Counted from the first letter of the stretch, positions 1 through 64,000 are shown. The stretch: DNA of 64,000 nt from Podarcis bocagei (GCA_964188305.1 OZ076903.1), one strand, 5' to 3'. Numbers and translations: made by a program. The notes: a model not told the origin generated them from the sequence alone.

Positions 1-776
1 ATTCCAGAAGTGGAGGCAGGACACAGCTCAGTTCTTCTCTTCCCACAAATCCGTTCTCGTGTTAAGGGCACACAGTTGATCAAGCATGGCTTCAGCCATC
101 ATGTCTGTTTTGGCCGGCAGCACAAGGGTAATTTTCACATGGGTAGATGGCTGAAGAAAGAATGATTCCATCGCTCCTGCCCATCTCACTTGGGCTGGGC
201 AGAACCTCTTAGGTTGGAACACCAGGATAACATGGGCTGTCTCTTGCTCCCTCCCTTTGCCTCCCTCTTTGTGGAAGATCAGACAAGACGTGTAGGAGGT
301 GCTCTTCATTAGTTTGTTTAAAACCAGAAATGAAAGCTTCTGGTTTCCCCTTTGGGGCCACAAAAGAGGAAGGTTGCAGACTTGTTCACTAGTCAGAAAC
401 TATTGTTTTCCATTGCATTTGAACCAGGCACATAACCTCATAATTATGTGGAGTATTCAGAACATTCCATTTTTGGTAAATGCTTAGTAGCAAAGCATCA
501 ACCGTTACCTGAAAACATTTTTAAAGTTTCCTCGCAGGTATTTTGGAATCAAAAGGATGATCCGGCCCAAAGTGAGGCCTTTTTCTGTCCCAAAGTTCAG
601 CATGTACTTAACTCTCTCCCTTTGAAACCAATGGGACTTAAACATCAGACAAGGTTTAAAAATGTTTCATATGTTTGTATTGTCTCTTGGGCCTCTGAGT
701 CTCCAGCTGCAATGGCAACTCTGACTTGACGCACATTTCTGGGTTGCTAATGAGGGTTCTTGCTTCTTTCCTCTAG

Positions 777-823
777 GACAGAATGGTGCTGCTTGTCGTT
801 GGGAACCTAGTAAACTGGTCCTT
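777..823 (+). CDS. SIDT1: SID1 transmembrane family member 1, internal exon (DRMVLLVVGNLVNWS-F); upstream exons lie outside the window
   Basis: ctctag acceptor, gtaagt donor, 47 nt. Joins in frame as 777-823,1636-1741,2733-2843,4274-4387,5148-5210. Translation matches the vertebrate SIDT1 C-terminal TM region; position next to USF3 favours SIDT1 over SIDT2. Confidence 0.93.
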
Positions 824-1635
824 GTAAGTAGGGGGGTTTGTGGATGTTTAGCACGCTCAGGGAATACAATCAGAATGGTCTTACATGGATTAGCCCCAGA
901 AATTCCCCCCTCATATTTGAGGTTTTTTATATACTTTTGAAGCAGGAAGCTTAGAAATAATGTAAAGATTTTGCTCTCTAGTCGTTTTGTCTTCTTCTCT
1001 CCAGCCCCGGCCCGATAAATTTAAGACATTTCCCAACTATCACCCTGATTATTGTTAGTGGAGAAACCAAAGTTCCCTTAAACGCACGGTGGGGGAGCCA
1101 CTTTTAGCCTGAGGATTGGATTCAGACCTGGTCAGCCTTCTACCTCTTTGAATGGTGAGCAGGGCCAGAGCCAAAAAAGCAAATGTTGCATACTTTATTT
1201 AAATATATTTGATGTCCATTTTATGCATTTTTCATTCAATCCCCCCTTAGTTTTGGGGAGAATTGCATGTAAAATACAGGACATGTGACGTATGTAACGG
1301 ACAGGTGTCAAATGACATCACATATTTGGCAGGTGGGCGGAGTCTGCTCAGAGTTCCCTCGTCAGCCATTCAGAGGGGCCTGATCCTGCAAATTGGCCCA
1401 TGGCTGGAGGTCCCAATGCTGTAAAGGAAGACCCAATTAGAATAAGTACTAGTTGCTCCTTAATTCTATGCAAGCATCATCTTATATGCTTGACCTGCAA
1501 GATGGCAGCATCCCTCTTCAGTATGTACAGTGTGGGTGGCGGGTGATATTGGTATCATGAGCTATGTACCAGGATGGCAAGTTATGGGGGCATGCACCTT
1601 GGATAAACATAACCCTTGTCCTTTTCCTTTCTTAG

Positions 1636-1741
1636 TGCCATTTTTGGACTGGTATATCGGCCGAAAGACTTTGCCTCCTACATGCTGGGCATCTTCATTT
1701 GCAATCTTCTGCTGTATCTTGCTTTCTACGTCATCATGAAG
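1636..1741 (+). CDS. SIDT1: SIDT1 exon ([35 protein letters not shown])
   Basis: cttag acceptor, gtaaag donor; phases match the neighbouring exons; typical SIDT DFASY segment. Confidence 0.95.
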
Positions 1742-2732
1742 GTAAAGGAGTATCACCTGCAGCTCTTTCCTGTCATTATTGTGAGAACTTGAACAACTAG
1801 CTCTCATACGCAAGCCCAAAAGATGCATTGCGTGAACTTACCAGTTCTACCTGTCTTGTGTCAAACTATAGCAACGCAGGGCGTGTTTCTCAAGTCTTAT
1901 GGATAATAAGTTTTATTGAGTTTTCGCTTTACAAATGAATGGCTGTCGTTGAACACACAAACTAGCATAGTCCCCAATCTGTGTGATAGATTCCCCAAAG
2001 AGAGAGTTATTAAAACTAAAGCTGTATCTCTCCAAGAAGACTGGGAATTTGGGGGAGGGGGCTGTTTTTTTTGTTATTTTTGACCAATAACCACATTAAA
2101 TTAAATTTATCATGTTTTGCCACCTTTCGCTATTTTGTGTTGTGCCAATTTGTGTCAAAGTGCTATCTCCCATATTATGTCATAGCACGTATTTGCAAGA
2201 AGGCAATTTTAGATTGAACACTTTGCTGGGCTATAATTACCTACTGCACGCCCACTCTAGTGGTAGATCTACTTTCTGAGGCTCCACCGAAGATGTCATG
2301 GGGATTATTGGATTCCTGTTGAAAAGGTAAATCCCTTGCTACGAATTCCAGTTTTCTGTGGTTCCAGGAGGCTATTCCTAACCCTTAGAAGAGCACTACT
2401 CTTGGACAGGAGGCAGAACCAAACACCTGGTTCTTCTTCCTCCAGGGTAACTCTCCCGTAGCCATGGGGTTCCCATGGCCATCTGGCAACTGGCATTGCC
2501 AAGACACCACAATATGAAAAGTAACTTCCAGCAAATTGAAGCACATTTTTATCACTCTAGGTTCAAATCAATGACTGGCAGAAAAGAAGCAGCAGCAGCA
2601 GCAGCACAGATTTGTTTGGGTGGGGATCCAAGTCTTTATGATGCACCCCTTTGGCTTAAATGTTCTCCTGGGAAGTGTCTGCTCAAATATCATTTATTTG
2701 AGGGGATTATTTTGATGTTTTTCCCTTTTCAG

Positions 2733-2843
2733 CTCCGCAGCTCAGAGCGGCTTCTGCTCATCCCTCTATTCTGCATTGTGGCCACAGCCGTGGTTTGGGC
2801 TGCAGCCCTTTATTTCTTCTTCCAAAACCTTAGCAGCTGGGAG
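2733..2843 (+). CDS. SIDT1: SIDT1 exon ([37 protein letters not shown])
   Basis: ttttcag acceptor, gtaggt donor, 111 nt; lies inside ORF 2475..2921. Confidence 0.95.
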
Positions 2844-4273
2844 GTAGGTTTCCTCATTTGTTGCCCTCTCTTGCGCTTCAGGCACAAAATACATAAATTT
2901 AGAAATACAGTGTATAATTGATTTCCTCCAAGCTTTCTAACGCTTGCAATACTCACAAATTTCCAAAATGATCTTAACTGCCCAAAGCCACCCTCCACAG
3001 CCCTATAATAACAATAGAAACCTGCACATGATCCACATACTTAAAGTTTAATCCCTGGGATTTCTGTTAAATTCTGTTCTGTTCTTCTGTTAAAGAAGAT
3101 CTTGGGGAAAGAATTTGGCAAGAGTTGTGCTGGAGATCTTGAATAACTGCTGCCAGGCATTAGGCTAGATGGGCAAGGCCTTCCGGGACTGTCTGCTTGG
3201 CATGGCCTTTGCAATCTTGAAGACTTACTGCAGTAAACAGCTGCAGGTATTGCAGCAGCAGCCTGGTTGCTGTAACTCTTTATTTGCTCTGCCTTCCAAT
3301 TTGAATCCATGTCTTCAGACTTGCATCTCAAGCTCCTGGGCAACGTTTTATTTCTGTGTTGTTTCAAATGCTGCGACACACCAAATATTAACGAGAACCA
3401 GTTGTGCAGAACTTGCCCTTTGTTTACGCAGAGTTGTCCCCCTCATGCTCTTGGGAGGTCTGTGAACAAGTTTATAGAATGTACCCAATATCCTTGCTAT
3501 TCAGGATTGCAGGCATGAGTGGGGTTTGCAGCCAAATGCACCGGGCATCCATGGAAGTGATAATCTTACAACTTCGCCTCTCTCCAAGCACTACAGGAAT
3601 GATAGTGTTGCAAGCAACGAGAGCTGTTGCACAGGCATCCCCATGAACATATATGAAAACCACACGACCCCAGAAACCCGGAAGTGGGGGGGAAAGACTT
3701 GAAGAGCCTCAACCAAGCTCTGCCTCGTGAGTCGGAGGTGCAGCGGGGCTTGGCTCTTCATCCTCTTGGCTAACAGCTGAGGCACAGAAAAGCAGGTGGT
3801 GCTGCTGCTCCAGTTCCTGTGCATCAGCTGTTAGCCAAAAAGCCCCCGTGTGCTTCTTGGCTTGTGAGGAGACCCTCCCCGGAGCCCAAAGAGGACATCC
3901 CGTTTAGGCTCCGGGGAAGGTCTCCTCACGAGCTGGAGGCGCCGTGGGGTCCTCATTTCACTTCTGCATGCAGGGGGGCAGAACATAATCCACGTGTAAA
4001 TGGAGAGTTGCCTGTCTTCTAGTCAGCCCCAGTAGTCAAGGGATACGATACTGCCAATGGTTTGCTGAAGATTAACCAGGCCTCTTCCAAAGTCATGATT
4101 ATCTGCTGAAGGCATTGTGGCATATATCCCCCTCTCCCCCCCCCCAATATTTTCCCCCTGCTTCTGGGAGGGTGGGGAGCACACATCTGTTAGGAATTTC
4201 TCTACAGCACCAGAAAGACAGAACTTTTGAGACCGAGCTGGAATTCACTGCCTGTGCCCATTTTTTTCTGTAG

Positions 4274-4387
4274 GAAACTCCCGCAGAGTCCCGAGAGATA
4301 AACCGCCCGTGTATCCTTCTGGGATTCTTTGATGATCATGATGTCTGGCACTTCCTCTCAGCAGCTGCACTGTTCTTCTCCTTCTTG
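4274..4387 (+). CDS. SIDT1: SIDT1 exon ([38 protein letters not shown])
   Basis: tgtag acceptor, gtgagg donor, 114 nt; carries the DDHDxWH metal-binding motif of the SID-1/CREST superfamily. Confidence 0.96.
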
Positions 4388-4535
4388 GTGAGGTTTTCCT
4401 TAAAGTCCCTCTATCAATGTTATGCTGGATAGGCCTCCTGTCTCACCTGGATCCATGTCATAGCACACTCAGTGCATTCCCACACATTACCTTAAATACT
4501 TGTTGCAGTTTTAATGGACATGCAGGTCAGACTTA

Positions 4536-4777
4536 CAGTGGCACCTCAGGTTACATACGCTTCAGGTTACATACGCTTCAGGTTACAGGCTCTGCTAAGC
4601 CAGAAATAGTACCTCAGGTTAAGAACTTTGCTTCAGGATGAGAACAGAAATCGTGCTCCGGTGGCGCAGTGGCAGCAGGAGGCCCCATTAGCTAAAGTGG
4701 TGCTTCAGGTTAAGAACAGTTTCAGGTTAAGTACGGACCTCCGGAACGAATTAAGTACTTAACCTGAGGTACCACTG
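4536..4777. mobile_element. Tc1/mariner (pogo/Tigger-like) MITE, family A
   Basis: TA-flanked CAGTGG(C/T)ACCTCAGGTT terminal inverted repeats; same family recurs several times in the window. Confidence 0.85.
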
Positions 4778-4835
4778 TACTCATTTCCTGCTTAAAATAA
4801 TCACACAAGAGAAACACAAAGATCATTTACTTCCA

Positions 4836-4924
4836 TCCCCTGCAGTGCAGGAATCTTTCATCCAACACGGGCCTTGAACCCATGACCTTGACATGAGGAG
4901 TCGCATGTTGTATCAACTAAGCTA
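4836..4924 (-). mobile_element. Degenerate SINE: tRNA-Lys-like head fused to a CR1 3' tail
   Basis: Minus strand reads tagcttagttgatac...gggttcaaggcccgtgttgg then attcctgcactgcagggg, the same tail as the CR1 end at 59908-60026. Confidence 0.55.
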
Positions 4925-5147
4925 CCTCCCCACCGTTATTTCTTCCCAAAGGTTGGTGGGAGTGGGCAACACCATCTAGAAACTGAAAGGTTCCTTTTTT
5001 CTGGGGCATCAGGGGTGTTGTCTCTGCTTCCGCAGGAGGCTGAGTAGACCTTTGCCTGCCTGCTTTGGGGTTTCCTGACACGGGAGAGTGTGTTCTGCAG
5101 AACCACCCAGAAGACCAGACTCCAATCTCTGCCCTGCTTTGTTCCAG

Positions 5148-5210
5148 GTCCTGTTGACTCTGGATGACGACTTGGATTCTGTGCGGAGAGACAAGATACC
5201 CGTTTTCTGA
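5148..5210 (+). CDS. SIDT1: SIDT1 last coding exon (VLLTLDDDLDSVRRDKIPVF*)
   Basis: ttccag acceptor; TGA at 5208-5210; IPVF end as in SIDT1. Confidence 0.96.
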   Translation, partial: VLLTLDDDLDSVRRDKIPVF

Positions 5211-5482
5211 ACCGCAGGCAGTTTTGGCGTTGCTTGCTCAAACCCATTGTGTTGCCAGCCCTGGACAGTTGACGGAAAACAAACTTGTCAGTGTACACAA
5301 AGCGCATCAAGTACACACTGGGAAGAAACGTGTTCAACTGGCAAATGAGGAAGACCTGAACAGAGGACAGGAATCTTTTTGCAACTGGAGGGCTCAGGCT
5401 TGTATGCCAGAGTGTTGGTAGAAAGTAAAGAGATGAGAATAATTATCTGGGGGTTCAGATCTTTTTCAGCCATCTGATGAAG

Positions 5483-5488
5483 AATAAA
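5483..5488 (+). terminator. SIDT1: Candidate SIDT1 polyadenylation signal (AATAAA)
   Basis: First AATAAA after the SIDT1 stop codon; use not shown. Confidence 0.4.
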
Positions 5489-7429
5489 ATTTACTCCCCA
5501 ATGTGAATTTTAGTGGTGGAACTTACGCTTCCACTCACTGCCTGGAAACAGCGGGTATAAGTGCAATAGTGTTGAGACTTGAGAGATCTCTTGTATTGAA
5601 AAATCAAGCATGTATTAGCCATTGATAGTTCTTAGTCTGATTCTCCCGATGTTTATGGTAAGCTGTTACCCTTTTTACTACTCATACCCAACTGCTTAAT
5701 TTATCACTATTAGTTTACAATGGAGCAGCATCCTATCTGCTCCTGTACAGGAACGCTTTGACCCCACCCTGGTCTGCCAATAACAGCCCACCACCATTTT
5801 CTTTAAATTCCGATTTAAAAATTACACACACCCTGTACCCTTCTTCCTCAGAGAGTTATTTCTTGGCTAATTTGAATAGCACAGCTGGAAGGGAAAAGCA
5901 CACGCCTCAAAAAGGAGCTTTCCAATCTGGGCTACAGGTGTTCTCTTCCTCATCCACAATCTGCCACTCCTCTCCCTGCCATCATGTTATTATTTAGAAA
6001 GCCATTTTTCAGGCCCCTTGAACTGAAATGACAGTGTTGGTTCTGTTCTCAAAGAGGGTAAAAGGCTCTGAAGTGTTACGATACTTCAAGGTCTAGGAGT
6101 CCCCTCTCTCTTCTGGCTGTTGCTGCAGCAGACTGCTCATGAATTCTTTTCCGAAAGCTGCAATTATTAACATTTGCTGTGAATGCCAAATTTTCTTAAG
6201 TATGCCTTTCTCTTGAGAAGAGGAAGAGGAACGGTTTTAGGAAGCAACTCTTACATTTTTCCTAAATTGCTTTATTTTAGATTATACATAGCAGGGCACT
6301 GCGTTTCTTGTTTGCCCCCTGCTCTGCTAAATTTTTGAATGAAAAGTTGGCTCACTATGACTAGGTAAGGCAGTAATTATTCCAAAAGTGTATCGATCGA
6401 ATCTACCAAAATATCTGCCCATTCTGCTGTTAATTCTTAAACCAGCTATTAAACCAGCTCAGACTGTGCTGTCTGCTTACCTGGGCAAAAGTACTTTTGT
6501 ATCAAAGTACCAGGTGCTGAAATGCTGCACTGATGTGTTTTACAATGTCGTCGTGTCAAATGCAATCAAATGTTTAAAAGAAACCTGAGAACTCAAAACA
6601 AGATTGGTTCCAAACCCACCCAAAGCTTCTTCTGCACCCCTAACTTGTACCTCCTCCATGTCTGCTGCCTGGAGGTTGAACTCAAGAGTCTGGAGAGACG
6701 GTATTCTTGAACCCCTTTTCAAATCCTTATCAACCTTTGTATTTCATAAAACTTGTGGCCAGCAATGGACAGTGTGAGGTGGAAAGGCTCCGTTTCAAAT
6801 TCCACCTCGGACATAAACTTGGTAGCTGTGGGCACAATTCTGTCTCTGAGACTCAGGACGCCTTCCATTGTCAATGGCTAAAATATCAGCCTGCCCTTCA
6901 GCTAAGAACTTTTGACAGAATGTAAGTGAAGCACTGTTGTTACTTTATATGTATTATACATTGCATTTTTTCAGGGTTCCATTACCTAAATAGATGTTTA
7001 AACACTAGTTTCCTTGTGCTTTTGATTTGTAAGTTTAGAGCCTTTCATTTCATGTTCATGCCAGTCTTTTCTTCTTTCTTTAAAAGCACAGTCCAAATAC
7101 TGAACAGACCAAGCATATGCTATAAAGTTCTAAAAGGAAGGGAACCCAGGAGAATAGGCCAAATCAGGCTGTTTCTTTTGGTCTCATCCCCCCAAACCTT
7201 TAGCCAGAGTTGGGGTGACAGGCAGAATTTGGATCAGCTAGTCAAAGTTGCTAACAGATAAAAAAGGAACATGAGAGTATATGGACCCAGTTTGTAAACA
7301 TAGAGGCGTTCTTAAGTGAAACTTGCTAGCCGATTTAAAATGATAAATCCATCTACAATGCAGAAGTAGGCAGATCAAAGAAGTTAAAATTAGTTAAAAA
7401 CCACAAAAAGAATTTCTTGACTTTAAATT

Positions 7430-10400
7430 CTTTACATTTTTCTTTAAAAAATTACAGTTTATAAACTTTGGCTGCAACTTGCAGCCAGGATTTAAGCACA
7501 GGATCACAGGCATTGGGGTTTTTTTCCTGGAAGGGGGACAGGAAGTGGAACTAGAAAGTATCTAGAGTACGCAAAAATGAAAGTACACAAACTGTACATT
7601 TTTAAAATAAAATACCATTTTGTTCGTATCTATACAATTTTTACAATCAATAAATTGTTACATTTAATAAAAATCTGAGACCTTTCATCAAAACCACTGT
7701 TGTAAATATTTACATCTGAATGCGACGAATTTGTAAAAAGATGTCAAAATAAATGGAACAAAATCTTATTTACAATCATTTGTGTGCCTGATCAGCATCA
7801 CCACACATTTCTGTACTAGGGCTTGAAAGAATCTAGAGGCTGTATGTAGGATTTTAGGGGATGCACTGCAGAAAAACTGTGGCGCAAATCAAGGGAATAC
7901 ATTTGTTACTTTCAAGAGAAGAGGGAAGCGTCGCTCACTCTGAGTTGTTTAAGGGAATCATAAGGGGATGTCCGCTTCTGGCTTGGAGATGAAGCAATCT
8001 ACCAAAGCTGGATGCCACACAACCTATAATCTGTATGGTATCCAGTTTTCCATAATTGCTCCCATTAAAAGGGGCTGTCTCCTTGCACCCAGCAGAAACA
8101 ATACAAGATGTGATATGCACACTCCGTTAAAGCTTCTATATTTACATGCAACTCACTTGCATGTGATCGTGAGAACAGCACAATGGTTCATGTGTCCAGT
8201 CTGGTATCCCATTGGACCTACAAACTGCCAAGTGTTGCTTTTTTAAAGCTCCCTTAAGCAGTGCTGGTTAGAAGGTCGCGCATAACGCAAAAGATCTTGA
8301 TAAGATTACAAAATTGGACAGCAATGTTACTAAACTGGACAGCGGTATTAAGAAAATAAAGCTAAGAGATTATGAATCAAATGGCTTGCTAGTACATAAC
8401 AGACCAATTTGTTCAGCACATTCTGCAAAGGAGAGAGAGAAGATCTCTGCACGTTGGCTCTTTAGTGAAGAACACGACCGCCTGAAAGCAGGAGATAAGA
8501 TGCGATTGAATTTATGGGCTTTGTATCAGTTTGTACTCCAAGGATTCTACTGAGACATGACAATTTTCGGCTAAACGGAACTCCCTGCGATCACTCAAGC
8601 TCCTCCAGCACTTATGACAGCAAAACTGCCACCGCAGACAATGTCAAGACAGACATTTTAAAAATGTCTTAACAGCACTAAGGTTCACATTAGCAGCTAT
8701 CTACCACAGTTGTGTCTACCAGAAAGTCCTTGTAAGAAGATTCAATATAGGTAAAGCCCACAGAAGTGGTTGATCTATTAGCTTATACCACAGAACACAC
8801 TGAACGGTTTAGCAGTCTTAATTTTTTCCTTCGTCAGAAAAGTGGGAAATAGACACCAATTTACAGAATTTAAAACATACACCCTCCCAGTTCTGTAGAT
8901 GTCTTGCTAACTTGATGGCGGAGGCAGAACTAAAATAAAAACCCTGGGGAGGGAAGGGGAGGGTCACAATAGATATTGGCTCAGAAGAAAACATGCAGAA
9001 GCCTTTTCTCATATTGAATGGCCTGTTTTCCTCCCTTCCCCATTCTCTGCACTTAAACCACATCTAACCAGTTTACAGAATCCCCAACCTAAGCACAGCC
9101 TTTTGCATAGAAATGAACCTCTATGACAAATATAAAATCGTATAAAGGTAACCCAGGAAAACTAGGATTCTAACTTGCCATGTTTGTCTTGGAAAGTCAC
9201 TCTTTAAGTTTCCTCAGCTCCTCATTATTTGAGTGTTTAACCTCAATTCCTCTGATGCAAAATGATAAGAAATCTGATTCTTCTCAATACTAGGAGTACC
9301 ACTAACTGTATAGCACAACCAACTAAAAACGGGGGGTGGAAGGTGGCTTAACAATGTAAGTTATAGAACAGTGAGGCAATACCAACGCAGTGTCAAGGCA
9401 CAACATCATAATTTCTATAAAGTAGCAGTTTTCTTTCCCTTCCGTTTTCAAAACCAGAATATTTTTTTGAAAAACCAGTGTGTACTAATTATGAATAATT
9501 TTTAAAAAGTTAATGTTCATAGTTCATAGTTCCATAAAGTTTGTATCAGTCTGTATCAGACCATAAAGTTTGTATCAGACACTGCAGACCTTTTCAAGTG
9601 CTTCAAGACCTTTTCAAGTGCTTTAAAAAAATACTTGACTAACCAATGCAACACAGAGCTCTCCATTTTCACTGGGACAAAACAGAAACTTGGCATGTGT
9701 AGACAAGTAGCACAGCAAAGTGCCCCTTCTACCCCCTGGCATGGGGCCCACAACAGAAAAGAGTTAACCTGCTATGTCCTCTTTCATTACAGAATTAAAT
9801 TACTTGTAGCAATTTCAGGAATTTGATGTGAATGCTGTCCTAGGCTCCTTCAGTAGAGTGTGTTATAAATTTAGCAAATAATAATTGATTTGAATTTTTA
9901 ACTTTTCTATCGACAACCAAGGTAGTCCTTCTGATTTCTGCACTACAAAAAAACCCCTCAAACACAATTAGTGCATGTCTAACAAACTTAAACAGGCTGA
10001 ATAGTTAAGGATTTTTAAGGGGTCTTGTAGCTTTTTGGGGGGAGCAGAACACTAAGGAACAACTCCACCTCCTTAGGAAATGAGTTATGTGGAGTAAGGC
10101 ATGTCAAATACACCACTTTTACTTATTAATCATGGCAAATGACAAGACTTTTATGCAGCAAGAGATAAAGTCTTCGAAGAAATAGTCAGATGTTCATTTC
10201 AGACATTATCCAAGTGATATTATCAGAAACTCAGAGACAATTCTATGACATCTCTTAAGTAGTTAAATCGTACAACACAGAGAAGTCTCCAAACTGAACC
10301 AAGTAGCTGGAATGATGTATGGAATGAAGAATCCAAATAACTTGTTACTTGACAATTGCTTTTGAAAAAATTATGCCAGGAATCCATGTGTTTTTGATGT

Positions 10401-12744
10401 CTGCACATACATACATATGTCTTATCATGCTAGTATGCCCTTTGAAAATAATTACTGTATCCACCCTTTTCTTGAGACAATATATATGGAATCGAGCTCT
10501 TGATTACAACTATGGTAGCATACATTCTTTCACAGTGATGAATTCCCCAAGCACTTGGAGACCCAGAGAATGACCCTGCTAAGCCAATGAACTGAAATCA
10601 CCATGAGGCTGGATGCTTCCCAACACACTGTGCACAAACTATGGCCAACTATGGTTCGCAGTTTTAAAAATAATCTGGATGCCCTAGGGTTCTAAGTTTA
10701 CCTTCACACACTGGATTCTAAGAGGAAACGGCTTGTTTTGCCATTGCTGATGGACAAAAATGTATGTTATGTGGCAGCTACTATAGCTGGAGTTAGAAGA
10801 AAGCAACAAGCCATGGGTCCTACCCTGAAAAGGTGAGCCAAGAGGATAGCATTTTGAAGCACATAAGGACACTTGAACTCCAGGGCAAACTGAAGGCACA
10901 TCCTTCAAAGCAGAAATATGCTATTATAAATCAATGGTAAGCTTGCACACCCTTCTTTTAGATGTACACAGAAAGTCAAAGTCCAAGATTCAAGTTCCCT
11001 CGGTTTTCAGGCATGTGTCACGCAGGTTCATGGAAGCTGTTCTGTCTTACCTTACCCTTTGTGAATCAGCCACTGCAATACTAGGAAGCTAACTTGGCCA
11101 AGTGAACCTTCTGGGGTACTCATTAGAAAGCTGAGCTTGTGGATATTCCCACAGTTCTGATTCTGACCAAGCCAGCCACTTCAGATTTCCCACTGGAGAT
11201 TAAAAATTCCCATGAGGACCCCTGTTCTGAGACAGGAGGCCCTAAAAGCAACTGGTGTTGCTGAGGACATTGTTGAATCGCTATTCCGAGACAGACCCAC
11301 GCTGTAACTTCAGCACATTTACTAAGCAATGACTATATACTATACCCATTCTAAGATCCCTTTATATGCTACCTCTAAGGTTCTTCTTGGCTATCTAATT
11401 GCCTAAGTTTTTTCCACCTTAAGTCCCACAAAAAGTTAGCAATCACCAAGGGATCGCCCAGGCCAATTTTTTTTACTGCCAGGGTCACAGCCTGGCTACC
11501 ATCAGCTGAGGAAGACTCTTTGAAACAATATTGCTGTATGTTTTAAACTATCCAAAAGGGTGCAAAAAAGAAAAAAGCATTTGTAACAATTACAAGAGAA
11601 AATGAGCCATTCACCTGTTACTTGCCACATTTCATCTATGAAGTTACTGACAAGTGCTTCTCCGCTGTAACTTTGCCTCATCAAGACCATCCCATTTTGC
11701 TAAGTGCTCAAAACTTCACACACTCCTCTTTCTGTTCCCAGCAAAGAGTTTCTGGACAGAAGGTGCTTTGTAAGTGCAAACCAATACATTTAAATAAGCA
11801 CTTAATACTAATGTTGTATTTGCCTACAGTTTCACCCAACAATATTTGTCACACAATATGTTCCTATTACATGCTCTCAGGTTACAAGGGTTATCTGAGG
11901 GAAAAGGAAAGAAAAACATTACAATGGTAAAAATGGAGATAATTCCCCTCCTCAAAAAAGTGATAAGCAGGACATAAAAAGGATACCCTGAGAAACTCAC
12001 AGCATACAAGCTGCGGGGGAGAAATCAACATGTATGAACTGAACTGAACATAAATGGTTTTTAAAAAAATTCTATGGATTGTTAGCAGAAACAATGCTAA
12101 AAATAAAAGCCTCAGGAGGAGAGCATTAAACTATATGTTTCAGAAGAGAGGCAGTATTTCCCATTACACGATACGTTAATACAGTTCCTCAGAAGCTAGG
12201 CATAGCACTAAGCTTTAAATGCCCGTCAGAAATTATCACATGAAGTCAGCCCTATGAAATATGTCTATGATAAACTTCAACACAAATAGTAAAAGTGATC
12301 TAGTGTGCATTGACTCAAAACCTTTGTACCAATTTGAGATGTGTTTGAGACCCTCACGTATCTACTTCCTGGGCAAAAAAGAAAAATCACTCTCCAAGAA
12401 CTATAAATGCAACTCTTCAGTTTCCCTGGACTTAATTTTGCACAAGGCTCATCTTGGCACAGGGGGTGATGATCTGGAACTCTGTTAAGACAGATCAAGG
12501 TGTTGGATTCTTACTCTTACTAGTAAGCATTGAGATAGGCACCTGCTACTTTAGCAACACGGGTATGTAGAAATACAGAAGCACCTGCTATTGTATATAT
12601 ACTCCCCACAAACAGTGATGCTTCGAGTGGTCTTTTCAAGGATGGCAATCCCAAATGCATACATGGACACATGCATGTATATACACAAATATGCATACTA
12701 CACACATAAAACAATTCACCATTCTAACTCCTGGCCACTACATT
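7430..12744 (-). other. USF3: Probable long 3' UTR of USF3 (distal end uncertain)
   Basis: About 5 kb with no recognisable transposon downstream of the stop, ending in a U-rich, UGUA-rich block at ~7430-7780 on the minus strand with ATTAAA near 7663. Confidence 0.45.
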
Positions 12745-15700
12745 TCATACAGCCGAACTGCAATCATGACCTAGAATATGGCTTATGTTGTGAGCGGGCC
12801 GGTTTGATGATTGCTTGGAAGAATCAGAAGCAGATGTGTTCGCTATAGAGAGCAGAGGCGAGATTGCAGAACCATCTGGAGGAAGAGCTGTAGCAATCTC
12901 TGGGAATAAAGAAGTCAAATTAAAATTGGACAAGTGAGATGAATTGGCCATATGCATTGGGGGCATGTCTGTCAAAAGGGGGAAACTTGGCTGGGCAAAG
13001 CCCACTGGCCTGGGAGGAGACAAGATGGAGCCAAAGCGATTGTTTAAACCTCCACCACTTGGCTTCTCTGTGCTTGGATTAGGAAACATCTGGTTCGAAA
13101 AATAAGGGATTGAAATGTCATTTGAAAGGGTGGGATGGGCAGGAGAATATGGCGGATAAAAAGATGGCAACGTATTCTGAGGATCTACTGGAATCAGGGC
13201 TGGCGTTCGAGTAGTACTAGACTGAGTCACTGGTGGGATGAACGGTGCGTTGGCATTTATGGGGGGATTCATTCCACCCTCTGGAATAAAAGGGAATCCA
13301 AAATTTTGAGACAGACTGTGCTGATCAGGAGCTGCACTGTCATTAGTCATTTGTGGTCCTTCAGGCATGAATCGCACAATACTGCCTCTTTTTTCTAGAG
13401 CAGGTTGTTGCCTTCCAAGGATCATACTACCACTGGCAGCCAAAGGAAGGTGGGGAAGACTAGGATCAAAGACATTTCCGTGTCTTTGATTTCCAGAACG
13501 ATTTCTTTCAGGCTGGCGAATTTTAGAACCACTGTTATCCTGGAGGGGATGTCTTGATCGCTGAGTAACTGAAGAATTTGGTTGACGAACTGATGGTGGG
13601 ACTTGCTCGGCGTTCCGAGAGACGGGCGGGTGGGTGAGAGGAGGTCGGACGACTCCATGCACATTGCTAGAAACTGGAGCATTCATGTGACCCTTGGTTC
13701 CATGACTCTCTGTCATTCTCATGGGGTTGGATTTCTGAACAGAAATATTGGGGCTTGTATTGCGACCCTGAATATCTCCAGAGGAACTTGAAAATGGAAT
13801 ATTTAATGTATTGTTCCTATTATTAATAGCACCAAGAGACATATCGCAACTTTCCCTGTTCTGACCATCACCTTCTCTTCGAATGTGAATACTGTCTCTT
13901 GCTGGGGGGCAATTATATTCAACAATAGAAGAAGTGGCACACTGTGGATTTCTCTGGTGCTCTGCAATTGGTCTTTGGCCTCCACCGACTTGCTCTCCAA
14001 GATGAGGGACAAGTAAACTCTGCATAAAACTTTGGTGGCATGTATTTTCATTGTCTCTTGGGGGAGGAAGAACATTTCCTGCTGAAATGCCCTGAACTGG
14101 CTGATAGGGCAACCTCTTCTGTCTGTCTAGGGGTGGCCCAGCATTCTGAGCTATTCGAAAAGCCTGCGTCTGCATCCCTCTGAGGGATGACATTGAGGTC
14201 CCTAGTTCACTGTTCCTTGAGGACTGCACATCAAACTGCTGGTTAGCGCCATTTGCCTTGAATGTCTGGCACTCAGAAAGTCTTTGAACATCTGCTCCAA
14301 CCGTGTGGTCCACTGACATGCGTCCTTGCATGTTATGGATTACCAATCCTTTATTCCTAGACACATCAAGGTAATTTCTCATTTCAAGATTATCTGAAGC
14401 CCTCAAGCTCTGAATGGATATTCCTAGTCTCTGCTCTGAATTAGAGGGCGTCTTTCCAATAAGTGCCTCTGCGGAGTAGCTGCTAACCCTGTTTCTTTCT
14501 TGTCTGTGGGGGACACAGGTCATGTCGGATGACCTGGTGACAATACTAGGCTGGGACACCATTTGCTGCTCCAAAGCCCTGGAGGTCATAAGTCTTTGCA
14601 TCTGGCCATGTCCTGGCACGTGTTCAGAAGAAACTCCAGAGCCTGTCTGTCTGTTGCCCACATCTGGGGCTTGCTGGTGCAGAATGTCCTGGTTCAGACG
14701 GCTCTGAGGATGGTTGTGGTGAGTTCTGTTTGCAGTGGGGTTCTCGCATGTCTTCTCAGGCTGAGAAGAGGTGTAGTGCTGCTGCATTTGCTGCATCTGT
14801 GGGTGGTGGGGGTGGGGCTGGCTGCTCTTTGACCGCGACTGGTCGCTTCCATGATGCTTCTGCTGCAAAGCAAGTGTGCTGGGCTGGGCTGCTTGGATGA
14901 GAGACCTTTTCTTCTGCATTTGTGCCTCCTGATGCATTACTCTTTGCTGGTGGACGCTGAGGGCTTGGGAATGGATAGGGCTTTCTGCATGAGAAATGTG
15001 GTGCTGGAGTTGATACAACTGATGTCTTTCTCTTAACTGTCCAGCCTGTTGTTGTTGCTGCTGCTGCTGCTGCTTTATATACGGATTGCTATGAAGGTGG
15101 GTCATTCCTTGAGTGGGAGCATGTGGAATAGGTTGCAGGTGCTGTCCTGTCTGATCCGGGACAGAAGGCTGAGAATTACACTGGATTTCAGCTTGCCTCA
15201 GAGCAGGTGGCACAAAATTGCTGCTTGGGAACAGCCGGCTAAGACTATCCGTGTGCCCTTGACTGCTCCCGGATACTGCCATATTGGAGGAGTTGGAGGA
15301 GATCTGGTTGACAAGGATGCGACTTTGATCTGAAATATCGTCAGCTGTTTGGTTCAGCAAAGCCATCCCTTCAAGCTGCATAGGTGCCGTCTGGCAGTGT
15401 TTCTGTCTCTTCGGCGTGGAAAGCAGGTGATCATCTGGAACAGAACGTTTGACAGAGTCTTTGCGGCTTTCCTGGCTTTGCTGCTTTAAGTGTGGCTCAT
15501 GCATCTGAGAAGCCTGCATGGTGCTGGTCCGAACAGCAGACAGTTGTTCTGAAGCATAATCTGTCATTAGCACTGGAGAATGTCCTGGAGACTGAGTCAT
15601 ATATGGATTAGTGGGCATGGATGGAGTCATAGTCACAGGAACAGCTGATTGTTCTGAAGTTGGGGGTAAACCTGAGCAGCTCACAATGGGGTGGATGATG

Positions 15701-18700
15701 CAGCTTTGATGGATGAGATTATTGACACTTAAGCTTGATGTGCTTGAAGACTGGGAGGCTGGAATTTGCAAGGTTACACTGGACACTTCCACTCCAACGG
15801 AACAGCTTTGTTTCTCGACTGACCGATCAACGTTTATTTTCACTGCATTCTGGGTGCTGAAATTTCCTGGCACTGTTTCTATCTGATCTGCCTCTTTAAT
15901 GGTGTGAGACTTAAGAGACTGGTCTCTTCTCAGAGATGCCTCTTCACCATCCTTGGAAACAGCAGCTCCCGACACGGCTGCTTTTGCATGGGCCTCTTGG
16001 TCAAAAATGGCTTTTGCTGCCAAAGCTACAATATCCGTTTGCTCTGAAAACGTACAGCTGTTGCATGTATTCACTGAAGTGTTGTTGGGAACATTTTCCC
16101 TGCATGTGTCTGGCAACATGGATGCAACTGAGAATCCACAACTGCTGCCTGAGCTAGTTGACATGGGAGAGTCTGCTTGTCTATTAGCAGTGACTGTTTC
16201 TTGTTCAGAGGTACAGGAATGAGACTGTGCAAGGTTTTCCTCTTCAGTGTTCACCAGCAAGAGCCCCTCCTGCTTCTCTGCCAAGTCATTCGAGTCTATA
16301 ATTGATTTAGTGTTTTGGGTGCGAAAATTAGGGTGTTCAACTTGGACCGAGAAGTTTTTTTCTACAGCTTCTCCCACTTTACTGAAATCAGAGAAAATCT
16401 TGGTCAGGCCTTGCTCTTCTAACAAATCACTGGCCTGCATGACTATGGAACAATTTTGTTCCATTGTGCAGATTTCAGACACCTCTGTTCTGGGAACACC
16501 GTCTGCACTCGCCCCACTGTTTGCCACAGATGTCCCAGAAATATGAGAAGCTGTCACCTGAGAGTCAGAAGATGTTAAAGGGCTGGTGGGGATGCATTTA
16601 GATGATTCTGATAACTTAGAATTTGTTGCTGAATTAGTTTGAGGAGGCAGAGATGCACACTCTCTGGAGACGGGAGCAACCACTTCAAACTGTTCTGAGG
16701 AGGCCGATTCGAGTGGCAACGATCTCGGCACTATAGCTGCATTCAGGTCAGAGGCCAAGGTACTTTCCATGTCTTGCTCAGCTCTCAGTCTCTCTTTGGG
16801 ATGGGAATTGGAAGCATCATTTTGGGCAACATCGTTAGGTGCTCCCCTATTTGCTTGTGATATGGCTAAGCTTTGCAACACCACATTATCAGGCATGTTT
16901 CCAAGCAAGATGTCACTTCCTGAATGCTCAGGGGTAGCCTCCACATCCCCACTATCTAGTTTCTTCAAATCTTTGCAAGAATTCACTCGACATGCAAGAT
17001 TGCTGCTGGCCACCAAGCATTTTTTAGTACTTTTATTAGACCATTTTGAAGCCAGACCAAATGAGGTTTTGGGGGGAGAAGCACCCACTGAGCACGAAAC
17101 ACTGGTTAACATTACATTCTCAGCAGCAGAAGAGGATGCTGCTGTAGCTGCCAGCAGAACATGGGTACTTGGTGTGGTTTGGCTGCTGACCGTTGATGGA
17201 TTTGTAGGCTGACTGGTAGACACCTGCAGACAATTCTGTCCAGCCATCTGCGATATGCTTTGATTGAGGCTAGCTAAAGCACCAAATGTATTGAGGGCGA
17301 CGTTTGTATTTGGATCTTCACTGGTGGTAGGCTGAATAACTTGCATAGGGGTTTGATCCGAACCTCCAGAACAGGACTTCACAGGCTTCAATGCAAACAG
17401 CTGCCCATTTAAAGAAATAGTCTGCGGAAGATGTTGGTTCGCCATTGCAACTGAAAACGTTTGTGTCGAGCCAGAAGATGGTGCAGAAGATGGCCTTGGC
17501 AAAATATGGACAAGATGCTTCCCACCAAACATATGAGGGCCAGAGGCATTTTGCATAGGGTTACTAGCACTTGCTGAGGGAGCGGCTCCATTTATAGGCA
17601 TTCTGATAGGAGGAGGAGGAGGAGGAGGAGGAGGAGGAGCAGAGAAAAGGGAGAGAGGATTTGGGTTAGCAGTCTGTATAATTACAATCTGCTGGCTAAC
17701 AGTTTGGTTGGGGACTTCAGTTCTCAACACTGGTGGACCTGCACTGGCATTTGAAGGCTGTAAAATGACTACATTTTGTTTCGCAGGTGGTGCAGTGGCA
17801 GATGGACCTACTGGCTGCGGCACCTGAATCAGCTGCATCGGTGGATTCAATGGAAGGAGGCCATTTGCAGGTTGTGCGAGAACCTGCGTCTTAGTGACTA
17901 GCGGCTGCATAGGTAAGGATGGGTAAGATGGCAAAGTAACCATGATTTGCTCAGCTGTTTGTTCACCAGCAGGTAGAGGATTGTTTAAACTGGGAGCACT
18001 TGCCAAAATCCTGTTAGGAGTAGATGCTGCAATGCTAGCATTGTTAACTGGCTGATTTAAGAGGGCTGCGTTTATGCTGGACAGAGTACGGTTTAGAGGC
18101 TGAACAGTATTCCCTGCTAGTTGCAAAGTAGTCCAAGTAGTCTGGGTGTTTCCAGCAGAAGTCATTCGCGTCAGGCTACCCATGGTTTTGGAATTTGAAG
18201 TGCCAGCAGCTGAAGAACTGGGAAAAGGCCACTTATCTACAGAAGCAGCAGGCAAAGTGTTAATTTCTGTTACAGCCTTCTGGATTTCTACAGCAGATGC
18301 TGCTGGTCCTACGCTGCTTTTGAAGATGTTTCCTGCAGACAGCTTTCCATCCATGGAGAGCATTACAGATGGAGTACAAGTGGTATCAGCTGCAGAAACC
18401 ACACAGCTTTCTAGGGATCCATTTCTTGGATCCTCTTTAGGGGTCATGTCTGCCAGCTGAGCCAGAGATCTGTCTAAACTAGCACTGACAGGAAGGCTGT
18501 TGCTAGGCAAACCCGCTTTCTCAATTAACTTGAAAGTCTCTGGTTTATTTTTAGATTTGGAGATGTCATCTTCATCTTGTGGAGAACTCTGCATTTCAGG
18601 CTGTAGCCTCACTAGCTGCAAGGGATTCAGGGAGCTGTCAGCACTAGAACTAGCAGGTAGGCCTTGCTCATTCTCAGAGGTAGAGTGCTCAATAATTTTC

Positions 18701-19184
18701 TTGGCTGGATTTGATGGGCCTGATACCAGTGGAGAAACTGAAGTCTGAAGCCCTGATTTGATTTCCGTGGAATAGATACTAGAAATGGTCACAGGAGTGA
18801 CTAGGTTGCAAGTCCTCTGGACAGGAACAACATTAGCAGTCTGCTTCTGTAAATTATGACTGATATTAAAGGTTATTCCTTGGACCGATGCCCCCTGGTT
18901 GCTTCCACCAAGCTGACTGCCATTGGAATATACAATGATGTTCTTTTGCAGCTGGTCGCTGGGGATCACAACAGACACTTTTGCATTTTTCAGGTTCCCT
19001 TTCTTCTTTTGCTCCTGATCATTGGGGATAACAACAGAAACTTTTGCGTGCTTGAGGTTCCGTTTCCAGTGGACAGTGGGGTCATCATAAAGGCAAATGT
19101 CGTTGGCTTTCAATAATGCAATGTAGCGCCCATTTTCTTTCTGAAGTTCATCCAACTGCTTCCGGAGCTTTTTTATTTCTTCAG
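12745..19184 (-). CDS. USF3: Upstream stimulatory factor 3 (bHLH-ZIP, KIAA2018), giant last coding exon
   Basis: ctgcag acceptor at 19185-19186; 6440 nt open to TGA at 12745; AEEIKKLRKQL...HNISHILGHDCSSAV matches USF3. Full join 23626-23583,21532-21504,21333-21251,20535-20439,19184-12745 = 6693 nt, 2230 aa. Confidence 0.98.
15046..15072 (-). repeat. Coding (CAG)5(CAA)3CAG, the USF3 Q9 tract
   Basis: YIK-Q9-AGQLRERH. Confidence 0.95.
17608..17637 (-). repeat. Coding (CCT)10 microsatellite encoding P10 in USF3
   Basis: Pure (agg)10 on the plus strand, in frame. Confidence 0.95.
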
Positions 19185-19328
19185 CTGCAGAGAAATAAAA
19201 AAATAATAAATCCGAATGACCAAAGGTTCTGCAAAAGTCTAGTACGGCTGATTTGTTTTAGGAGCAAGTGAAAATAGAATTAAAGAAAACCATTTCATCA
19301 CCTCAACATAGGTTTCTGCTGTAATATG

Positions 19329-19504
19329 CAGAGCTTTTTTTCCTTTAAAAATGTTTAGAGGTACTCTCATTTTGACTCAAGAAAACCACCATTTTATGGT
19401 TCAAATCGGGAACAATAAAGACAAATAAATGGACAAAAGGACAAAGATTCACAAAATGTTTAGGGGTATGCGTACCCCTGCATCCCCCCAGAAAAAAAGC
19501 ACTG
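19329..19504. mobile_element. hAT-type MITE (176 bp)
   Basis: CAG(T/A)GCTTTTTTT TIRs and a perfect 8-bp TSD GTAATATG (19321-19328, 19505-19512). Confidence 0.88.
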
Positions 19505-20438
19505 GTAATATGTACTCAAACTCAGATTACATCCTTAGAGACTTAGAATTAAAAGGAGAGAACACAGGTTGCATGCAACACATCCCAGGCATCTCTAGCT
19601 ACAATATTTATAGGTAACAGGAAAGAAAACCCACTGCAAATTGGAGCCAATCATTTCTGGGCAGATGGTTCAACTGTCCTGAATTGGCAGAGAGCAGTAT
19701 GTTAACTGTATTTCACAAACTCATCATCTGAAGAAAACTACAGCCTTATAAATACTCTCAGCAAGGAAACATTTCTATTGCTTTCATTCTATTATTTCTT
19801 TATTGTTCCAGTTCACACTGCATTTTTCCAAAGAGGATAATTGGTCGTATGAAAATTAGGGGATTATAGAATGAACAGACATCATCTAATGTAAATCCTA
19901 ATAAACAACTACTACTGGGACTTGGATTTCATCCATGTTGCAGAATATTCAGAAATACCCTATTCTTTCTGTTTAGTTTGGATGAAGAAAACAGCTCCAA
20001 TTATAGCTGAGAGGCAACTTCACTTAGAAAAACTTACAGTTCTTCTATAACTTAATTTACAAGTGTGGCAACATTTTTTAGAATTAACTTTACTGTTGCT
20101 TTTTTCAATCATGTTCAACTTCTTCATATAAAATTTGTATTGTGAAAGAGAATTTGCATACCGGCACACCAAGATTATGTTGTTAGCAAGGTATAAAATT
20201 AGCAAATCTGCTTTTTAATAAAAGATTGGGACTACTTTTATTAGGATAAGGAAGATTACAATCCGAAACACAAATATTAAGCAAACAGCATTCAATCTGC
20301 AGGATAGCGAATCTATCATTTGATAACAGTTCCGGAGGAAAGGTGGAGTAGCAGTTAGACAAAGAATGTTTAGTTTGAAATGTATGTACAATAAAAACAG
20401 AGGTATTCTAGCGAGAGTATTCTAGCCAGTCCATTCAC

Positions 20439-20535
20439 CTTGCTCATTGTTTCCTCCATTCAGCAGGAGCTCGTCGTTTTGCCTTTTCATTTCTGTTATA
20501 TATTGATATGCCTGGTCAAGGATCATGTTCTTACT
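20439..20535 (-). CDS. USF3: USF3 exon, bHLH helix 2 (SKNMILDQAYQYITEMKRQNDELLLNGGNNEQ)
   Basis: ttgcag acceptor, gtgaat donor, 97 nt, phases consistent. Confidence 0.96.
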
Positions 20536-20605
20536 CTGCAAGGGAACATGTGGATAATTAGGAAAAACATTCAGAGACTCAGTCTGAAATACAAACAGGC
20601 CTACT

Positions 20606-20606
<1 letters not shown>

Positions 20607-20658
<52 letters not shown>
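20607..20658. repeat. (ATT)n microsatellite
   Basis: About 17 perfect units. Confidence 0.95.
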
Positions 20659-20660
<2 letters not shown>

Positions 20661-21250
20661 ATTTGTATACCACAGCAGTTCGGGCACTAGCAACTTCAGT
20701 ATTGGATTACTGCAATGCAGGGTTGCTGAACAGAAGTGAGACCCTGTCAGTATCTAACACCTATGTTCAATGGTTGGCAATATGTTTATGGGCCAAGTTT
20801 TAGGTGTTACTATTAGTATATAAAGACATTAACAGTTTGAAACTAGTTTACTTGCTGGAGCATGCCTCCTACATGTGCCCACTTGACTGGAACTAGCACT
20901 GCAGGTGCCACATAATACTCATTACACACTTGTAAGAAATTGATGTTTTTGTGTGGCAGCACCCACACTTTGGAAATCCCTTCCTATTGACATCGCCCAA
21001 GCACCTTCGCTGTACTCTTTTCGGTGACTGCTTAAATCATTTTTGTTTAGCAAGCCTATCCACACATGTAGATGTTGACATCTTTTCATCTCTTTACTGA
21101 TCATTCTAATAATCTTTAAATGTTTAAATTGTTTTAACTGTTTTCATTGATAATTTAAATATTTCATACTTAGAGGTTTTATTACAGCCAAGCGGTATAT
21201 AAATTCTGTGAAATAAATAAATATTCAGCCGCCATGAAAAGCAAACTAAC

Positions 21251-21333
21251 TTGTTTCAGCGCTGGGGAGCATGGAATTAGTTCACCAATTCGGTTTATTC
21301 CAGCATTGATTTTCTTCTTTCGATGCCTCTCCA
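21251..21333 (-). CDS. USF3: USF3 exon, basic region and helix 1 (VERHRKKKINAGINRIGELIPCSPALKQ)
   Basis: tgctag acceptor, gttagt donor, 83 nt. Confidence 0.96.
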
Positions 21334-21503
21334 CTAGCAAAAACAGAACACATAAGGTGTATAACAATACATTGATAGCATATCCAGAAACAATAAGACT
21401 TCTCTTTTGATTGCGAAGGCATATATTTGCATGCTTGGTGGAAGGAAGACCCCGAAGAGGAATGCTTGCTCCATTCTGACAACAGCTGCACTGAAGCTCT
21501 TAC

Positions 21504-21532
21504 CTGCATTGTGAGTTTCACGGTTCTTCTTT
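21504..21532 (-). CDS. USF3: USF3 micro-exon (RKKNRETHNA)
   Basis: taacag acceptor, gtaag donor, 29 nt; supplies the His of the E-box-binding basic region. Confidence 0.93.
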
Positions 21533-22394
21533 CTGTTAAAAAAAGGGTAACATGTAAATGGCTAAATTACAATATTTGCTATCTAGGAAGTTTTCTTTAA
21601 TCAATCTATTTTCTTTAATCTGCCAGCAAATGCACAAAAGGGAGAAGAGAAATAACCACATTTGTTGTAAGGATCCCCAAGATATATATCTGGCTTGCAT
21701 TTTTTCTGTAAATATAAATTATATATATGCCACATTTTGGGACACAGCCTAGCCAAGGCAGTTGGCAATATCATAAAAAGAACAATAAATATAAAACAAC
21801 CTAACAAAAGCAGCACATTAACAAAGGCCATTTGAAACAGTTACAAAGATTAATAAAACAGGGCTACATTTTGTAGATACCTCTGTAGAAAAAGCCTTTA
21901 GGAAAAGGCAGAAAGAAAAAGGTGAGTCTGTAGAGCCCATTTAAAAATCCACAGCATAGAGGCCATGCTAATCTCTATGATGAAAAAAGTTTCAGAATCT
22001 GGGAGCCACCCCAGAAAAGGTCCTACCACTTTGGCTTGCCAATTGCCTGCCAAAGGCATAGTACTACTTAATGATGTGTGTACTGTGTTATATAAGGAAC
22101 AGTCATCCTTTACTTCAAAGCAACTCTTGCCCTGTTGGTGCTGTATTTTTCATACTGATGGAAATTATCATAATTTTATGTATTCTTACTATCCTTAGCA
22201 TGTTTTTGCACTAAGTTTCCTTATTTTGTAGGTTTGACTGCACACTTGTATGCCAATCATGGGACTAGAAACTTGACCAAAGAGAACAAATTAAGTTATA
22301 ACCACTTCTCATCATGTGCAGGCTATGCAGAGCTGGGTAAAGACAACAAAATACCTTCTCTACCTTACTGAGACCCACCTTTATACGGAAGTCC

Positions 22395-22563
22395 AACCGT
22401 TCTTAAACAAAGGCACGCTTTCCCTAATGAGGCCTCCCGCCGCTGATGCCCTTCCACTGTTCGGCTTCCGTTCTTAGACCGAGGTAAAGTTCGCAAACCG
22501 GAACACTACTTCCGGTTTTGCAGAGTTCGTAAACAGGACTATTCTTAAACTGAGGTACCACTG
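22395..22563. mobile_element. Truncated Tigger-like MITE
   Basis: Ends in GAGGTACCACTG-TA; the other TIR is missing. Confidence 0.6.
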
Positions 22564-23040
22564 TACTTATTACTGACTAAGAAACTCAGCAATAAGAACA
22601 GTGGCGCAGCTGAGCTTCCAATTCTCTGCAGGCGCATTAGTGAACATGAGAAGTAACATAACCTATCTGGAGAGGTCTTATATAAGAAACTTGGCAGATG
22701 CAAGGATATAAAATGTGGGTTAAAAACACTAAAGCACATTCAACTCTAGGGCTTAGAAAGTACTGTTCAGATGAATAGTACCAGTGTACACCAGTGGTGA
22801 TATGGCACATAAGTATGGACCTGTCCCCACATTGCTGGCAGAGATCTTTTCTTTATCTTGTTATAAGGGAAGTTCAGCAAAGGGTTAGAACAGGAGTTTA
22901 TTATTGATTGGCCATATTTCATGTTGCATGTAAATAATGCACAAGTGTACTGGTTTGTTTCTTTGATTGTTCATTTAACACACTAAAAAACATTTATTAA
23001 AAAAATTTTAAATGTCAGATGTGACATGCAAAGGACCATA

Positions 23041-23252
23041 CAGTGGTACCTCGGGTTAAGAACTTAATTCATTCTGGAGGTCCGTTCTTAACCTGAAACT
23101 GTTCTTAACCTGAAGCACCACTTTAGCTAATGGGGCCTCCTGCTGCCGCGCGATTTCTGCTCTCACCCTGAAGCAAAGTTCTTAACCAGAGATACTGTTT
23201 CTGGTTTAGTGGAGTCTGTAACCTGAAGCATCTGTAACCCGAGGTACCACTG
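23041..23252. mobile_element. Tigger-like MITE, family A
   Basis: TA TSD, CAGTGGTACCTCGGGTT TIRs. Confidence 0.88.
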
Positions 23253-23582
23253 TAACACTGAACATCATCATCTTCGGAGAGTCTTTGACTTCACCTAATA
23301 GCAACACTTGTAAAAGCTTAAGTTGTTATGCTCCCGTTGCCACCACCTGCTAGAAAACTATTTTACATTAGACTGACCTACACTTAATCTGATGCAAAGG
23401 CTGCCCAGGTCATTATCTGTAGTGGCTTTTTACAAACAGCTGACACATAATAAGAGAGACTAACAAGCATGATCTTATACACACTTATTTGTGAGTCAGG
23501 TTCACTGAACTCAACAGAGCTTGCTTCCAAATAGACAGGCGAAGAATTGCATTGTAATTCTATTTGTGAACAGGACACTTAC

Positions 23583-23626
23583 CGGTGTTGTTTCTTAAGA
23601 GGAGCCTTCTCTGTCATCTCTGGCAT
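23583..23626 (-). CDS. USF3: USF3 first coding exon (MPEMTEKAPLKKQH-R); exon spans 23644-23583
   Basis: ATG at 23626, ttctag acceptor at 23645-23646, gtaagt donor; matches the USF3 N-terminus MPEMTE...KKQHR. Confidence 0.93.
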
Positions 23627-23894
23627 AGTTTGAGAGATGAGGATCTAGAAGAACAGAACCGAAAGTAACGAGTCTAGAAGCACCAATCATTATTGTTCCA
23701 TCTGAAAACCCTGACTCTCAAGTATTTTTTTCTTCACAGTTAAACTTCCACTGGCTTCTTTTAGATCAGCATAACCTAATAAATTGCACCACAAAGGACA
23801 TTAGCTAGCCTGCTAGGCCTCATTTGTAGCCTAAAAGAAGATGCAACCATGCAAAGCTTCTCTACAGGTGACTAGGTAGATTATTTATACTCAC

Positions 23895-23977
23895 CACTGG
23901 TGAGTGGCTGTTTACAAGACTGCAATAGTACTCCAGCTTCTACTGTGTTGATGTTTCTCAAACCATACTTCACAATC
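23895..23977 (-). other. USF3: Probable non-coding 5' UTR exon of USF3
   Basis: ctcacttag acceptor and G|gtgagt donor bracket 83 nt, 250 nt upstream of the ATG exon. Confidence 0.6.
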
Positions 23978-24327
23978 CTAAGTGAGACAGATAGAATTTA
24001 TTGGAATTCTAAGGACCTCTGCTTACATTTAAAGGTTACAGTCATTGGAATAATTAAATACATTCTTTTAAATGAAACTTGAGTAATAGGAGGGGGAGAG
24101 AAACCAAGTTCTGTTTAGTTTACTGTAGTTAAACAGATTTTTTTACCCCACCTTTCAGCATATCTGCCCTCCCAAGACACATTACAATATACTGATACAA
24201 TGATCTGGTTTGCGTACCACTAATAACCATTAGTATGGCTTAACTTTGGTTCAACATTCTCTCTCTTTGTAAAGCGGAACTCCACAAATCTTTATGAACT
24301 TCCAAACTCAACTTTTCTTGGGTTTGA

Positions 24328-24965
24328 GTTGGCTACTGTTACTCATGTGCTGGTAACCTCACGTTTGGATTACTGTAATGTGCTCTGTGTGAGGCTGCCT
24401 TACAACTAGTCCAGAGACTGCAGTTGGTACAGAATGCCACAGCCCAGGTGGTTAATTGTGCTTCTTACTGGGCATGTACTGGGCAGCACTAAAGGCTCTG
24501 CTATGGTTCTATAGGTCAATGAACCAGTTTTAACATCTTGTTACCTACATATATAGCCCTAAACAACACTGGACATGGTTACCTGAAAACTCAGTTTCAC
24601 CTCCACTGCTCAGTAAGACCATTAAGATCAACAAACAGAACCTGATTAGTTTTATCATTCATGCCCTAAGGATGTGGTGTCAGGCTTTTTCACTCATGGC
24701 ACCAGTGTTGTGGAATGTACTGGCATCCCGTTGCCTTCTGAAGATGCTCCTGGCATTCCCTTGATCTCTTCACCCAAGTCTCCTGCTTTAATTCTTCTGC
24801 TGTTTCAATGAATATTTTAATCACTGAAGTTTGCATTTTAACATCCCAATTGGATTGTTTTCCAGTGGACTTCAATTATGGCATACCATTATGTATTTTT
24901 ACAGTTTTGTTTTTTGTTTTGTAAACTACTTAGAAACCAACTGGGCATTAGGTGGTATATTCATT
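24328..24965 (+). mobile_element. Degenerate L2/CR1-clade LINE 3' fragment
   Basis: Translates as LATVTHVLVTSRLDYCNVL...LQLVQNA, the L2 ORF2 C-terminal signature; decays into an AT-rich tail. Confidence 0.75.
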
Positions 24966-25102
24966 ATTAATAATAATTTCAGAGATTAAGGCACAGGGCC
25001 AAGCTAAACATGGCCAGACAGCCACATTCGTTGTTCATGTGCCAGCTCCATTCATGTATAAGGCCTGGAAGGGTGATCATGGTTTTTACATCAAGAGAGA
25101 TA

Positions 25103-25372
25103 CCATACTGGCCCGAATATAAGCCGCCCTCCGAATATAAGCTGCACCTTTAAATGTAAATGGGGAAAAAGAAAAAACAATAATACCCGGGCTGCTTCCT
25201 GGGGGGGGTGTCCCCACACCACTTTGCCAGCGGCCTCCCCCTTTCCCCCGCTTGGGAGCGGCGGAGAGGCAGCGCTTTGCTGGCGGTGTAAGGTAATGAA
25301 TGTAAGCCGCACTTTAACTTTTCATGGTCAGAATTTGAGGGGAAAGTGCGGCTTATATTCAGGCCAATATGG
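25103..25372. mobile_element. Tc1/mariner (Tc2-like) MITE
   Basis: TA TSD; 25-bp TIRs CCATA(C/T)TGGCC(C/T)GAATATAAGCCGC. Confidence 0.8.
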
Positions 25373-25445
25373 TACCCGGTTCTCTTTCTCTTTTACTTGC
25401 ACCTGTTACTTCAAATCAGACCCCCCACCCTAGTATCCTACTAGT

Positions 25446-25555
25446 AAGGTAAAAAGGTAAAGGACGGTTAAGTCCAGTCAAAGGCGACTATGGGGTTGTG
25501 TTGCTCATCTTGCTTTCAGGCCAAGGGAGCCGGCGTTTGTCCACAGACAGTTTCC
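25446..25555 (-). mobile_element. Sauria-type SINE 3' fragment
   Basis: Reverse complement of the 3' part of the element at 62398-62783, with (ACCTTT)n tail. Confidence 0.75.
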
Positions 25556-27257
25556 TACTAGTAGCATCTAGTAAGTTAGCATAATATAAATCATGCTTGG
25601 GGATAAGGAAACTTTATTTCCCTCTGTCTTTGTACCTATTGCTGAGATCTTGTGAGTTTAGCAGAAGCCAATGGCAAGCAGTGTTAGAGCAGAACAAGCA
25701 ACTCTGTGGACAAAGCATCATAATAAACAAAGACATTGATTCCAGGGACAGTGGGACTCAGCATTGCTGGTGGGATTTACAGGCTCTCGCAAGTACACTC
25801 TAGATCTTTTGAGTATTTTCCTTATGATATGTCGTTTGAGGAGAATATAAACTATCCTCACTTCTTATTAAATGCAGTTCATACAACACTCCAACTGCAA
25901 TGAATTTTCTGTAATGTATGCATTGCTTTGCATTTTTCTTAGCAATTGGAAGTGACTCTTGTAGAAAATGAATTTCAGCGAGCTGGCAGACATCAAAAAC
26001 TGCAAGTGATTTACAGAATAAGAATGGTTAACCAATGTAGTTACTTTCTCTTAACAAGAGTGAGTTTGCAAGAGAAATTTACTTTGAGGAGTTAATTAAT
26101 TTAGCAATGAAAAAGAACACAAAACACAAAAAATAAACTGATCTATATATATTTGTACACATGCTGGGCCATTAGAATAAAAAATAAAAGCACTGACAGG
26201 ATACAATATTCATAAGAACCAACCAAAAAGTTAAAATAGGCAAAACCATTTGTAGGACTCATATTCAAGCTAGGTGTTTGGGGCTATGGTTGAAAAGCCT
26301 CAATTACAGTAGGCCATGGTATAATTTTGGAAATGCAAAAGATATAATTTCAGAATTAAAAGACAAACTTTTATTTAATGCCTCATGCAACTGTATGTAT
26401 TGGATGGGATTATGGGATGCGTGTGGGAGGGGGAACCAGAAAAACAATGCTTGGGCATGCTACCAATCAATCTTAATCCTAACCATGTTGACTTGAAAGT
26501 AGTATTTACTGATTTACTTTTGAAGAGGAGGGCTGCAATCCTATACAATCACCAGAGAACAAATCCCTCTAAACTCAACTGACACAAGTGGGACTGAATT
26601 GTTAGGACTGTCTTCTGTGTTTCTTAACATGGTTGTCAGAATGTAAAGTTAAGTATATAGAAGAAAATTTAAAAGTACAGGCGACTCCCAATTTATGCCG
26701 AGGTTATGTTCCATGGACAATGCCTAAAGCCAAAATAGTATATAGTCAAAACACACTGAAATCAATGGCAAGTGAGAGTACCAAAACTTCCCCCAATGCT
26801 TGCCCCCTTTTTCATGTTTTTTACATTTTTTTGCCAAGCATTTAAACACAAAATATAATTGCATTATCACAAAAAGCTGTACAGAGTATGTCTGCCTATG
26901 ATGAGTAGGAGTGTGTGTGTGTGTAAATAAAACATGAAGGGGTTAATTAAAAAATGGGCACAAAACAAGAGAACAAATTTACCATTAATACATTTAGCTT
27001 GAATAATGAAAGTGTATGTCCTAACTATAAAACAACAATAATAACAGAACAGTGTCTCAGGACAGCCATGTGAGCAAGGAAACTCACTAGTCATACAAAT
27101 TAGGAGGATGTGATTTTTATATGGCATCTTAATCTGGCATCTCATAACTTCCAAAACATTTCCATATCTCAATTCAATAATCTTCAGAAAAGCCCTGTAC
27201 AAAAACTTAGCATTATTATTTTCTTCATATTGCCAATGCCAGACTGAGGTTATAATT

Positions 27258-27258
<1 letters not shown>

Positions 27259-27313
<55 letters not shown>
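27259..27313. repeat. (AAT)n microsatellite
   Basis: About 18 units. Confidence 0.95.
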
Positions 27314-27314
<1 letters not shown>

Positions 27315-27473
27315 TGCACTACTATTGCCAGGCTTTTTTTTCTGTGGCACGCAACATGGCCAGGTTATCAAATGGGTATTTTGGTAACTAGACTCCTTGC
27401 TCCCTTTCCTACAAACAAAATCCAGATTATAATGCATTATACAGTCCACTGCAAAGTGCTTAGCATACTACAG

Positions 27474-27474
<1 letters not shown>

Positions 27475-27528
<54 letters not shown>
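27475..27528. repeat. (CTAT)n microsatellite
   Basis: About 13 units. Confidence 0.95.
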
Positions 27529-27529
<1 letters not shown>

Positions 27530-28193
27530 GTATGGATAACAGCTACACAGGGAGAGTCCCACTGCAACCAATCACCTAGTCCTGAGGTCGGTTTCTGACA
27601 GCAGCCCCCAAGATGCCTCCTTCCTGCAAAACTTACAAACAAGCCACGGAGCTACAACCAGTCTTCCCTTGCGCATCCCCAGCATCGTATCTGCTCCAGG
27701 GGCTACACTGCCTCTGCACATGAAGGTTTCTGCTGGCCACCCTGTTCAGACCTCCCCGGTCCAGACACAAAGTGCACGGTCTGCAGCACTTTGGGGGCAG
27801 CCTCGGAAGCCTAGTCCCCTCAACACCCCCCCACCCTGCCTGGCAAAGAAAGCCGCAACCGGGAGCACTGGACATTTGGGGCAACCTGGGGGTGGGAGGG
27901 CTCCAGGGCCCCACCATCCCAAAACCCAATATTGGGAGCTGGGGAAAGCCGCAACAGGGAGGAATGGACATTTGGGGCAGTCCAGGGAAGGGAGGCCAGC
28001 CCACCACCACAAAACCTATTATTATTATTATTATTGAATTTATATACCGCCTTATACCCGGAGGTCTCAGGGGGGTTCACAGAACAAAACCCAAATATAA
28101 AAACACAAAATAGATCATTGAAATAAAAGCAACAACCAAATAACCCATCTCTGGCAGTTGGTTGTCTCATAGCTGAACTCTTGTAGAAATATA

Positions 28194-28362
28194 CCGTATT
28201 TTTTGCTCTATAACACGCACCCGACCATAACACTCACGTAGTTTTTAGAGGAGGAAAATCCGTAGGCATGCCACCCGTAGGCATTCCCTCCATAACACGC
28301 ACAGACATTTCCCCTTACTTTCTAGGAGGAAAAAAGTGAGTGTTATGGTGCAAAAAATACGG
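28194..28362. mobile_element. Tc2-like MITE, short (169 bp) form
   Basis: TA-CCGTATTTTTTGC...GCAAAAAATACGG-TA; same ends as the element at 41889-43351. Confidence 0.85.
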
Positions 28363-28424
28363 TAATGTGTGAATCTGTGAAAGAAGAAGGTACTCGCTTC
28401 TCACCCCAACCAGATGATAATTCC

Positions 28425-29727
28425 AGTGCTTTTTTCCTAAAAAAAAATGTTTAGGGGTACAGTACAGTGGTACCTTGGGTTAAGTACTTCATTCATTCTG
28501 GAGGTCCGTTCTTAACCTGAAACTGTTCTTAACCTGAAGCACTACTTTAGCTAATGGGGCCTCTTGCTGCCGCTGCGCCGCCGGAGCACGATTTCTGTTC
28601 TCATCCTGAAGCAAAGTTTTTAACCTGAAGCACTATTTCTGGGTTAGCGGAGTCTGTAACCTGAAGCGTCTGTAACCTGAAGCGCCTGTAACCCGAGGTA
28701 CCACTGTATTGAGCTTCTTAATGCATGCCAGCCTTTCTTCTGGATTGTGTTAGCGAACACCTTCTACCCAAATACAGTGGTACCTCGGATTAAGTACTTA
28801 ATTCGTTCCGGAGGTCTGTTCTTAACCTGAAACTGTTTTTAACCTGAAGCACCACTTTAGCTAATGGGGCCTCCTGCTGCCACTGGAGCACGATTTCTGT
28901 TCTCATTCTGATGCAAAGTTCTTAAGCCGAGGTACTATTTCTGGGTTAGCAGTTAGAGTCTGTAACCTGAAGCGTCTGTAACCTGAGGTACCACTGTCCT
29001 CTCCTTTTCCTACTCATACTGAAATACTGCTCCTCAATGGGGCCAAACTTAGATTCACAAAACGTTGAGGGGTCTGCATCCCCCTGCCAGAAAAACAGCA
29101 CTGGATAATTCCCAAAATACAACACCATGTATTGCAGCAGCAAATACAGTGGTACCTCTGGTTACGTACTTAATTCATTCCAGAGGTCCGTTCTTAACCT
29201 GAAACTGTTCTTAACCTGAAGCACCACTTTAGCTGCTGCTGCCTTGCTGCCAGAGCACAATTTCTGTTCTCATCCTGAATCAAAGTTCTTAACCTGAAGC
29301 ACTATTTCAGGGTTAGCAGAGTCTGTAACCTGAAGCGTATGTAACCTGAAGCGTATGTAACCCAAGGTACCACTGTACTTTCCTTTTCCTACTCATATTG
29401 AAATACAGTGGTTACAGACACTTCAGGTTACAGACTCTGCTAACCCAGAAATAGTACCTCGGGTTCAGAACTTTGCTTCAGGATGAGAACAGAAATCGTG
29501 CTCTGGCAGCAGGAGGCCCCAGTAGCTAAAGTGGTGCTTCAGGTTAAGAACAGTTTCAGGTTAAGAACGGACCTCCGGAACGAAGTAAGTCCTTAACCCG
29601 AGGTGCCACTGTACTGCCCCTCCATGGGGCCAAACTGAGAGGCCCAAAACGTTGAGGGGTCTGCGTCCCCCCAGAATAAAAGCCCTGGCTGCTTCCCCCA
29701 ATACCCCCCCCCCTGTATTGCAGCAGC
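28425..29727. mobile_element. Nested MITE cluster: four Tigger-like copies (28465-28706, 28775-28996, 29147-29375, inverted 29406-29611) interleaved with pieces of a hAT MITE
   Basis: Each copy has CAGTGG...CCACTG ends at TA sites; hAT MITE left end at 28425, right halves at 28998-29103 and 29378-29687. Confidence 0.85.
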
Positions 29728-30450
29728 CCCTCCTGGGAGCCGGGGGTGGGAAGGGGGCGCCCCCCCCGCCTGACGCCCCCCAGCAGCTCCGAGGGGGCGG
29801 GGTCGCGGGAGGGCCCCCCCCACATACACCCGTTTTGAGGCGGCCCCGACGGGCCCCTGGCAAGCGGCCGGGCGAACTGTCACCTGGCCGTGAGGCGGGG
29901 AAGGCGCGGGCCGGGCCGGGCCGGGTGCGTGAGGGGAGCGGGGCCGGCCTGGCGGGCCTCCCCCTCGCGACGCCGCCGCCCGCGACCTGAGGGACTCACC
30001 GCCGGAGCGCCGGGCTTTGGGCTGAGCGGCCGCGGCCCCACCGCGGGGACCATCCTGCTCGCCGTCCGCCTCTGCCTTCCCTCCCCTCACGCCGACTCCT
30101 CGGCCCCGTCTCCTCAGGTGCCGCCCCTCCGCTTCCACCACAGCCAATGGAGAGCCGGCCCGGCCGCCCCACAACCAATCGGCGACCGCGAGAGGTGGGA
30201 AGGGCAGGTCGAGCCCGGGAGGAAAGGCTGAGGCCCAGCCCACTTCAAGCCTTATATGGCGCGGACGGAGGCCCGCACGGCCTTTGGGAAGAACGCGAAA
30301 GGTAGATTGACGTGAGGCGCGGGGGCGGGGAGAGAGGGAAGAGGAACTGCGCGAGAGGCCAATGAGCGGCTGGGAGGGCGGGGCGGAGGAGCGTTGCTCC
30401 AGAAGCCGAAGTGTGCCTGATAGAAGCGCAGCAGGAAACATATGCGCGGT
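29720..30450 (-). promoter_or_regulatory. USF3: USF3 CpG-island promoter
   Basis: Dense CpG; CCAAT boxes at ~30145, ~30175 and ~30359; GC boxes at ~30322 and ~30376-30386; TGACGTGA at ~30308. Confidence 0.8.
30000..30140 (-). other. USF3: Probable non-coding exon 1 of USF3 (TSS approximate)
   Basis: CG|gtgagt donor at 29999 inside the CpG island, downstream of CCAAT and GC boxes. Confidence 0.65.
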
Positions 30451-30457
30451 AATAGTG

Positions 30458-30880
30458 TGTATGGAAGTGAGAGCTGGACCATCAAGAAGGCTGATGGCTG
30501 AAGAATTGATGCTTTTGAATTCTGGTGCTGGAGGAGACTCTTGAGAGTCCCATGGACTGCAAGAAGATCAAACCTCTCCATTCTGAAGGAAATCAGCCCC
30601 GAGTGCTTACTGGAAGGACAGATCCTGAAGCTGAGGCTCCAAGACTTTGGCCACCTCAGGAGAAGAGAAGACTCCCTGGAAAAGACCCTGATGTTGGGAA
30701 AGATGGAGGGCACAAGGAGAAGGGGACGACAGAGGACGAGATGGTGGGACAGTGTTCTCGAAGCTACGAACATGAGTTTGACCAAACTGCGGGAGGCAGT
30801 GGAGGACAGGAGTGCCTGGCGTGCTCTGGTCCAGGGGGTCACCAAGAGGCGGACACGACTAAACGATTAAACAACAACAA
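30458..30880 (+). mobile_element. BovB (RTE) LINE, 5'-truncated 3' end
   Basis: YGSESWTIKKA...RVPWTARRSNLSILKEISPECLLEGQILKLRLQ...; (CAA)n tail. Confidence 0.95.
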
Positions 30881-30909
30881 AGGATGCTTTCGAAGTGGCA
30901 CATGTGAAC

Positions 30910-31160
30910 CCCTTCGTTGGACTGGTCATGTTGTGCGGATGCCTATCATCTTCCAAAGCAATTCCTCTATTCCGAACTTAAAAATGGAAAGCGGAATGCC
31001 AAAGTGGTCAAGAAGAGATTTAAAGACTCTCTCAAGGCAAATCTAAAAATAAATGTTGTATAAACACTGACAACTGGGAAACACTTGCCTGCAAGTGCCC
31101 CAATTGGAGAACAGCCTTTAGCAAAGGTATCATGGACTTTGAAGATGCTCAAACTTTGAA
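30910..31160 (+). mobile_element. RTE-clade LINE fragment (non-BovB)
   Basis: LRWTGHVVRMP...KRFKDSLKANLK...TDNWETLA motifs with frameshifts. Confidence 0.75.
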
Positions 31161-31745
31161 GATGCCCATCACGTGTAACAAACTACAACTCCCAATATTC
31201 CTTTGGGGGTAATGTTATTTAAATGTTTTAGACTGGAGTCTTTCAAGCTTCTCTTGCCTATCCCCACATAAGTGACAGTTAGAGCATGACAGAGATAAAT
31301 GGTTTAGATATGCCAAATTAAAAGCAGCTGGTCACGAAACCACACCAGAAGAGATGCAACCCTGGAGTTAATCCAAATTATGCCCAGAGCCTGGTGCACA
31401 TACTTCAGAACTCACTGGGAATGATGACTGATTTGCTCTTGCATTTGACATATGTATGTGTGTGAAATCGCCAAAAAAAGTATCACATTTGCCATCAGAA
31501 GATAAATTTGAAGCATGAGGGCACTGGTTAAGGAAATACGCTAAAAACAGAGAGTCAAATTGCTTTGATGTTATTTTAAAACCATAATAGCTCAGGAAGA
31601 AAGATACCATCAAGTGTGAAAGAAGTGAAGGAAGTTTCTATTTAAAAAAATGAAGCTTTTCTCAGGTGAGAATAAAAAAAAGAACATACTCTGTACATGT
31701 AAACTACAACAGGGGAAGCGAAATATTGAGAGCGTATTTAGCTAG

Positions 31746-31884
31746 AAATAGAATTGTAGAGTTGGAAGGGACCCTGAGGGGTATCTAATTCAACCCCCTG
31801 AAATGCAGGAATATGCAGCTGTCCCATACGGGGATCAAACCTGCAACCTTGGTGTTATTGGCACCATGCTCTAAGGAACTGAGT
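31746..31884 (-). mobile_element. SINE: tRNA-Ile-like head fused to a CR1 3' tail
   Basis: Minus strand ctcagt..ttagagcatggtgccaataacaccaaggttgcaggtttgatccccgtatggg followed by attcctgcattt...ggtcccttccaactctacaattcta. Confidence 0.75.
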
Positions 31885-32317
31885 GACCCACTTGGATCAT
31901 ACGGCGTATTTATCCTCAACATGTCTTAAGCTTGTTCACGCCTTGAAAGGTAATTTTTAACAAATGAAGCGCTGTGTACATTTTGCTAAATAAAATGCCA
32001 TCTGTGAAAGAACACAGCTCAGGAACCAATGTGAGGTTTTAAGCCTGGTTTGACTTGTCCTACCTTGAATATCCTGTTGGCAGGGACCTATGATTTTATT
32101 TATTTGTTTGTTCTTTTTCAGACCATGAACATTTCAAAGCGCTGTACAGCAGACACAAAAACAATACAAACAATAAAACAGAATTTAAAACCAATAGAAC
32201 CAATGAGTGACCAAGTGGCTAGGTTAGGTCAATAAAACAGGAATGCTTGGGAAGGCAAGTCTTTAACGTGCATTGAATAGTTGACTGACAATAGTTTCTT
32301 CTTCTTTGGTAATCCCT

Positions 32318-32575
32318 CATAACCGGGTAAGATTGGCTTCCATAAACATGGGTTTAACTGTGGAGGCCAATTCTGGATCCACACGTCCTTCCACAGTGGG
32401 GACATAGGTTTCCAGGTGGGAGTTGATCACGGTGTGGATTTGCCAAGCATGCCTTCCTCTTCCTTCCCCCTTTGTCCTGAGTTGAAGCATCTTCAGAACC
32501 CATGACACCTTTGGTAAAGGCTGTTCTCCAATTGGAGCACTCACAGGCTAGTGTTTCCAGTTGGTGTTTATACTA
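32318..32575 (-). mobile_element. RTE-clade LINE 3' fragment, same family as 30910-31160, opposite orientation
   Basis: 32485-32575 is a diverged reverse complement of 31060-31150. Confidence 0.7.
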
Positions 32576-33070
32576 CAATTTATGTATGGTGTCTGGAGAA
32601 GGTATTCCATAAGGGACAAGGGGAGCTGCCTGTTCCATGTCACTCCAGAGGATCTCGGCAGCAGGCAGCACCACTAGGACCTCATCAGATGACCTTTGTG
32701 ACCTGGCAGGCCTATAAAGAATAATCAAATAACCTGGTCCTAAATTCTTTAGGATTCCATATTGTACGCCAACTAAACCTTATTGAGCGCTCCCTCTCTC
32801 TCTCTCCTGCAAATCTAGTTGTGAGCTACAAGCTTACTTTGCTGGAGTCTGTGGAAATGAGTTTCTGGCCTTCTCCCCAGATAAACTCATCTTGACTCAA
32901 AGCATGCAAGGACAAAGCTAGCTTAGGTGGGAAGTTTGCTTGAGAGGACTATCCAATTTGTCAAGTTGCATCACAGCCTTGTTATATGAAGGATTTGACA
33001 ATTGTGTCAGTGTATGGACAGTTTGTGCCTGCGAATTGGGTAGATAAGCTTCTGGTAGAAGTTCATCCAG

Positions 33071-34877
33071 AGGACTTCCGGGTTGGCGCGGACAGCTAAT
33101 GGCGGATTCCCTCCGAGCTCCGGAGGGAATCGGCTCCGCTGAGGACGGGTCCTGCCGCGACGGCGACGCGGGGACCCTCAAAAACCTCAGGCGCGGATGC
33201 CTGAGGACCTGGTGACTCGGTGGGCACCTTAAGCGCTCTCCCCGATCCACGAAGAGCCTTTTTAAAGGCTACGGAGAGGATACGGAGAGTGGCGTGGTGC
33301 TGAGAGTAAACCGCTACCCCAGGGGAGCGAAGCCGTGTGCCATGGCTGAAAAGCGCTGACTTGTTTCCTTAAATTCGGACTTGAAAAGAAGCAACCCATG
33401 AGTAGAGGATTTGGACTTTAAAATAAATTATCTCTGAATTTGATACGACCGGGGGATGTGTCAAAAGGAAGTCCGCACCCCCCTTCCTGCAGAAGATTTA
33501 AAGCAACGATAGAGAACTAAGCTGGAGAGCCTACCCTTTTGGGGTGAGTTAATAAGACATTAACTTTCACGATTTGACAAAACAAGTTGTGAGCTGGAGT
33601 GCAAGAGTGGAATTTTAGAAGACTTTCTTCTTGTCATGTGTAACCCCCCCCTCCCGGGCCCGGGAGCGTCCTGCCTCTAAGTCTGCTGAAGAGGAAAGGA
33701 GTTTGACAGCTGTCAAAACTGTCAAACGGGCAATTTAAAGTAAAAAATCCTTTTAACCTAAGATCCCTCTGGACTAAAAGTGATACAATTGAACTAAAGT
33801 TGTTGGAAACAAAGAAACTAACGAGGCAGAGGGCTGTTGGAAAAGGATTATTAAGTATCAGATTCCCTCTAGGGGGATTCCTGAGACATTACAATGGCAG
33901 TGGATGGAAAGTTACTAGCGGAGCTAGAAAAAACATTTCAACTGGTTGGAATTCTACAAGAGCAGAGTTTGGCTATGAACAAACAGCTTATGACCTTGAC
34001 TTCTGGAATAAACAGCTCTGCTGAATGTACTGAGGATGTGAATAAGAAAGAACCCACAGCTGAACTGGAAGAGATATTTCAAGAATTGAAGACTAAACAA
34101 GGAGAGGAGGAAACTCAGATGGAAAGTACCAACCAGGAAGCGACACTAGTGGAGCATAAACAAGAAGACCTTTGGATAACATGGATTACAAATCTGCGAA
34201 AGATGAGAAAGATGAAGGAGGAGGCCTCTAGAGCATTTGGAATACAGGAACTTAAAATAAAGAAGAAATATGACTGGGGCCTCCATTTCAAAGATGAAGG
34301 GTGTGTGAATCTTTTGCAGCAATGGTTTTCAAGCTTTCTTGTGGAAAGAAGATTTGGTTTGAATGAGACAGAACTTCCTCGAGTTTTATTGAACAACATA
34401 AAGGACTACCAACAAGACCGGCGGAGAGGGACTGAAAGAGATTGGAAGGCCTCGGACGTGAGGAACCCAGGCTAAGAACTGTTATTATAGACTTATATTT
34501 GGGAAGGGACGCAAACCGGGGATGGAAGGGGGGGGGGAAATAGAATGTTAATAACACTCATGAATTTTCGGTTTAATTAATATTTCTATCTAATATAAAC
34601 TGGGAAATTGATGGGAGGGAACCTGAGTCCAACTTAGGAAAGAGTTTAAATTTTTTATAAGAAGATTATACTAAGATGATGAAGAGGAGATATAATAATT
34701 TGCTGACATAATTATGGAAATTGGGATGCTTGAAGGGGTGTGGGGGGAAGTCAAGGAACAAGTTTATGAAAACAAGATTTTTGAAATTATGCATGTTTTT
34801 GTCTTTGTCTATTAGTGTGTGTTATGTCTTTATAAAATTTGGAAAACTAATAAAAAATTTTTATAAAAAAAAAAAAA
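33071..34877 (+). mobile_element. Full-length non-autonomous L1-type retroelement (HAL1-like), ~1.8 kb
   Basis: TSD AAGTTCATCCAG at 33059-33070 and 34876-34887; GGACTTCCGG 5' start; CpG-rich 5' UTR; one ORF; AATAAA at ~34849 and A-tail. Confidence 0.85.
33894..34475 (+). CDS. 193-aa ORF of the HAL1-like element; coiled-coil-like N-terminal half, possibly a diverged L1 ORF1p
   Basis: Good Kozak context (acaATGG), uninterrupted 582 nt, E/K/Q/L-rich heptad-like pattern; no endonuclease or RT motifs. Confidence 0.6.
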   Translation: MAVDGKLLAELEKTFQLVGILQEQSLAMNKQLMTLTSGINSSAECTEDVNKKEPTAELEEIFQELKTKQGEEETQMESTNQEATLVEHKQEDLWITWITNLRKMRKMKEEASRAFGIQELKIKKKYDWGLHFKDEGCVNLLQQWFSSFLVERRFGLNETELPRVLLNNIKDYQQDRRRGTERDWKASDVRNPG

Positions 34878-35518
34878 GTTCATCCAGCCTCATTTTTTAA
34901 TGCTTGCATCCTGTCTACATCTAGTGATATTTGTTTTCTGAGCCCCTTTTGTGGATTCTTACACAAGCATATATACAAAGAACTGCTTTATTAGTCTCTT
35001 TGCTGTCATCACCCCCGCCAGGAACAGTACTGCAATAGGCTTTTCACCCAGTTTAAAAGTTAGGTGCCCGATTCTCCCTGAGACCATGATAGTGCAATCA
35101 GGTCTCTTCTGCACAGTCTTTCTTATTTATTAGCAGAATCTGCATTTTGGGCTTTCTGTAAATCCTCTGACCCAACTATAGCTGCTTCAGAAGAGTCTCT
35201 GCTTGCTAGCATGTTACTATGTCACATACCTTGCAGGGTTGGAGACCGGCAATTTCTCTTGCTGGGACAGAGGAAGAGGTGAGAAGTGAGACACAATTCA
35301 GGCTGTTGCCTGACAGTCACTGCAGCTTTTCTCAGCCTGCCTTAAGAGAAAAGGGCATGTCTGGGTTGGAGATGTTAGTCTGCAAGCTGGTCCTACTCTT
35401 ACTGCATGAGGGTGGTAAATGGAGAATGCTCCCATCTTTAACAGAGAAAGGCAGGTAAGGGAGAAAGGAAGCCAGAAACACAAGGCCAGCTCATGGGCCA
35501 TGTAACTTGTGGTGCACC

Positions 35519-35524
35519 TTTATT
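35519..35524 (-). terminator. NAA50: Probable NAA50 polyadenylation signal; 3' UTR ~35500-38789
   Basis: AATAAA on the minus strand closing a 3.3-kb transposon-free, U-rich stretch after the stop codon. Confidence 0.6.
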
Positions 35525-38500
35525 AAGAATGTTTTTTTTAAAAAAAAAATCTTTAGCTTCCTAGGATTTCAGAAAGGTGAACTTGCTTCTGATGCACAAA
35601 GGCGGCGGCGGCCTAAAATTTGTGAACATGTTTTCCTTGCTTATTCATGTAAGATTTAAACAAGGTATTCTACCTTGTGAAATGCCCCAGCAATAATCAC
35701 AGTCATGTCACAAAGAAAACATCCTCCTTTTTTATATGCCACAGCATCCCTTCTCACATAATTGCAACAGGCTGCCAATTAAGCAAGAATAACTTTTATC
35801 CACAAAGTGAAGGATAAAAGCAGTTTCAGTTATCTAGGAGTAGACAGCAAATTTCCTCCACGATCAAGATATGTTCTCAGCATGGTAACTCACTGCTATG
35901 TAAGATGAACATTAACATATTCAAAACAAACCCTAAATCAATATACCTGGGGCAGGAGAGGTTTTAGACAATCCCTGCAGCTGCAGACTAAAACTGATTT
36001 TGTGCAGAGGGTAAAAAATATATAATTAGGTTCACATTTACTAGACATCACAAGGCACCATTAAATGTTAATGAAAACAGAACTAGAATTTATTTCAGCT
36101 GTAACAGTATGTCATCTTTAATGGACATATTCAATCATTAACTGAATCAAGTAATCCCAGCCACTTTTATGTATACAAAAATATTCCCCCTCCCATGCCA
36201 AGTAAAGGGTGTCTGTCCTGGGTGATTTTTTTCCCCCATTCTTGTTGCATATATCAGTTGCCTAATACTGAAAAAAAAATATTTATGAAGTCCAGCAGTT
36301 TCATAGTTATATGATGAGAAAAGTCCTGTGCTGAGCCCCTTTACATTTACCCTGCTATAGGATATGTAAAGTATGCTATGCGCATTCTCCTTGTAAACTT
36401 CTACAAGAGAAGCACTGATGATGGTAATTTAACTGAACCTCCCAACTAATTACTGCAGTTGTACATGAGCTGATTTGCAAGAGAATGGAAAGTACTGTCG
36501 AGTCACATGAAGCATTAAAAAACACCCATTTTAGACAACCCCCTGCTTGACTATTTCAAAAGACAAGACATTTCCTCCAAATTGGCAAACTTTTGCAGCA
36601 CTCAAAGAAAGGAACCATCCGAACTGCTGCTCTTTGCCACACTCAAGCAGAGGGGATGCAGCTCCAGGGGCCAGGGATTAAAACCTGTGTTCTTTTTAAG
36701 CAAGGAATCACTGGCAGGACTGATAGTCATGAAAAGTGGAGCTTTGATTTCCAATTTCTTTTCCTCCTACCTCCTGTAGAACATAGTTACTAAGGAAGGT
36801 TGACTGCACAATGGAAACCCCAAGAAACGTTGAGAAATACATTCACAGAATGACAGTTGATTAAAAAATATATAAATGGGTTTTGTTTTGTTTTTAAAGT
36901 CTAAGCGGAAAACTACCTGTAAGTGATTTGCAGATCAAGAGAAGCCATTGACTTCCCAACCCCCAATTCCACGTATCTACCATTCGGTTCCAAAAAAAAA
37001 AGGGACACACTTTCCTTAGCACCAGAAGATAGTTATGAGCAGATGTTGACTTGGGCTGTATATACATTCTTTAATGCAGTACCTTCCCCTTTGAACTTCT
37101 TTGCCTTATCTACAACTGATCAGGGAAAACAGTGTTGGCACTTGAGATTTAGATGTGCTTCAACATCTTTGCAGAAGGAAAACAAATCCTCAGGAAATAC
37201 AATATAAAACATAGCAAACTATGGCCAGAGAAGCAGTAGAAGAACATTTCCTGTACAAGGATTCGGAAAGGGTGAACTTGCTGTTTTTTTCTGATCAAAA
37301 GAATAAGCATGCAGTTGGGCAAAATGTCTAATGGACCAAATAGGTGTCAGGATACTCTGCTAGCCTGGTAAGGAATCTTGTTTCCTGACTTCTCTGCAAT
37401 TAAAGGTTGCGCAATATTGCAAATTGCTTGAACTTTCCTGGTCTCCATGTCCCCTTGTTTCTCAATTCAGCATCACAGTGAAATTACAACATCTGCTAGC
37501 AAGGTTACATTGTAACCCCCACCCACCCACCCTCAATAAAGATTTTTCAAAGCAGAAAAGCGCAAGATACAGTTAAAAGTTCAAAATCAGGAAAGAAATG
37601 CAGTTTAATATTGATTTAGGTGATAGGGCAGTTACCCTCCCCTCCCTGGTACGTTTCACCAGATGGAGAGGAGAGTTGTAATGTTAAGCTGGCATTGCTG
37701 TACTGGATTGCTAGAAGCTCAAAATGAAATTGCAAACAAAAGCGTAACAAAATACAAAGCGAGAGCTTGGTAAAGTAGGCTACAGTTCTTACATTACAAT
37801 ATCAGGAGAAAACCAGTTATTTTCTGAATCCTCACAATGCTCCCCAATAAGCCACTTCCATCTGGTGTTCCATTGCATCCCCTTTTAATATTCTTCTAAG
37901 ACGAGTGCCAAATCTTCAGAAGCGTAATGGAGGGGGGTGGGAGAAGCAGTTTCAATCATCTTCTATCTTAGGGAGCATATAATCTCAGCAAGCAAACAGA
38001 GTTCAAACCAGCAGAGCCATTTAAAGGCAAAGCTTCCTTCCTTCCTTCCTTCTCTTTCTTAAAAGTAAGAGTCACAGACTGATCTTCTTTAGTAATCTTT
38101 AATGTTTGGCTCCTCCACCGTTGCCAGAGCCAAGGGTCGTTCTGTTGTTAGTGCAATACCTATAACGAATGAGAGAAGTGTGGAAGATGGTACAGTCCAC
38201 TCTGAATCCTCACCTACATCAGCCAAGAAAACACTGCATCAGCTGGTCACTTGACGACCGCTCAGAAAGCTGAATCTTCTTGCCGGCCACTTTGTCTCAA
38301 AACACAATGAAGAAATGGTGGCTCAAACGCTCTGAATTAGCTTCCAAACTGATGCATGTTCAAATAGTAAACAAGGCCAAAACCGCCAAACCAAGTTCAA
38401 AACTAGAGACCGATAGACTCCATTACAAAAAAATAAAAAAGTGGCATGGTATTAGGAGCCTGGATGCAAGGTATTGCTTAAACTCTGCCCTTCAGTGGGA

Positions 38501-38789
38501 ATGCAGGAGGATCACACACATACCGAGGAAAAGCTGACCTTTGGAAGACCGAATGAAGGCCCCACCCCAGCTAGAACCGCATACTACTTCCATCCCAAAA
38601 TTGCAAAGAAGTAGAGCTATAGAACCCAAACACACAATTTGACAGTCCTTGGGAAGTTATTAATTTGTTGGAGAGGATACAACACACATTAGGAGCGGGA
38701 GGACAGGGACGGGACCAAAAACAGACAGCAGACCTCTCTTTCCCTATTTGGTGACAAGAAAGTGCAAGAAAGCGTTCCTTGGGTTTTGT

Positions 38790-38970
38790 TCAGTTGTCAG
38801 ACTTTTGCACATCTGTGTTCTGGCCGAGACAAGGGACTTTGAGGTTTTTTTGCAGCACGTGAGCATCCGCTGGTTCTATCCTCTTGTAGTAGTTCTTCTT
38901 TGTCTCAATGATCTCAAATCCAAACTTTCTGTAGAAGTCAATAGCAGATTCATTGCTAATCTGGACATGT
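38790..38970 (-). CDS. NAA50: N-alpha-acetyltransferase 50 (NatE catalytic subunit), last coding exon
   Basis: acccag acceptor; [59 protein letters not shown]. Full join 55110-55103,44334-44198,40833-40714,40549-40483,38970-38790 = 513 nt, 170 aa. Confidence 0.98.
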
Positions 38971-39249
38971 CTGGGTAAAAAAAAAGAAACCAAGGGAGAA
39001 AAGCATTACCATTTATGAAGGCTGGAACTTGGATCTATATGCTAATGAACTGTTTATCTGAAGAGTGGAAGGGAAAATGGAAAAGCAAGGATAGAGAAGA
39101 GATTAAAACAGATGTTACTAAATTTGATAATAAACAAAAGTCCATCCAACTTCTGTATCCCATGTTACTTTCACCTATCATCTTTACTACGGCGGGGGGG
39201 GGGAAATCTTGCATGCCAGCTTATAACACAAGTGCCCAGAAATCAAGTA

Positions 39250-39489
39250 CAGTCGTACCTTGAAGCTGAATGGAATCCTTTCTGGAAGTCCGTTCAACTT
39301 CCAAAACATTCAGAAACCAAAGCGCGGCTTCTGATTGGCTGCAGGAAGCTCCTGCAGCCAATCAGAAGCCCCGTTGGACGTTCAGGTTCCAAAGTTCGTT
39401 TGCAAACCCAGACACTCACTTCTGGGTTTATGGCGTTCGGGAGCCAAAATGTACAAGTACGAAGGTGTTTGGGATCCAAGGTACAACTG
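39250..39489. mobile_element. Tigger-like MITE, family B
   Basis: CAGTCGTACCTTG...CAAGGTACAACTG TIRs; related copies at 40115-40254, ~45753-45935, 51219-51458, 59303-59540. Confidence 0.8.
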
Positions 39490-40114
39490 TCTATGACCAT
39501 CCTATGTAAACGACTACCTACCTTTTGCCTTTCTGATTTCAGCGACAAACAGCTACTATTCTAACACAAAAAGCTACTCTAGAGCACATGTCCTAACCTG
39601 TTGTCTGCCAAGTACTTTGGACTAAAACTCCCATCAGCCTCAGATAGCATGGCCATCCCAGGGATGATGGAAGTTAAGTCCAGGATGGGGAGGAAAACAA
39701 CATACAGTACTGCAGAGCTCTCTTAAACCAGAAGGTAACAATACTACCAAACTGGCCCCCAAGAAAGTTATACCTTGATAGCGCTGCAGATGCACAGCAG
39801 CAATTGCACCAGGTGGGCCTTCTTTGAGAAGGCATCCCACAACTGTGGTGCCATGATCAAGCAACCCTACATGCTCATGTGCTGTATCTCAGATTGGGGG
39901 ACAGCTAGTAACTTTAGAGGACATATTTACAGGGTTGGGTTTACATGTAAAGAATTATGCTTAGGAGCCTTTTTTAACTGCTGTTTATAAGTCTAGCTCT
40001 TACAGAGCTCAGCATGTCCCTGGTCAATGGATATAGGCACTAATAATAAACAATCCAGACACAATACTGATAAAATAAAGAGGGCATCACTTACCAAAAA
40101 GTAACAAGACTGTA

Positions 40115-40254
40115 CAGTCACACCTTGGTTCTCGAACGTAATCCATTCCAGATCCGTTCGACTTCTGAAAACATTCGAAAACACTTCCAGGTTTGTGGCA
40201 TTTGGGAGCCAAAATGTTCGAGTCACAAGGCGTTTGAGAACCAAAGTATGACTG
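40115..40254. mobile_element. Tigger-like MITE, family B, internally deleted
   Basis: TA-CAGTCACACCTTGG...CCAAAGTATGACTG-TA. Confidence 0.75.
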
Positions 40255-40482
40255 TAATGTATGTACCTCCTGTGGTTAGCATTTGCACTGCGTGGTAGTG
40301 TCAATATAATTAGTGCCCCTACTGTGTCCCAGCAAACTCTAGTACTCGAAAGCAAAAGTCTTATATTAGTTGTTCTTTAATACTATGTCACAAGACTTGA
40401 GCGCCAACATTTCCATGCATGCCAACTAAACATGTAAGCAACCAATTCCTCCTGCCTAGGCCAGCAATGTCTTTCTACTTAC

Positions 40483-40549
40483 AGATAGATATTGTCGAAA
40501 GTGCCATCTTTTTCACAGATGTTTAACACATGATTCAACATTTTAGTTC
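40483..40549 (-). CDS. NAA50: NAA50 exon 4 (GTKMLNHVLNICEKDGTFDNIYL)
   Basis: ttgtag acceptor, gtaagt donor, 67 nt. Confidence 0.97.
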
Positions 40550-40713
40550 CTACAAAGGAAGCAAGACAAAATGGAAGAAAGTTATTCCCAGTTTCAAATA
40601 CTGCAGCATCTTGCAATATTTGTTATTTTACAAACAAGTACTAAATTTTGTAAGCTTTAGAGGCACATGTTCCATAGCCAAGAGCCACCTCATCATTTAC
40701 AAAACAGCCTTAC

Positions 40714-40833
40714 CTATCCCCAACCTTCGGTAAGGGGCCAGACATCCAAGCGTCATGATGTACAGTCTTTTCTGATTCTGAGAATGATCTACTCTACAGC
40801 ACACTGCACCCACTGCAATATCATTGAAATAGG
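40714..40833 (-). CDS. NAA50: NAA50 exon 3 (AYFNDIAVGAVCCRVDHSQNQKRLYIMTLGCLAPYRRLGIG)
   Basis: tggcag acceptor, gtaagg donor, 120 nt; GNAT acetyl-CoA-binding motif RRLGIG. Confidence 0.97.
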
Positions 40834-41888
40834 CTGCCAAAAAGAGGGGTGGGGAGAGGAAGAAAGCATATTATTTTGGGTTTTTTAAATCCACCATATC
40901 CTGAGGGTTTCGGATAAATATAAATATATAGATTTAAGAATACTGCATAATTAGAACAGCAAGACACACTTGCATATTATATATTAAATATATAACAATA
41001 AATGTGATCCCATCCCTGCTTAACTCCACGCCTCAAACTAAATATGTAACAATAAAAATAATCCCATCCCAATTTAACTCCACATATCAAATATCAGGTC
41101 AAACAAGGTCTAATTCTCACTGAAGGGAAGTCTGTACTATGCTGGTAGAACTCCAGGCTGAAGGGGACAGAATAGTCCCTTGTAAAAATAAGATCTATAA
41201 TCCTGCATGCATAAAACTAGCATATTAAAGAGAATGCAGGAGTACAACCCTTTCCCCTCATATTCTGTGTGCCAGAAATACTATGTATAATGGACAATTC
41301 AATCAGACCTGAAGTACAGCCTAAAGTGATAAAATCAAGACAGAGTTCTACATCTGCAGTAAGAGCTAGATCTTGCAATACTTTAGGAAAACTCTGATGC
41401 ACAGTGGTCCACAGTTCTGCTTGTCACCCCCACCATAGTGAGTGTTTCATTACCTTATGGCAAGGACAATGAGAGGGGAATCAACCTCTTTCTACCTTGG
41501 ATCATCAACTGAGTTGTGCTGAATTTCAAAGGGTGTCTGTGACTGCAATAAGGGGGATGACCTCAATCCCCTCTCCAGCTCCAAGCTAAACAGGAAGGCT
41601 AGAGTTGACCATGGCACTCTTCTTGCTTCTGCTGCCTGCCACCAAAATGTTGGTGAATAGTCAAGGTACTCAGAATGCCTCAGCCAGCTAGCTCCAAAGC
41701 AAGCTCCTACTCCCCCTCCTCAGTTCCGAAAGCCTGGAGCTAGAGAGGGAAGCTGGGGCTTGTCCCTGAACTCCTGCAGGGGTGCAGCAAGAGGTCAAAG
41801 TTACAGTCTTATGAATACCCACCTCAGAGTAGGACTCATTGGGTGAATCCATACTTAAAAGCAGACCCAATGAAATCAACAGGGCTTA

Positions 41889-43351
41889 CCGTATTTTTCG
41901 CTCGAAAACACGCACCTGACCATAACACGCACATAGTTTTTAGAGGAAAACAAGGGGGAAAAAATTCTGAATGAAACAGTGGATGTATCATTTTTGTGCT
42001 TCATGCTGTGGCCACAGACATGTGATTTGACGGTGAGTTTGGGGTAGCCCAATGCAAAAATCCTGAGAATCCATGTGGATCTGTGCTTTGTAACCACGTT
42101 TTTGTACCATTGCAGCCCCAGGCAACAGTGGGTGCGTGATTTTTTTGGTGCAGGCTGTAGCCATGGACATGCTATGTGATCTGATGGTGAATTTGGGGTG
42201 TCCCCATTGCAAAGATCCTGAGGATCCATGCTTTGTAACCACGTTTTTGTACCATTGCAGCCCCAGGCAACAGTGGGTGCGTGATTTTTTTGGTGCAGGC
42301 TGTAGCCATGGACATGCTATGTGATCTGATGGTGAATTTGGGGTGACCCAATGCAAAGATCCTGAGGATCCATGTGGATCAATGCTTTGTAACCACGTTT
42401 TAAGTGGGGAGGGAAGGAAAAACATAGAAGGGACAAGGAGCACTGAGAGGGGTGTGCGGAGAAGCAGCTGGCTAAGAATGCAGGAGAGGGGTTTTACCGG
42501 AGGGAGGAAAGTAAGGCAAAAGTTCCCCCACCCACCCACCCACCCACCCAAGTCAGCCAGCTCTCTCTGTCTCTCCCCCACCTGCATGTTGCCTGCGAGT
42601 CCCTAGTCGCAGCAGCAGCACCGGAGCACGGAGAGGAATTAGAAGGAAGGACGCTCTGCTTTCCCCTCTGCTTGCCTGGAGGGGAGGGGTTTTCTCTGCT
42701 CTTTGTTCCGTTTGAGCAAACACAGTAACGAAACAGAAGAGGGTGGGCAGTAAGACCCTGAGGCAGAATGCAGGAAAGCAATAGCTTTCTCTCTCGGGAG
42801 GCTTGAACGCACGTGTGGCTGCCCGCAATCAGTTTACCCCACCGAGAATGAAGATAAACTGGTAAAATAAGGGGGCTGGGTTAAAACTAAAGGGAAAACC
42901 TCAAAGATCCCTCAAGAACAAGGCAGGGGGTTCGGGGCTCCCAAAGCTGAGCTGCAGCCTTAGAAGGGGAAAATGGGGCTTTCGGAGGTGGTTTTTACTG
43001 CCCCACTGCTTCCAATTTTTTAAAAGGCAAATTGCAGGAGAAGATGCAGCAGTCAGTCACTCTCTCACTCCCTCCAAGCACCCACGCTAGCGAACAAACA
43101 CACAGGCAACCACACACTCACAAAGCACACACACTAGCAAACACACAGTCGCGCTGCAGAGTGGCCAAACCTCCTAGCAAGCACTTCCCTGGCTTCTGCT
43201 GACCGCAACGAAGACGACCCTCGAAGAAAATGTGTGATGCACTCGGGCCAGTCGGCTCCAGGGACCACACATTCGCTCAATAACACGCATAGACATTTCC
43301 CCTTACTTTTTAGGAGAAAAAAATCTGTGTGTTATAGAGGGGAAAATACGG
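41889..43351. mobile_element. Tc2-like non-autonomous DNA transposon, long (1463 bp) form with internal tandem repeat
   Basis: TA-CCGTATTTTTCGC...GAAAATACGG-TA; subterminal sequence shared with 28194-28362. Confidence 0.85.
41990..42400. repeat. Tandem repeat of ~145-154-bp units, ~2.7 copies
   Basis: tgctttgtaaccacg recurs at 42084, 42229 and 42383. Confidence 0.9.
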
Positions 43352-44197
43352 TATTTTAGTCATGGACCAAGATTCCAATGGGGCTGCTCAAAGCATGACT
43401 TATTTCGGACCCAATCCATTCAGTTCAACGGGACGTACTTCTGAGAAAGCATGCATAGGCTGAAGGGGAGGACCACCTTAAAAAAAATCCGTGAAACCCT
43501 GTTGTGTGTGCAGGAGGAAGGTTTACACCTGAGGAGTTGATGAATGGGTTTCTCTCTGTGCATATCATTGAGACATGTGAGAAGATACGTTAAGCATTTG
43601 AGCATAAAAGAATGACATTATTCATTTTAAAGGCCATGATGTAGTACAAAGGGAAAACGGGTTTCTAATGTAACATATGAAAAGTAATTTAGGGCTGCAT
43701 AAGTTGTCAGTTCTGTATACTGCAGTCAACAGGCGGCTAGTGGTGATGCTAAAACACTCACAACTTGGCATGGAGGATCTTCATGAGGAAATGGGCCACT
43801 GCTTCCCGCACTTGTTGAAGCTTTTAAACAACCAACAAGGGCACTAAGTTTTTCTGAGCAGCTGTGGAAGGTAAAAGCTGGTAGCTCTCTATGGCTAGAA
43901 CAGGAGGAGCTGGAGGGGAAGGAAAAGGCACGGACAAGGGGAAAATGGGATGGACAACTATCTCAGGCCAAAGAGGTACATACCTGAGGAAGATGGCAGA
44001 ATAAAAGGCAGTATCTGCATTGTATGTGCAGGCCCAGGTTGCATGGCGTGCAAGGCTTCATACAGTGAGAATAATTAAGGTATCTGGTAAAGCTATCCTC
44101 ACGTAACAGATGATGTACTGAATCTAGCAGATAAACCAAGAACAATGGAAAACCCTCTATCTACGAACCCACCAAATAAAAAAGCAAGGTACTATAC

Positions 44198-44334
44198 CCA
44201 GTTTGGCAAGCTCGCCAACCTCCAACACATCCTTGTAGAACTTGTCATTGTAGCTGACGGGGAAAATGACTTGGTTTAACCGCTTCAGCTGCTTAATGTT
44301 GTGTGGCGTCACATCACCCAGCTCGATCCGGCTA
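44198..44334 (-). CDS. NAA50: NAA50 exon 2 (SRIELGDVTPHNIKQLKRLNQVIFPVSYNDKFYKDVLEVGELAKL)
   Basis: ttccag acceptor (NAGNAG), gtatag donor, 137 nt. Confidence 0.97.
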
Positions 44335-44594
44335 CTGGAACAAATCAAAACATGCTTAATACCTCTAGGAATCCCACTGTGATTAAGCTATACTAGAAAC
44401 AGCAGAACTGGTCACCTTGTCATCTCCAAGCACTTTGGTGCAATATCCCCATTCTGAACAGAACCCTCCTAAATCTATCATGCAGGATTTCATAGGACTC
44501 TTTTTTAAAAAAAGCAAACACCTTGCAGTTACTCAAACTGAAATTTGGCCCAGTGCTTTCAGGTTACACTGATCTTATGGCAATTAAATTTATA

Positions 44595-44809
44595 CAGTGG
44601 TACCTCGGGTTAAGTACTTAATTCATTCTGGAGGTCTGAAACTGTTCTTAACCTGAAGCACCACTTTAGCTAATGGGGCCTCCTCCTGCTGCCGCCCCAC
44701 CAGAGCACGGTTTCTGTTCTCATCCTGAAGCAAAGTTCTTAACCCAAGATACTATTTCTGGGTTAGCGGAGTCTGTAACCTGAAGTGTATGTAACCCGAG
44801 GTACCACTG
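44595..44809. mobile_element. Tigger-like MITE, family A
   Basis: TA TSD and CAGTGGTACCTCGGGTT TIRs. Confidence 0.88.
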
Positions 44810-46188
44810 TACATGGATTGTACCCAGAGCAACAGGATCAAACCATCATCTATCCAGCTTCTCAAGGGCAAGTCCTCTAACACTGCAGAGAACATAGAAG
44901 TCGCGTGTCTTGCTTCACACAAAGCCACAGAAGAGGTGAAATACTGGCACATGTGACTTTTGGGAGTTTCAGAGGACAGAAGACCCATAAGTCACACTCA
45001 CAGCTTGCTTGCTTGCTTGCTTCCCCAACACATCTAAAGATGCCAGGAAAGAAGCAGGAAAAACTTACTTTGAAACTCATCAGAAAGTGAAACAGGACAC
45101 TTTGCCTCTTCCACAATTTTGTGGCATGTCTGCAAGCCTCAGTGAGAGGGAGAGACTGGTAGTGGTAACCACAAATAGCAGCTGCCTAGTAAACCAAGCC
45201 ATAATGTGTGGATCCTGGGAAGCAACCTGTCACTTTAGAGTTGAGAAGGAAGCCAAATTAGCTCCTCAGAATGGCAGGAAGTAACATGAGCCATGCTGGA
45301 GACTTGAACCACTGGCTGTACGAAAAGAATTCCCAAGTTCACATTACAAGGCTCAGTCAAACATATAAACAAGACAACAGAACAAGTAAGCAGGGACATA
45401 CATAAGATATAATACATTTTCACATATAATAAGCCTTTACCCAAAACACATTTCCAGCAGTGAAACCGCATACAGCCATAGTTTATTGTTCACATTAAGA
45501 AAGTTAACACCCCCAAAAGGAGTCAGGGTCTCAGGGACAGAGAGTGGCTGGAAGTAGGGAGGCAGAAAAATGTCCTCCTTTCCTTCCACTCTGCAGACAA
45601 GCCCTGGATTCTCCCAACTCCCCCTTTCCTTCATATAAATATATATTTTTGGCACCACAATTAACACATATTAAAGGCCTATACTGACGGCAGAGACACC
45701 CACCTTGAGTGTCCAGTTCACAAACCTAAGACTTACTGTATTTTTCCATGTACAATCATACCTTGGTTTTCCAACAGCTTAGTTCTCGAATATTTTGTCT
45801 CCCAAACCTGGAAGTGACTGTTCCAGTTGGCGAACTATTTTTGGAAGCCAAACGTCCGACGGGGATTCTGCAGCTTCTGATTGATTGCAGGAGCTTCCTG
45901 CAGCCAATCAGAAGCTATGCTTTGGATTTCGAACAAGATGCCCCCAAGATCTATTGGAAGTCTAGCTGGGAGAAAGTTCTCCTCCTACACCCTCAGCATC
46001 AGTTTTAATCTGAAATCTTAGGCGCAGTACTGCACCCAGAGCTCAGAAACTGCTCACATTTATGAAATTCCCTGTCACAAAACGCTCCTAGAACAATGGG
46101 AGTTTCGAACACTGTCCATGTGGTCACAATTAGACCCATGCCAGTAGTAAAACGTGTCTGGCACATGGCTATTTCCAGAGAGAAATAT

Positions 46189-46387
46189 GGCCAGAGAGAG
46201 TACATACTGTGTGTCTCAGCATCTGACTTCTGCTCTCACGTGGGGCTCATACACTGCCTGAGATGTGCTGCACCACTGCAATGAAAGCCCTGCCATTCCA
46301 AACTGGGCAAGAAGGGGGGGGGGTCAATTTCCTATCCAATCACTGACTTCACTGAGAAGTTAATACTTGACCTGGCAAATATTATTA
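46189..46387. repeat. ~190-bp dispersed direct repeat, copy 1 (copy 2 at 57236-57420)
   Basis: 69-nt identical core at 46213-46281 and 57260-57328, with similar flanks. Confidence 0.9.
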
Positions 46388-46656
46388 CTATTTATTACTA
46401 TTCCATGAGACAACTGAGAAGTAGCTGTGTTGAGCTCTCAGGAGCTGAATCCAAATGCAATGACAGAATAGTAGAGGTTGAAAACCTTAACAGGCTTGCT
46501 CATATTAAGCACTTAGAAAACTGGTTATATCAGGAGATATGAAATGAGAAATATAGTCAAAGAATCTCAAGGCTAGCTACAGCTGTGTCTTAAGAAAGAA
46601 CTTATAAAGAACTTTATACTGCTTTCTTTGATGCTTTTCATATTTCTATTCTATGC

Positions 46657-46662
46657 GAGAGA

Positions 46663-46705
<43 letters not shown>
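46657..46705. repeat. Compound (GT)n(GA)n microsatellite
   Basis: Direct inspection. Confidence 0.9.
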
Positions 46706-47490
46706 TCATTATTTGCAGGTGTGTGGTGTTTTTTTTAAAAAAAACCCTATTCACTTAAGTCTTGGAGTGTTTTGAAAGGAACACCTTTTAATATATAAAT
46801 ACAACTTGTAGTTGCTTATTGCAGACTAAGTAGGCAATAACTGAAAAGGCATCTATGCATAATCTCATGCTCCAGCCACTAATAACAACTTTGCAAAAGG
46901 TTTTAGATTAGTCAGGTTTTTTGAGTGTTGCTTGTGTATGTGTTTCTAATTAAGTGAGAAATTGTAGTAATCTTTCTGAAGCTGCAGTTGTGTCTGTTGT
47001 GTACCGAGGGGGGCTGAACTGGGATTGTATATGATTTATCTTGATTTTACAGTCAAATTATACAGCTGTCTTAAAAACAATACATTTTTTAGCGCCAGAC
47101 ATTCCTCTTATTAGAAAGAGAGTAACTCCAAAGAGGAGAAATAATGTTCTATTGGCCAGTTGGAAATGTCACCATGTACAGACTTTTAACACACTGTGAG
47201 AACAAATTAACAATCTGCTTCTCTAAAGAAAGAACCAGGAAGTTATTTGCACACTGTAGCAGTACAGAGGAGGCATTTCTATTTATTTAAGACAGAGTCC
47301 ACCTGTTAGCCAAAAAGCCTTTCAGACCAGCTTTCAAAAACCAGTGCTAAGACTCAGGCTCACAATTGAAAAAGATATAACACATGAGTAAAAAGAAATG
47401 GGTGGGAGGAAGGGAATATAAATTCAGACCCCTTAAAAGATACCACTTTTATAATATGGTTATGTCTATTCAGATTCTGGCTATCTAGAG

Positions 47491-48919
47491 CAGTGTTTCC
47501 CAACCACTGTTCCACGGCACACTAGTGTGCCGCGAGATGTTGCCTGGTGTGCCGCGGGAAAAATTAAAAAATTCGAAAGATTTTTTTTTAAAAAAAGTCA
47601 AATTTTCGATTGGGGCGCCGTCACTAGATGACCCCTGGGGTTCCCTCCCTCCCTCCCGCTCTGCGCCTCCCTCCTCCTCCTCCGGGGAGGCCCTTCCTGG
47701 CTCTCGGCCAAGGCTTGGCGGCTGCCACTCACTCACTCGCTCGCCCACCCGTCCCTCCATCCCTGCACCCGGCCTCTCCCCCTCCGTCCCCGGCGCGGGG
47801 GCTGCCGGGATCCGTAGTCCCCTCGCCCTAGGGCTCCGCGCCCGCGCGGGGTGCGCGAACTACGTTTCCCAGCGTGGCCTGGCGGGCCGGGCGTTTTGTT
47901 TGAAGCGCTCTTCTCCCGGCCATGGAATGAGCGCAGCGGCGGCGGCCGGGCGGGCAGGGGCTCTTCTGCGCAGACCCCGCGCAGCCTGCCTGCGCCCCCG
48001 CGGAGATCGGGCGGCAGGATGGAGCCCGGGGATCCCCGCGGAGGCAGAGCGGCGAAGGCGGAGGCTGCCCCCCAGGTAGGGCTGCGTCGGGGGTTTTTAA
48101 TTTTTGCAGTGCTGCATCCGCACCGGAGGGGACGCATCGGACCGCGGGGAGACCCCTTGGCGGGCGTGCAAGGCAATGCATGCGTGCAGGCGTTGCATGG
48201 AGTGCAGTGCAATGCAATGGCAACGCGGCGCCCTGCATGCATGCATGCAACTTCCACCGGCGCTCCGGACTTGGCAGGTGAGGGGGGTCCCCAGTGGGCG
48301 GCAGAGAGAGCCGGGAGGGCGAAGGGGAGCCGGGGGGGAGCAGCGCTGCTCCCCGAGCCGAGCCCGGGGGGAAACTTCGGCGTCGTTGCGCCGGGTGTTG
48401 GAAGCGGAGGCTGGCGGGGGCCCCTCACCTGCAAAACCTGGTCGCCTCTCATATATTTCGTGCATTGCATTCATCGCCCGCTTTCTCCTCCAAGGAGCTC
48501 CCGGGGGCGCGCGTGGTTCTCCCCGTGTTATCCTCGCAACAACAGCCCTGCGAGGTGGGTCAGGCGAGTGGCCCAAGGGAGCACCCAGGGATTGTCCTGG
48601 CCAGGTGGGGTGATTTGGACCCTGCTCTCTGCCCGGTCTTCGTCCTCATTTAGCCCCCACATGTGCATGACTGTGCATGACTGAGGTTTTCCCCCCTCGT
48701 CTTGGCTATGGTGTGAGTCTGTGCTGTTAATTAATGGGGTTCTGCCTTCGGAGAAGATGAGCCAGCCCTCAAGGAGGTGATTATGTAATTTGCTAGCAAT
48801 TCATGTCCCTCCCGGCGTGACGCTGTGCGCTGACGTCACGGGGCTGTAATGGTGGTGTGCCTCGAGATTTTTTTCATGAAACAAGTGTGCCTTTGCCCCC
48901 AAAAGGTTGGGAAACACTG
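47491..48919. mobile_element. Non-autonomous hAT (Charlie-like) element, 1429 bp, with CpG-island cargo
   Basis: Perfect 15-bp TIRs CAGTGTTTCCCAACC; perfect 8-bp TSD ATCTAGAG (47483-47490, 48920-48927), matching the NTCTAGAN Charlie target preference; no transposase. Confidence 0.93.
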
Positions 48920-50581
48920 ATCTAGAGCAGCAGCAACTACTTGCTGATGCCAGTGGCAATTCTGGCAGTCTTGCCCTTGGGAAAGTCAGCAATGATAGAA
49001 TAGTATGAAATCTGTATTGCTTCACTCTACCATGCATTTAAGAAACTGGCAAATTCCCCCATATTAACCATGGTGTAAGCTGATTTGTCTGTACGCACTC
49101 GGGGCCTCATGGCTGCCTTATTTTGGAAGCTTTGCGACCATTATGAGGCTGCCTTCCTGGTCAGTCACGTTGCCCCCTGAGCATGAAAAACCTTTAATTT
49201 CCCCGCTGCTGGACTGTAACTCTTTGCTTCAGACATGACGGGGAAGCCACAGAATGCTGTCTACTTGTGAATGATGAGCCAGTTCTTTAAAAAGTAATTA
49301 GCAAAAACAAACCGAGACAGGGATCTAAGCCGCCACCTTAACACAGCAATATCACAGCTCACAGCTCTGCTCACTTCTCAATATATTTATAGCCGGTTAC
49401 CAAAACGGACCACATGCACATTTGATTTACACCATCATGGAAATAAACTCGTGTATCCACAACCTATCTGTCATTTCTTTTGGGAAAGTTTTAAGCCTTA
49501 CTCTGTAAGAAAGTGGCCCCAGTCAGTGTTCTTGCATGTCTAAGATTCAAACTTTCTCTGCTAATTTTCCAGTTGTCCCCTCCATCTCTAGAAAACTTTG
49601 GACTGCACAAGTTGGGCCTGTTACTTTGATATCATGTTCTTTACTTTAAAGCACTGAAAACTTTTGCAACAGAGAACTTCTGCTGCCAGAAAAGCGGCAG
49701 AAGTATTGGCAACAGAAACACCTGGTAGACAAGGGGAAAGACTCCAAACATCTGCCTCCCACAATACGTCTCTATAGCACCACAGACTTTGAGAGGAGTA
49801 GGAAAACTGGTGAGACAGTGGTATCAGAAAAAGCCCCAAGAAAAGGAGGTGTCTCTAAAAGCCACTGAAGCTCTGGGAAGATGGTATTGCTAGCAGAAGA
49901 ATGCCCCCAGGTGGACCAAGGAAAGGTACTAGGAAACAATTTGACTTCATCTGACTCTTACCCACATCACCACCACATAAAATCATTCTACAGCACTATG
50001 AATATAATGACCACCAGATTGCTCCTTACATCTGCTTTCCACCTAGCCAGGAGCCTGTGTCACTAGAAGCATGAGAAATATGGGTAATGGTTAGCCTATA
50101 TATATATTTAAAGGATCAGCAATTCTCCATTAAGTGTCAGTTGCAAATGATAGTTCATTATGTTGTTTTGCTTTTGCATACTGAAAATAATTTTTAAAAA
50201 TTGGGATTAGCCATTCTTTCTTTATCACAGAATACTAAACATAACCAGATAATACCTGCAAGCACCTAGCCTGCAATCAGCCTGCAATTTTCATCATCCG
50301 ACTAACTCTGAGAGCAAGGATTCAATGTCTAATCCCCCTCCCCCCCCACTCACATACTCCCAATCCCTGCGGAAGAGTTCTGGAGAAATCAAACATTTGA
50401 GCACTATTTTGTGACACTTCGTTGCTCTTAAAAAATGTATTACACAACCATGGATTTTGGAGTTAAATGTTTAAGAAATTTATAGTATACTCTATGGTTG
50501 TATAAAGGGTCTTCTGCATTTTATCAATGCATTTTACACTTAACACACTGAATACTGCGCACATTTATTGATAAAGTAGAG

Positions 50582-50730
50582 GAAGCTTCTTTATACTGAA
50601 TCATACTGTTAGTCCATCAAGTGCAAATGTCTACTCTGACTGGAAGTGGCTCTTTAGGGGTTCAGACAAAAGCCTTCCCCAGCCCTACCTGATTATACCA
50701 GGGATTGAACATGAGACCCTCTGCATGCAT
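50582..50730 (-). mobile_element. Degenerate squamate tRNA-derived SINE
   Basis: B-box remnant (gggattgaac on plus) and a body resembling a common squamate SINE; recognised from memory. Confidence 0.55.
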
Positions 50731-51218
50731 AAAGTACCTGATTTAGCATTGCCTTCTTTTAAACCAGCAGTCTTCAGCCTTTCAGATCCAGCCTTGCATT
50801 TAACTTAAACATGCTTTTGCGGGCCAATTTCTTAATATTTTACCTTATGTCTGTAGTATACTGGTACTGCTGTTCTGACTCAGATCAGTCTACAACCCAC
50901 TAAGAGCCTGCCAAAAATTTACATCAAGGCCAAGTCAAAAGACAATATCAGAGTGTAATAAGGATAGATCAGGACAGAAAAGAACGCCAAGACCTCTATC
51001 AGGAATTATAGAGCAAAACTGCAGGACCACCAAAAGGGAGCCTGGGATTAGAAAAATAATGCACAATAACAGACCTTCCTGGACACTCACTGACTACTAG
51101 CACAATGCATAGTCAAGGAAGTTTGCTATTGCTCATCAGAGCCTAAGGAAAGACCAACTCTAAAGCAAAGCTATGGTGCTACAATAGTAGCTGCTAACAT
51201 CTGTGTAACATCAATATA

Positions 51219-51458
51219 CAGTCATACCTTGGAAGTCAAATGGAATCTGTTCCGGAAATCCGTTCAACTTCCAAAATGTTCGGAAACCAAAGCATGGCTT
51301 CTGACTGGCTGCAGAAAGCTTCTGCAGCCAATTGGAAGCCGCAGAAGCCCCATTGGCTTCTCAAAAGTTCACAAACCGGAACAGTCATTTCCAGGTTTGC
51401 AGCGTTCGGGAGCCAAAACGTTCGAGACCTAAGATGTTCAAAAGCCAAGGTATGACTG
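51219..51458. mobile_element. Tigger-like MITE, family B
   Basis: TA-CAGTCATACCTTGG...CCAAGGTATGACTG-TA. Confidence 0.85.
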
Positions 51459-52421
51459 TAGTTCGGTTAGGATCTTTTATGCTCTCAGAAGCAAATTGAA
51501 CTTATCTCCAAGTAACTCTTTTAGTACACATGGCAAGACCAACTCCCCTGAATCCATAGAGCAGCATGCTTCTAACACCATGTTCACCATCTGTGCTAAT
51601 CCGCAGCAAATGGCAAAATGCCTCCATGATGGCACTCTACAGGGCAGATGCACTGACCTCGCTGCATCAACCAGAGTTGCAGGTGGGAGGAATTCAGTAA
51701 ATGAATTATCTTGCAATTCCAGCAGACGTGGGTCAGAATCCAATTATACAACATACATAGGCTGTGAATAACCACCCTTCTGATGGATTTCAGTTGTAAT
51801 CTGAAAATGCTGGAGACTTGGCAAAGCCTGTCAACCTAACACAGGGCATTTCATGTAAATGGTAAATTAACTCATGTAATTTCTGTAAATGTAATGTATT
51901 TATACATGATTGTTAGATATTCTGTATTCTCTGAACAAATCCTGTGCGGGACTTAACTTGGCAAGGGAAATATTAAGGTTTTAAAATTGGTTTTAACTAT
52001 AGTTTGTTGAATGCTCTGATGAAAAAGCAAATGATAAAGTAAATAAACAGTTACACTGTTGTAGGTTTTTAACACAGTTTTTAAAGTTATTTCCAAGCAC
52101 ATTTTTATTAATAGCCAAACCTTCCTCAGTTCATTTTGAAATCAAGCTTCCATGGAGAACATTTTAAAAAGTTCTTTTCAAGAACTCTCTCCAAACCTAT
52201 CATGTTAGTGATCTTTTTGGCTTTTTAGCAACCATGGTGAAAGCAAAAGCACCTTCATGTTTCAATGTGTATTCAACCCTCCTTCAACATTTCATCTATT
52301 TTTCAATCAAGTTCTGGCCATTAAATACAGCTCCCCCAGCTGATTTTAAGGCTCTAAGTAAGGAGTCTTGCAGTTTTTCAAGCTACTGACAGATCTGGTC
52401 TAGTCAGCGCACCATCCACAC

Positions 52422-52698
52422 CAGGGGGCGGCAAGCTTTACCTCACTCCAGTAGTGATCCTTCCGTGGGCCAGATCGCACACGCGTGAGTGCACGTGGCC
52501 ACGATTTCCGGCGTCTGCATCTGCGCAGGCACAATTTCCGGCACCACGCAAGCGAGTCCCCGCACCGCGCTGCACCGCTTTAGTGCAGCGTATGGGGACT
52601 CACTGAGTGGGCAGCTCAGTTTGGGGGCTGCTCGTGGGCCGGTTAAATGGCCCCTGTGGGCTGCTTGTGGCCCACGGGCCTTAAGTTGCTTACCCCTG
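52422..52698. mobile_element. hAT MITE (277 bp)
   Basis: CAGGGG...CCCCTG ends; perfect 8-bp TSD ATCCACAC (52414-52421, 52699-52706). Confidence 0.85.
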
Positions 52699-53477
52699 AT
52701 CCACACCATGACTTGCTTGTTTGCCACAGAAGAGAGACTTCTATGTAGGGGGAAATGGCAGACCACTTTTGAAGAGAGCCTATCCAAAGGGGATGCCCTT
52801 TTGGGACACAGCATGCCCTATGATAGCATTATGCCTATTGTGGTAGTGGGTTTTGAGGATTTACCCTCCTTGCCTTATACCTGTGCTACTGGAGGGAGAG
52901 CAAATAGAAGCCCCTTTCTAGCCTACTAACATGGCTGTTTGGGGACCACAGCTCACTCTCTTTGTGGCCTCTGGGATTTTAGGCGATACTGAGATGTTCT
53001 ATCAAAAACTGTTCTTACAGTCTCTTCCAAAACAAAGATACAGCTCAAGCCTGGTATTAATAAGCCCAGTTACAATATCTATTACATGTGTAAAAGGTCA
53101 GTATACAAAAGCTGGAGGATTTGTACCAACACAGTGAAACCACTATTTGAGTTACATTAGGGTCACATCTCACAATCATACTAGTATGCGCTCAGTTCTG
53201 AAAGAGCTGTGGTAGTTTTAAATGAACACCCAAACACATAAGCCCATACATTATATGGGTTGCCATCAGAAGTATATTAAAACTCAGTATTTCAAATGTT
53301 ACACCAAAAGCAGCCCATCCTTTGGCTTGCACACAGTAGGAATCTCTTCTTCTGTAAGCAATAGTAGCTATTTTTCTCTATTACACATCAAATAAAATAG
53401 TCATTTTGAATCCAAGATGTTACTTCAGCAGCGCCAGGATGCCCTGATGCCTGGAACAGTTCTCCAGTTGTTTTAAG

Positions 53478-54690
53478 TTTAACCAAAGATGGAAAGAAGA
53501 CAAAGTCCCTACCAGAGAAGAATGGCAAACTAAACTGGAACATGCAGAAATAGCAAAAATGACCAGAAGAAATCAGAAACCAAGTAGATGAAAGCTTCAA
53601 AACAGAATGGGAGAAATTAACACTTTATCTTAGAGACCATTGTAAACAAATGAAAACATTAGCAGGTTTTTAACAACACTTGTAATGTAACAAAAACTTT
53701 GGATAATGGAGATAGATTTAAAATATAGGTGATGAAATACATGCAGTTGAAAAGGACAACATAAAGACCCATGGAAGGAATGCGGGGGGGGGGGTCTGAG
53801 ATTCAGGGGAATTTTGTATTTTGAGTATATTTGTGATATTGTAAAAAATATATATCTGTTAAATCAAGTAAAATATTTCCAAAAGGGGGGTGGGGGAGTT
53901 CAACCAGTCTTTTCAGAGGACTCACTTTTAGCCCTAACCTGCAACTTTTGGGGGGAGTTGTTTGTTTTGTTACATACATACATCTTCCATGCCCCCCCTT
54001 TTAGGCTGACTAGATGCTGAGGAGAATCTACCTCTTTTAAAAGCTGGCACAACACATAATGTTGACTTACTACACATACAAAATATTTATGTGCGTTAAG
54101 GATTGCTGTTGCTTAAAAAGAAAGAAAAAAATGTCCTGTGACCACCTCCTTGGCACAGTTAAAATTTGGGTGGGAGATGAAACTGATGGACTATGCAGAG
54201 TGAAACTGACGGGGGAAATCAGAAAAGATACAAAAAAAATGTAATCTTAAATATGGAACCCATGGAGGGAGGGAAGGAGGTCCAAAGGTGCAAAAGAACC
54301 TTTTATTTTAACGTTTAAAAAGGTTAACGTTAAAATGTAAAAAATTGTGTAAAACCAGCAAAAAATATTTTTTTTAAAAAAAAGTTGGGCTGGGTGCCAA
54401 CAAAAGAAGAATGCCAGGTGGAACTGGTGGCCTATGCAGAGATGGGAAAACTGTCGGGGAAGATCAGAAACCAGGAAGATCAAGTATTTTTAAAGGACTG
54501 GAATAAATTCTTCATTTATTTAAAAGACCACTGTAAACAGTTAAATTCACTGGCAGGGATGTAATGACACTTGGAATGTGGAATAAACTATGGAAAGGAC
54601 CTTTTGTTTTAATGTCTGAAATGGTTAAAGTTAAAAGGTAAAAAAACTGTGTAAAACCAATAAAAAAAAACATTATTTTAAAAAACGAAG
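53478..54690 (+). mobile_element. Three consecutive 5'-truncated L1-clade 3' ends (~53478-53885, ~54175-54383, ~54395-54690)
   Basis: Each encodes a version of W..KL..YAE..KLTG.IRNQ...F...W.K...YL.DHCKQ...LAG* or part of it, then an AT-rich tail with an AATAAA-like signal and A-run. Confidence 0.7.
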
Positions 54691-55102
54691 ATAAAGTTGG
54701 GGGGGTGGGGAAGGGGAGAAACAACAACCTGCGGGCCCATTGGCGGAAATCAGAAGGCCGGAAGGCTCCCTCTCGCCGCAACCTTATGGCGCACCTTGAA
54801 CCCAGAACCCGCCAAGCCCGAGCCCCTCCCTCCCTCCCTCCCTCGGAACAGAACCGCATCCTCTCCGGAGGAGGAAACGGGGGAGGAATCCGGAGGGGCC
54901 GCTTCGCCTCGACTCCCCCTCCCTCCCCCCCCCCAGGAAAGAAGCGCGGGAAACAAAGACCCGCCGCCGCCGCCCCGGGGGGGGGGGGAAACCTGAGGGG
55001 GAAAGCCAACCTGGAGGGCGCCTGAGGAGACCCGGCTGGGCCGGGAGGCGGGAAGGAAAGGGGAGGGAAAGGGGTGGCGGCCGCCGCCGGTCCCGCACTC
55101 AC

Positions 55103-55110
55103 CCCTTCAT
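55103..55110 (-). CDS. NAA50: NAA50 exon 1 coding part (MKG)
   Basis: gctATGAAGGG|gtgagt inside a CpG island; phase 2 fits exon 2 to give MKGSRIE. Confidence 0.92.
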
Positions 55111-55329
55111 AGCTGCTGCTGCTGCTGGCGGGGCCGCGGGGTCCAGCAGCGGCGGTTCAGCCGCTGCTCCTGCTCTGGCCGCCGCCGCCGCCGCTGCTCC
55201 ACATGGGCCTCAGGCCGCTCCGAGCTCCCGCGCGCGCCTGCGCACAACGCCGCCCCCGCCTCGGCTCGACCTTTCACCTCACGCCGACGTGACGACGGCG
55301 ACGCTTCGCACGCGCTCCGGCGATGGTCT

Positions 55330-55488
55330 CTTCGCCCCGCCCCTCCGTTTAGAAGTCACTCAGAGAGCGACTTCCGGGTCCTTTCGTCCCGCCCCCCCGT
55401 TTAGAAGTCACTCAGAGACCGACTTCCGGGTTCTTTTGTCCCGCCCCTCCATTTAGAAGTCACTCAGAGACCGACTTCCGGGTTCTTT
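55330..55488. repeat. 3 x 52-bp tandem repeat in the NAA50/ATP6V1A promoter region
   Basis: tttagaagtcactcagaga at 55348, 55400 and 55452. Confidence 0.95.
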
Positions 55489-56111
55489 CTGCTTTTTCTC
55501 AAGCAGAAATGAAAGCTATCAGTATGAAAATTCAGGATTTTACATGACGTCGCCTGCCATTTTCTGCCTGTGCCTAATCCTCAATCTGCAAAAAAGATAG
55601 AATTTCACTGGTATATTCCAGAGCTGTTGTGAAACACTCTCACCCTCAGTTTGACTCCCGCCTGCCCTATGAACCGTGGATTACACCGCAGGGCTGTCAC
55701 AGCCCCCCCCCCCATTTGCAACATGGGAGCATTTATGGCATTTATGTTTTTGTTTTTGAAAAACAATTTTTGTTTTTACAGTATATTACTACCGGAAGAC
55801 TTTCCCCAGTATGGCCGCTGCACGCAATGCCTTCCAAAGAGCTTTAAAATCCAGGAGAGATTCTTGCGAGAAGGTGAATTACACTCTTGAGAGACTTTCT
55901 TTGCTCCTCCAAGGCAGAAAAGTTACATTAACGTAAAATTGGGGGAGAACTCTGTGCTGATCATTTTACCTATGACAAGTGAAAACTCACTTACTAAACT
56001 GCCCCAGCACAGAGAAACAGCAGGTGTCAACATCAGCTAAGGTTTTCCCCCTCCCTGTTAAATTACACTTTGCATTTAATGCATATTTAATTAAACTTGT
56101 GTATGCATATG

Positions 56112-56290
56112 CAGTGCTTTCTCCCCCTAAAAAAATGTTTAGGGGTACTCTCCTTTTGACTAGAAAACCCCCACCATTTTATAGTTCAAATCGTGAAAAA
56201 TAAAGACATTAAATGGACAAAAGTACAAAGATTCACAAAATGTTTAGGGGCATGCGTACCCAATGTGTGTCCCCAGGAAAAACAGCAATG
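56112..56290. mobile_element. hAT MITE, same family as 19329-19504
   Basis: Colinear with the 19329 copy; TIR and TSD are degenerate. Confidence 0.8.
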
Positions 56291-56499
56291 TGTGTATGTG
56301 CGCGCGCTTGTGTAAAAGCGCATGAAAGTGTTTGCTTTGCTTTTGCATTTACTTTGGGAGGGCCATTTCCCAATGTTTAAAAACCTAATTTTAAAAAAAT
56401 GTTCACACGAAATGAACTTTTTTTTAAAAAAAAAGATACCAAGCCCGCTCTCTGCTTCTTTTATTTGGGCGTTGCTCTCTAGCGTTCAAACAGCTGTGA

Positions 56500-57250
56500 T
56501 GAAATCCTGGATTCCCCCCCCCCCCGGTTCCCCCGACGGGCAGCTTTCCCTCTGCGGGGAAGTTTTGTCAATGGCGCGCCACGCGGACCCGGAAGCTCCT
56601 TCTCTGGCCGGACGATGCGCACCTCTTCCCTTTTCGTACCTCTGCGGGGCTAAACCCCCGTCTGTGAGGCAAAGGCGTCAAGGCTGCATCCTCGCCGCCG
56701 CCCCCGCCCGCCCAGCTTGTCGCAACCTCGGCGCCCCGCCCCTGATTTCCTTTACGGCATTTTGCCACCCCGAGCGCGCAGGCGCCGCGAGAAGGTCCTC
56801 CGAAGCCCGAGAGGCTCGACGGGAAGTGCTTCCGCGTCACTTCCGGAGGCGCCTGCAGGATTAGTCCGCCGGGGAAAGGGCGCGTCGGCAGTCGGGGGTC
56901 GGCCGCTTCCTGAGTCACTGCGCGCGGAGCTGCTCCAGTCATTCCCCCGAGGTGAGGTGAGGTGAGTTCCCGCCTCGCCGCCCTTCTCTCCCTCCCTTGA
57001 GAGCGGCTTCCCAGGAGGTGTCACGGTTCCTTCCCGCCCCGTCAGCGCTTCTCCCCCCTCGCCCTTGCGCTGAAGGGCGCCTTTCTCTCCGGGGCCCCTC
57101 AAAGAGGGCGGAATATCGCCTCACAACCCCCCCCCCCCGCATATAGGAGCACAGGCTCAGCATCTCCCTCCTCGCCTCTGTTGTGGTTGAGTCGTCTAGT
57201 CGCGTCCCGGCCATTTCCTCGGTGCGAGGGCAGAGGGCCAGGGAGAGTCC
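56500..57250 (+). promoter_or_regulatory. ATP6V1A: Second CpG island, probable ATP6V1A promoter divergent from NAA50
   Basis: ETS/GABP sites (CCGGAAG ~56589, ACTTCCGG ~56839), TGAGTCA ~56911, NRF1-like ~56776. Gene name from conserved amniote order SIDT1-USF3-NAA50-ATP6V1A only. Confidence 0.65.
56900..56961 (+). other. ATP6V1A: Probable non-coding exon 1 of ATP6V1A (start approximate); the rest of the window would be intron 1
   Basis: AG|GTGAG donors at 56952, 56957, 56962; no MDFSKLPKI coding exon seen before 64000. Confidence 0.55.
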
Positions 57251-57420
57251 ATCCTGTGCGTCTCAGCATCTGACTTCTGCTCTCACGTGGGGCTCATACA
57301 CTGCCTGAGATGTGCTGCACCACTGCAAGGTCTGCCATTCCAAACTGGGCAAGAAGGGGGGTCAGTTTCCTATCCAATCACTGACTTCACTGAAAGGGAT
57401 AATACTTGGCAAATATTATT
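57236..57420. repeat. ~190-bp dispersed direct repeat, copy 2
   Basis: See 46189-46387. Confidence 0.9.
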
Positions 57421-57603
57421 GTTGTTGTTGGAAAAATAATGGGCGAGGAGGAGCAGGAAGAGGAAGCACAAGGGGGGTGACAGCTGACGGACATAGTGTC
57501 TTTAGAAGGCATTCCAGACCCCCTTCTCCCAGAACCCAGCAAACCTTGAAAGTAGGAGAGCAAAGGGCTCAGAGGCAAACGGTCCTCAGTGCCACCCGTA
57601 GGG

Positions 57604-58108
57604 GTTGTTGTTTAGTCATGTCCGACTCTTCATGACCCCCTGGACCAGAGCACGCCAGGCCCTCCTGTCTTCCACTGCCTCCCACAGTTTGGTCAGACTC
57701 ATGCTGGTAGCTTCGAGAACACGGTCCCACCATCTCGTCCTCTGGCGTCCCCTTCTCCTTGTGCCCTCCATATTTCCCAACATCAAGGTCTTTTCCAGGG
57801 AGTCTTCTCTTCTCATGAGGTGGCCAAAGTCTTGGAGCCTCAGCTTCAGGATCTGTCCTTCCAGTGAGCACTCAGGGCTGATTTCCTTAAGAATGGATAT
57901 GTTTGATCTTCCTGCAGTCCATGGGACTCTCCAGAGTCTCCTCCAGCACCAGAATTCAAAAGCATCCATTCTTCGACGATCAGCCTTCTTGATGGTCCAG
58001 CTCTCACTTCCATACATCACTACTGGGAAAACCAGAGCTTTAACTACACAGACCTTTGTTGGCAAGGTGATGTCTCTGCTTTTTTTAAGACGCTGTCTAG
58101 GTTTGTCC
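57604..58108 (-). mobile_element. BovB (RTE) LINE, 5'-truncated 3' end
   Basis: ORF 57616..58128: KSRDITLPTKV...VFPVVMYGSESWTIKKA...EKTLMLG; (CAA)n tail. Confidence 0.95.
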
Positions 58109-59302
58109 TCTCCTCTAGGCCAGTTCAAAAAAACGGGGGGCTTATATGGTGGTGTTTTGGGTGCTTATTGCTGATGAGATGGTACCAAACAGCAGGGGAA
58201 GTCTTGTAATCAAACGGATACAAACAAAAAACATCTTACAGCTGGTCACTAACCCATCGTCATATTTATTTGTACCCCACCTTTCTCTCTGACGGGACTC
58301 AAGGCAGCTTACAGAGAAAAACAGGGTGAAAGCTCGTATCACTACAGAGGTGGGGCATTTCCCTCCTCTGAAATCCTTGCCTCAGTTATGTCTTTGCTGT
58401 TTTAGTTAGAAATCTGTGGTTGAGGAGCGTAGGGTGGTGGTGTTGTTGTTCTTCTTAGGGTGTTGTTGTTGTGTAAATAAGACACACTTTCTGTATTCAT
58501 TTGCTTGCGTAAAATTGCTCTTTCACGTAACAATGCAGTTGACATTTCGATCTGTTGCGTGAGGCCTGATAATGAATGCATTTGTGGTGGCCACTGACAC
58601 TGTAGAAGGAGGGGTGCATAAATGAGAACTGCAGCAAGCTACTACCCATGTGCAGCCATGAAAACAAAATCCTGTAAAAGCGAAAGAGCAGAGGTAGATC
58701 CCCAATGCATCTGTGTCTCTGGGTGTGTATTGTAAAGGACTTGCACCCTGACCTTCAATAGGTTCCCAGGTGGTTTATAACAATTACAGGAAACACATTT
58801 TTTAAATTAAAAAAATGGTGGTGTTGCATTGTTTTAAAGTGGAGCAGAGAAATAATCGGCAGAGATAAAACTGATTAGGTTAAAAGCCTGGGGAAATAAA
58901 GGGTCTCATTGATGTTGAGAGATGAAGGTGAGTCTCTCAGGGGAAAGTATTCTACAGCTGGGGTGTCTCACACTAAAAAGGACCTTTCTCCAGTAGTCGC
59001 TCACCACCCGCCTGATGCTGGTGGCACCTGAAGCACTTCTGTTTAATATTTTAACATATAGGCAGATGTACTGTTTTATGAAAGGAAGGAAGAAACTGCA
59101 TAGGGTGCAGTGAACTGCTATGTTTTTTCCACCAGCACTTAGGGGGCATGGATAGAGTAATTGAAGGGAGGGGAGGGGAGGGGAGAACACTGATGCCCAC
59201 TACTTTGTGAACATACAAACTTGTATGTACAGACAGCATATATAGAAACGCCTACTTAAGGCAACATTATCGTGCAAATATATGTACAATTGCAAAGTGT
59301 TA

Positions 59303-59540
59303 CAGTGGTACCTTGGTTCTCGAACTTAATCCGTTCCGGGAGTCAGTTTGGCTCCCGAAATAATTCAAAAACCAAGGCGTGGCTTCTGATTCGCTGCAGG
59401 AGCTTCCTGCACTCAATCAGAAGCCACGCCGGATGTTTGGCTTCCGAAAAACGTTCACAAATCAGAACACTTCCGGGTTTGCGGCGTTTGGGAGCCGATT
59501 TGTTCGACAACTAAGCCATTCGGGAATCAAGGTACCACTG
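59303..59540. mobile_element. Tigger-like MITE, family B-related
   Basis: TA-CAGTGGTACCTTG...CAAGGTACCACTG-TA. Confidence 0.85.
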
Positions 59541-59794
59541 TATGTGCAAAAGTGCTCTGAAAAAATGAGCCCTAGGCACTTCAAATCCTATGTGTTTACA
59601 TAACCATAGTTGTCCCCCTGCACTTTTAAACAAGCCCAGGTTTTGAGAAGTGGTCTCTTGTCAGCTCAGGTAGGAATGAAACCACCTTAGCTCAGAAAAA
59701 GCTTTAATGGATGTTTACGAGCTGTTGAGAGGTCCAGGAGACTGAGTGGGATGCTTCTCCCTAAATAAGCTTAGGTTGTGGACTCTACTTATTT

Positions 59795-59904
59795 GGCCAC
59801 GTGACCCGGAAAGCTGTCTGTGGACAAATGTCAGCTCCCTTGTCCTGAAAAGCGAGATGAGCACGGCACCCCATAGCTTCACAGGGGTCCTTTACATTTT
59901 ACCT
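59795..59904 (+). mobile_element. Sauria-type SINE 3' fragment
   Basis: Aligns by eye to 62650-62783. Confidence 0.7.
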
Positions 59905-59907
59905 ACT

Positions 59908-60026
59908 TGGAGGTTTTGAAGCAGAGGTTGGGTGCCATCTGTCATGGATGCTTTAGCTGAGATTCCTGCATTGCAAGGGGGTTTGACTAAATGACCCCGG
60001 GGTCCCTTCCAACTCTAAGATTCTAT
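59908..60026 (+). mobile_element. CR1 LINE 3' end
   Basis: ttggaggttttgaagcagaggttgg...ggtcccttccaactct..attcta, the typical CR1 terminus. Confidence 0.8.
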
Positions 60027-61673
60027 TACAGTATTCTAATTCAAAAAGCTGGGGAGAAATTTGGCTGGAAGAAAGCTTTCTAATTATCTCTTTTTAAAAC
60101 CATGCCAAGAAGCTGGCTTTTTCTTGTGTTTCTGATTTGGGGCCCATTGTGAACAATGAGGAGTTGTCTGCTCCTAGGTAAAATCATTTTTGTCAAGGTA
60201 TTGGGAATAGCCGCAGTCAAATGCTGGATAATATGACAGTTGCTCATAGTAATATTTTCCTTGGCATGACTGGTGGTTGAGTTGCTTTTGCTCAAGGTCT
60301 GGTGGTTAAGAAGGAGTTCACATTTCCAATTAGATTAATTTAGTGATCTATGGTTTTTTTTATAGCTATGCCTCCCTTTGCAGCTTGGGGCTTGGCTTGC
60401 TTTCTTGAGTCATAGTTCTTTGTAAGTTCCTCTTCCAGTTCAAAACTATAGTCTGCAATTACCTGTTAATCCAAAATAGAAAGATGATTGGAGGTGGGCT
60501 TGCAAGCCATCATTTGCACTGATTATATTTTGGTGTGGTGTCTGAATGAGCTTAAGCTGAGAGAACAGAAAATGAAAGATGAGAAGCTTCTCTAAACCCT
60601 GGTTTGCTTATTGTGCATTTGGAAATTGAAAATGGGGGCTCTTAAATTGATAGATGTAATCTTACTTTATATTGATATCTGAACAGAGCTTTATGTAATT
60701 AGAAAACATATTCTGTCTTTTTTTGGTACAATTTCTCTTTATGCAGGTGATCCAAAATTCATTTTAAAAAGGCTACACAATAATATGCAGTACGTAATAT
60801 GTTCATACATTCCCCCTCCCCCATTTAAACACCATTGGCTTCCTATGGTGTAATTGATTGTTCCTGTATATGCAAATAGCTGCTTGAGTTCTATTTCCTG
60901 TTGTCTTAATAAACTTCAATAGAGAAAAAATTGAGAAGTGGAGGAAGTAACGTTGATATTTTCCATCAACTTAATGCTTAATTTGCCTTGGGAAAATTGA
61001 TTCTCCTTTAGTTGCAAAGCAGTTTGTTGTATGGTAGAATGGAACAACTCAAGCCAAGCAATAGACTTAAGAGAATAATTCATGTATGTTTCACTGTTAG
61101 TCACTCACTGTTAATCATTCTTTCTGATCTAACTAGTGTGTCTGGGTTGGGGCGAAGTTTGAACCAAATTAGAAAGATTAGGTTTGGTCTTTTCTGAAAC
61201 AATTGTCTCTAGTGTCGTGTTGCAGGAGTTTTTAGAAATGGCTGAGAATGGTTTGGTCCTCTGTCAATGCATATAGCCCCAATTATTCAAACAGTTTAAG
61301 ATACTGAATGCTGAAGGAGAAGTCTGTTGACTGAAAATTACAACTTTTTCTATGTGGGAGTTTGGACTAGCTTTTTAATTATAAAGGAGAGGACAAAATG
61401 CATAATAGGCAATTGTATCACAATAGTTCACACCACCAAATTTGTACTTGAAGTCATTAAAGGAAGAATGTGGTTCAAAATGTGTATATGATGACTTGGA
61501 TTTAACTATTTTTTGGCAGTGCCTGGACTGGCTGTAGTACAGTGGAGAATTAGAGCTATCCTTCCCTAAAGGCTTGGAAGAATCAGGCTTGCAGATTGGG
61601 TCATTCAGTTGTCATGATGTTCCTTAGCTTTAGGCAGTGTTGATATTTTTGGATTAGGATTATTAGCAAAGTA

Positions 61674-62126
61674 CAGTGGTACCTTGGTTCTCAAACGCCT
61701 TGGTACTCAAACAACTTGGAACCCAAACACTGCAAACCTGGAATAAGTGTTCCGGTTTGCGAACTTTTTTCGGAAGGTGAATGTGCTCCATTTTGAGGGC
61801 CACACCTCTGTTTTGAGTGTTCCACTGAGGTCTGTCTCCTTTTGCTATTTATTTTGCATTTCTGTTTTTGCAGCTCTTTTTTTGTGACTCTGTGATACCC
61901 ACTTCAGCTACTGCTTGATTGATTGTGTGACTGCAGTACATCGTTTGTTGCTTTAATTTTATGGGTCAATGGTCTCATTAGATAATAAAATTCATGTTAA
62001 ATGGCTGTTTGAGCGTTGTTGTTAATTGTCTGGAACGGATTAACCCGTTTTGCATTACTTTCTATGGGAAAGCGCCCCTTGGTTTTGGAACTCTTTGGAT
62101 TAAGTTTGAGAATCAAGGTACCACTG
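61674..62126. mobile_element. Tigger-like non-autonomous element (453 bp)
   Basis: TA-CAGTGGTACCTTGGTTCTCAAAC...GTTTGAGAATCAAGGTACCACTG-TA. Confidence 0.85.
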
Positions 62127-62397
62127 TAGTAATGGGAGGGGGCAGCTTCTTTTGTTACATAGCAACCCCTCATGAGCAGTAAGGTTTTGTAATAAAATCT
62201 GGATGTCCCCATTGGTATAAGCTGAAAGCACATGAAGTCCACCTTGCTGCAACTAAGCAGGTCTGGACCAGTGCCTGGTTGTGTCACCACATTTGTTCAT
62301 ATATGATTGCAATAAAGTGTGGAATTAGTGTTTTACAGCTCAAAAACATATTCTGAGCGAACGTGTGGGCAATGTTTCTGCCATACCTGGACTTAAA

Positions 62398-62783
62398 GGG
62401 ACATGGGTGGCGCTGTGATCTAAACCACTGAGTCTCTTGGGCTTGCCGATCGCAAGTTCAGCGGTTGGAATCCCTGCAACAGAGTGAGCTCCCGTTGCTC
62501 TGTTCCAGCTCCTGCAACCTAGCAGGTCGAAAGCACGCCTGTGCAAGTAGATAAATAGGTACCACTCCAGTGGGAAGATAAACAGCGTTTCCATGCACTC
62601 TGGCTTCCGTCACGGTGTTTTGTTGCACCAGAAGCAGTTTAGTCCTTCTGGCCACATGACCTGGAAAGCTGTCTGCGGACAAACGCCGGCTTCCTCGCCC
62701 TGAAAGCAAGGTGAGTGCCACAACCCTATAGTTGCCTTTGACTGGACTTAGACTGTACCCCTTTATCTAGGGGTCCTTTACCT
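62398..62783 (+). mobile_element. Near full-length Sauria-type SINE
   Basis: gggacatgggtggcgctgtg A-box head, ggttggaatccc B-box, aaataggtacc core, cctttacct tail. Confidence 0.85.
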
Positions 62784-64000
62784 GGACTACAATTTCATAG
62801 GGTCACCAGATCCCCATTCTTGCTCTACAAGGTAATTGCTGTAGTTAGACTGGACAGTGACTCATTAGTTCTGCAGAAGTGAAGAATGCAATAAAACAGA
62901 GGCATTTTATTTTCTGACTCGATCATTTTATAAATGGGCTCTTGAGATAGCAAAAACAGTGTCTCTGTTCTTTGGGTCTTGCCAAAGCACGGAAACAGCT
63001 TGTGACTGAGAGTTGATTTTGCTTTCAGCCTTAGCACGACGGAGTGTGTTGAAATTCAAAAAGAGCACATTTTAAATTTAGTTGGGCCTTGAGCAACGTG
63101 ACTTGCTATTGCAGCAGTCCTTTTGGGGAGGGATGGATGACTCATCTGGTCAGCTGACAATCTTTTCTTTGCTGTGTCTTCCTGAAATGCCTTTTTTCCT
63201 ATCTCTTCGGAGCCAGGAAGGCAAATCGTTTGCTTTTTCCTGATTTCTTAGAGCTTGTGTTTGGATTCCTTCATAAGACTGGTGGATTATTTTGTTGTTG
63301 TTGTTGCTTCCCCTAAGGTATGGACCTTTTCGTATTTTTCCATGCATTGCTTTCTGGGTGATTGCTTCGGACGAGAATCTTGGTTGCGACACACATGTGA
63401 TTTTAATTTCAAACTGATTCAGATTTTGTTGCAAAAAAAATCAGTCTTTTTTTAACAAAAAACCTTAGGTCAAAACATATTGGACTCCCCAGTGTGAGCT
63501 GAACAAGGTAACTCTCTTGTTAGGCATTGCACTGTAAAATGGTTATTTGGTTTGGCTAAAATTGATCTCAGGCAATCAACATGCCATGTTATGGGTGAAA
63601 ATGTGTTTTAAGTTTATTGTAGCAGAATTCTTTAAAGAATGTAGTAGAAATGTGTGTACAGTATTCAGCTCTGCAACTCCCATTTCCTGATCTCCAAAAC
63701 AGTGTGTAACCTTTGTAAGTGGATAGCTTCATAAAATGGTGGGAATGTTAAAAACAGGTTTAAGGGAAAGAGGAACCCGCTGAAAGGGTCAAAACCCAAA
63801 TATGTTACCATAATATACTCCCTTCTTGTTTATGGGCAGAGTGTTTTCTCACAGTGTGCTAATTATTCATAGTTTTTCTCCACACCCTCTGTTCTGGAGT
63901 AACTCCTGAATTATGCTTTGGAGGGGGGAAAGTTTGGATATAAATGTGATAAATAAGCTCTTCTGCTTACCTGCTTAAGAAAGGGGTCCAGCCAGATGGA

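What the first reader, a model, noticed from the sequence alone, without database searches (positions are those of the whole stretch)
33059..34887. Complete 1.8-kb RT-less L1-type retroelement with one intact 193-aa ORF (HAL1-like)
Seen: 12-bp TSD AAGTTCATCCAG, a GGACTTCCGG start, YY1-like AATGGCGG at ~33098, ~820-nt 5' UTR with a CpG-rich front half, one ORF (33894-34475) in good Kozak context, a 3' UTR with G-tracts built like the L1 tails at 53.7-54.7 kb, AATAAA and an A-tail. No endonuclease or RT sequence. Known: TSD plus poly(A) is the mark of L1 target-primed insertion; mammalian HAL1 elements encode only ORF1. Inferred: a non-autonomous family that borrows L1 ORF2p but keeps its own protein. 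The ORF is shorter than a usual ORF1p and I see no clear RRM motif, so it could be a diverged coiled-coil protein that co-assembles with or interferes with L1 ORF1p.
Basis: partly seen in the sequence, partly recalled or inferred. Interest (0 to 1): 0.8.

Follow-up and report, generated by a model that had tools for sequence, protein, structure and literature searches.

The report
Active lizard retroposon with orphan protein
This is a very recently inserted, complete copy of a multi-copy wall-lizard "jumping gene" that has no copying enzyme of its own. It most likely borrows that enzyme from LINE-1, and it keeps one small selected protein that cannot be recognised as the usual LINE-1 ORF1 protein.

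Summary
A 1,805-bp insertion (33071-34875) lies between perfect 12-bp duplications. Public reads contain the exact empty site in another individual of the same species label and in a second species, so the copy is young and polymorphic.

It belongs to a repeated lacertid family. Two Podarcis lilfordi copies (one full-length, with a 17-bp TSD) and nine short contigs share its 5' start, UTRs and ORF.

The ORF (176-215 aa in its relatives) stays open across subfamilies whose synonymous sites are near saturation. The codon model gives omega 0.57, significantly below 1, and the last 13-27 residues (...RASDVRNPG-stop) are the most constrained.

No endonuclease or RT is present. Use of LINE-1 enzymes is inferred from the TSDs, A-tails, AATAAA and a 3' terminus like that of likely L1 tails in the window.

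The HAL1 / ORF1p reading is not supported:
- Pfam, PDB and a profile search of 1.84 billion proteins found no ORF1p relative.
- The family proteins are acidic.
- The models show helices only, with no RRM-like strands.

So this is a HAL1-like way of life with an orphan protein. Earlier notes of this scan reported the same family on other DNA of this genome.

The parts
33059..33070 (+). 5' target-site duplication AAGTTCATCCAG
   Evidence: Exact 12-nt direct repeat. The empty-site joint 33058->34876, with 12 nt fitting both sides, is seen in runs X2 and X4.
33071..33405 (+). CpG-rich 5' head, taken to be an internal Pol II promoter. It holds an ETS-type ACTTCCGG (33074-33081), a YY1-like AATGGCGG (33098-33105) and an 11-bp-stem palindrome (33104-33131).
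   Evidence: Three aligned copies and a fourth full-length copy start within about 3 nt of the same GACTTCCGG, and both motifs are invariant in the three aligned heads. CpG o/e is 0.84-1.05. As RNA it folds with z = -4.4. It is the best-kept and most abundant part of the element in reads. Promoter function is inferred.
33071..33893 (+). 5' UTR, 823 nt, with 6 upstream ATGs that open only short uORFs
   Evidence: It is homologous to the 5' UTRs of L001, L003, L007, L010 and L011.
33894..34475 (+). Single ORF of 193 aa. The product is an orphan, acidic, helix-rich protein with an N-terminal heptad-patterned helix (residues about 3-45) and a conserved C-terminus ...RRRGTERDWKASDVRNPG-stop.
   Evidence: relatives of 23-68% identity to it, complete ones 176-215 aa. 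omega = 0.57 with LRT 2dlnL = 49.3. AF2 gives pLDDT about 90 only for residues 11-30. pI is 5.3.
34394..34538 (+). Most conserved internal block: the last 27 codons, the stop codon and the first ~60 nt of the 3' UTR, including G-tract 1 (34518-34537)
   Evidence: Apart from an N-terminal coding stretch in some of them, it is the only part still found by blastn in the most distant subfamilies (alignment). pN is 0.18 against pS 0.46 here, compared with 0.39 and 0.58 elsewhere. Read depth is 5-40 times that of the neighbouring bins.
34476..34864 (+). 3' UTR with a second G-tract (34723-34747), AATAAA (34849-34854) and a terminal motif resembling likely L1 tails
   Evidence: The terminal 60 nt of family copies was compared with tail t3 (54631-54690): z = 5.6-5.7 for L009 and L011, and 2.2 for the window copy and L008. 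The nhmmer profile hit was not significant, E = 2.1.
34865..34875 (+). Short poly(A) tail (11 A, or 13 if the first two A of the TSD are counted)
   Evidence: Other copies have tails of 3-14 A.
34876..34887 (+). 3' target-site duplication AAGTTCATCCAG

Best explanation
The stretch is a full-length, recently transposed copy of a lacertid-lizard family of RT-less poly(A) retroposons about 1.8 kb long.

Shown:
- It is an insertion with a precise empty site.
- It is multi-copy.
- Copies share a fixed 5' end that sits on an ETS/YY1-like CpG-rich head.
- They carry one ORF kept open and under purifying selection across old subfamilies.
- They end in AATAAA plus a short A-tail.
- RNA reads, mostly lying on the element's own (+) strand, match the family.

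Inferred:
- The head is an internal Pol II promoter, so each new copy can be transcribed.
- The mRNA is translated into a small acidic, largely helical protein.
- The RNA is then copied into the genome by the endonuclease and reverse transcriptase of a resident LINE-1, through target-primed reverse transcription.
- Because the ORF has been retained in every transposing lineage examined, the protein, and above all its C-terminal tail, probably helps its own RNA to get retrotransposed. It could act as an RNP or adaptor component, playing the part that ORF1p plays for HAL1 or Gag for HeT-A.
- By every test run here it is not a recognisable ORF1p.
For: Insertion and recency:
- TSD.
- Empty-site joint in X2 (same species label) and X4 (another species), while X1 has the filled 5' junction with 0 differences.

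Family:
- L001 shares element nt 2-1371 at 85%.
- L011 is a full-length copy at 85% with a 17-bp TSD, 14 A and an intact 194-aa ORF.
- L003, L008 and L009 share the ORF and 3' UTR, and L003 also 5' UTR; L007 and L010 share 5' UTR.
- Summed word depth over the element is 35 to 3,000 times that of the unique flank.

Common 5' end and motifs.

Selection:
- Pairwise dN/dS is 0.24-0.82 in all 54 computable pairs.
- omega = 0.57, with LRT 49.3 against omega = 1.
- The C-terminus has pN/pS 0.26-0.39.
- Among the indels listed across reads, the only one inside the ORF is 3 nt, while all those listed in the UTRs are 1-2 nt.
- An old copy in L001 has a frameshifted ORF, so copies decay after insertion.

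No RT or EN, and no known domain.

RNA: 1,065 single-cell RNA reads at 90% identity or more, with a 4-12-fold excess on the + strand over most of the ORF.

L1 link:
- TSDs of 12 and 17 bp, A-tails and AATAAA.
- The L011 target reads TT/AA on the nicked strand.
- The 3' terminus resembles tail t3.
Against: - No full-length L1 was available, so neither the 5' head nor the ORF could be compared with a lizard L1.
- The 3'-terminal resemblance is short and A/T-rich, and it is not significant in a profile search.
- The 'L1 tails' in the window could not be confirmed as L1 ORF2 ends by PDB or Pfam searches.
- The window copy's own target site (CTT/CT) is a poor match to the L1 endonuclease consensus.
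- omega of 0.57 is only moderate constraint.
- No function of the protein has been shown.
- The homotrimer prediction gave no answer.
- The window copy has W where most copies have L in the conserved tail (34444).
Confidence: 0.7

Rival explanations
1. It is a true HAL1-type element. The family arose from a lizard L1 by loss of ORF2 and most of ORF1. The 193-aa protein is then a shrunken, fast-evolving remnant of ORF1p (essentially its N-terminal coiled coil) that still works with or like ORF1p.
For: - The layout is L1-like: a YY1-like motif just inside the 5' end, the ORF at the place of ORF1, G-tracts in the 3' UTR and an L1-like 3' terminus.
- The N-terminal helix has a 3-4 hydrophobic spacing and high pLDDT.
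- Earlier scan notes report other half-L1 families with recognisable ORF1 or ORF2 pieces in this genome (not tested here).
Against: - No member hits Transposase_22.
- A profile search of 1.84 billion proteins returned only same-size family members.
- The PDB profile search returned nothing.
- The models contain no beta strand, so there is no RRM or CTD.
- The pI is acidic, whereas ORF1p is basic by my own knowledge.
- The trimer prediction gave no answer.
Confidence: 0.22
2. It is a retrogene-derived family: a host mRNA that happened to carry promoter activity was retroposed and then amplified. On this reading the ORF is a captured host gene.
For: It has an mRNA-like layout (5' UTR, ORF with Kozak context, 3' UTR, AATAAA, A-tail). 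ETS and YY1 motifs are common at housekeeping transcription starts (general knowledge).
Against: - No homologue outside the family was found among 1.84 billion representative proteins or 5.8 billion clusters.
- Several old subfamilies each keep the full architecture.
- Copy number is high.
Confidence: 0.04
3. The driver is not L1 but another LINE clade of squamates (RTE/BovB, CR1/L2 or R4).
For: L1 dependence was not shown directly. The window copy's nick site is not L1-like.
Against: - AATAAA followed by a plain A-tail and 12-17-bp TSDs are L1-type marks. By general knowledge, CR1/L2 and RTE partners end in specific 3' repeats shared with their LINE.
- The terminal 40 nt resembles the likely L1 tails and nothing else in the window.
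Confidence: 0.04

Closest known systems
HAL1 (half-L1) elements of mammals
   Same: Both are non-autonomous and lack ORF2. They are TSD-flanked and A-tailed, carry their own 5' UTR and a single retained ORF, and are presumed to be mobilised by L1 (PMC5753468, citing Smit 1999 and Bao & Jurka 2010).
   Different: HAL1 encodes a recognisable ORF1p. This protein is half that size, acidic, has no RRM or CTD, and shows no detectable ORF1p homology. The lineage is squamate, so it arose independently.
HeT-A telomeric retrotransposon of Drosophila (own knowledge)
   Same: It is an RT-less poly(A) non-LTR element that keeps its own non-enzymatic protein and depends on another element's reverse transcriptase.
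   Different: HeT-A Gag is a recognisable zinc-knuckle Gag and targets telomeres. Here insertions are dispersed and the protein is an orphan.
SVA and processed retrocopies (L1 passengers)
   Same: They are Pol II transcripts with AATAAA and an A-tail, inserted with TSDs by L1 in trans (PMC3287187 for SVA).
   Different: Those carry no selected protein of their own. Here the ORF is conserved across subfamilies, with omega 0.57.
L1 ORF1p (Pfam Transposase_22)
   Same: It is the first and only ORF, downstream of a long 5' UTR. The N-terminal amphipathic helix has heptad spacing.
   Different: No sequence or fold evidence of an RRM or CTD was found. The pI is acidic. No hit appeared in any search.

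Membership tests
HAL1 (L1-derived, ORF1-only retroposon) | No ORF2 (endonuclease / reverse transcriptase) | tested here: met
   The element is 1,805 bp with one sense ORF of 193 aa and no Pfam domain.
HAL1 (L1-derived, ORF1-only retroposon) | ORF is a homologue of L1 ORF1p (coiled coil + RRM + CTD) | tested here: not met
   No Transposase_22 hit in 17 members. The profile search found only family members. The PDB profile search found nothing. The models are helix-only.
HAL1 (L1-derived, ORF1-only retroposon) | UTRs and termini derived from an L1 lineage | tested here: inconclusive
   The 3' terminal 40-60 nt resembles tail t3, with z = 5.6-5.7 in 2 of 4 copies, but nhmmer gives E = 2.1. No full-length L1 was at hand for the 5' UTR.
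HAL1 (L1-derived, ORF1-only retroposon) | L1-type insertion marks (TSD, A-tail) and repeated family | tested here: met
   TSDs of 12 bp (window) and 17 bp (L011), A-tails and the empty site. Multi-copy status is shown.
L1 ORF1p protein family | Basic nucleic-acid-binding protein with RRM and CTD | tested here: not met
   pI is 4.8-6.4 in 11 members. No beta strands are predicted.
L1 ORF1p protein family | Trimeric N-terminal coiled coil | tested here: inconclusive
   Heptad spacing appears in the alignment and the helix is confident. The three-copy complex prediction gave no answer.
Processed pseudogene / retrogene of a host gene | Detectable parent gene, and low copy number | tested here: not met
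   No relatives outside the family. Depth over the element is 35-3,000 times that of the flank.
2A-type ribosome-skipping peptide | D(V/I)ExNPG followed by P, with NPGP invariant | tested here: not met
   The tail is DVRNPG followed by a stop. It is one residue short, and N varies to D or S among members.
SINE (Pol III head from tRNA, 7SL or 5S) | Small-RNA-derived head | tested here: not met
   No Rfam family reached significance in 32900-35000.

The most novel reading that the evidence does not exclude
The family's protein is a lineage-specific invention rather than an ORF1p remnant. Its nearly invariant C-terminal tail (...RASDVRNPG-stop), together with the conserved RNA block around the stop codon and the first G-tract, would act at or just after translation termination. 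It would keep the RNA on the ribosome or in an RNP where newly made L1 ORF2p can be captured. That would be a protein-based counterpart of Alu's ribosome docking, and so a new way of cheating L1 cis-preference.
Probability: 0.1. Interest if true: 0.85.

Novelty: new variant of a known kind. Interest (0 to 1): 0.55.

Why it matters
ORF-bearing parasites of LINE-1 are known mainly from mammals (HAL1), and why they keep a protein is unresolved. This family is currently or very recently mobile: the insertion is polymorphic. It has several old subfamilies side by side, and it keeps a small protein that is not a recognisable ORF1p and has a strikingly constrained tail.

That gives a tractable natural system for two questions. 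What does a non-autonomous RNA need, besides a poly(A) tail, to win L1's enzyme? And can a non-ORF1 protein supply it? The insertions are also useful polymorphic markers in wall lizards.

Tried and rejected
- Pfam, PDB sequence and profile searches, and the ESM Atlas gave only chance-level hits for the protein.
- AF2 with 9 and with 17 sequences gave low-confidence models (pLDDT 49 and 53). I therefore ran no fold search, because its matches would be meaningless.
- The complex prediction of three copies of residues 1-50 gave no answer. It is not evidence either way.
- 2A-peptide reading of ...DVRNPG-stop: rejected on spacing and on the variable N.
- C-terminus as leftover last codons of L1 ORF2, a lead from earlier notes on other half-L1 families: the ORF ends of the likely L1 tails here (...DHCKQ..LAG-stop) are unlike it, and no ORF2p appeared in the profile search. 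A short IKD(C/Y)QQN versus LKDHCKQLN likeness is too weak to use.
- Hairpin GGCCUCGG/CCAGGCU at the stop codon: all 77 cells pair, but there are no double changes and it is no more stable than shuffles, z = -0.37. I did not adopt it.
- Rfam found nothing.
- There are no other copies or L1 ORF1 pieces in the window.
- The likely L1 tails could not be confirmed as ORF2 by PDB or Pfam.
- Bao & Jurka 2010 is not held in the library.
- Three literature searches found no description of a squamate HAL1-like family.
Only natural copies were compared.

Full report
**1. The observation**

- The 12-nt direct repeat AAGTTCATCCAG lies at 33059-33070 and 34876-34887.
- The element starts A+GGACTTCCGG at 33071.
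- AATGGCGG lies at 33098-33105.
- The 5' UTR is 823 nt. CpG observed/expected is 0.84-1.05 in its first 300 nt and mostly 0.2-0.45 (0.81 for nt 301-450) further in.
- A 193-aa ORF runs 33894-34475, with A at -3 and G at +4.
- Two G-tracts, AATAAA (34849-34854) and an A-run of 11-13 follow.

The repeat is a real target-site duplication. When public reads were laid on 32400-35500, contigs of run X2 (same species label as the best holder) and of X4 (another species) joined 33058 straight to 34876, with 12 nt fitting both sides. That is the empty site with one TSD copy. Run X1 has a contig crossing the filled 5' junction with no differences. The insertion is therefore polymorphic or very recent. 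X1 may be the assembly's own sample.

**2. It is a family, not a one-off**

The ORF has same-length relatives at 34-68% identity. One is annotated in Podarcis lilfordi and the rest lie on short Logan contigs.

An exhaustive profile search of 1.84 billion representative proteins found 11 proteins. Ten are 154-215 aa and one is a 129-aa fragment, and all belong to the same family. A second word search with the 17-sequence profile added only one more Podarcis fragment.

At the DNA level:
- L001 (P. lilfordi) matches element nt 2-1371 at 85%.
- L011 (P. lilfordi) is a full-length copy at 85%, with its own 17-bp TSD, 14 A and an intact 194-aa ORF.
- L003, L008 and L009 share the ORF and the 3' UTR, and L003 also part of the 5' UTR; L007 and L010 share 5' UTR as well.
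- Three aligned 5' ends start at the same GACTTCCGG, L011 starts 1-3 nt further in, and the three aligned heads keep ACTTCCGG and TAATGGCGGA unchanged, even one that is only 72% identical.

The summed word depth over the element is 35 to about 3,000 times that of the unique flank. It is highest over the first ~250 nt and over 34376-34479. This is an order of magnitude, not a copy number.

In L001 a young copy sits inside the 3' UTR of an older one. The older copy's ORF is frameshifted but still ends ...RDLRASDIRLPG-stop. Copies therefore decay after insertion, as transposable elements do.

**3. The ORF is selected as a protein**

- Among 11 coding sequences, pairwise dS runs from 0.3 to saturation, yet all keep one open frame with the same start and end.
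- Nei-Gojobori dN/dS is 0.24-0.82 in every computable pair.
- A codon model gives omega 0.57. Fixing omega at 1 costs 24.6 log-likelihood units, so 2dlnL = 49.3.
- Terminal branches include neutral decay after insertion, so constraint on the transposing lineages is probably stronger than omega 0.57 suggests.
- Constraint is uneven. In the last 27 codons pN is 0.18 against pS 0.46. Elsewhere the values are 0.39 and 0.58. The near-invariance of ...NRRRGTERDL(K/R)ASDV(R)(N/D/S)PG-stop is therefore largely at the protein level.
- As an independent sign across thousands of read contigs, the only listed indel inside the ORF is 3 nt, while every listed UTR indel is 1-2 nt.

Some nucleotide-level constraint is also likely. 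GCC TCG GAC is unchanged at its four-fold sites in all 11 sequences, and conservation runs about 60 nt past the stop into the first G-tract. A hairpin that would explain this has no compensatory changes and no excess stability, so I leave this point unexplained.

**4. What the protein is**

- No Pfam family fits. Not one of 17 members touches Transposase_22.
- PDB searches by sequence and by profile found nothing relevant.
- The ESM Atlas look-alikes are at chance level.
- AF2 is confident only for an N-terminal helix (residues about 3-45, pLDDT up to 90). The rest is low-confidence helix or disorder with no strand.
- In the alignment, hydrophobic residues of that helix follow a 3-4 spacing. 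This is compatible with a short coiled coil.
- A three-copy complex prediction gave no answer.
- The proteins are acidic, pI 4.8-6.4. That is unlike the basic RNA chaperone ORF1p, a comparison that rests on my own knowledge.
- The tail is not a 2A peptide. It is one residue short, N varies, and a stop follows G.

**5. How it moves**

There is no endonuclease or reverse transcriptase, so the element needs a driver. The marks are of the L1 type:
- AATAAA followed by a plain short A-tail.
- TSDs of 12 and 17 bp.
- 5' ends that vary by 1-3 nt, with an extra A in the window copy.
- A TT/AA nick site for L011. The window copy's site, CTT/CT, is a poor match.

The shared motif is TGTG(T)AAAACCAATAAAAA...ATTAT(T)TTAAAA. 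The score is z = 5.6-5.7 with 0 of 1,000 shuffles for L009 and L011, and z = 2.2 for the window copy and L008. There is no similarity to the other tail type, t1. A composition-corrected profile search did not make this significant, E = 2.1.

I could not confirm by search that those tails are L1 ORF2 ends. Their PT..W..KL..YAEM..IRNQE..W pattern looks like the ORF2p C-terminal segment from memory only.

Earlier notes of this scan report young intact L1s in this genome. I did not test that.

L1 as the driver is thus a well-founded inference, not a demonstration.

**6. Transcription**

Single-cell RNA reads of the same species label match the family: 1,065 reads at 90% identity or more, most of them from other copies. 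There is a 4-12-fold excess on the element's own strand over most of the ORF and the 3' UTR, and roughly equal strands over the head. Copies read passively from host introns should show no sense bias, so this fits transcription from the element's own head. The library chemistry is not on record, so the strand call is provisional.

**7. Comparison and verdict**

In way of life this matches HAL1: RT-less, with its own 5' UTR, one retained ORF, and an L1 passenger. It fails the defining test of encoding an ORF1p, and its descent from L1 is only suggested. I therefore file it as a new variant of a known kind: an ORF-bearing L1 parasite of lacertid lizards with an orphan protein.

Earlier notes of this scan described the same 1.8-kb family several times on other DNA of this genome and reached similar readings. 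One note called the protein a shrunken ORF1p, which my tests do not support.

- the empty-site and polymorphism evidence;
- a second TSD-bounded copy in P. lilfordi;
- the codon-model test and the map of regional constraint;
- the acidic character of the protein;
- the two conserved modules (the head, and the block from the ORF end into the G-tract);
- a quantified but inconclusive test of tail sharing.

I found no description of such a family in the paper library.

Noticed in passing
window:32400-32607: An extremely abundant repeat lies just upstream of the insertion. Its summed word depth is 1.5e5 to 1.3e6 against about 16-110 for unique flank, and RNA reads fall on both strands. No tRNA head was found by ARAGORN. 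It is probably a SINE or another high-copy element.
   Followed up: partly
window:54130-54690: Two adjacent A-tailed LINE-like 3' fragments (t2, t3) begin at about the same point of the reading frame (…W.V/G…). t2 lacks the ORF end. This looks like a tandem pair or a short tail-derived element rather than two random 5' truncations.
   Followed up: partly
L001:2500-4148 and 4149-5512: This is a nested insertion in Podarcis lilfordi. A young family copy sits in the 3' UTR of an older, 72%-identical copy whose ORF is frameshifted. The young copy is itself cut off at element nt 1371.
   Followed up: yes
window:34444: The window copy has G here (codon TGG, W184) where nearly all family contigs and RNA reads have T (TTG, L). 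This is a private change inside the conserved C-terminal motif.
   Followed up: no
window:33099-33215: A 38-codon upstream ORF starts at the ATG inside the YY1-like motif. It has the same length in the P. lilfordi copy L011. The 5' UTR has only 5-6 upstream ATGs in about 820 nt.
   Followed up: no
window:34452-34460: GCC TCG GAC (A-S-D) is identical in all 11 sequences. Its two four-fold synonymous sites never vary, although mean pairwise pS is about 0.5. The cause is unexplained.
   Followed up: partly
window:12745-19155 (-): A 2,136-codon open frame has no significant Pfam domain. Earlier notes place USF3 and NAA50 in this window, so the insertion would lie about 2-3 kb from the USF3 CpG island. 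I did not verify this.
   Followed up: no
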